The translations under genes and the position numbers were made by a program. This document shows, piece after piece, positions 1 to 33,553 of a stretch of 33,553 bases of DNA. The notes below the pieces were generated by a model, which was given only the letters and a program-made list of their open reading frames with translations, did no database searches and was not told the origin of the DNA. The stretch is from an uncultured Solibacteraceae bacterium (GTDB taxonomy: Bacteria; Acidobacteriota; Terriglobia; Bryobacterales; Bryobacteraceae), in the NCBI GenBank assembly GCA_964608645.1, contig CAZSQK010000092.1, forward strand, positions 1-33,553. The letters run 5' to 3'. Within the stretch, counting starts at the first letter, position 1; each line of letters begins with the position of its first letter.

Positions 1-72
1 AAACTTCCCCAAATTGCAAAATTTCGTTCCGGATCAACTATAAGGGATATCAAGGACGAAGCCCTTGGCTGG

Positions 73-1452
73 TTAGCCCTGCGGATCGCGCACAGGAGCG
101 AGGTTCGGGTCGCTCGTGCTCGAAAACCAATCGAACAGGACGCCTTCCATTTCGGCGCGCGCGGATGCGTGCTTCGCATCGTCCCAGAGGTTGTACAGTT
201 CGTGCGGGTCCTCTGTCAGGTGATATAACTCGCCGAATTTGGCTTTCGAGTAGTGCACCAGTTTCCACTCCCGCGTGCGCGCCATCTTGATCGTCGGGAA
301 CTCGGAAAACACCGCCGCCTTCCGTTTCGTGTTGGCCACCAGGGACTGGCCCTGCGCCGCCGGCGGCGTGGCCACGCCCAATAACTCGAGCAGCGTAGGC
401 ATCACGTCGACCTCTTCGACCAGTTCGGAACGGACCGCTCCAGCCGGCAGCTTGCCCGGGGCGCGGACGATCAGGGGCGTCCGCACGACGCCGTCGTACA
501 TGTACGAGCCCTTGAACAAAAGACCGTGATCGCCGAGCATCTCCCCGTGGTCGGCATTGAACACCACCACGGTGCGGCTGTCGAGGCCCGACGCCTTCAA
601 CTCGTCGAGAATCGTTCCGATGTATTTGTCGTTCTCGCTGATCATGCCGTAGTAGTACGCCTTGACGCGATCGAGGTCGGCGGCGGTCATCGTTCGCAGG
701 TCGAAGCCGACGCTGTTTTCGATCGCGGCCCTCTGCTGCGGCGGCTTGTTGGCCATCTCGCCCGCGCGCGCGGGCGACTCCGGAAATTTCGCGCCGAGAT
801 ACATCCGGTCGTACGGCGCCGGCGGATTGAACGGATGGTGCGGACGGCGAAAATTCACGTGCAGGAAAAAGGGGTTGGCGCGGTTGGCCTTGAGAAAATC
901 GCGCGCGTGCGAAGCGAAGAACGCCGTCTCGTCGAGGTCGTCCGTCCAGGGCACGGGCGCCGCCTGGAACGGCCCTTCCGCCGGCGGGAATTTCAGGTTG
1001 TGGGAAGCGAGGAATCGGTCATACTCCGGATTGCTCGCCAGGACCTTCTGGAAGCCGCCCGTATACGCCCGCGGCGCGAACGGCATTTCTCCCACGCAAG
1101 CAGTCCGGTAACCCTGAGCATTCAGTGTTTTCGCCAGGGTCTGCTCGGAATCGGGCAGGACATACGAATTGGTGGGCACGCGGTGGACGTGAGGGTAACG
1201 GCCCGTGTGCAAACTGACCCGCGACGGCACACACTGCGGCGCGTGCACAAAATGGTTATCGAAACGCACGCCCTGCGCGGCCAGCCGGTCGGTGTTCGGC
1301 GTTTGCACCACCGGATTGCCGTAACAGCCGAGGCAGTCCGCGCGGTGCTGATCGTTGGTGATGATCAACAGGTTCCACTTGGGATCGGGCGTGGGCGCGG
1401 CCGCCGCCAAACCGGCCGCGGACGCCCCGAGAAATTGGCGTCGTGTCGTCAT
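73..1452 (-). CDS. Sulfatase (arylsulfatase/formylglycine-dependent sulfatase family), Tat/Sec-exported
   Basis: 459-aa ORF. Twin-arginine-like N-terminus (MTTRRQFLGASAAGLAAAA). Sulfatase signature C-x-P-x-R in HAPQCVPSRVSLHTGRYP (the Cys that becomes formylglycine). Conserved N-terminal LIITNDQHRAD metal-binding region. Its start codon overlaps the stop of the upstream TonB receptor by 1 nt (TGATG). Confidence 0.85.
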   Translation of the reverse strand: MTTRRQFLGASAAGLAAAAPTPDPKWNLLIITNDQHRADCLGCYGNPVVQTPNTDRLAAQGVRFDNHFVHAPQCVPSRVSLHTGRYPHVHRVPTNSYVLPDSEQTLAKTLNAQGYRTACVGEMPFAPRAYTGGFQKVLASNPEYDRFLASHNLKFPPAEGPFQAAPVPWTDDLDETAFFASHARDFLKANRANPFFLHVNFRRPHHPFNPPAPYDRMYLGAKFPESPARAGEMANKPPQQRAAIENSVGFDLRTMTAADLDRVKAYYYGMISENDKYIGTILDELKASGLDSRTVVVFNADHGEMLGDHGLLFKGSYMYDGVVRTPLIVRAPGKLPAGAVRSELVEEVDVMPTLLELLGVATPPAAQGQSLVANTKRKAAVFSEFPTIKMARTREWKLVHYSKAKFGELYHLTEDPHELYNLWDDAKHASARAEMEGVLFDWFSSTSDPNLAPVRDPQG

Positions 1453-4400
1453 CAGAAAGCGAACCTCGCGGCAAATTGCGCCTCACGCATCGGCCGCAGG
1501 ACGCTCGTAATCGTCGCGACCGTGTTGGTGTTGGAGATGTTCAGTTGCGGATTGGCGTAATTGGGGTGGTTGAGCAGGTTGAAGATCTCCACCCGGAACG
1601 TCAGCGTCCGCCGCTCGCTGCCGAGCGCGATGGACTTCGCCAGGTTGGCGTCCATATAATTCGTGCCGGGACCGAGGATCGTATTGCGTCCGGCGTTGCC
1701 ATAGCGAGCCAGACCCGTCACCGGATCGGTCGCCGGGACGATGGCGAATGCCCCCGGATTAAACCACTGCTGCGGCGTCCGCTGGCCGCGGGGCAGGTTG
1801 GGACTGATCCCCGCGACGACATCCGGGCGGCTGTTGCTGAGACCGCCGGAACTGGTGAAGCTCGGCGTCAGATAACGGCCGGTGGCGAAGTGCCAGATTC
1901 CGCCGAGCTTCCAGCCGCCGGCAACCGTCTCCAGCGCGCGCGGCAGGTGGTTGAGAAATGGCTGATGCCGCCCGATGGGAAGGTCATACGTCCCGTTGAG
2001 GTTCACGCTGTGACGGCGCACGTAATCGCTGTTGGCCCGGTCGCGTCCAAGGTTCTGCACGTCGATGAGAGCGGATTGCACGTTCTGGCCGACGTCGTCG
2101 ATACCCTTCGCCCAGGCCCAATTGCCCTGGAAGGTCACGTGCCGATAGAACCGGTGGCGGATCTCCATGTTCATTGCATTGTAGATGGAGTCGCCATTGC
2201 TCATACGAAAGTTGATGGTGCTCGTGCCATACGAGGCCGAGTAGCCGCGCACAATGGCATGCGTCACCGGATCGATATAGGCGCCGTTCGCGTTCAGGGA
2301 GCGGAACAAGTGGGTGCCCTTGTTGCCAATGTACGAAAGGGTGAGGCTGGTGTTCCAGCCAAGCTCGCGGTCGATGGTCAGGTTCCACTGCTGGTTGTTC
2401 GGCAGAGCGAAATTCCGCTGGATGCCGGCGGGCGAAACGCTGGCGCTGCCGGCGGCGCTGTAGGGCGCGTTGAGAGTGAGCGCCGGGACGCCGTTGGCGA
2501 TTGCCTGCGAATAGCTGAACGTGCCGGCAAACGGCGGATTTACAGCCACAGTCTGCAACAGATACTGAATCGGGTAGCGTGAGTAGAAGATCCCGTAGCC
2601 GCCGCGCACCACGGTTTTCCCGGCCGCGTGCCATGCGAAGCCGAAACGCGGGCCCCAATTGTTCGTCTGCGTCTCCAGAAGCCGGCGCGGATTGAAGCCC
2701 GCCTGGACATCGCTCATCAACGGGAATTTCCAGTTGCCATTGGCGTCGGTCAGTTTCGCGACCACCGCGGGCAGGTAGCTGGCCACCGGCAGCCTTCCAT
2801 TGTCGCTCGCGACCACGATGCCGCCCGTCGCGATATCGAACATCGCGAGCCGGTTGCGGTCCTCGTATGGATTCAGGAACAGCTCGTGGCGTAAACCCAT
2901 GCTGATAGTCAGGCTCGGCGCAATCCGCCAGTCGTCTTGCACAAAGGACGCCATCTCCGTCTGCTTGAGAAGGATCTTCGGCTTGACCGGCACTTGCTGG
3001 GTCGACGAGGGAACGCCGATCAGAAAATCGGCGAAGGCGTACCCGGTCGAATTGGCCGACGTGGCAGACCCGGAAAATGAGATCTGCCCTCCGGCATTGC
3101 TCTGCTGGAGCGCATTATAGTCGTCGCGGTGCAACTCGTACCCGAATTTGAGGGTGTGTCTGCCCGCCATGCGCGAGACCGTCTCGGAGACCGTGTAAAT
3201 GTTCTGGATCATGGAGAGCGCCGCCTCTCCGAAGCTCGCGGTGTCTCCGAACTTGATGTTGGTGGGCGCGCCCGTGCCGGAGAACGAGATTTGCGGCAAC
3301 AGTGGGATGGCCGGATTGTCCGACGTGAAGCCCTGCATACCGAGCGACGACGCTGTCGGCAATCCCCCAGTAGTGTAGCTGGTCACGTCGCTGAACTTCA
3401 TGGCCCCGAGCTTCAGTTCGCTAACCGTCTTGGGAGTGATCACCGCCGTCCAGGATGCGGTCCCGTTCTGGTTATCGAACGGCTCCTCGCGGCCGGCGCC
3501 GGGAGAGCCGAGCAGGTTCGGGATAAAGCCGCCCGTGTGCGACTGCGTATACCGCAGCCCGACATTCTGATTGCGCGGCAGCGCCTGATCGGCGCGAATG
3601 GTGTATTGGTTGGCGCTGGTGTCGCGGTCGATGTTCGTGACCTGGTTGTTCCCGATGCCCGGCTGCGTCGGGCTGCCGTAGAAGGGCTGGAGCGCGAGGG
3701 CCGTCTTGCTGATGCGGGCGCCGCCGAGGTATTGGTCGACGCGGTTGCCGGGAATATTGGGCCGGCCGCTGATCAGCGGGTCGCGGAGCTGGATCGCTGC
3801 CTGGCCCGGAGTGGCAGTGAGCAGCGCCGAGAAGTCGCCTTTCCACATCGCGTCCAGGGGGACGGCGCTGAAACGCGTCTGCTGCTGGTACTGGCGGTTG
3901 CCCTCGTAATTGAAAAAGAAGAAGCTCCGGTTGCGCCCATCGTAATGTGGCAGGAGCGCCGGTCCCCCCACCGAGCCCCCAAACTGATTGCGTAGAAACG
4001 ACGCGGCGCTGGTGGTGTTGAACGGATCGCGCGCTTCGAACTGCGTGCCGCGGTAATACTCGAACAGGTTGCCGTGGAAGCGGTTCGTGCCGCTCTGCGT
4101 CACCACCGTCACCTGCGAGCCGCCTTGGCCGAACTCGGCCGGCGCCACACCCGAGTACACCTTGAACTCGCGGATGACGTCGATCGAGAGGGGCACGGCC
4201 GACGTGCCCTGGAAGGAGTTCGTATTGGGGGTCCCATCCACCAGGTACGAGTTCCCGTACGTGCGATTGCCGTTCAGCGCGACCGACCCGAAATCGTTAT
4301 TGCCGCCCGTATTGTTATCGACAGAGCCCGCCGACAGCAGCACCAGCTGGTTGAAATCGCGTCCGTTCAACGGGAGCTCCTCGATCTGCTGGCGCACCAC

Positions 4401-4796
4401 GGTTGCGGCGATGGCCGGCGAGTCGGTCTGGATTTCCGCGGCTTCGGCCTCCACGGCGACGCTCGTGGTGACCGCGCCCACCTGGAGCTGGATGTTCCGG
4501 GTGACGGACTCGGAGACATCGATTTTCAGGTTGGCGATGGTAAAGGCGCTGAAGCCGTCTTTGCGGGCGGTGATCGAATAGGAGCCCGGCGGCAGCGGGT
4601 AGAGGACAAAGCGGCCTTCGCCATTGGTGGTCTCGATGACCTTCTGCCCCGTTTCCGCGTTGAGAGCGGTGATTTGAACGTTCGGAATCGAAGCGCCGGA
4701 GGGATCGGTGATGGCGCCGGAAAAACGTCCGGCCGTGCTTTGCGCGAAAACCGTGGCGGCCGCGCAACAGATCACGAGGATGGTGCGGGAAGACAT
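1452..4796 (-). CDS. TonB-dependent outer-membrane receptor, acidobacterial type with N-terminal carboxypeptidase-regulatory-like (Cna-B/CarboxypepD_reg) domain
   Basis: 1114 aa. Signal peptide (MSSRTILVICCAAATVFAQS) followed by a beta-sandwich motif (GAITDPSGASIPNVQITALNAETGQ ... GRFVLYPLPPGSYSITARKDGF). Plug-like region with NGRDFNQLVLLSAG. Long beta-rich body. C-terminal aromatic residue (…ARFAF). Confidence 0.85.
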   Translation of the reverse strand: MSSRTILVICCAAATVFAQSTAGRFSGAITDPSGASIPNVQITALNAETGQKVIETTNGEGRFVLYPLPPGSYSITARKDGFSAFTIANLKIDVSESVTRNIQLQVGAVTTSVAVEAEAAEIQTDSPAIAATVVRQQIEELPLNGRDFNQLVLLSAGSVDNNTGGNNDFGSVALNGNRTYGNSYLVDGTPNTNSFQGTSAVPLSIDVIREFKVYSGVAPAEFGQGGSQVTVVTQSGTNRFHGNLFEYYRGTQFEARDPFNTTSAASFLRNQFGGSVGGPALLPHYDGRNRSFFFFNYEGNRQYQQQTRFSAVPLDAMWKGDFSALLTATPGQAAIQLRDPLISGRPNIPGNRVDQYLGGARISKTALALQPFYGSPTQPGIGNNQVTNIDRDTSANQYTIRADQALPRNQNVGLRYTQSHTGGFIPNLLGSPGAGREEPFDNQNGTASWTAVITPKTVSELKLGAMKFSDVTSYTTGGLPTASSLGMQGFTSDNPAIPLLPQISFSGTGAPTNIKFGDTASFGEAALSMIQNIYTVSETVSRMAGRHTLKFGYELHRDDYNALQQSNAGGQISFSGSATSANSTGYAFADFLIGVPSSTQQVPVKPKILLKQTEMASFVQDDWRIAPSLTISMGLRHELFLNPYEDRNRLAMFDIATGGIVVASDNGRLPVASYLPAVVAKLTDANGNWKFPLMSDVQAGFNPRRLLETQTNNWGPRFGFAWHAAGKTVVRGGYGIFYSRYPIQYLLQTVAVNPPFAGTFSYSQAIANGVPALTLNAPYSAAGSASVSPAGIQRNFALPNNQQWNLTIDRELGWNTSLTLSYIGNKGTHLFRSLNANGAYIDPVTHAIVRGYSASYGTSTINFRMSNGDSIYNAMNMEIRHRFYRHVTFQGNWAWAKGIDDVGQNVQSALIDVQNLGRDRANSDYVRRHSVNLNGTYDLPIGRHQPFLNHLPRALETVAGGWKLGGIWHFATGRYLTPSFTSSGGLSNSRPDVVAGISPNLPRGQRTPQQWFNPGAFAIVPATDPVTGLARYGNAGRNTILGPGTNYMDANLAKSIALGSERRTLTFRVEIFNLLNHPNYANPQLNISNTNTVATITSVLRPMREAQFAARFAF

Positions 4797-5022
4797 TTCA
4801 CAGATTACCGTAGCAGAACGCGGTTAGCGTGGCGTTACAGGAGGGCGCCTCCTGGGTTACAGCCGCCCGATTACGAGGACGGGGTATTACTGAATCACGA
4901 CTGTCACTCAGCCGGATAGCCGCCGACGGTCACCAAGGTCAGTTCGCGCCCGCGATGACAGTTGTCGTTACCCAAAACGGCGCCCTGGACGGAGCACGAA
5001 GCTTCCGTCTAAGCTGATCCTA

Positions 5023-7581
5023 ATGCCCAACGTTCTCCTGCTCCTGGTGCTCGCCCCTTTGGCCGCGGCCGCCGTCCCGTCGCCCGGGGCCGGAATTCCC
5101 GAGCCGCTGGCGGCCGAACGCGCCGCCTCCATCCGCGGACTGCGCTACGAGCTCTCGTTCCGCATCCCCGAATCCAAGGCGGAGCCGCTGCGCGGAACCG
5201 AGGTCATCCGGTTCGAACTGCGCGCTCCCCGGCAGGTGACGCTCGATTTCGAACAGAAGCGGGAGCGCATCCTGTCGGTCCGTGCAGGGGAAAAGCCGGT
5301 GGCCTTCGATTTCGCCGACGGGCATATTCTGATTCCCGCCGCGGCCACGAAAGCGGGCGAGAACACCATCCGCGTCGAGTTTCTGGCCGGCGACGAATCG
5401 CTGAACCGCAACGACGAGTTCCTGTACACGCTGTTCGTGCCGGCGCGCGCGCATTACGCGTTTCCCTGCTTCGATCAGCCCGGCCTGAAGGCTCGATTTT
5501 CGCTGACGCTCGATGTTCCGGCCGCTTGGAAGGTGGCGGCAAACGGGGCGGAAATCGGACGGGAAACGGCGAACGGCCGCGCCGTGGCGCGGTTCGCCGA
5601 AACGCAGCCTCTGCCGACCTACCTGTTCGCGTTCGCGGCGGGCAACTTCCAGGTGGAGACGGCCGAGCGCAACGGCCGCACCCTGCGCATGTTCCATCGC
5701 GAAACGGACGCCGCCAAGGTGGCGCGCAATCGCGACGCCATTTTCGACCTCCACGCGCGCGCCCTCGCCTGGCTGGAGGAGTACACCGCCATTCCATACC
5801 CGTGGGGCAAATTCGATTTTGTGCTGATCCCGTCTTTTCAATTCGGCGGCATGGAACACGCCGGCGCCATCCTCTACAACACCTCCAGCCTGATGCTCGA
5901 CCCTTCGGCGACGCAGAGCCAGATGTTGGGACGCGCCAGCGTCATCGCGCACGAAACCGCCCATATGTGGTTCGGCGACCTGGTGACCATGCGGTGGTTC
6001 AACGACGTCTGGATGAAGGAAGTCCTGGCCAACTTCATGGCGGCGAAGATCGTGAATCCGAGTTTCCCGGAGATCAATCACGAGCTGCGCTTTCTGCTGG
6101 CGCACTACCCCGCCGCGTACGAGGTGGACCGCACCGCCGGATCGAATCCCATCCGGCAGGACTTGAAGAACCTGGACGAAGCGGGGTCGCTTTACGGCCC
6201 GATCATTTACGACAAGGCCCCGATCGTCATGCGCCAACTGGAGACGATCGTCGGCGAAGGAGGCTTCCGCGACGGCATGCGCGAGTACCTGCGGCAATAC
6301 AAATTCGGCAACGCGACCTGGCTCGATCTTGTCAGGATTCTCGAGGCGCGCAACCCGGGGCAGGTGGCGAAGTGGAGCCGGGCATGGGTGGAACTGCGCG
6401 GCCGGCCGGAAATCGCCACCACGGTGCGGATCGGCGCCGATGGGAAAGTCGCGAGCCTGGCGCTCAGCCAGCACGATCCGCTGGGACGCAACCTCCTATG
6501 GCCGCAGCGCCTGCAAGTCACGGCCGGGTTCCCCGGCAGAATCGAACAGTACCGGGTCGACCTGAATGGGGGCGCCGCGGAAGTCGCGCAGGCGCGCGGC
6601 CTGGCCGCGCCGCTCTATGTGATTCCGAACGGCGGCGGTCTCGGATATGGGTTCTTTCAACTGGACCCCGCGACCACGCGTTACCTGCTCGATCACATGG
6701 AAGAGATCGCCGACCCGCTGACGCGCGGCAGCGCCTGGGTGGACCTGTGGGAGAACATGCTGGCGGACCGGGTGAAGCCCGCGGAATTGTTGGATCTGGC
6801 GGCCCGCGCCCTGCCACGCGAAACCGATGAGCAGAACACGCAGCGGATCCTGTCGTACGTCACGCGGGCCTTCTGGCACGAGATTCCCGCGCCGGAGCGC
6901 ACGGAGCGCTCGCCGGCGCTCGAAGCGCTGCTGCGCGGCGGTCTGGGACGGGCGCGCACGGCAAGTCAGAAGTCGGCCTGGTTCAACGCATTTCGCGATG
7001 TAGTCTTGACCTCCGCGGGTTTGGCATGGCTCGAGCGCGTCTGGCGGCGCGAGGAGACGATTCCGGGGCTCACCTTCGCGGAGCCCGACGAGATCGACAT
7101 GGCGCTGCAGTTCGCCGTGCGAGAGGCCCCAGGATGGCGGCAGATCCTGGAAGCGCAGCGCGACCGCACGAGGAATCCCGATCGCAAGGCGCGATTCGAA
7201 TTCGTGATGCCGGCGCTGTCGGCCGATCCGGCCGTGCGGGAGCAGTCGTTCGAGCGCTTCCGCGACGTTCGCAACCGCAGCCATGAGCCCTGGGTCCTGG
7301 AGGCGGAGCGTTTCCTGAATCATCCGCTTCGGGAAGCGCATGCGCGGCGTTTCGTGCGTCCGGCGCTGGAGTTGCTGCCCGAGATTCGGAAGACCGGCGA
7401 CATCTTCTTCCCCAAGCGATGGATGGATGCGACGCTGAGCGGCCACCGGTCGCCGGAAGTGGCGGCGGAAGTTCGACAGTACCTGGCGGCTCATCCGGAA
7501 CTGCCGGAGAGGCTCCGCTGGGTGGTGCTGAATGCCGCCGACGATCTGTTCCGGGCCGCGGAACGGGCGAAGAAGCGTTAG
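5023..7581 (+). CDS. Secreted M1-family zinc aminopeptidase (aminopeptidase N-like)
   Basis: 852 aa. Signal peptide (MPNVLLLLVLAPLAAAAVPSP). Exopeptidase motif GGMEHAG. Zinc site HETAHMWFGDLVTMRWFNDVWMKE (HExxH-x18-E). Size and C-terminal helical region are typical of M1 peptidases. Confidence 0.9.
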   Translation: MPNVLLLLVLAPLAAAAVPSPGAGIPEPLAAERAASIRGLRYELSFRIPESKAEPLRGTEVIRFELRAPRQVTLDFEQKRERILSVRAGEKPVAFDFADGHILIPAAATKAGENTIRVEFLAGDESLNRNDEFLYTLFVPARAHYAFPCFDQPGLKARFSLTLDVPAAWKVAANGAEIGRETANGRAVARFAETQPLPTYLFAFAAGNFQVETAERNGRTLRMFHRETDAAKVARNRDAIFDLHARALAWLEEYTAIPYPWGKFDFVLIPSFQFGGMEHAGAILYNTSSLMLDPSATQSQMLGRASVIAHETAHMWFGDLVTMRWFNDVWMKEVLANFMAAKIVNPSFPEINHELRFLLAHYPAAYEVDRTAGSNPIRQDLKNLDEAGSLYGPIIYDKAPIVMRQLETIVGEGGFRDGMREYLRQYKFGNATWLDLVRILEARNPGQVAKWSRAWVELRGRPEIATTVRIGADGKVASLALSQHDPLGRNLLWPQRLQVTAGFPGRIEQYRVDLNGGAAEVAQARGLAAPLYVIPNGGGLGYGFFQLDPATTRYLLDHMEEIADPLTRGSAWVDLWENMLADRVKPAELLDLAARALPRETDEQNTQRILSYVTRAFWHEIPAPERTERSPALEALLRGGLGRARTASQKSAWFNAFRDVVLTSAGLAWLERVWRREETIPGLTFAEPDEIDMALQFAVREAPGWRQILEAQRDRTRNPDRKARFEFVMPALSADPAVREQSFERFRDVRNRSHEPWVLEAERFLNHPLREAHARRFVRPALELLPEIRKTGDIFFPKRWMDATLSGHRSPEVAAEVRQYLAAHPELPERLRWVVLNAADDLFRAAERAKKR

Positions 7582-7631
7582 TCGTGGGTTTGTGATACGC
7601 TGACAGACCGATCAGTGCAGAGAGGTGGCTT

Positions 7632-8531
7632 GTGAAAACCAGTCGAAATCGCATCGAAATGGCCTTCCTGTCGGGGGCTTGCCTTCTGCTATTAGCGGCT
7701 TTGCAGCCAAATGCGGCGGCGCAAGCTCCGGGAGGGCGCGGCGTGGCGGGCCCTCCTCGGGTGCAGGGGCAGAACGCGAACGGCATGCGCATATATATCT
7801 GGGCAGGGCTCAAGTCGCATGGCGCCGGTCAGCACGACTACCCGCAGTTTCTTGCCGACTGGAGCAAAGTCTTGACGGAGCACGGCGCCGTCGTCAGTGG
7901 AGCGTTGCATTCTCCCACTAGCGCCGACCTTGAGCATGTCGACGTGGTCGTCATTTACAAGGGCGACGCCGCCTACTTGAGCGATAGCGACAAAGCCAAC
8001 CTCGAAGCGTTTGTCAAGCGCGGCGGCGGACTCGTCAGTTTCCACGATTCCTTGTGCGGCCCGGATCCCGCTTATTTTGCGGGACTGGTCGGCGGCGGCA
8101 AGAAACACGGCGAGGTGAACTACACGCTGGACGCTCCGATCCATTACAAAGTCGTGGACAAGGAGAACCCCATCGTGCAGGACCTGACCGACGTCACCCT
8201 CTTCGATGAAGCCTTCTATGGAATGACGTGGGCGAAGGATCCCGGCATCCACGTTCTGGCGACCGCGGCGATGCCACCCACGCGCAGCGCCGGCGAACAC
8301 AAAGGCGAGGTCGTGCCGCAACTCTGGACTTACGAGCACACCCTGGCCGGCGGCCAGCCGGCTCGGGCATTTGTCTGGATGCAAGGACATACCTACGCCA
8401 ATTTCGCCAATTATCAGGTGGAGCGGACGCTCCTCCGGGGAATCGCCTGGGCCGGCAAGAAGCCGGTTGACGAGTTGGTGAACTACGTGGCGCCCGCGCC
8501 TCCCGTTCGCCGGACGGCGCCCGGCCAATAA
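7632..8531 (+). CDS. ThuA-like (trehalose-utilisation family, class-I glutamine-amidotransferase-like fold) secreted protein
   Basis: 299 aa. GTG start preceded by GAGAGGTGG. Signal peptide. Motifs RGGGLVSFHDS and ARAFVWMQGHTYANF resemble the ThuA family GxGxxGxH and GKGRVF..GH blocks as I recall them. Family assignment from memory only. Confidence 0.55.
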   Translation: MKTSRNRIEMAFLSGACLLLLAALQPNAAAQAPGGRGVAGPPRVQGQNANGMRIYIWAGLKSHGAGQHDYPQFLADWSKVLTEHGAVVSGALHSPTSADLEHVDVVVIYKGDAAYLSDSDKANLEAFVKRGGGLVSFHDSLCGPDPAYFAGLVGGGKKHGEVNYTLDAPIHYKVVDKENPIVQDLTDVTLFDEAFYGMTWAKDPGIHVLATAAMPPTRSAGEHKGEVVPQLWTYEHTLAGGQPARAFVWMQGHTYANFANYQVERTLLRGIAWAGKKPVDELVNYVAPAPPVRRTAPGQ

Positions 8532-8557
8532 TCCGATTAAGCGCCCCGGCCTTGCCG

Positions 8558-11512
8558 TCAGGCCTTCGCCTGCTGCGCCTCTTTCGCGTCGAGAATGAAG
8601 GTCATGTGCCGCTCCGCGCCGTCCGGCGACGCGGTGAGCGCCATGGATGAAGAGCGCGCTTCCGACGCCGTCGAATGGAGCCGGACCAGGCCGTCGAAGA
8701 CGGCGAACGTCGAGTTATCGCCCAGGCTGGCGGAATCGAACGAATTCAACACGTCGCCGAACTTTCCGAGACGCATGCGGAACGCGGCGAGTTCGATCGG
8801 CCCCGGAGAGTTGACGATATCCTGCAGCGCCAGGAACGCGTCGGCGATGTCCCGCTCCACGTCGAATAACCGCGCGGCCAATACGCGGATTTCCATCCCG
8901 TTCGAGATGGGACTGGGGTGGACTCCCGCGATCGGCGACACCACCTTCACTGCTCCGGCCGCCATCGCGTCGTCCAGAATCGACCCGGCGTTGACGAAGT
9001 TATTGCCGTTGGCGGCATACAGCTTCTGGACATCGTCGCTCGCGTACAACCATCCCACATCGCTGATGTTCCCCTGACCGAAGTAATTGCCCACGACGAT
9101 CACGCGGAGAATCTCGCGGATGGCGGCGGCCGTGACGGGCGCCGCAAACAGCCGGCGCAGCCCGGTCTCGGTGAAGCGCACGGCGTATTCGGCGGAGATC
9201 GGGCCGTAATCGCCGTTCTTCAACTGCAACATCGGCTGCAATCCTTCGATGGTCGCTCCGGCCGCGTCCAGGCCCAGTTCCTTGGCGAAGAGCATCGCAT
9301 CAGACAGCTCGGCGGGTGTCGTGCGCGAATCGGTGAAGGTCACGTTGTACGAAGCGGACTGGCCGGTGATCACTTCGATGGCATAGGACTGGTCCGCCTT
9401 GTCGAACGTGCTGCCCCCGATGACGCCGCGCGTTTCGCCGATGAAGCGCAGCAGGAAGTTGCTGTGCATCTCTTCCTCGGCTTTGGTCGTTTTCCGCCGC
9501 TGCTGCTTCTCGTCGGTCATGTCGATCGTGGTGAAGACGTTGATCGCGCCGTTTTCGGTCGGCCGGATCTGCTGATCGGCATTGACGATCACCCGATAGG
9601 ACTCCTCATAGCTGAAGTTCTGGTGCCAGCCGGCGATGTTCACCTTGAGCGCGCTCTCACGGCTGATGTTGTGGGTCAGTTTGCCTTCGCGTAACCGCAC
9701 GATATCGGGCTGGTAGTTGGCGAGGACGTCCTGGAAGTCGCCGAGGGCCGCCAGTTTCATGAAGCGCTGTCCCGACGTAACCGGCTGGCCGGCATCGTCG
9801 ACAAGGCGGATTTCCAGATCGATCAAAGCGTCGCGCTCGTCCGATCCGTTGTAGGCGGCATTGATCTTCAGGCTGGCCGTCTGACTGGCCGCCTCTTTGA
9901 GGATCGCGTCGAACTTGTTCCAGAAGGCGTCCTTCGCCTGCACGACCTTCTGCACGATATCGAACGCCTTCTTCAGATCCTTTCCGTTCAGTTGGTCGAT
10001 CTCCCGGTTGATCAACCGGGTGACGAAGTGCTTCGCCTCATCCGTCAGAGTGGTCTTCAGCTTGTCTGGCGTATCGATCGAGCCGAGAATTTGAAAGTAG
10101 TGATCGAGGCCGAACTCGGTCTTGGCTAGTGTAATGACCTTGCGGATCTCTTCGTGGGCGGCATTTTGAACCAGATCCAGCGCGCTATCCACCCGTTTCT
10201 GCAGGGCGTCGAAACTGGGAATGTTGGTTCCCGGGATCTGGCCCAACAGCCAACCCAGAGGGTCCCCGTCCGTCAATTGCCGCACCACGTTCCACAGCGT
10301 GGGGTCAAGCTCGCCCTTGAGCCCGTCCCAGGACGTGAGACTCTTCAGATCCTGCAGCCGCGCGGTCAGTTCCTTGGTCTTGTCGAGAAGCGGATCGAAG
10401 TAGCGGTCGAACAGCGCGATCGCGCTCGTGTCCAGATTGTTGTAACTATCGACGACCTTCTGCAAGCGCCCCAGCAATGCGGTCACTTCCGGCGTCGTGA
10501 GTTGGTCGATCGCTCTCCCGGCATACTTCGCGATGTAATCGCCCGCGAGCCCGTCGAGCCTGGCCTTCAGATCGTCGATGCTCTGTATCTTGCCGGCCTC
10601 GTCGGCGGCGCTGTCGATGAGGTTCAGCCAGTTCTTCGCCCGGACTCCGAGGAGCGCGCCCAGAAACTCCTTGCCCGACTGGGGAAGCCCCTCGGTGTCG
10701 AGCGTCGCCCCCACCGAAACATCCGCGGCGAAACGCAATTCCCGGGTTCGCTTTCTTCGAACGGTCACCTGCGCCCAACCGTCGCTCGATCCGGCGCGGA
10801 CCTCGACGGAGAAGCGTCCCGCCAGGGCCGCGTTCAGGCTCAGCTTCCCCACCACGCTCAGGTCGTACTTCTCGGAGAGCTTCAGCGCCGCGATGTCCAA
10901 CGATTTCGTGCCCTTCAACTCGTAACCCGCGGACGCGTTGACGCCGAATTTCAACGAGCCGCCATATTCCAGCGCGATGACCTCTCCGGCGGCGGGAGGA
11001 CTTTGCACGCCGGACGGCAACCGCATCGCCGTGAAGAACCCGGCGAGCATCGGCGCGAACGGGGTGTTTCGCGGGAAGGAGCGGACGTACACGAATCCAG
11101 CGTCCGCGCCGGCGTCGAGCGTGGCGCCCGCGGTCAGAGCGCCGTACCGGAACGATCCGGCCGCCGAGACCGACGCATTGGCGCCCAGTTGCAGCGTCAG
11201 CAGGAGATTGTCATCCCCCAGAGCGCTCCCCAGCTTGTATTCCGTCGCCAGGTCGGCTGCCGCGGCCGTATTGCCTTTCCACAGCGGCGCAAGTTGGAAC
11301 TTCGCGCCCGCCTGAACACCGATCGCGACCGATCCCGCGTTCCCCAGCGCGATGCTCTGGCCGCCCTGCAATTGAAGCGATGCGTCTGCAATCGGATTGT
11401 CACCAGGCGTCAACGCCTCATTCGGCCCGGCGAGATCCACGTTGACGACAATGGATCCGTTTCCTCCGGACCACAGGGGAATATTGGGCTTGTTGACGGT
11501 GATCGTTTCCAT
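8558..11512 (-). CDS. Large orphan hypothetical protein (984 aa). N-terminal Gly/Ala/Ser-rich amphipathic beta-strand domain plus C-terminal ~700-aa helical region. No signal peptide and no recognisable catalytic motif.
   Basis: Long clean ORF. The six-frame ORF extends to 11614, but the METITVNKPN start at 11512 is preceded by GGAGAAAG 7 nt upstream. Residues 1-~290 show alternating hydrophobic/polar strands (SIALGNAGSVAIGVQAGAKFQLAPL, LLLTLQLGANASVSAAGSFRYGALTAGATL, FSVEVRAGSSDGWAQVTVRRKR). The remainder is rich in D/L/K helical heptad-like segments. No GxxxxGK[ST], HExxH or nuclease motifs seen. Confidence 0.8.
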   Translation of the reverse strand: METITVNKPNIPLWSGGNGSIVVNVDLAGPNEALTPGDNPIADASLQLQGGQSIALGNAGSVAIGVQAGAKFQLAPLWKGNTAAAADLATEYKLGSALGDDNLLLTLQLGANASVSAAGSFRYGALTAGATLDAGADAGFVYVRSFPRNTPFAPMLAGFFTAMRLPSGVQSPPAAGEVIALEYGGSLKFGVNASAGYELKGTKSLDIAALKLSEKYDLSVVGKLSLNAALAGRFSVEVRAGSSDGWAQVTVRRKRTRELRFAADVSVGATLDTEGLPQSGKEFLGALLGVRAKNWLNLIDSAADEAGKIQSIDDLKARLDGLAGDYIAKYAGRAIDQLTTPEVTALLGRLQKVVDSYNNLDTSAIALFDRYFDPLLDKTKELTARLQDLKSLTSWDGLKGELDPTLWNVVRQLTDGDPLGWLLGQIPGTNIPSFDALQKRVDSALDLVQNAAHEEIRKVITLAKTEFGLDHYFQILGSIDTPDKLKTTLTDEAKHFVTRLINREIDQLNGKDLKKAFDIVQKVVQAKDAFWNKFDAILKEAASQTASLKINAAYNGSDERDALIDLEIRLVDDAGQPVTSGQRFMKLAALGDFQDVLANYQPDIVRLREGKLTHNISRESALKVNIAGWHQNFSYEESYRVIVNADQQIRPTENGAINVFTTIDMTDEKQQRRKTTKAEEEMHSNFLLRFIGETRGVIGGSTFDKADQSYAIEVITGQSASYNVTFTDSRTTPAELSDAMLFAKELGLDAAGATIEGLQPMLQLKNGDYGPISAEYAVRFTETGLRRLFAAPVTAAAIREILRVIVVGNYFGQGNISDVGWLYASDDVQKLYAANGNNFVNAGSILDDAMAAGAVKVVSPIAGVHPSPISNGMEIRVLAARLFDVERDIADAFLALQDIVNSPGPIELAAFRMRLGKFGDVLNSFDSASLGDNSTFAVFDGLVRLHSTASEARSSSMALTASPDGAERHMTFILDAKEAQQAKA

Positions 11513-11543
11513 TGTCTTTCTCCTCGCGTTTGCGGCGCTATGG

Positions 11544-11572
11544 ACAATAACACGGGAGAGCCGAAAGATCAA
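11544..11572 (-). promoter_or_regulatory. Candidate sigma70-type promoter for the 984-aa gene
   Basis: Minus-strand -35 TTGATC (plus 11567..11572), a 17-nt spacer, then -10 TATTGT (plus 11544..11549). This lies ~30 nt upstream of the SD/ATG at 11512, inside the 110-bp gap after the GDPD stop. Confidence 0.25.
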
Positions 11573-11622
11573 CGCGGCGACGCCCGGACTTACAAGCAAT
11601 TTACGGCGGCGCACGCCCTATG

Positions 11623-12402
11623 TTACTTGTGCCATCCCTTCTCGCGCAGGAATTTCACCAGTTCCGCCGGATGATCCGACTGGATGCCGGTGGCGCCGCG
11701 GCGGACGGCGTCCTCCCACGAGTCCGCGTTGTCCGCTGCTCCCAGACGATCCACGTAAATGTCCAGCTTCGCCCCTTTGACAACGGCGATCGTCTCGTCG
11801 CGGAAGTCGCGCGCATCGAAAGCGATCACCTGCGGCGTCAATTCCGCGATCAGCTTCGTGACGGTCTCCACGCTATTTGCTTCGGGCATGATCCGGATAT
11901 GCGGGTTCAGTTCGCGGATCGCTCGCAGCAGCGCGGGGCTCCCATAAACCACGACACGATCCACCATGCCGTGTTTCGCGACGACGTCGGCCAGATCGCG
12001 CGCCGGGATGCTCTTGGCGTCGATGTAAACCCCGACCCTTCCCTTCGCCAGTTCCATTGCCTCGTCAAACGTCGGCACGATCGTGCCGGCAAACTCCGCT
12101 CCGGACTTCACCCCGGCGTCGAGTTTACGGATCTCGGCGAACGTCATCTTGGCGACGTCGCCGTGGCCGTCGGTGCGCCGGTCCACGCTGCCGTCGTGCA
12201 TCAGGACAAGGCGGCCGTCGATCGTTGTCCGCACATCGATCTCGATGAAATCGGCGCCGCTCTCGATCGCGGCGCGAAATGCCGGAAGGGTGTTCTCGGG
12301 ATGGTGGAGATGCTCTCCGCGGTGGGAGATGACGGCGACCGTCCGGCTCTGTCCGTAGGCCGCCGCAACGAGGAGCAGAGAAGCCAGCGCAGGGCTCATC
12401 AT
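11623..12402 (-). CDS. Glycerophosphodiester phosphodiesterase (GDPD/UgpQ-GlpQ family), secreted
   Basis: 259 aa. Signal peptide MMSPALASLLLVAAAYGQS. GDPD catalytic motifs HRGEHLHHPENT and FIEIDVRTTIDGRLVLMHD. Confidence 0.85.
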   Translation of the reverse strand: MMSPALASLLLVAAAYGQSRTVAVISHRGEHLHHPENTLPAFRAAIESGADFIEIDVRTTIDGRLVLMHDGSVDRRTDGHGDVAKMTFAEIRKLDAGVKSGAEFAGTIVPTFDEAMELAKGRVGVYIDAKSIPARDLADVVAKHGMVDRVVVYGSPALLRAIRELNPHIRIMPEANSVETVTKLIAELTPQVIAFDARDFRDETIAVVKGAKLDIYVDRLGAADNADSWEDAVRRGATGIQSDHPAELVKFLREKGWHK

Positions 12403-12430
12403 TCAACAGTAAACGAACCCGAGCCGCGTT

Positions 12431-12652
12431 CTACTCGTCGTCGTGCTGGACTTTGTCCCGGCTGAAGACGAATGCGATGAATCCCGCCAGAATCAGGAAG
12501 GGCGGAGCGCCGAGCACCAGGATCCCCGCGTTCATGACGTGCGACCGCGCTTCGTTCTGCGATTTCGCCGTCCGATAACACATCACGCATTGCGCACCGG
12601 CCGGGAAGGCCAGCGCCGCCCACAATGCCGGGATCAACAGCAGACGTCTCAT
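12431..12652 (-). CDS. Small (73 aa) membrane protein with CxxC motif, translationally coupled to cox subunit IV
   Basis: ATGA start/stop overlap with the upstream subunit-IV gene (12649..12652). Signal/anchor peptide, then CVMC, then a C-terminal TM helix (AGILVLGAPPFLILAGFIAFVF). Function unknown. Confidence 0.5.
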   Translation of the reverse strand: MRRLLLIPALWAALAFPAGAQCVMCYRTAKSQNEARSHVMNAGILVLGAPPFLILAGFIAFVFSRDKVQHDDE

Positions 12653-12972
12653 GACGGAGGTCTCATCCCGGGGATGCGGGTGGCGTCGCCGAGGAAGATC
12701 AACATCAGCAGGATACAGAAGATCAGCATCGGAAACAGCGTCAGGAAGAGGCTGAATCGCTCGAATTTCAGGTGCATGAAGTACCCGATAATCAGCGCCG
12801 CTTTGATCACCGAAAGGCCCACCAGCAGCGTCAGCATGGTGATGGTCGGCAATTGCTTATAGCAGAGGAAGACCTCGATCCCCGTCAAGACCAGCAGGAC
12901 GATCCAGATCTTGCCGAACGTCGCGGTGGTCGCCCCTTCGATGTGTTCGACTTGTTCGGTATGCGTGCTCAT
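12649..12972 (-). CDS. Cytochrome c oxidase subunit IV (prokaryotic caa3/aa3-type CoxD/CtaF family)
   Basis: 107 aa (MSTHTEQVEHIEG…). Hydrophobic helices KIWIVLLVLTGIEVFLCY and LTLLVGLSVIKAALIIGYFMHL. GGAGG Shine-Dalgarno upstream. Lies immediately after subunit III. The six-frame ORF 12649..13533 is a spurious 5' extension of this gene. Confidence 0.75.
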   Translation of the reverse strand: MSTHTEQVEHIEGATTATFGKIWIVLLVLTGIEVFLCYKQLPTITMLTLLVGLSVIKAALIIGYFMHLKFERFSLFLTLFPMLIFCILLMLIFLGDATRIPGMRPPS

Positions 12973-12983
12973 GCGTTCCCTCC

Positions 12984-13613
12984 TTACGCTCCCACCCGCG
13001 CCGACATCAGATACACCAGCGGGAAGACAAACATCCAGACCAGGTCGACAAAGTGCCAGTAGAGGCCGCTCACCTCGACGTCTTCCGCCTTGAACTTGCC
13101 GCGCATAATCCCCTGGCAGATGATTCCGAGGTAGATCACGCCGATGATCACGTGGGTCATATGGAGACCCGTGATCGCGAAGAAGGTGCCGCCGAACAGC
13201 GGCACGCCCCATGGGTTCGAAAACGGCGTCACGTGTTCGAGGTTGATCAACCGCATCCATTCGGTGGCGTGCAGGACGACGAAAGCCGCCCCGCCGGCCA
13301 TGGTGGCCAGGATCCATTTGCCAGCCGCGCTGCGGTTGCCGTGGTTCATCGCGTGCACCGCCATCACCATCGTCAGGCTGCTCGATAGCAGGCAGAACGT
13401 CATGACACTCGAAAAAATGATGCTGGGCGAAAAATCGAAGGGCTTCGGCCAGTCCGGGTTGGACACCCGCGAATACGTATAGGCGAACAAAAGCGCCGAG
13501 AACGTCAGCGCGTCCGAAATGATGAACAGCCACATCCCGAACTTCTTCGAATTAGTCGCGTATGGCGACGCGCCGCCATCCCATGCGGACGCGGCGGTGA
13601 CTTGGGACGACAT
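12984..13613 (-). CDS. coxC: Cytochrome c oxidase subunit III
   Basis: 209 aa, multi-TM. Matches haem-copper oxidase subunit III (MWLFIISDALTFSALLFAY…GLYWHFVDLVWMFVFPLVYL). Position in the operon after subunit I. Confidence 0.85.
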   Translation of the reverse strand: MSSQVTAASAWDGGASPYATNSKKFGMWLFIISDALTFSALLFAYTYSRVSNPDWPKPFDFSPSIIFSSVMTFCLLSSSLTMVMAVHAMNHGNRSAAGKWILATMAGGAAFVVLHATEWMRLINLEHVTPFSNPWGVPLFGGTFFAITGLHMTHVIIGVIYLGIICQGIMRGKFKAEDVEVSGLYWHFVDLVWMFVFPLVYLMSARVGA

Positions 13614-13616
13614 CCC

Positions 13617-14261
13617 TTACCCCCAAACGTAAAATAGAACCATCAAATACACCCAGAGCCCATCCAGAAAATGCCAGAAAATCGCGGTGACGTCGATCGC
13701 CGTCCGCTTGGCCGGGCCCAGCCGCAACCGCAGCGCCTGCACGTCGACGTACACCAGCGCCACCACGCCCCCAAACAGATGGAACGCATGGGAAGCGGTC
13801 AGCACATAGAAAAATGAGCTCGCCGGATTGGTCGAAACGTACACCCCGGCTTCCTTCAACACCCGCCAGGCATACGCCTGGCCGACCAGGAAGAGGATGC
13901 CGAGCGCCGTCGCGATTGTCCACCAGAGGTTAAATTTGCTGCGGTCGCCCTTTTTCAGCGCTCGCCGCGAAAAATCCAGCACCACGCTCGATGCCAGCAG
14001 GACGATCGTGTTGACGAACAATACCGGCGGTTTGGGCATGCTCGCCCAATCCTCCGAAAGTCCGCGGCGGACAACGAACGCGCTCGTGAACGCTGCGAAC
14101 ACCATGGTGCTGGCCGCGAGCAGCACGAACAGGCCCGTGAAAGAGGCGCGCCGCGATGACCCGCGCCCTTCCGAGCCGTCGCCGCCGCCCCATCCGCGAT
14201 CCACCGGCGGTGGCGGCGGGCCTTTCAAAATGTCATGTGTGAGGGACCCGGCCATACCCAT
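13617..14261 (-). CDS. Second haem-copper oxidase subunit-III-family protein (paralogue; split/duplicated subunit III)
   Basis: 214 aa. Pro/Gly-rich N-terminus followed by 4-5 TM helices with the subunit-III-like C-terminus (AIFWHFLDGLWVYLMVLFYVWG). Starts 10 nt after the subunit I stop. Confidence 0.7.
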   Translation of the reverse strand: MGMAGSLTHDILKGPPPPPVDRGWGGGDGSEGRGSSRRASFTGLFVLLAASTMVFAAFTSAFVVRRGLSEDWASMPKPPVLFVNTIVLLASSVVLDFSRRALKKGDRSKFNLWWTIATALGILFLVGQAYAWRVLKEAGVYVSTNPASSFFYVLTASHAFHLFGGVVALVYVDVQALRLRLGPAKRTAIDVTAIFWHFLDGLWVYLMVLFYVWG

Positions 14262-14270
14262 ATCGATGCG

Positions 14271-16046
14271 CTAGGCCTGCGAGTGGATTTCCGGCGGATC
14301 CGTCTGCATCACGAAATCCCGTGGCGCGCCCGGCACACTGTACTCGTACGGACCATGATGCACCACCGGGTGCACGCCGGCGAAGTTATCGAACGGCGGA
14401 GGCGACGGAATGCTCCATTCGAGCGTCGTCGAATTCCAGGGATTTATCGGAGCTTTGGCGCCGCCCTTCAGGCTCCAGAATAGATTGATCAGGAAGATGA
14501 TCTGGGCGGCCGCGGTGAAGTACGCCGCGTACGTCATGAACGAGTGAACCGGCATGACCCCCGCCAGATACTCGACGTTGGTGAAATCCGCATACCGCCG
14601 CGGATTGCCCACCAGCCCCAGGAAGTGCATCGGCGTGAAGATGGCGTATACGCCGACAAACGTGCAGTAGAAGTGGATCTTGCCGAGCGGTTCGTTCAGC
14701 ATGCGCCCGAACATCTTGGGGAACCAGTAAAACGTGCCGGCGAACATGCCGAAGATCGCCGCGACACCCATGATCATGTGGAAATGACCGACCACGAAGT
14801 AGGTGTCGTGGAAGTACAGATCGAGCGCCGGCTGGCCGAGGAAGATGCCGCTGACGCCGCCGGTCACGAACAGGCTGACGAAGCCCAGCGCGAACAGCAT
14901 GGAGGTGTCGAAATGGATCTTCCCGTTCCATAGAGTGCCGATCCAGTTGAACGTCTTGATCGCCGACGGCACGCCGATGCACATGGTCAGCGTGGCAAAC
15001 GCCATCGCCGAGTACGGGTTCATGCCGCTCATGAACATGTGATGGCCCCACACCAGGAAGCCCAGGAACCCGATGCTGAGGATGGCGTACACCATCGCCT
15101 TATAGCCGAAGATCGGCTTGCGGGAAAACGTGGAGAGCAGCTGCGACGTCACGCCCATGCCGGGCAGAATCGCAATGTAAACCTCGGGGTGCCCGAAAAA
15201 CCAGAACAGGTGCTGCCAAAGCAGCGGCGAGCCGCCCTTATGGTTGGCGATGATCGTGTCGTTGATGAAAAGGCCGCCCGGGATGAAGAAACTGGTCCCC
15301 ACGGTGCGGTCGAGCAGCAGCAATACCCCCGCCGCCAGCAGCACGGCGAAGCCGAGCAGCCCGAGGATCGCGGTGACCAGCCACGTCCAGCAGGTCAGCG
15401 GCATCCGCATCAGCGTCATGCCCTTGCACCGCAAATCGACCAGCGTGGCGATGAAGTTGATCGCCCCCATCAGCGACGCGCCGCAGAACACCGCGATGCT
15501 GAGAATCCACAGGTTCTGCCCCATGCCTTCGCCCGGCCCCGTGATCGGCCCCGCGCCCGAGAGCGGCGGATAGGCGGTCCAGCCTGCGAGCGGCGCCCCG
15601 CCCTGCACGAAGAACGCCGCCATCATGATCACCAGCGCCAGAAACGTGGTCCAGAACGACATCATGTTGAGGACCGGAAAGGCCATGTCCTCGGCGCCAA
15701 TCTGGATCGGTAGAAAGTAGTTGCCGAATCCGCTCTGCGGCACCGTCGTGAGCACGAAGAACACCATGATGGTGCCGTGCATCGTCATCAGCGACAGGTA
15801 GAGTTCCGGCGTCATCACGCCGCCCGCGGCCGCCTTGGGCCAGATCGCTGCGAACCATGGCACCGCGAGGTTCGGGTTCACCATGTGGAATCGCATCAAC
15901 AGCGAGAGGGCCATCCCCACGAACACGGAGAACAGTCCGAGGAAATAGTACTGGATGCCGATCACCTTGTGATCGAGGCTGAAGACATATTTTCGGATGA
16001 ACCCTTGCGGCGCGGAGTGCGCCGCGTGGGCTACAGGAGAGGACAT
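14271..16046 (-). CDS. ctaD: Cytochrome c oxidase subunit I
   Basis: 591 aa, 12-TM. Canonical motifs HLFWFFGHPEVYIAILPGMG and GGLTG-like regions. High similarity in pattern to CoxA/CtaD. Confidence 0.95.
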   Translation of the reverse strand: MSSPVAHAAHSAPQGFIRKYVFSLDHKVIGIQYYFLGLFSVFVGMALSLLMRFHMVNPNLAVPWFAAIWPKAAAGGVMTPELYLSLMTMHGTIMVFFVLTTVPQSGFGNYFLPIQIGAEDMAFPVLNMMSFWTTFLALVIMMAAFFVQGGAPLAGWTAYPPLSGAGPITGPGEGMGQNLWILSIAVFCGASLMGAINFIATLVDLRCKGMTLMRMPLTCWTWLVTAILGLLGFAVLLAAGVLLLLDRTVGTSFFIPGGLFINDTIIANHKGGSPLLWQHLFWFFGHPEVYIAILPGMGVTSQLLSTFSRKPIFGYKAMVYAILSIGFLGFLVWGHHMFMSGMNPYSAMAFATLTMCIGVPSAIKTFNWIGTLWNGKIHFDTSMLFALGFVSLFVTGGVSGIFLGQPALDLYFHDTYFVVGHFHMIMGVAAIFGMFAGTFYWFPKMFGRMLNEPLGKIHFYCTFVGVYAIFTPMHFLGLVGNPRRYADFTNVEYLAGVMPVHSFMTYAAYFTAAAQIIFLINLFWSLKGGAKAPINPWNSTTLEWSIPSPPPFDNFAGVHPVVHHGPYEYSVPGAPRDFVMQTDPPEIHSQA

Positions 16047-16080
16047 AAGTTCACCTTTGAGAACGGAGGCTCGTTGAACA

Positions 16081-16863
16081 TTACTTCTGGGCCTGGTCCT
16101 GCTTCCACTTGTCGAAATCGGCCTGGCTCATCACCTGGAGCGTCGTGCGCATCTGGAAATGGCCCAGCCCGCAGAGTTCCGAGCACGGCACTTCGTACAC
16201 GCCGATCTGGTCCGCCTGGAAATGCAGCGGGATCTCCATCCCCGGCACGATGTCCTGCTTCATGCGCAGCTCGCGGACGAAAAAGTTGTGGATCACGTCG
16301 CGGGAGTGCATGATGAGCCGGATCGGCCGCCCCACCGGCACTTTGATCGACGCGCTGACGATGTCGTCCTTGCCCGCCGGATCCTTGTCGTCGATGCCAT
16401 ACGGGTTGCCCGCGGCGTCGTTGATGAACTTCAGTTCCGTGTGCCCGAATTTGCCGTCCGGCCCCGGATAGCGGAAGTTCCATGCGAACTGCTTCGCCAT
16501 CACCTCGATCGGTATCGCGTCGGGCGGCGCTTCCTCGAAGTGCACCCCCGCCCAGATCTTGCTGCCCATCACCACGAGTCCCAGGAACAGCAGCGCCGTG
16601 GCGCTCGTCCAGATGGTCTCGAGTTTGTTGTTGCCGTGAGAATAGCCGGCGGGACGGCCGTCATTCCGGAACTTCACGATGACGTAACCGAGCGCAAACT
16701 GCGCCAGAAAAAAGATGACCCCGACGACGATCAGCGTGCGCATGAATTGCGCGTCGTATACCACGCCATGCGCGTTAATGGGAGGCGGAAACCACCAGGT
16801 TTTGGCGGCGAAGTAGTAGCAGATTACGGCAGTCAGGGCCCAGATGATGGGAGCAAGCAGCAT
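16081..16863 (-). CDS. coxB: Cytochrome c oxidase subunit II (CuA)
   Basis: 260 aa. Two N-terminal TM helices. CuA ligands: H in VIHNFFV and the CSELCGLGHFQM motif. Confidence 0.9.
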   Translation of the reverse strand: MLLAPIIWALTAVICYYFAAKTWWFPPPINAHGVVYDAQFMRTLIVVGVIFFLAQFALGYVIVKFRNDGRPAGYSHGNNKLETIWTSATALLFLGLVVMGSKIWAGVHFEEAPPDAIPIEVMAKQFAWNFRYPGPDGKFGHTELKFINDAAGNPYGIDDKDPAGKDDIVSASIKVPVGRPIRLIMHSRDVIHNFFVRELRMKQDIVPGMEIPLHFQADQIGVYEVPCSELCGLGHFQMRTTLQVMSQADFDKWKQDQAQK

Positions 16864-16924
16864 CCCGAATTCCCTCCACGACCTTCATTCCCTCACTTTG
16901 ATTCCTTAGGGTGGATGCAACATA

Positions 16925-17302
16925 TCACACAGGTAGAAGGAGGCGCAAGTCGGAATCGAAATCTGTCCAGGCGCGGACGGCGATCCCGAGGTCGCGGCCG
17001 TCTTCCGGGATGTCCTTGTACAGACAAGCCCACGCCATGGTCATCCCCGGCGCCGCGTTGCCTGTCCAGAGAATCGGCGCGAGAAAACCAGCCAGCCGCC
17101 GTCCGGTGACGCGCCGGACCACCGGCCCGAGCAGGAGGAAGTTACAAAACTGCGTCAGGAAGATCCAGCCATCATAGGGGAAGGCGTCGAGGTCGAACCA
17201 CCGCCGGAAAACAAGGAAAAAGACTCTGTCGCTCCAGGGAACCAGGCGTTCAGCGCGTCCCAATAGATGTACAGCGTAAAAAGCGTGGGCGCCAGCCAGC
17301 AC
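16925..17302 (-). CDS. Hypothetical small membrane protein upstream of coxB; possibly frameshifted (alternative frame continues to 17364)
   Basis: 125-aa ORF with a GTG start. Protein-like composition (WIFLTQFCNFLLLGPVV…). A second, overlapping minus-strand ORF (17155..17364, +1 frame) has an equally protein-like N-terminus (LCWLAPTLFTLYIYWDALNAWFPG). Together they look like one gene interrupted near 17215..17225. Confidence 0.35.
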   Translation of the reverse strand: MLAGAHAFYAVHLLGRAERLVPWSDRVFFLVFRRWFDLDAFPYDGWIFLTQFCNFLLLGPVVRRVTGRRLAGFLAPILWTGNAAPGMTMAWACLYKDIPEDGRDLGIAVRAWTDFDSDLRLLLPV

Positions 17303-17373
17303 AATGCCCGGACGGACGTAGACCGCCAGTTCGCGGAATCAAAGGCCAAGATCTTAGCGCCCACCGTGGGGCA

Positions 17374-17757
17374 TTACTGCGCGGCCGGTGGCGGAGGCGG
17401 CGCGGTCAGTGGCGTCACTTTGCCGTTGTGGCAGGTGTAGCAGGTCACGTATGTCTTCGTGGCCGCATCCGGAAACTTCCCGTTGATGTCCTTCACCATG
17501 GCGATCATCATGCGCGCGGTGGCCTTCTGCGGCTTCTCGTCGCTGGCGAAATCGCCCTGCACGTGGCAGTGCGTGCACATCACGCCCAGGCCGCGCGTGA
17601 AGCCCTGCATGGCCGCGCGCACTTCTTCGGGCTTGAGGATCTTTAGATTCTTCGGCGGCGGCGGGCCGGCCTTCTTGGGGGCGTCCTGCGGAGTTTGGGC
17701 GCAAAGCGGCAACAGCAGGAGCAAAAGCGAGATCGTGAGACGCATGGGTGCAATCAT
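17374..17757 (-). CDS. Dihaem c-type cytochrome (secreted), first gene of the cox cluster
   Basis: Start at MIAPMRLTISLLLLLLPLCAQ (signal peptide). The six-frame ORF extends further 5' without a signal peptide. Two CxxCH haem-binding motifs (CTHCH and CYTCH). ~125 aa. Confidence 0.75.
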   Translation of the reverse strand: MIAPMRLTISLLLLLLPLCAQTPQDAPKKAGPPPPKNLKILKPEEVRAAMQGFTRGLGVMCTHCHVQGDFASDEKPQKATARMMIAMVKDINGKFPDAATKTYVTCYTCHNGKVTPLTAPPPPPAAQ

Positions 17758-17821
17758 ATCCCCAGCCGGCGGCCCGCGGCAACCGAAAGGCGTTAAATTA
17801 TTGAGGTGGAACGTCGCATAC

Positions 17822-17850
17822 TTGACTGGCTTGTCCGGCGGGTATACGAT
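17822..17850 (+). promoter_or_regulatory. Candidate sigma70 promoter for the downstream TonB receptor
   Basis: -35 TTGACT (17822..17827), a 17-nt spacer, then -10 TACGAT (17845..17850), ~45 nt upstream of the ATG at 17898. Confidence 0.3.
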
Positions 17851-17897
17851 CAGCCCAAGAGCCGTTACCGTTAATTTTAGGCTAAAGGGGTTTGAAA

Positions 17898-20800
17898 ATG
17901 TCTCTACGTCGAGCCGGACTCTGGATGTGCGCCTTCCTGTTCCCGCTCCTGGCGCCGGCCCAGGAATTTCGCGGAACATTGAGCGGTCATGTCATCGATC
18001 CGCAGCAATCTTCCATTCCCAACGCTAAGATCCTCGCTGTCGAAAACGAGACAGGGGCGAAATTCCAGACTGTCAGCAACACGGACGGGACGTATGTCCT
18101 CCCGTTCCTGCCGCCCGGACCCTACACCGTCAGCGCCGAAGCGCCCGGCTTCAAGAAGTACGTCAACCGCAACATCCGCATCACCACCAACGAGCGCGAA
18201 CAAATCGACATTCACCTGGAAGTCGGCACGATCGATCAGTCGGTGACGGTCTCCGCCGAAGGGTCGATGCTCGAGACGGCTACAGCCTCTACTGGGCAGG
18301 TCATCAATACGCGGCAGATCGAGAATATGCCGATCAACGGCCGCGCCCCGCTGACCCTGGCGCAGTTGGCGTTCGGCGTGACGCCGAACTCGGACCCGAA
18401 ATTCTCCCGTCCGTTCGATAATGCCGGCCCGTCCGGATTTTCGATGGGCGGCGCCCCCAATCAGAGCAACGAGTTGCTGATCGACGGCTCGCCCGACACC
18501 ACGCGCAACTCGCGCGTGGCTTATAACCCTCCGCCCGACGCGGTGCAGGAGATCAAGGTCGAGACCTTCCAGTCGGACGCCGCCTACGGCCACACCGGCG
18601 GCGGCACCGTCAACGTCGTCATGCGCGGCGGCACCAACCAGATTCACGGCAGCGCCTACGAGTTCAACCAGATCAATAAATTCGCCGCCACTCCGTTCTT
18701 CACGAATAAGGCGGGCGGGAAAAAATCGGCGCTGATTTACAACCAGTGGGGATTGACCGCGGGCGGCCCTATTTGGATTCCGAAGGTGATCAAGGGTAAG
18801 GACAAACTGTTCTGGTTCTTCGGATACGAAGGCATCCACGACGCCCTGCCGGAAGCCAGCAATCAGACGGTTCCGACCGCGGCCGAGCGCGCCGGCGATT
18901 TCTCGGCGCTCCTGGCGATCGGCCCGCAGTATACGATTTACGATCCCTTGACCGGTGTCCAGAACGGCGCGCGTGTGCAGCGGACCGCGTTCCCGGGCAA
19001 CATCATTCCGAAGGACCGGTTAAGCCCGATCGCGCAGAACCTGCTGTCGTATGTGCCGCTGCCCAATCAGCCTGGCCTTCGCGATGGCGCGCAGAACTTT
19101 TACACCCCCGCAACCCGTTCCGATGTGTTCGACGGCGAACTCGGCCGCCTCGACTACAACATCAGCGACGTGCACAAGTTCTTCTATAGTTTCCGCCACA
19201 ATTACCGCGTCGAGAACCGCTCGAATCTGTACAGGAACATCGCCACCGGCAACTATCTGAACCGAATCAATTGGGGCTCCACCTTCGACGATGTCTACAC
19301 GCTGTCTCCCACCGCCGTCCTCAACGTGCGCGGCAACTGGACGCGGTTCAACGAGGCCAATGACAAGCCCAGCCTCGGGTTCGACCTCACCAAGGCCGGT
19401 TTCCCCGCTTACATGGCGGCAAGTTCCCAGCGTGCCGTGTTGCCGACGATCGACCTCAACCAGTTCACGGACTTCGGCACCGACGCCGGCGATCGCACCC
19501 CGTACGACACCTTCCAGCTCTTCGGCACCCTGACCAAGATCAAGGGCAACCACACCTTGAAGTTCGGGACCGACCTGCGGGAAGCGCGCGAGAGCTCCGC
19601 CAGCTATGGCAACTCCTCGGGAAGCTTCACCTTCCGCGAAGACTACACCCGCGGGCCGCTCGACAATTCCACGGCGGCCCCGCTCGGCCAGGATCTTGCA
19701 GCGTTCGTTCTCGGCTACCCGACGGGCGGGAACTTCCAGATCAATGCCTTCCGCACGCAACAGGCGAAATACTACGCCTTCTTCGCGCAGGACGATTTCC
19801 GGCCCCGCTCCAACCTCACGTTCAACCTCGGCCTCCGCTTCGAAGGTGACCGGGGGACGACGGAGCGCTTCAACCGCTCCGTGAACGGTTTCGATCCGAA
19901 GGCCGTGAACCCGGTCTCCGCCGCCGCCGAAGCCGCCTATGCCAAGAACCCCGTCACCGGCGGCGTCCCCCCCGGGCAGTTCTCCGCCAAGGGCGGACTG
20001 TTGTTCGCCGGACAGAATGGCAACGAGCTTTACAAGCCGAAGTACGGATACTTCAGCCCGCGTTTCGGTGTCGCATGGAGCCCTGCAGGCGCCGGCAAAG
20101 GCACCGTGGTTCGGGCCGGCTTTGGCGTTTTCGTCTCCTCGATCGGCACCCAGGGCGTCAATCAGCCGGGCTTCAGTTCCACCACCAACGTCCTCAGCTC
20201 CGGAACCACCGGCAACCTGCGCCCGGCGGTGACCCTGTCCAACCCCTTCCCCACCGGCATCACCCCTCCCACCGGTTCGGCTGCCGGATTAGGCACCTTC
20301 CTGGGACAGGGCATCACATTCTACAATCCGAACCCGCTCAACCCCTACTCGATCCGCTGGAACATCGACCTGCAGCGCCAGATCGGGAGTGGCATGGTCC
20401 TCGAGATCGGCTATACCGGCAACCACGCCGTCCATCTGCCCATCGACTACGACTTCAATGCGGTGCCGGCACAGTACTTCAGCACGTCGCCCTTCCGCGA
20501 CCAACCGATCATCGACCGCAACTCGGCGACCAACATCCCGAACCCGTTCTCCGGCCTGCTTCCCGGAACCAATCTGAGCGGCGCCACCGTCGGCTTCACG
20601 CAACTGGCGCGGCCATTCCCCCAGTTCACCGGCATTACCATGTCGGCCACCAACGCCGGCAGTTCCTATTTCCACGCGCTACAGACGCGGTTCGAAAAGC
20701 GTTTCGCGCAGGGCCTCCAGTTCCTCAGCAACTTCCAGTGGGGAAGAACCATCGCGCATGACAACTATTTGAATGCCGGCTTTGGCCCTCTCGAGAAGCG

Positions 20801-21350
20801 CCCGGCCGATATCGATCGTCCCTTCCGCTTCGTCACCAGCCTCAGCTACGAACTGCCCTTCGGCAAGGGCAAGCCGATCCTAGGCTCGCCCTCCGGCTTC
20901 GCGGCGGCAGTCCTCGATCGCATCGTCGGCGGCTGGAACATCAACGGCGTTTACTCGTTCGAAAGCGGCGGCCCCGCCGGCAACTGGGGCGACATCATCT
21001 ACCTCGGCGCCCCCCTCGACTGGACGCCGAACAATCCCGACCGCGCCTTTGACGTGACCGCATTCGACCGGGACACCAACCACCAGCTCAGCAATCACGT
21101 GCGGACGTTCCCGACCCGTTTCGCGGCGCTCCGCCTGCCTTCGACCAATAACGTGGACGCGTCTGTCATCAAGAACTTCCGCATCCATGAACGCCTGGGC
21201 ATTCAGTACCGCTGCGAGTTCTTCAACGCGCTCAACCATCCCGTTATGAACGGTCCGAACCTGTCGCCCACCTCATCGGCATTCGGCACCATCACCAGTG
21301 TGTACAACCAGGAGCGCCACATCCAGATGGCGCTGCGCGTGAGCTGGTAA
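17898..21350 (+). CDS. TonB-dependent outer-membrane receptor, acidobacterial type with N-terminal carboxypeptidase-regulatory-like domain
   Basis: 1150 aa from the ATG at 17898, which is preceded by AAAGGGG. The ORF tool starts at an in-frame TTG at 17892. Signal peptide MSLRRAGLWMCAFLFPLLAPAQE. GTLSGHVIDPQQSSIPNAKILAVENETGA…DGTYVLPFLPPGPYTVSAEAPGF. INGRAPLTLAQLAFG plug-like motif. C-terminal …MALRVSW. Confidence 0.85.
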   Translation: MSLRRAGLWMCAFLFPLLAPAQEFRGTLSGHVIDPQQSSIPNAKILAVENETGAKFQTVSNTDGTYVLPFLPPGPYTVSAEAPGFKKYVNRNIRITTNEREQIDIHLEVGTIDQSVTVSAEGSMLETATASTGQVINTRQIENMPINGRAPLTLAQLAFGVTPNSDPKFSRPFDNAGPSGFSMGGAPNQSNELLIDGSPDTTRNSRVAYNPPPDAVQEIKVETFQSDAAYGHTGGGTVNVVMRGGTNQIHGSAYEFNQINKFAATPFFTNKAGGKKSALIYNQWGLTAGGPIWIPKVIKGKDKLFWFFGYEGIHDALPEASNQTVPTAAERAGDFSALLAIGPQYTIYDPLTGVQNGARVQRTAFPGNIIPKDRLSPIAQNLLSYVPLPNQPGLRDGAQNFYTPATRSDVFDGELGRLDYNISDVHKFFYSFRHNYRVENRSNLYRNIATGNYLNRINWGSTFDDVYTLSPTAVLNVRGNWTRFNEANDKPSLGFDLTKAGFPAYMAASSQRAVLPTIDLNQFTDFGTDAGDRTPYDTFQLFGTLTKIKGNHTLKFGTDLREARESSASYGNSSGSFTFREDYTRGPLDNSTAAPLGQDLAAFVLGYPTGGNFQINAFRTQQAKYYAFFAQDDFRPRSNLTFNLGLRFEGDRGTTERFNRSVNGFDPKAVNPVSAAAEAAYAKNPVTGGVPPGQFSAKGGLLFAGQNGNELYKPKYGYFSPRFGVAWSPAGAGKGTVVRAGFGVFVSSIGTQGVNQPGFSSTTNVLSSGTTGNLRPAVTLSNPFPTGITPPTGSAAGLGTFLGQGITFYNPNPLNPYSIRWNIDLQRQIGSGMVLEIGYTGNHAVHLPIDYDFNAVPAQYFSTSPFRDQPIIDRNSATNIPNPFSGLLPGTNLSGATVGFTQLARPFPQFTGITMSATNAGSSYFHALQTRFEKRFAQGLQFLSNFQWGRTIAHDNYLNAGFGPLEKRPADIDRPFRFVTSLSYELPFGKGKPILGSPSGFAAAVLDRIVGGWNINGVYSFESGGPAGNWGDIIYLGAPLDWTPNNPDRAFDVTAFDRDTNHQLSNHVRTFPTRFAALRLPSTNNVDASVIKNFRIHERLGIQYRCEFFNALNHPVMNGPNLSPTSSAFGTITSVYNQERHIQMALRVSW

Positions 21351-21379
21351 CGTAATCCGCGCCGCGGCCCTGCTGTCTC

Positions 21380-21634
21380 TCAGGCGGCGAGCATCGCCGC
21401 GGCGCACACGCACACTGCGCATCCACCGGCGCGGAACGCCCATTGGACCGCCGTCGAAACAGGTTCCCAAACCGGCTCCGGAGGCGCCAGCCAGGCCTCG
21501 CCCCGCAGGCGCCACTCGAGCGTCTGCAGCACGACCATGAGCGAGCGTAACAGCCCGATAACCCCCGCCGGGTCCGCCACCATCGAGACCCCCAGAAACA
21601 ACATCGGAATCACCGTGAAGATCCTCGGCGTCAT
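21380..21634 (-). CDS. Possible small (84 aa) membrane protein downstream of the CDF transporter
   Basis: ORF with a hydrophobic N-terminal segment (IFTVIPMLFLGVSMVADPAGVIGLL). GC-rich with no motif. Could be spurious. Confidence 0.2.
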   Translation of the reverse strand: MTPRIFTVIPMLFLGVSMVADPAGVIGLLRSLMVVLQTLEWRLRGEAWLAPPEPVWEPVSTAVQWAFRAGGCAVCVCAAAMLAA

Positions 21635-21727
21635 AGGCCTAATCGTATCACCGAGACCCTGAGTGAGAGCATGCCCGTGCCCCGTCTCGAGCTCCGCCGC
21701 GTGTCGAAAACCGGCCGCCGGCGCGAC

Positions 21728-22588
21728 CTACGGCACCGGCTCCACGTGCACCAGCACGTCCGCCACCCAATCGAGCGTCTCGATAATCCGCAGCCGCACA
21801 TCGTGCGCGATCTCGTGCGACTGCCGGACCGTCATCTCCGGATCGACCTCCAGATGCAGGTCGACGTGGTACCTGAGACCCGTCTTGCGCGCGAAACACT
21901 TCTCGACACCCCTTGCCCCCGGCACGCTGGCGGCGGCGCTGCGGATCTGCCCCATCATCCGCTCCCCCGGCATCGTGTCGATGAGTTGCATGGCCGTGGC
22001 GTACGAGACGCGCACCCCAACCAGAATCACGATCAGGCCCACCACGAAACCGCCCCACCGGTCGGCATCGGAGAACCGGGCGGCATCGTATAGGGAGAGG
22101 CCGACCGCGCCCAACGCCAGGAGCGCCGAGACCGTGTCCATGGCGTCGTTCCACGCGTCCGCCACCAGGGAATCGCTGTTCAGCCGGCGCCCGTAGCGGA
22201 ATTTGAACGCGGCCAAAAGCGATTTCGCCACCAGCGACAACAGCAGCGGCCAGATCACCCAGAACGCCACCGGCGCGCGCGGACCGCCCAGGCGCGCGAT
22301 CGATCCGTAACAGATCAACGCCCCGCCCGCCGCCAGCCCGAGACCGATCACTAACCCAGTGAGCGTCTCGACTCGGCCGTGACCGTAAGGATGCTCCGCA
22401 TCGGGGGGCTTGGCGGCCAGAGTCAGGCCGAGCAGCACGAATCCCGAGGCGAATACGTCACTGCCGGATTCCAGGCCGTCCGCGACCACGGCCGTGGAGT
22501 GCCCCTGAATGCCGGCAATCAGCTTCACTAACGCCAGCGCGCCGCTCACGGCCATGCCTGTGATGGCGACGCGCTGCCCGGCCTGCAT
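21728..22588 (-). CDS. Cation diffusion facilitator (CDF) family metal efflux transporter (CzcD/FieF-like)
   Basis: 286 aa. 6-TM N-terminal domain with metal-site residues (HSTAVVADGLESGSDVF…HPYGHGRVETL) and a cytoplasmic C-terminal domain. Its ATG directly abuts the aceE stop (TAG-ATG). Confidence 0.85.
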   Translation of the reverse strand: MQAGQRVAITGMAVSGALALVKLIAGIQGHSTAVVADGLESGSDVFASGFVLLGLTLAAKPPDAEHPYGHGRVETLTGLVIGLGLAAGGALICYGSIARLGGPRAPVAFWVIWPLLLSLVAKSLLAAFKFRYGRRLNSDSLVADAWNDAMDTVSALLALGAVGLSLYDAARFSDADRWGGFVVGLIVILVGVRVSYATAMQLIDTMPGERMMGQIRSAAASVPGARGVEKCFARKTGLRYHVDLHLEVDPEMTVRQSHEIAHDVRLRIIETLDWVADVLVHVEPVP

Positions 22589-25264
<2,676 letters not shown>

Positions 25265-25409
25265 GGATATTTTTATTATAAAGGCAGATCGCGGAGTGCT
25301 GGACGGGCGCGTTCCTGCGGGTACAATGTGGTCATGATCCGCCAGCGATATGCTGGAAGTTGCAAGGCGGAGTTCTATCGTATAACAGTAATGTTTCGGG
25401 AGGATTCTC

Positions 25410-25628
25410 ATGGTCGAATGTCCAGTGTGCGACGGCAAGATCGACGTTGATGAAGAAGACGTCGACGAAGGCGACACCATCAGTTGCGATGAGTGCGGCG
25501 CGGCGCTGAAAGTCATCGGTACGGCTCCCTTGGAATTGGAATCGGCGGAAGAGGCCGAGGAAGAGGACGAGGACGAGGAAGGTTTCCTCGAGGAGGAAGA
25601 GGAAGAGGTGGACGAGGATTGGAAGTGA
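25410..25628 (+). CDS. LysW-family zinc-ribbon amino-group carrier-like protein with extended poly-acidic tail (ends EDWK)
   Basis: 72 aa. GGGAGGA Shine-Dalgarno 7 nt upstream. CPVC-x17-CDEC zinc ribbon, then ALKVIGTAPLELE (compare Thermus LysW …ELEVVGLDPLRLE…EDWGE). Very acidic tail EEAEEEDEDEEGFLEEEEEEVDEDWK. Confidence 0.7.
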   Translation: MVECPVCDGKIDVDEEDVDEGDTISCDECGAALKVIGTAPLELESAEEAEEEDEDEEGFLEEEEEEVDEDWK

Positions 25629-25687
25629 AGCAGCGGACGTGCGCAACGAAACCATGGGCCGCCGCGTCCAAGAGAGCGGAGGGTCAG

Positions 25688-26047
25688 ATGCGGAAAATGG
25701 TGGCAATAGCGGCGGCGGTCCTCCTGATCTCGGTGGCCGGGTCGTTCGCCCAGGAAAAGAAGAAGAAGGGCGAAGAGACCACCCGTTCCGTGCAGGGCGC
25801 AGTCTCCGCGGCTGACGACTCCGCCGTGGTCGGCGCGGTCGTGAAGTTGAAAAACACCAAAACCTTGCAAATCCGCTCCTTCATCACCAAGGAGAACGGA
25901 ACGTATTACTTCCACGAATTGAGCCCGGATGTCGACTACGAGCTGCAAGCCGACTACCAGGGCGCGTCGAGCGGGCCCAAGACGCTCAGCTCTTTCGATT
26001 CGCGGAAAAGCGCGACGATCAATCTGAAGCTGAATCCGAAAAAGTAA
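25688..26047 (+). CDS. Small secreted carboxypeptidase-regulatory-like (beta-sandwich) domain protein
   Basis: 119 aa from MRKMVAIAAAVLLISVAGSFAQ (signal peptide). Motif VVGAVVKLKN…ENGTYYFHELSPDVDYELQADYQG resembles the N-terminal domain of the two TonB receptors in this window. Confidence 0.6.
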   Translation: MRKMVAIAAAVLLISVAGSFAQEKKKKGEETTRSVQGAVSAADDSAVVGAVVKLKNTKTLQIRSFITKENGTYYFHELSPDVDYELQADYQGASSGPKTLSSFDSRKSATINLKLNPKK

Positions 26048-26128
26048 CCGTCCGACCACCGCGTTCAGAACGGGATCGGCGGCGGCATCCCGCCCGGGAG
26101 CGCCCATGCCGGCAGAATGGCGCGCAGT

Positions 26129-26446
26129 TCATTCTTTGCTGACCGACACGACTCCGTGGTCCACCAGCACCGCATCGCGCGGCCCGATCTTGCCGTAATC
26201 GCGCCCGTTGACTTCGAGCTGTTCGCCCTGAATGCGAATATCCGCGTCGCGGCAAGGCGTCCAGCGCCACACCGCGTTCGGCAACTGCTCCGGCTGCGGC
26301 ACGCTCGTGCGGTAGCAGTCGGTGACCACCACCTGGTGCGTCCCGACGGTGTGTTCGACCCGCCCCAGCAGGAGATTGTTCGAGTGGCTGCAACCGGCCA
26401 GCAGCGCCGCGGCGCAGGCGGCCCAGCTCTTCAGGCGAAGCGGCAT
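26129..26446 (-). CDS. Small lipoprotein (105 aa), hypothetical; downstream of and co-directional with the SPFH gene
   Basis: Start at MPLRLKSWAACAAALLAGCS, a lipobox L-A-G-C. AGGAG Shine-Dalgarno upstream. Two further Cys residues. Confidence 0.55.
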   Translation of the reverse strand: MPLRLKSWAACAAALLAGCSHSNNLLLGRVEHTVGTHQVVVTDCYRTSVPQPEQLPNAVWRWTPCRDADIRIQGEQLEVNGRDYGKIGPRDAVLVDHGVVSVSKE

Positions 26447-26499
26447 GCTCCTAACTGTAGTGTACTTTGCATGGAAAAGCAAGCCCCGGAGGGCGGATT

Positions 26500-27618
26500 T
26501 CACTCCGCCCGCAGGGTCACCGTGCGATCGAGCAGCGCGTTCAGACCTCCGACCACGGTGATCTTCTCCACCTTATCGGCGATCTTCTCCAGCGTCTCGA
26601 GCTCCTTCAGGCGCACCAGCAGAGGATTATCCTCCATCAGCTTCGCCGTGTTGAGCAGCGACCGCGTGGCGGCGGTCTCCTCGCGGCGGCGGATCAGGTT
26701 CGCCTGCGCCTGCTTCTCCGCCGTCACCACCTGGTTCAGGATCTCCCGGATGTCTCCGGGCAGGATGACGTCCTTGAGGGCAATCGCCCCCACCCGCACG
26801 CCATACGCCTCCATCTCGCGGCGCACTTCCGCCGACACCGCTTCGTCGATGTCCGCCTTCTCCGCGAGAGCCTCTTCCAGTGTCCGCTTGCCGAGCGTCT
26901 GCCGCACCGCGATCTGCACGGCGCGGTACAGGTGCTCGTTCACGTCCTTCACGCCCGACCGGGCGAGAACCACGTTCACGACTTCGTACACCGCCGAAAC
27001 GTTCACCCGGACGGTGACTTTGTCCTTGGTCAGAATCTCCTGACCGGACACCTCGACCGTCTGGCGGCGCAGCTCGATCACCTCGACGCGCGGCGCCGTG
27101 ACCGCGCTCCAGAAGCCGTACGCTCCCGGCCCCAGCTCGCGGACGACGCGCCCGTCGATGTGCAGCAGCCCGCGCTTTCCTTCGTCCACCACGGCGAAGG
27201 CCGCCAGCGACTCCCGGCCCAGACGCGCCAGCGGCGCCAGCAGCCGCTGCGCAATTTCCGGCTCGGCCCGCGCATCGACGATCTCGAAGGAGATATCGAC
27301 GGGACCGCGCCAGAAGATCGCGCGCGTCCCCGGCCCGATGACCCGCGACAGGCGGCCATCCAGCCACACGAGGGCCACCTGCGAGTCATTGGTCTCCACG
27401 ACCGCGAAGTAGCGCGCGGCCAGCTCCGGCCGCTGCTTGAGAATGAAGTCCGCCCACTCCGTCGACACGGCGAGCGCGCGGACGTTGTGGCGCTCCAGCA
27501 CCACGCCGCGGCCCAGCGTGAACATCCAATGCTCTCCAGGCGGGAGAATCTCGGCGAAGCGCTGGTTGCGGATGAGCAGAACGCGCTCGTTGTCGCCGAC
27601 TAATACACGGCGGAACAT
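26500..27618 (-). CDS. SPFH/band-7 (stomatin/slipin-like) domain protein, no obvious TM anchor
   Basis: 372 aa. AAGGAGG Shine-Dalgarno 8 nt upstream. C-terminal half is a canonical SPFH core (GQEILTKDKVTVRVNVSAVYEVVNV…TLGKRTLEEALAEKADIDEAV…VGAIALKDVILPGDI) with a coiled-coil tail. The N-terminal ~150 aa look like a degenerate duplicated SPFH beta-domain. Confidence 0.8.
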   Translation of the reverse strand: MFRRVLVGDNERVLLIRNQRFAEILPPGEHWMFTLGRGVVLERHNVRALAVSTEWADFILKQRPELAARYFAVVETNDSQVALVWLDGRLSRVIGPGTRAIFWRGPVDISFEIVDARAEPEIAQRLLAPLARLGRESLAAFAVVDEGKRGLLHIDGRVVRELGPGAYGFWSAVTAPRVEVIELRRQTVEVSGQEILTKDKVTVRVNVSAVYEVVNVVLARSGVKDVNEHLYRAVQIAVRQTLGKRTLEEALAEKADIDEAVSAEVRREMEAYGVRVGAIALKDVILPGDIREILNQVVTAEKQAQANLIRRREETAATRSLLNTAKLMEDNPLLVRLKELETLEKIADKVEKITVVGGLNALLDRTVTLRAE

Positions 27619-27854
27619 GATGACATTACCTCCTTGGTTCGGACTTACGGTTGAATGAGCTCCTCAGGCCTCGCCCCGCGACTTCGCCGCGGGCCCTCCC
27701 AGAGCAAGCCGAGAGCACAGCAACCTTCACCGTGCGCGCACAGCCGGCAGTTTCAGAAGGGGCACAGAGCGGCGCATTCGCCGCCGCGGACCGCCGAAGC
27801 GGTTGCGGCCGGGAACGAAGCCTGATTCGCTCGGGTTAATGCTGCTTTACAGGC

Positions 27855-27927
27855 AGCGGATAGCGGGAATCGAACCCGCAACCAATAGCCCATCGGGCCG
27901 TCGCTCTACCCATTGAGCTATATCCAG
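27855..27927 (-). tRNA. tRNA-like gene, 73 nt, anticodon GAU (Ile) by position but non-canonical anticodon arm; possible pseudo-tRNA
   Basis: Minus-strand sequence CUGGAUAUAGCUCAAUGGGUAGAGCGACGGCCCGAUGGGCUAUUGGUUGCGGGUUCGAUUCCCGCUAUCCGCU. Acceptor stem pairs 6/7 (C1·C72 mismatch, U2·G71). Good D-arm (GCUC-AAUGGGUA-GAGC). Perfect T-arm (GCGGG-UUCGAUU-CCCGC). The anticodon stem ACGGC/GCUAU has one mismatch, and the loop CCGAUGG lacks the universal U33. CCA is not encoded. Confidence 0.55.
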
Positions 27928-28039
27928 GTGGGAGCGGAAGGAGCCGGTCATCGCCGGCATGCGGTTCCTCAGCGAGGCCGCACCAGCGAGATATCTTGAA
28001 TCTCGGCTATAGGCGATCATCGGTTTTTTCCTCCAGCTC

Positions 28040-28114
28040 AGACAGGATACCCCACATAATTGTGGTGGTCAAGTAAAAAGTGTGTGGATAAGCTGTGGAA
28101 ATACCTGTGGATAT
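28040..28114. promoter_or_regulatory. Cluster of DnaA-box-like motifs (three direct TGTGGAWAW repeats at 11-12 bp spacing plus a CCACA-TAAT-TGTGG palindrome)
   Basis: TGTGGATAA at 28083..28091, the exact complement of consensus TTATCCACA. TGTGGAAAT at 28094..28102. TGTGGATAT at 28106..28114. Palindrome CCACATAATTGTGG at ~28052..28065. Lies in the 195-bp intergenic gap between the DHS-like gene stop and the tRNA-like gene. Confidence 0.35.
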
Positions 28115-28122
28115 TGCGGTGC

Positions 28123-29385
28123 TCATTTGACGGCCAGCGGATAGCGCAAACTCGCCTCCAGCCAATCGCGGTTGGCGCGGACGGCCTCGGTCAGTTTCGC
28201 GGTCAGCGCCTCGCGCGACTCGAAGAGGCGGTAGCCGGCGCGGTCCCGCAGGTAGCCGAGCGCCCTCGGCTCGCGGGCGAAGACCTCTTCCTCGCCCTCG
28301 ACGGCGACCATGTCCGCGTACCGCCGCCGATTGTCCAGCAGCGCCTTGACGAGGAACGGCATCACCAGCGAATAATCGGCCTGCATGCTCTCCGTGGTTT
28401 GCAGGTACGTGTCCTTATCGACCTTGCCCCAGGTGACGGCCTCGGCCGGAGGGCACGACGACAGCGACCCGTCGGTCACCGGCGCGGTCACGATCTGCAC
28501 GTCGAAATGATACCCGCGCACGTCCGGCAGGCCGAGCACCTGCCCCAACGCGGGCTCCGGTTGCAGATTGTAATTCTTGGGCACGCCGCCGCCGAGAATC
28601 ACGGTCGCGAGCGCGTGCGCATGGTGATCGAACAACCCCCAGCGATGATACGCGCAGGCCTCGAAGACTTCGGCGTGGAGATCGAGATCGAAGCCGTAGG
28701 CGTCGATCAGCCCCGCCTGCTTCATGGCCCATAGTTTCATCGAATTGAGAAAGACGCTGCCATCGCCGGGGGCGCCTACGAAGATCGGAATGGCGCGCCG
28801 CCAGCAGGTGGCGAGCAGCCCCGGTTCGATTCCGTTGTGCTCTTCCTGCGCGCTGTAGAACTTCCCGAGCAGGTAGCGCATTTCCGTGCCGGTCATCTTG
28901 CGCTGAAATTCGGGGCGCGCCAGGACCGCGCTGACGAAGCGGTCCTGGTCGAGCAGAACGCCTTCATCGAACGCCATGTCGGTGACCCGGATGGTGCCTT
29001 CGTCGCGCAAGGCGGCGTCGTCGCTGTTGATCGAGACCTCGTGGATCGGACCGGAGCGATAGGCGTCGAGGCTGCGGTGGCCATCGTGGTAGCAGACGGC
29101 GTCGGTGGTGCTGAGATAGGCCACCCAGCCGGTATCGAGCAGGGGAATCAACCATGCCTGATGCTGCCCGGACACCGTGACCGGCCCCGATACGGACAGA
29201 GTCAGGGGGCAGCCCATCCCGATGGCGCGGTCGAGGATCTGGTAAATGCGCCGCAGATAAGCGCCGCCGAAGGCGGGCAGGCAATGATTGAACAGGTCGC
29301 CCAACGTGACGCACTCATCCACGCGGCGAACGCGAACCGTGCGGCGCGGACCGGCGCCGTTCGAGGGGGTTTCAATCGACATCAT
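28123..29385 (-). CDS. Deoxyhypusine synthase (DHS) family protein (bacterial DHS-like/homospermidine-synthase-like)
   Basis: 420 aa from MMSIETPS; the ORF extends 20 codons further 5'. Motif CPPAEAVTWGKVDKD matches the DHS active-site lysine context (EAVSWGKI in eukaryotic DHS, as I recall). GGGVPKNY NAD-binding-like motif. Overall length is typical of the family. Confidence 0.75.
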   Translation of the reverse strand: MMSIETPSNGAGPRRTVRVRRVDECVTLGDLFNHCLPAFGGAYLRRIYQILDRAIGMGCPLTLSVSGPVTVSGQHQAWLIPLLDTGWVAYLSTTDAVCYHDGHRSLDAYRSGPIHEVSINSDDAALRDEGTIRVTDMAFDEGVLLDQDRFVSAVLARPEFQRKMTGTEMRYLLGKFYSAQEEHNGIEPGLLATCWRRAIPIFVGAPGDGSVFLNSMKLWAMKQAGLIDAYGFDLDLHAEVFEACAYHRWGLFDHHAHALATVILGGGVPKNYNLQPEPALGQVLGLPDVRGYHFDVQIVTAPVTDGSLSSCPPAEAVTWGKVDKDTYLQTTESMQADYSLVMPFLVKALLDNRRRYADMVAVEGEEEVFAREPRALGYLRDRAGYRLFESREALTAKLTEAVRANRDWLEASLRYPLAVK

Positions 29386-29516
29386 TTTGACGATAACAGA
29401 GGACTCGGCATGCACCTCCGCCGGGAATTGCGACAGACCGCACATCGGGAAATATCCCGAAGCGGATCGGCCGCGAGAGAGGAATATACTCGGGAAAAAC
29501 CTAGGAGGGTTTACAC

Positions 29517-30779
29517 ATGTTCCAACTCCGAGCCGGTTCCGCGCCGGTTCTTCTCATGATGATTCTCGCCGCTCCCGCGGGGGCGGCCAGCCTGTGCGTG
29601 AACCCGGCGGGCACGGGGAATTGTGCCAAGACCATCGGAGCCGCCGTGGCTGCCGCGGCGCCGGGCGATAATATTGCGGTGGCTGCGGGCACGTACCGCG
29701 AAACGGTCACCATCGGCAAACCGCTGACGATTTCCGGCGAGCCCGGCCAGACCATCATCGACGCCACGGGACTGCCGGTCGGCATTTACATCGATGGCAT
29801 CGGGAACCCGAATCTGAGCGGTGTCATCGTGGCCAACCTCACGGTCGTCAACGCCAAATTCGAAGGAATTCTGGCGACCAACGCTTCGGAGATCACGATC
29901 AGCGCCAGCACGCTGACGGGCAATAACAAGGCCCTGACGTTTGCTCCGAACGCGCCGCCATCCTGTCCGGGTATCCCGGCATTTGAAACCGGCGAGGATT
30001 TCGATTGCGGAGAAGCGATTCACTTCTCGGGCGTCCACCACTCCCGCATCATCGGCAATACGGTCAAAAATAACGCCGGCGGCATTCTGCTCTCGGACGA
30101 CACCGGCGCCACCTACGATGTTCTGATCGCCGACAACTCGGTAGTCGACAATCAGTTCGACTGCGGCATCACCTTGGCTTCGCATCCGCCCGCCGCGTTG
30201 ACGGGTTCGAAAGTTCCGCTGGGCGTGTATTCGAACACCGTAATCGACAATGAAGCGTCGCGCAACGGACTGAAGGGCGAAGGCGCCGGAGTGGGCATCT
30301 TCGCGTCCGGTCCCGGCGGCAAGGCATACGGGAATTTGGTCTACGACAATAAGCTCATCGGCAATGACCTGCCGGGCATCACCGTGCACGGTCATACGCC
30401 GGACCAGAACCTGGACGGCAACATCTTCATCGACAACCAGATCAGCGGCAACGGTCCGGACGTCGATGAAGCGGCCACGCCCGGTTCCGCCGGCATCGCC
30501 ATTACCAGCGTCGCACCGGTCGCCGGCACGGTCATCGCCCAGAACACGATTGATCGCGAGTCGATCGGAGTGGCATGGAATGCGCCGGGCAACGCGAGTG
30601 TCCACCACAACAGTTTCTCGGGCGCCTATGGCGTCTTCAATCTCGGGCCGGGAACCATGAACGCGGACAGCAACTGGTGGGGATGCCCCGGCGGGCCGGT
30701 CGGCCTGAACGCGTGCGCCCGCATCGGCGGGTCCGTCACCGTTACGAACTGGGCCACGAAGCCTTTTGGATCGAACTGA
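29517..30779 (+). CDS. Secreted right-handed parallel beta-helix repeat protein (pectate-lyase-fold/NosD-like)
   Basis: 420 aa. Signal peptide. Repeated beta-helix rungs of the form (I/V)xGNx(I/V)xxN (IIGNTVKNNAGGILL, IADNSVVDNQFDCGITL, VIDNEASRNGLKG, VYDNKLIGNDLPGITV, FIDNQISGNG, VHHNSFSGAYG). No catalytic assignment possible. Confidence 0.75.
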   Translation: MFQLRAGSAPVLLMMILAAPAGAASLCVNPAGTGNCAKTIGAAVAAAAPGDNIAVAAGTYRETVTIGKPLTISGEPGQTIIDATGLPVGIYIDGIGNPNLSGVIVANLTVVNAKFEGILATNASEITISASTLTGNNKALTFAPNAPPSCPGIPAFETGEDFDCGEAIHFSGVHHSRIIGNTVKNNAGGILLSDDTGATYDVLIADNSVVDNQFDCGITLASHPPAALTGSKVPLGVYSNTVIDNEASRNGLKGEGAGVGIFASGPGGKAYGNLVYDNKLIGNDLPGITVHGHTPDQNLDGNIFIDNQISGNGPDVDEAATPGSAGIAITSVAPVAGTVIAQNTIDRESIGVAWNAPGNASVHHNSFSGAYGVFNLGPGTMNADSNWWGCPGGPVGLNACARIGGSVTVTNWATKPFGSN

Positions 30780-30790
30780 GTCCACCGAGA

Positions 30791-31222
30791 ATGGCGCGGC
30801 GCTGCGGAGTATTCGGAGTGGATCGCGTGGTCGTTCACAAGGGACGCCGCGAAATGCTGCTGCTGGCGGGCGAATCCGTGGTGCGCTCGTACCGCGTGGC
30901 GCTGGGCCGGGATCCAACGGGTCACAAGGAGCGGGAAGGGGACGGACGGACGCCGGAGGGGCGGTATACGATCGACGGGCGCAACCCGAAGAGCAAATAC
31001 CATCTGGCGCTGCACGTCTCCTATCCCAATGCCGTGGATGTGGAACGTGCCCGGGCCTCAGGCGACGACCCCGGCGGCGATATCATGATTCACGGGTTGA
31101 AGCCCGGAGCCGCCCATCCGGAATCGGACTGGACGCAGGGATGTATCGCGGTGACCGACGCCGAGATGGATGAGATCTGGGAACTCGTGGCGGATGGCAC
31201 GCCCGTGGAGATCCATCCGTAG
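30791..31222 (+). CDS. L,D-transpeptidase catalytic domain protein (YkuD/ErfK family)
   Basis: 143 aa. YkuD active-site pattern IMIHG…SDWTQGCIAV (His/Gly…Ser-x-Gly-Cys). No signal peptide from this ATG, so the start may be further upstream. Begins 12 nt after the beta-helix gene. Confidence 0.7.
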   Translation: MARRCGVFGVDRVVVHKGRREMLLLAGESVVRSYRVALGRDPTGHKEREGDGRTPEGRYTIDGRNPKSKYHLALHVSYPNAVDVERARASGDDPGGDIMIHGLKPGAAHPESDWTQGCIAVTDAEMDEIWELVADGTPVEIHP

Positions 31223-31243
31223 CCGGCATGGTATAACCGACCC

Positions 31244-32446
31244 ATGCGGAAAGCGATTGTCGCCTTAGCCTTGGCCGCGGCGGTGTGCGCGGCGGAGAGC
31301 CGCCCGAAAGTGCGCGCAGTCACCGCCTTCATTTCCGTCGACGCCCAAAACTACGAAGCGCAGTATGCCGATACGATGCGCTTTCTGAACGGGGCCGCCG
31401 ATGCGTACCGCACCGCCGGCTTCGAGGTCGAGGGCGTGCGCATTGCGACGCAACCGTTCCCGCAGTACATCCGCGGGATGAAGGCGGCCGACGCCGTGCG
31501 GTTGCTACAGAAGATCGACGAGCTCTCGAACAAGCTGAAGTTCCGGCCGAATATCGGGGCGGCCATGGTCAACGACACTGACGACACGGCGGCGCTGGAA
31601 GTCCTGACGAAAGCGCTCTCCACGACCGGGCTGAACGCGAGCCTGGTCATCGCCGACGAGGACGGGATCCACTGGCGGGCGATCCGCGAGACCGCCAAGC
31701 TCATCCGGAACGTCGCCGCGCAAAGCCCGCACGGCCGCGGCAACCTGAATTTCGCGGCGACGGCGATGGTCAAGCCGTACGGTCCGTTTTATCCGGGGGC
31801 GTGGCACGCGGGCGGCGGACGGACCTTCGCCGTGGGACTGGAGAGCGCCAACGTGGTGACCGAGATCTTCGCGCAGAATCAGGATCCGCGCGCCGCCGAA
31901 AAGCTGCTGGCGGCGGCGCTGTCGCGGTATGGGAAAGAGGCGGAGGCGGTGGCCACCCAACTGGCGGCGAAAAGCGGCTGGACGTATGCGGGCATCGACC
32001 CGACCCCCGCGCCGCTGGGCGACGTGTCGATCGGACGCGCCATCGAAAACTTTATCGGAGCGCCTTTCGGGTCGAGCGGCACGATGACGGCGGCGAGCAT
32101 CATCACGCGCGCCGTGAAATCGGTTCCCGTGAAGCAGACCGGCTATTCCGGGCTGATGGTTCCGATCCTCGAGGACAACGTGCTGGCGAAACGCTGGGCG
32201 GAAGGGACGTACAACATCGATTCGCTGCTAGCATACTCCGCGGTGTGCGCGGGCGGGCTCGACACCATCCCCTTGCGCGGGGATGTGAGCGAGGACCAGA
32301 TCGCGAAGATCCTCCTGGATGTGGCGTCACTGGCGTTCAAATGGCAGAAGCCGCTCGCCGCGAGGCTGCTGCCCGTGCCCGGCGGAAAGGCGGGGGACCG
32401 GACCGACTTCGGGGGCCCGCGCATGACGAATACAGTCATTCGCTAG
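31244..32446 (+). CDS. DUF711/UPF0210-like family protein (assignment from memory, moderate)
   Basis: 400 aa. N-terminal VRAVTAFISV…PFPQYIRG and Gly-rich internal blocks (GPFYPGAWHAGGGRTFAVGLES, GYSGLMVPILEDN) resemble the UPF0210 family. The N-terminus also looks signal-peptide-like (MRKAIVALALAAAVCAAES). Confidence 0.5.
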   Translation: MRKAIVALALAAAVCAAESRPKVRAVTAFISVDAQNYEAQYADTMRFLNGAADAYRTAGFEVEGVRIATQPFPQYIRGMKAADAVRLLQKIDELSNKLKFRPNIGAAMVNDTDDTAALEVLTKALSTTGLNASLVIADEDGIHWRAIRETAKLIRNVAAQSPHGRGNLNFAATAMVKPYGPFYPGAWHAGGGRTFAVGLESANVVTEIFAQNQDPRAAEKLLAAALSRYGKEAEAVATQLAAKSGWTYAGIDPTPAPLGDVSIGRAIENFIGAPFGSSGTMTAASIITRAVKSVPVKQTGYSGLMVPILEDNVLAKRWAEGTYNIDSLLAYSAVCAGGLDTIPLRGDVSEDQIAKILLDVASLAFKWQKPLAARLLPVPGGKAGDRTDFGGPRMTNTVIR

Positions 32447-32763
32447 CCTGGCGCTCATTCCGTTCTGCCCAGTAGAGGTCACAGCGTGATTCAATGGGTC
32501 CAACTTACTCCCAGTCCCCTGTCCACCCCGTCCGGAGCAAACCGACAAAGCGCTCGCCCTCATTCGTCGCCTCCACCGCGGTTGATCGCGAGCTTTTCCA
32601 TCGGTTCCATCAGGTCTCCCTAATTGCTAAGGGAATCTTGGAAGCCGATTCGGGACGCCGTTATGGGAAAAGTTGGCGCGCACTTTCCCTTCAGCGGAGC
32701 GGCGCGGATTCAATGACTTTGAGGCTACAGATTGGGACGCCGTCGCACCCGGTGGAGCGGCGC

Positions 32764-32779
32764 CCGGCATATGCCGGGC
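32764..32779. promoter_or_regulatory. Perfect 16-bp palindrome CCCGGCATATGCCGGG (candidate operator)
   Basis: Read directly from the sequence. Self-complementary over all 16 nt. Located in the non-coding, lower-GC terminal region ~80 bp upstream of the repeat module. Confidence 0.25.
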
Positions 32780-32858
32780 AGGCCTGCAATTTTGCCCGGC
32801 GTCGCAATGTGCTCAGGGCCCAGTGGTCGAAACGCGAGCATCATGCGCGGCAATCTCT

Positions 32859-33210
32859 TTATGTTCCACTACCGGTTTCGACTGCCCTCGAATGGTCGAG
32901 GACGGCCGCCGAATCGGAAACATTCTGGAAACTTCTTGTAAACCTTGCAGCGTACGCTCCGGAAGTGGAAACTTTCTGGAAACTTCTTGGAAACCTTTCC
33001 CGTCCTGGTCGCCCTGCCATACAAATGGTAGACACACGCTCGATCTTGTCTGCCGGCCTAAGGCAATGGCACTGCGACAGAAAAGCGCCAATGTCTGTAA
33101 CCGTGCGTCAGACATTTCCTTTATGTTCCACCACCCGGATTTCGCTGCCGTTGGATGAGTCTGCCGGATTCCCTGATTGAAACGTTTTGAAACTTCCTGA
33201 AAAATTCGCC
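32859..33210 (+). repeat. Duplicated ~90-bp module: copy A 32859..32946 plus a second heptad array 32966..32996; copy B 33119..33210
   Basis: Both copies start with CTTTATGTTCCACYACC(C)GG. After ~35 bp they contain GGAAAC-type arrays: A is ggaaacattctggaaacttcttgtaaacctt, B is gaaacgttttgaaacttcctgaaaaattc. Segment 32966..32996 (ggaaactttctggaaacttcttggaaacctt) has three TGGAAAC heptads phased at exactly 11 bp. Local GC is ~40-55% versus ~65% elsewhere. Confidence 0.6.
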
Positions 33211-33553
33211 TCGTTAGAGAAATCTGTGGGTTGCTGATACGGTCCAATGGTGCCGGGAATCCCGGCTCGCGTAGCCGAGGTCGTTTTTTCGGATCCAGTT
33301 GCCTCTCGAACCAGTTTGACTTCCCCGGCAAACGCTACGCCGTCAGGGACGGTCTGGCCGGCGGCGACCACTTCCCATCGTCGGATGCCTTGCGGCCAAG
33401 CAACCAAGCGAAACCGTCTCGCAAAAAGGCATCGGAATTCCCCTCTCCGAACGCCGCTTTCGGGCAAACTGCGGATTCCTGACGAGAAGCACTCCTAGAC
33501 TACTTCTCAGCGCAAAATTCGCTTTTCGGCCGTGATCTGACCACCCAGCCGCA

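What the first reader, a model, noticed from the sequence alone, without database searches (positions are those of the whole stretch)
8558..11512. 984-aa cytosolic orphan protein with a pore-former-like Gly/Ala-rich beta N-terminal domain and no recognisable family
Every other large ORF in the window can be placed in a family from motifs alone; this one cannot. Residues 1-~290 are low-complexity but clearly structured. They form repeated amphipathic beta-strand segments, alternating hydrophobic and small/polar residues, rich in G/A/S, with no signal peptide. That pattern is typical of membrane-inserting or pore-forming beta domains and of some effector/abortive-infection modules. The remaining ~700 aa are Asp/Leu/Lys-rich helical with no P-loop, HExxH, nuclease or protease motifs. 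The gene has its own good Shine-Dalgarno (GGAGAAAG) and a plausible own promoter (-35 TTGATC / -10 TATTGT). It sits at the 3' end of a long minus-strand housekeeping run (cox operon, then GDPD), so it looks like a single-gene insertion of a novel function. Candidate for an undescribed single-protein toxin, defence or membrane-remodelling system.
Basis: partly seen in the sequence, partly recalled or inferred. Interest (0 to 1): 0.7.

Follow-up and report, generated by a model that had tools for sequence, protein, structure and literature searches.

The report
Uncharacterised 984-aa Acidobacteriota protein family
The gene is real and fits no described protein family, but it is not an orphan: it belongs to a large, conserved, stand-alone family found mostly in soil Acidobacteriota, with no support for a toxin or defence role and only a weak whole-length resemblance to animal lipid-transfer proteins.

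Summary
The ORF at 8558-11512 (-) is a real gene of 984 aa. It has typical GC3, dN/dS of about 0.1, and a start supported by homologues. It matches nothing in Pfam, NCBIfam, PADLOC, PHROGs or PDB sequences. It is not an orphan: a family profile finds 815 50%-identity clusters, nearly all 930-1040 aa with the same architecture. Labelled members are mostly Acidobacteriota MAGs, plus one labelled Opitutaceae and one Acidimicrobiia. No neighbour is conserved, and none was found on plasmids, phages or viral contigs.

An AlphaFold2 model built from 113 diverse sequences (pLDDT 86, pTM 0.73) shows four parts:
- a sheet of long amphipathic strands (1-275);
- a 16-helix domain (280-556);
- a second sheet (562-728);
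- a helical/mixed domain (733-984).

Best guess (about 0.3): a cytoplasmic, non-enzymatic binder of lipid or another hydrophobic ligand. The toxin/defence reading is not supported.

The parts
8558..11512 (-). CDS of the 984-aa protein (stop codon 8558-8560). The longer GTG-initiated ORF reaches 11614, but the ATG at 11512 is the supported start.
   Evidence: ORF list. Homologues start at the aligned Met. GC3 0.82. dN/dS 0.11-0.17.
10688..11512 (-). Residues 1-275: Gly/Ala/Ser-rich beta domain. About 14 strands, including two of 22-25 residues (178-199, 216-240), a short helix pair at 83-97 and an 11-residue helix at 152-162. Hairpin tips 113-121 and 200-213 have low confidence although their sequence is conserved.
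   Evidence: AF2 model m7637228134e8. Composition. Family-wide amphipathic alternation. Conservation by block.
9845..10675 (-). Residues 280-556: all-helical domain of about 16 helices, ending in a 47-residue helix (510-556). It begins with the family's most conserved motif, GLPxSGKEFLGALLGVxAKNWLN (residues 275-297).
   Evidence: AF2 model, pLDDT mostly 85-97. Consensus. Block conservation.
9329..9829 (-). Residues 562-728: second beta domain with four long antiparallel strands (636-651, 657-674, 679-694, 714-728) and short helices.
Evidence: AF2 model.
8561..9316 (-). Residues 733-984: C-terminal, mostly helical domain with three strands (772-780, 953-961, 968-974). It holds D940, the only polar residue that is nearly invariant across the wider family.
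   Evidence: AF2 model, pLDDT 93-98. Conservation over 190 full-length members and in A2.
11516..11523 (-). Shine-Dalgarno-like GGAGAAAG, 4 nt upstream of the ATG.
   Evidence: Sequence read directly.
11544..11572 (-). Possible weak promoter, TTGATC-17 nt-TATTGT, in the 110-bp gap after the GDPD gene.
   Evidence: Hexamers and spacing are present. The match is below the consensus scanner's threshold. No terminator-like site lies on the minus strand between GDPD and this gene, so co-transcription with GDPD is not excluded.

Best explanation
The gene encodes a soluble, cytoplasmic, non-enzymatic protein of about 106 kDa from an undescribed family centred on Acidobacteriota. I infer that it binds, and perhaps shuttles or stores, a lipid or other hydrophobic ligand. 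The hydrophobic faces of its two large amphipathic beta-sheets would do this, held by two helical scaffold domains. This is the way the beta-barrel / alpha-solenoid / beta-sheet module of large lipid transfer proteins (MTP, lipovitellin, apoB) works.

Shown here: the gene is real and constrained, the family is large, the four-part architecture is confidently modelled, catalytic motifs are absent, there is no signal or TM segment, and the gene is genomically autonomous.

Inferred only: the hydrophobic-ligand function and any evolutionary link to LLTPs.
For: - The high-confidence model (pLDDT 86.2, pTM 0.73) has the order beta (1-275), alpha (280-556), beta (562-728), then a C-terminal domain.
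- Human MTP is a half beta-barrel (21-297; 13 strands around a central helix), an alpha domain (298-603; 17 helices) and a C-terminal sheet domain (604-884) (PMC6717300). The model has about 14 strands with a helix at 152-162, then 16 helices.
- With this model, Foldseek against 350,542 PDB chains ranks LLTPs 1-4, 6 and 9: MTP 6i7s_G E=0.016 and 6i7s_H E=0.047, lipovitellin 1lsh_A E=0.053, apoB100 9ea7 E=0.071 and 9e9r E=0.37, bee vitellogenin 9ens_A E=1.2. The alignments span 900-1250 columns. Apart from one unrelated hit at rank 5 (cyclic glucan synthase 8rfe_A, E=0.13), the non-LLTP hits start at about E=1.
- The strands show strict hydrophobic/polar alternation conserved across the family.
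- Near-invariant positions in 190 full-length members are almost all Gly, Pro, aromatic or aliphatic. Only D940 is polar. No catalytic motif is present. This argues against an enzyme.
- There is no signal peptide or TM segment, and the protein is acidic (pI 5.1).
- Every region is under purifying selection.
Against: - No Foldseek hit reaches E<=0.001. Probabilities are 0.14 or less and TM-scores 0.08-0.09.
- There is no sequence signal. Pfam Vitellogenin_N is not hit by the window protein or by 90 family members. hhalign of the family profile against human MTP and against 19 mammalian MTPs gives probability 0.2-0.3. The MTP profile was shallow.
- LLTPs are secretory-pathway proteins with conserved disulfides. 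This protein has no signal peptide and no Cys.
- The region that would correspond to the LLTP A-sheet is mostly helical here.
- No lipid-metabolism gene recurs next to the gene.
- I could not inspect the coordinates, so the existence of a hydrophobic cavity is untested.
Confidence: 0.3

Rival explanations
1. Latent beta-pore-forming or membrane-inserting effector (toxin, abortive-infection or cell-suicide protein). The long amphipathic N-terminal hairpins would insert into a membrane after a trigger, and the helical C-terminal two-thirds would act as an auto-inhibitory or sensor module.
For: - Very long amphipathic hairpins (178-240 and 102-147) have tips that are conserved in sequence yet low in confidence. 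The 102-147 hairpin was modelled differently by the two AF2 runs.
- The family is Cys-poor (median 1 Cys).
- The gene is stand-alone with variable neighbours and apparently patchy occurrence. There were 36 species genomes, all MAGs, in a scan whose pattern matches about half of the known members.
- Two copies lie near IS elements.
Against: - PADLOC, Pfam and NCBIfam give no real hit.
- No activating protease, immunity gene or defence-gene enrichment was seen among 89 neighbours.
- The gene is absent from plasmid, phage and IMG/VR collections.
- Uniform purifying selection and a fixed length of about 970 aa across deep divergence are unusual for arms-race genes.
Confidence: 0.12
2. Non-membrane structural or scaffolding protein, for example a component of a cytoplasmic assembly, a storage-granule coat or a cytoskeletal element. 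The sheets and helical domains would serve only for folding and oligomerisation.
For: - Conserved positions are structural (Gly, Pro, aromatic), with no catalytic motif.
- The protein is large, multi-domain, acidic and soluble.
- No partner genes are conserved.
Against: - There are no coiled-coil or repeat signatures and no internal repeats by hhalign.
- No structural match to known scaffolds was found.
- Nothing positive points to an assembly.
Confidence: 0.2
3. Enzyme of a new fold whose active site is not evident from sequence motifs.
For: - Within the closer subfamily (44 sequences) several polar residues are invariant: E214, D369, R457, K464, R499, H614, N625, H630, Q647, D940.
Against: - Across 190 full-length members only D940 stays above 95%, and A2 has no invariant column.
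- No known catalytic motif or nucleotide-binding loop is present.
- No enzyme fold appears among the structural hits.
Confidence: 0.1

Closest known systems
Large lipid transfer protein (LLTP) superfamily: microsomal triglyceride transfer protein, lipovitellin/vitellogenin, apoB (PDB 6I7S, 1LSH, 9ENS, 9EA7; Pfam Vitellogenin_N PF01347)
   Same: - These are the top Foldseek hits, with alignments running the whole length.
- The domain order and near-identical boundaries agree: beta about 1-280, alpha solenoid about 280-600 with 16-17 helices, then a beta-sheet.
- The N-domain has 13-14 strands with a helix near residue 150.
- Both have amphipathic sheets and no catalytic site.
   Different: - No Pfam or hhalign similarity was found.
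- This protein has no signal peptide and no disulfides, and is cytoplasmic and bacterial.
- The last 250 residues are helical rather than an A-sheet.
- Lipid binding is untested.
Outer-membrane beta-barrel proteins (TonB-dependent transporters, porins; e.g. BtuB1 8BLW, Cir 2HDF, chitoporin 5MDO)
   Same: - They share a large curved antiparallel meander of long (16-25 residue) amphipathic strands.
   Different: - Identity is 3-9%.
- Only about 18% of the protein is matched.
- There is no signal peptide and no C-terminal aromatic beta-signal (the protein ends ...EAQQAKA).
- About 60% of the protein is helical, and Pfam OMP models are not hit consistently (2 of 46 members at E about 0.008).
- This is resemblance of sheet geometry, not membership.
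Gasdermins and other beta-pore-forming toxins (MACPF/CDC, aerolysin/ETX-MTX2)
   Same: - An N-terminal beta domain of about 250-290 aa is followed by a helical region, as in eukaryotic gasdermins.
- Both have amphipathic hairpins, lack a signal peptide and are Cys-poor.
   Different: - There is no sequence hit (PADLOC or Pfam).
- No neighbouring protease is present.

Membership tests
LLTP superfamily (MTP / vitellogenin / apoB) | Sequence match to the conserved N-terminal lipid-transfer module (Pfam Vitellogenin_N PF01347) or profile-profile similarity to an LLTP | tested here: not met
   Pfam gave 0 hits for the window protein at E<=10. Vitellogenin_N is not among the families listed for 44 + 46 members. 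hhalign of A2 against human MTP gave prob 0.3, and against 19 mammalian MTPs prob 0.2. The MTP profile was shallow (85-100% identity), so sensitivity was low.
LLTP superfamily (MTP / vitellogenin / apoB) | Significant 3D similarity to solved LLTP structures | tested here: inconclusive
   [not shown]
LLTP superfamily (MTP / vitellogenin / apoB) | Domain order: N-terminal (half) beta-barrel around a helix, two-layer alpha-helical domain of about 17 helices, then beta-sheet lipid-binding domain | tested here: inconclusive
   The secondary-structure order and boundaries agree for the first three parts: 1-275, 280-556, 562-728 here against 21-297, 298-603, 604- in MTP. The final 250 residues are helical, not an A-sheet. 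The 3D topology could not be inspected.
LLTP superfamily (MTP / vitellogenin / apoB) | Secretory-pathway protein with signal peptide and conserved disulfides | tested here: not met
   No signal peptide is seen in any of 14 inspected members. The window protein has no Cys, and the family median is 1.
LLTP superfamily (MTP / vitellogenin / apoB) | Binds or transfers lipid in a hydrophobic cavity | not testable with these tools
   This needs the model coordinates (cavity analysis) and biochemistry.
Gasdermin / beta-pore-forming toxins | Sequence or HMM match (Pfam Gasdermin, MACPF, aerolysin/ETX_MTX2; PADLOC bGSDM) | tested here: not met
   No hit in Pfam or PADLOC.
Gasdermin / beta-pore-forming toxins | Fold match to a solved pore-former | tested here: not met
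   [not shown]
Gasdermin / beta-pore-forming toxins | Genetic linkage to an activating protease, sensor or immunity gene | tested here: not met
   No conserved neighbour across 36 loci. In the Pfam census of 89 neighbours, no family occurs in more than 2 loci.
Gasdermin / beta-pore-forming toxins | Forms membrane pores; toxic when activated | not testable with these tools
   Requires expression and liposome assays.
Known anti-phage defence systems (PADLOC-DB, NCBIfam antiphage models) | HMM match to a defence protein and location in defence or mobile islands | tested here: not met
   The best matches are noise: PDC-M43B E=0.031 (11.5 bits) and DS41_1 E=0.036 (13 bits against a cutoff of 370). 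Neighbours are mostly metabolic or housekeeping genes. No plasmid, phage or IMG/VR copies were found.
Outer-membrane beta-barrel proteins | Sec signal peptide, closed barrel as the main body, C-terminal beta-signal | tested here: not met
   There is no signal peptide. Only 140-180 of 984 residues align. The C-terminus is helical or disordered and ends in ...QQAKA.

The most novel reading that the evidence does not exclude
This family is a prokaryotic, cytoplasmic counterpart of the LLTP lipid-transfer module (beta-barrel + alpha-solenoid + beta-sheet), whether a distant homologue or an independent invention. That module is so far regarded as an animal secretory-pathway invention. If so, some Acidobacteriota (and a few Verrucomicrobiota or Actinomycetota) would have a large soluble carrier for bulk lipid or another hydrophobic cargo.
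Probability: 0.15. Interest if true: 0.85.

Novelty: categorically new. Interest (0 to 1): 0.5.

Why it matters
Acidobacteriota are among the most abundant soil bacteria, yet most of their large conserved proteins have no known function. This family has at least 815 sequence clusters, a fixed length of about 970 aa and a confident four-domain model, with no significant sequence or structural relative. It is therefore a well-defined target. Solving it would either add a new fold and architecture with a new function, or reveal a bacterial analogue or ancestor of the vitellogenin/MTP/apoB lipid-transfer module. The work also removes an attractive but unsupported label (pore-forming toxin or defence gene) before anyone spends experiments on it.

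Tried and rejected
- **Curated libraries.** Pfam, NCBIfam, PADLOC and PHROGs on the protein, and Pfam on 44 + 46 family members, gave nothing recurrent.
- **PDB by sequence and by two family profiles.** Only designed helical bundles turned up, at E>=0.018.
- **First AF2 model (44 sequences).** It was poor (pLDDT 66.6, pTM 0.40) and its Foldseek hits were noise. It was superseded by the 113-sequence model.
- **Internal duplication.** hhalign between seven sub-blocks gave probabilities under 9%. Rejected.
- **Conserved operon partners.** All-against-all clustering of ORFs in 36 loci found none beyond close relatives.
- **Mobile carriage.** There were no plasmid, phage or IMG/VR hits.
- **Empty-site test via ThuA homologues.** The two closest long-contig homologues (83% identity) share no synteny with the window, so the test was uninformative.
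- **MTP homologue search for a deep LLTP profile.** It returned only mammalian sequences, so the profile-profile test had little power.
- **Rfam and tRNA scans of the window.** Only a tRNA-Ile was found.
- **Literature searches.** Searches for bacterial LLTP-like proteins or Acidobacteria pore-formers found nothing relevant.
Full report

The minus-strand ORF is present. Homologues begin at the aligned methionine (consensus MxxIxxxKxxIPLW), so the ATG is the supported start. GGAGAAAG lies 4 nt upstream of it. TTGATC-17 nt-TATTGT sits in the 110-bp gap after the GDPD gene, but it falls below the consensus scanner's threshold.

GC3 is 0.82, like the other genes in the window. dN/dS is 0.11 against a 75%-identical homologue and 0.17 against a 65%-identical one, and all four regions are constrained. 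This is a real, expressed-type gene.

- Residues 1-290 are G/A/S-rich (36%).
- There is no Cys, no TM segment and no signal peptide.
- There is no Walker A, HExxH, HNH or CxxC motif.
- The flanks are as described: ThuA-like and M1 peptidase genes on the plus strand, GDPD and cytochrome oxidase genes on the minus strand.

**2. It fits no described family, but it is not an orphan.**

Pfam, NCBIfam, PADLOC, PHROGs and PDB sequences give no hit or only noise. Family profiles against PDB, and Pfam scans of 90 members, also give nothing recurrent.

The large protein collection, however, holds at least 149 relatives. About 120 of them are full length (about 970-1000 aa) at 36-75% identity, and all are unnamed or 'hypothetical'. 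An exhaustive profile search finds 815 cluster representatives at E<=1e-3 and 253 at E<=1e-30. Nearly all of the 150 listed are either full length with end-to-end matches or obvious contig-end fragments.

Labelled members are Acidobacteriota MAGs: Bryobacterales, Vicinamibacterales, Blastocatellia/Pyrinomonadaceae, Acidobacteriaceae and Terriglobia. One is labelled Acidimicrobiia and one Opitutaceae.

A scan of one genome per GTDB species found 36 loci, all MAGs. The single peptide pattern used matches only about half of the known full-length members. Prevalence is therefore underestimated, but the gene does not look like a core gene.

**3. Genomic context.**

I clustered all ORFs from 36 loci plus the window. 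No neighbour is shared beyond close relatives. In a Pfam census of 89 immediate neighbours from 30 loci, no family occurs in more than two loci. There is no protease, immunity gene or defence enrichment.

Annotated contexts of nine further copies are equally unrelated. They include a tRNA synthetase, a hydrogenase, nos genes and TonB-dependent receptors. Even the 75%-identical homologue has different neighbours.

Two copies sit near IS elements. None is on a plasmid, phage or IMG/VR contig.

The gene is therefore an autonomous single-gene unit. Whether it was 'inserted' in this window cannot be decided. The closest ThuA homologues on long contigs share no synteny with the window, so no empty site was available. 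In a quick tree, MAGs labelled with the same order fall in different clades. This is compatible with paralogy or transfer, but MAG labels are unreliable.

**4. Structure.**

A first model from 44 sequences was poor (pLDDT 66.6, pTM 0.40). A second model from 113 sequences going down to 19% identity is good (pLDDT 86.2, pTM 0.73). It has four parts:
- **Residues 1-275.** A beta domain of about 14 strands, two of them 22-25 residues long, with a helix at 152-162.
- **Residues 280-556.** About 16 helices, ending in a 47-residue helix.
- **Residues 562-728.** A second sheet of four strands of 16-18 residues.
- **Residues 733-984.** A mostly helical domain.

The N-terminal strands show strict hydrophobic/polar alternation that is conserved across the family. 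The tips of the long hairpins (113-121, 200-213) have low confidence although residues 181-300 are the best conserved stretch of the protein.

Across 190 full-length members, the positions above 95% identity are P166, G185, G196, G232, G289, L563, G581, A588, F593, G628, G655, Y722, L736, G770, Y776, F936 and D940. This is a structural pattern, not a catalytic one. No internal repeats were detected.

**5. Fold comparison.**

Foldseek against all PDB chains gives no hit at E<=0.001. Its best hits nonetheless form one coherent set:
- MTP: 6i7s_G at E=0.016 and 6i7s_H at E=0.047
- lipovitellin: 1lsh_A at E=0.053
- apoB100: 9ea7 at E=0.071 and 9e9r at E=0.37
- bee vitellogenin: 9ens_A at E=1.2

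Each is aligned over 900-1250 columns. Apart from one unrelated hit at E=0.13 (cyclic glucan synthase 8rfe_A), other hits start near E=1.

The published MTP domains are a half beta-barrel at 21-297 (13 strands around a central helix), 17 helices at 298-603, and a sheet domain from 604 (PMC6717300). They parallel the first three parts of the model closely.

Several results count against a true relationship:
- Foldseek probability is 0.14 or less and TM-scores are 0.08-0.09.
- There is no Pfam Vitellogenin_N hit.
- hhalign gives probability 0.2-0.3 against human MTP and against a shallow MTP alignment.
- There is no signal peptide and there are no disulfides.
- The tail is helical where LLTPs have the A-sheet.

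**6. Interpretation.**

The best-supported reading (confidence about 0.3) is a soluble, non-enzymatic protein whose amphipathic sheets, supported by helical scaffolds, bind a lipid or other hydrophobic ligand. It would work like the LLTP module, without being shown to be a member of that superfamily.

The rivals are:
- a structural or scaffold protein (0.2);
- a new-fold enzyme (0.1).

The remainder is unassigned.

**7. Novelty and verdict.**

The family is in no curated library and has no significant solved structural relative, so it lies outside every known kind I could test. What is established is a well-defined 'dark' family, not a mechanism.

Interest is moderate (0.5). Such families are common in Acidobacteriota. 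This one stands out for its size, its confident model and the LLTP-like lead. If that lead were confirmed (probability about 0.15), it would be surprising, because that module is regarded as an animal invention.

Noticed in passing
window 22589-26107 (-): The pyruvate dehydrogenase E1-like ORF is 1172 aa. Pfam Transketolase_N starts only at residue 412 and PDH_E1_M lies at 770-983. This implies either an N-terminal extension of about 290 aa relative to typical AceE of about 890 aa (the AceE length is from my own knowledge) or an over-extended ORF call in GC-rich DNA.
   Followed up: no
window 12649-14261 (-): Two adjacent COX3-family genes (12984-13613 and 13617-14261) are followed by a small hydrophobic ORF of about 106 aa (MSTHTEQVEH..., about 12649-12969) that looks like an oxidase subunit IV. 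A 246-bp gap separates it from the GDPD gene, so GDPD and the target gene need not belong to the cox operon.
   Followed up: partly
window 1452-4796 (-) and 17892-21350 (+): Two paralogous TonB-dependent-like receptors of about 1100 aa carry CarboxypepD_reg + OMP_b-brl_4 domains. Similar genes recur near family members in other loci (L041, L047). They are common in Acidobacteriota, so this is probably chance.
   Followed up: no
window 27855-27927 (-): A lone tRNA-Ile (GAT), not next to an rRNA operon. It is the only Rfam or ARAGORN hit in the window.
   Followed up: no
L034 (10001-12855) and P0257 / L046 (7001-9892): Family members sit in MAGs labelled Acidimicrobiia (Actinomycetota) and Opitutaceae (Verrucomicrobiota). 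This could be horizontal transfer out of Acidobacteriota or mis-binning.
   Followed up: no
L039 (804-3046, 13913-15082) and L042 (224-1552, 20044-23003): Two divergent copies lie near mobile-element genes. In L039 these are an IS1595 transposase, a resolvase and a DDE_Tnp_1 gene. In L042 they are IS110 and DDE transposases and a weak terminase-like gene. Most other copies have no such neighbours.
   Followed up: partly
L008, L009, L030 (about 9177-9712 and 13143-14108): In the three Acidobacteriaceae MAGs the gene is flanked by the same two small ORFs, 151 aa upstream and 167-211 aa downstream (clusters c10 and c11). In one Vicinamibacterales-type group (L004, L005, L026) a protein of about 250-276 aa precedes it (c6). 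These are lineage-specific neighbours, not family-wide partners.
   Followed up: no

Follow-up and report, generated by a model that had tools for sequence, protein, structure and literature searches.

Gene content of the window

The window is the whole stretch of DNA that was analysed (33,553 nt of contig CAZSQK010000092.1). The region of interest lies between two genes:

26500-27618, minus strand: slipin (SPFH/Band_7) gene, which follows the structured RNA in all relatives examined
28123-29445, minus strand: deoxyhypusine-synthase-family (DS-family) gene, with its stop codon 8 nt before the distal DnaA-box-like 9-mer

The DS-family protein was 72-86% identical to Bryobacterales/Solibacteraceae MAG proteins (Acidobacteriota). 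Pfam annotation of the contig gave sulfatase, TonB-type outer-membrane proteins, peptidase M1, cytochrome oxidase, pyruvate dehydrogenase E1, cation-efflux transporter, slipin, the DS-family protein, beta-helix protein, YkuD and DUF711. Gene orientation switches at about 29480, with minus-strand genes to the left and plus-strand genes to the right (two same-species Logan contigs). The 1172-codon ORF carrying pyruvate dehydrogenase E1 (22589-26107, minus strand) is over-extended at its 5' end; inside it, public calls place LysW-type zinc-ribbon and CarboxypepD_reg genes on the opposite strand (L081 7482-8119).

The DnaA-box array

Three head-to-tail 9-mers resembling the DnaA box occupy the gap from the stop codon of the DS-family gene to the T-tract of a sigma-70-type promoter:

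28106-28114, minus strand: distal DnaA-box-like 9-mer ATATCCACA (8/9), starting 42 bp upstream of the -35 hexamer
28094-28102, minus strand: middle DnaA-box-like 9-mer ATTTCCACA (7/9), separated by 3 bp from the distal and by 2 bp from the proximal box
28083-28091, minus strand: proximal, perfect DnaA box TTATCCACA (9/9), ending 10 bp upstream of the -35 hexamer

Boxes were scored against the DnaA-box consensus TTATCCACA (TTWTNCACA), which may not be the Bryobacterales' own box. On the plus strand the proximal box reads TGTGGATAA, the exact reverse complement of TTATCCACA; the first-pass annotation had placed such a box at 28083 and was accurate to the base. It had also described 7/9 and 8/9 boxes following at 11- and 12-bp intervals, and these are present (plus-strand forms TGTGGAAAT at 28094-28102 and TGTGGATAT at 28106-28114). 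Box starts are 11 and 12 bp apart, leaving spacers of 2 and 3 bp (GC and GGT), and the compact triple spans 32 bp in all. Counted from the start of the -35 hexamer, the boxes lie at -19, -30 and -42, with scores of 9, 7 and 8, respectively. Read along the minus strand, the order is the DS-family stop codon (28123-28125), 8 nt, ATATCCACA, GGT, ATTTCCACA, GC, TTATCCACA, CACTTTTTAC, TTGACC, ACCACAATTATGTGGGG and TATCCT. The genes neighbouring the array are all on the minus strand, in the same reading direction as the boxes. The intergenic stretch from the tRNA-like gene (27855-27927) to the DS-family stop codon measures 195 bp, as annotated earlier. Its supposed AT-richness applies to about 28000-28119 (44-45% GC vs 63% for the window) but not to the remainder.

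The objection that TGTGGA is merely a frequent word in this genome was checked within the window, where 12 matches were found vs 10.8 expected; the word is not over-represented. The longer pattern TGTGGAWAW occurs four times vs 0.45 expected, and three of the four occurrences fall within the array. The whole window holds four sites with at most one mismatch to the DnaA-box consensus, two of them in the array. Three TCCACA at the array spacing are expected 2e-6 times per window and 5e-4 times per 8-Mb genome, and 774 kb of related Bryobacterales DNA contained no further pair of boxes scoring 7/9 or better with a 2-3-bp gap. With the word not enriched, an expectation this low and no double box elsewhere in the 774 kb, the DnaA-type cluster is genuine and far beyond chance.

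Viral contigs (IMG/VR) were scanned with the pattern TCCACA-N6-TCCACA-N5-TCCACA only, leaving the upstream positions unconstrained. At least 120 loci were found (L083-L202), with 95 distinct arrays among the matches listed. In these 95 arrays the three unconstrained positions before TCCACA were T in 78%, T in 89% and A/T in 82% of cases, which is the DnaA consensus. Perfect TTATCCACA made up 42% of the boxes in the arrays listed, and high-GC examples use TTGTCCACA. Since the free positions spell the DnaA consensus, matches with this geometry are DnaA-box arrays as a class, and the array in the window belongs there. A counter-point is that two of the three boxes in the window start with A, vs 11% among the phage-array boxes listed. 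The phage arrays listed have three to eight or more head-to-tail boxes, often with GG or GGG spacers and often followed by an inverted box; their neighbours include terminase, head-protease, helicase-loader, clamp, HNH and methylase genes.

Promoter and inverted repeat

Relatives were found through slipin (SPFH/Band_7) homologues, which gave eight further lineages and, with the window, nine. The promoter region comprises:

28073-28082, minus strand: T-rich tract CACTTTTTAC; a T-tract stands here in most relatives, at the upstream edge of conservation
28067-28072, minus strand: -35 hexamer TTGACC, kept as TTGAC(C/A) in all nine lineages
28052-28065, minus strand: inverted repeat CCACA-ATTA-TGTGG (CCACA-TAAT-TGTGG on the plus strand, there followed by TGG), within the promoter spacer
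28044-28049, minus strand: -10 hexamer TATCCT, with TAnnnT in relatives at 17-18 bp spacing

A consensus scan of 1.2 kb gave one sigma-70-like site vs 0.2 expected, directly downstream of the boxes. The predicted promoter is TTGACC-17-TATCCT, with a predicted transcription start at about 28037. The -10 hexamer varies among lineages (TATCCT, TATACT, TATTAT, TATTCT, TAATCT, TATGAT) with T1, A2 and T6 constant. Such variation fits a working promoter. No terminator-like sites were predicted in the scanned 1.2 kb, including the stretch after the DS-family gene and that between the RNA and slipin.

All nine lineages keep the arms CCAC-N6-GTGG between the two hexamers, in the 17-18-bp spacer (at the same position in L242-L252), and the repeat is a candidate operator for some regulator. 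The first-pass annotation had grouped this CCACA/TGTGG palindrome with the DnaA boxes. The palindrome is indeed present, but it does not hold as a DnaA feature: it is found in lineages that have no DnaA boxes and is therefore separate from the cluster.

A structured RNA with a tRNA-like module

Between the promoter and the slipin gene, a structured RNA of about 400 nt was found in nine Bryobacterales lineages (window 27657-28034, minus strand; L242-L253). Its parts are:

27936-28034, minus strand: RNA 5' domain, a three-way junction with helices 1-4, beginning a few nt past the predicted start (~28037)
27855-27927, minus strand: tRNA-like cloverleaf module (ARAGORN 'Ile GAT'; Rfam tRNA model 45 bits)
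27657-27832, minus strand: RNA 3' domain, closed by a long-range helix of 14 bp with 8 covarying pairs

The nine-lineage alignment gave a consensus structure of 90 pairs in 15 helices, on which 96.1% of cells are paired. Compensatory changes were seen at 26 pairs vs 10.9 +/- 2.3 in shuffled alignments, and none of 500 shuffles reached 26. Control registers slid by 1-3 columns gave 3-8 covarying pairs each.

The D and T arms of the tRNA-like module are invariant and the anticodon loop varies among orthologues. GAU is found in four of the nine, CAU, GAC, CGU and AAU in one each, and one orthologue has a 6-nt loop. The copy in the window has a C1xC72 mismatch and C33. A decoding tRNA was rejected because the anticodon is not constant, because of the C1xC72 mismatch and C33, and because the module is embedded in a larger conserved RNA. 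Rfam 15 holds no family for the structured RNA; the search returned the tRNA match and a sub-threshold YrlA match (21.7 bits, gathering score 69). Whatever the role of DnaA, the structured RNA looks like a new RNA family. An anticodon-arm pattern scan for the tRNA-like module found none in viral contigs and 39 metagenome loci, all chance matches, an expected outcome since this arm is where the element varies.

Same-species comparison was made with two Logan contigs (L081 and L082), the only matches to the exact DS-family protein; a single T-arm SNP in L082 is all that sets them apart from the window. This C-to-T substitution, at about window 27868 in the T stem, makes a G-C pair G-U and preserves pairing. 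It is the sole difference between two same-species population samples over about 520 nt.

The structured core stops about 40 nt ahead of the slipin start codon, with no terminator predicted between them, and for this reason the RNA is most simply read as the leader of the slipin mRNA. The leader would possibly be processed at the tRNA-like module. Slipin is the probable protein-coding target of the promoter.

A 57-codon ORF (27847-28020, minus strand) with a GGAGG Shine-Dalgarno sequence, ATG and a conserved MIAYSRG start overlaps both the tRNA-like module and the 5' domain, and gene callers annotate it in some relatives (63-74 aa). It is unlikely to encode a small protein: GC3 is 0.64 vs 0.78-0.89 in real genes, the ends are variable (37-74 aa) and covarying helix changes alter the amino acids. 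A short leader peptide might still be made from this ORF; GC3 and covariation argue for RNA.

In bacteria, tRNA-like Y RNAs have a link to rtcB operons. At one locus (L251 398-1405), RtcB RNA-ligase and RF-1-domain genes lie on the opposite strand about 1.6 kb upstream of the tRNA-like RNA. This proximity, seen at a single locus, may be a coincidence.

Absence of the boxes in relatives

In the eight relatives, a gene-free stretch of about 390-580 bp precedes slipin and aligns with window 28075..27619. The genes flanking the RNA-slipin unit differ in every lineage; the RNA and slipin stay together. Conservation does not reach past the T-tract that precedes the -35 hexamer; the boxes lie beyond this limit. 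A double box at the orthologous promoter was found in none of the eight relatives, each of which has at most a single 7/9 match (TTAATCACA in L247, TTATGCAAA in L242). With the three boxes present in this lineage only, the array is best read, against the eight relatives, as gained in one lineage. Since the boxes are missing from all eight relatives, any function must be recent and not essential to the RNA-slipin unit.

Other phased repeats stand at the same place in some relatives. Just upstream of -35, tandems of the form TTAATCnnn-2 bp-TTAATCnnn were found in L245 (TTAATCAAA-CA-TTAATCGTA, about 2485-2504) and in L247 (TTAATCGAA-AA-TTAATCACA, about 2503-2522). In L243, TCTCCAAGTTT occurs twice with an 11-bp period in the same promoter-upstream zone. 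With TTAATC and TCTCCAAGTTT tandems in this position, the zone may serve other factors or phased DNA bending. It seems to be a place where phased sites are gained and lost, the DnaA triple being the version of this lineage.

These tandems bear on the reading that the repeats in the window are sites of another regulator, an OmpR/PhoB-type or CCAC/GTGG-repeat factor, and that their match to the DnaA box is coincidental. We consider this unlikely. The 11-bp-period tandems of the relatives (two TTAATC, two TCTCCAAGTTT) do suggest a general upstream activator region, and OmpR/PhoB-type response regulators bind direct repeats with an 11-bp period. Moreover, CCAC, which forms the half-site of the inverted repeat kept in the promoter, occurs in every repeat, and the CCACA copies all keep helical phase (steps of 12, 11 and 22 bp). 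However, the likeness to the DnaA box spans all nine positions (9/9, 8/9, 7/9), and arrays of the same spacing elsewhere carry the full DnaA consensus. In addition, a dimeric binder of inverted repeats is ill-suited to head-to-tail sites, and response-regulator sites are usually even in number.

The surroundings of the DS-family gene bear on a different reading, in which the array is a non-functional by-product, either of a recent 11-12-bp tandem duplication at a rearrangement junction or as a remnant of phage DNA. In 80 related genomes the DS-family gene is flanked by other genes, which puts the array exactly at a synteny breakpoint; none of these 80 GTDB loci carries the tRNA-like gene, slipin or any TCCACA cluster. 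The array is lineage-specific, and similar arrays are common in phages. Against this, the units differ where DnaA boxes tolerate change and keep TCCACA intact, and the spacers differ as well (GGT and GC), which is not the pattern of fresh slippage. No phage genes were found on the contig, and the array region had no match in phage and plasmid collections (BLAST). A consensus DnaA triple would also bind DnaA whatever its origin. This reading is improbable.

Origin, DARS and iteron readings

The first-pass annotation listed oriC among the possible roles of the cluster. Neither dnaA/dnaN nor other origin-linked genes are present in the Pfam annotation of the whole 33.5-kb contig. In favour of an origin, unwinding modules of origins contain tandem boxes of this kind (PMC8287927), cumulative GC skew along the contig bottoms out at 28-29 kb, and genes switch strand from minus to plus near the same place (about 29480). 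The skew minimum, a local one on a 33.5-kb contig, coincides with this change in gene orientation and may simply follow it. Only three good boxes are present, and two of the four window sites within one mismatch are here. An AT-rich unwinding element is missing: GC falls no lower than 44%, over about 120 bp, and this stretch is made up of the boxes and the promoter kept by the box-less relatives. The sequence has no GAT/TAG-type DnaA-trio run; the permissive NAN-trio criterion (PMC8287927) is satisfied trivially by the window and carries no information. One flank of the array is coding 8 nt away and the other is the promoter and RNA gene kept by the eight box-less relatives. The differing neighbours of the RNA-slipin unit in every lineage mean that position is not conserved either. 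Lacking dnaA/dnaN, an unwinding element and conservation of position, the oriC suggestion is unsupported, and a chromosomal replication origin, or part of one, is very improbable here.

A DARS core has three boxes, one of them oppositely oriented beside a tandem pair. DARS was rejected, as the three strong boxes are all head-to-tail; the sole inverted CCACA scores 6/9, lies 27 bp away in the promoter spacer and is kept in box-less relatives. An iteron-type plasmid or phage origin was likewise rejected: rep, integrase and phage genes are absent from the contig, no phage or plasmid DNA matched, and the repeat unit is a DnaA box, not a 17-22-bp iteron.

A proposed role of DnaA at the promoter of the RNA-slipin unit

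The likeliest reading of the array is a regulatory or titration site for DnaA specific to this lineage, rather than a replication origin. In E. coli, ChIP-seq and mutagenesis showed that in vivo binding of DnaA takes place at box pairs with a gap of 2 or 3 bp; a double box typically combines one consensus and one 7/9 box, and adding 1 bp between them abolishes binding (PMC11317965). The authors noted that this spacing mirrors the low-affinity arrays of oriC (PMC11317965). DnaA is both a transcriptional activator and a repressor (PMC8203912), and non-oriC DnaA-box clusters regulate neighbouring genes in B. subtilis and affect initiation timing (PMC3245932). The array in the window has the 2-or-3-bp same-orientation spacing (GC and GGT) of the E. 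coli rule (PMC11317965). Its proximal box adjoins a predicted promoter (10 bp from TTGACC) that is conserved in nine lineages, with the RNA directly after it. DnaA is the best candidate because the nine-position match occurs three times, the spacers are 2 and 3 bp, and arrays of the same geometry carry the DnaA consensus. The earlier identification of the 9-mers as DnaA boxes thus gains support from one 9/9 and two near-consensus sites in one orientation at double-box spacing.

We tentatively propose, with slightly less than even confidence, that a DnaA oligomer on the triple box modulates the RNA-slipin promoter. DnaA would nucleate on the proximal consensus box and extend cooperatively over the two weaker boxes. 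The resulting oligomer would lie on one helix face from about -46 to -77, with box centres at about -50, -61 and -73. The bound promoter would produce the ~400-nt structured RNA with its tRNA-like module and then slipin, and occupancy would couple RNA-slipin expression to the level or nucleotide state of DnaA. The effect could have either sign, activation from upstream of -35 through contact with RNA polymerase or repression by spreading toward -35. Such spreading would come at higher occupancy. The next in-phase CCACA stands 22 bp further along, in the promoter spacer. The array may also block read-through from the terminator-less upstream DS-family gene, and every copy of it would sequester a few DnaA molecules.

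This last effect could be the main one. The array would then bind DnaA chiefly for initiator control, as a small titration or datA/DARS-like element that hardly affects the promoter. DnaA binding is supported by the same sequence features as under promoter control, the array fills all the space between the stop codon and the promoter T-tract, and its lineage-specific presence fits an element untied to the downstream gene. Non-oriC DnaA-box clusters are also known to affect initiation timing (PMC3245932). However, three boxes titrate very little DnaA, which would make the role minor, and at 10 bp from -35 some transcriptional effect is hard to avoid. The function of datA requires an IHF site. 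Control of the DARS type needs an inverted box in the core, whereas the strong boxes here run head-to-tail. Titration as the main role appears quite unlikely. Among the roles suggested by the first-pass annotation, oriC falls for want of origin genes and an unwinding element, but a DnaA-regulated promoter or a small titration site fits the anatomy. Its remark that this is not a typical dnaA-regulon location is fair; the site nevertheless occupies a standard promoter-upstream position.

Regulation of the promoter by DnaA can be extended to a more specific and rather doubtful proposal, namely that the array is a recently acquired DnaA sensor on the promoter of an undescribed structured RNA preceding slipin in Bryobacterales. 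In this lineage, if this is true, the status of the replication initiator would govern both a tRNA-mimicking RNA and a membrane-scaffold protein. To our knowledge, DnaA regulons are known for few model bacteria only, and none for Acidobacteriota. An isolated triple box by a defined promoter provides a test of the 2-3-bp double-box rule outside Proteobacteria. The gain, visible against eight box-less relatives, gives a view on how new DnaA-controlled promoters arise. The structured RNA upstream of slipin and the phage DnaA-box arrays are possibly of wider interest than the site itself.

Comparison with known systems

OmpR/PhoB-type sites (Pho boxes) are direct repeats with a 10-11-bp period, located at or just upstream of -35 and usually in pairs. 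The core of the repeats in the window differs from theirs, and the repeat unit here is the DnaA box. B. subtilis clusters hold many more boxes, over hundreds of bp, vs a 32-bp triple here. Like the array, they consist of intergenic DnaA boxes outside oriC, and they can regulate neighbours and buffer DnaA (PMC3245932). Phage arrays (IMG/VR) share with the window at least three boxes, 2-3-bp spacers and an intergenic position. Unlike the window array, they stand in phage genomes, often have 4-8 boxes, and show no homology to the window beyond the boxes.

The low-affinity arrays of E. coli oriC and the tandem boxes of basal unwinding modules (PMC8287927) are head-to-tail, 2-3 bp apart and anchored by a consensus box, as here. 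This shared geometry would support a DnaA oligomer on the array. In contrast to oriC arrays, the site in the window comes without an unwinding element, a DnaA-trio run, further boxes, origin-linked genes or positional conservation. Likeness extends to the E. coli double boxes at purH, polA, mioC and DARS2 at mutH (PMC11317965), which have the same orientation and lie 2-3 bp apart, combine one consensus box with a partner carrying 1-2 mismatches, and stand outside oriC upstream of a transcription unit. The array differs from them in having three boxes instead of two and an acidobacterial host, in that its binding of DnaA is predicted from the DNA, and in what follows it, a structured RNA and slipin in place of a nucleotide or replication gene. 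DnaA sites with several boxes outside the origin are already known as a kind, of which the array would be a new instance.
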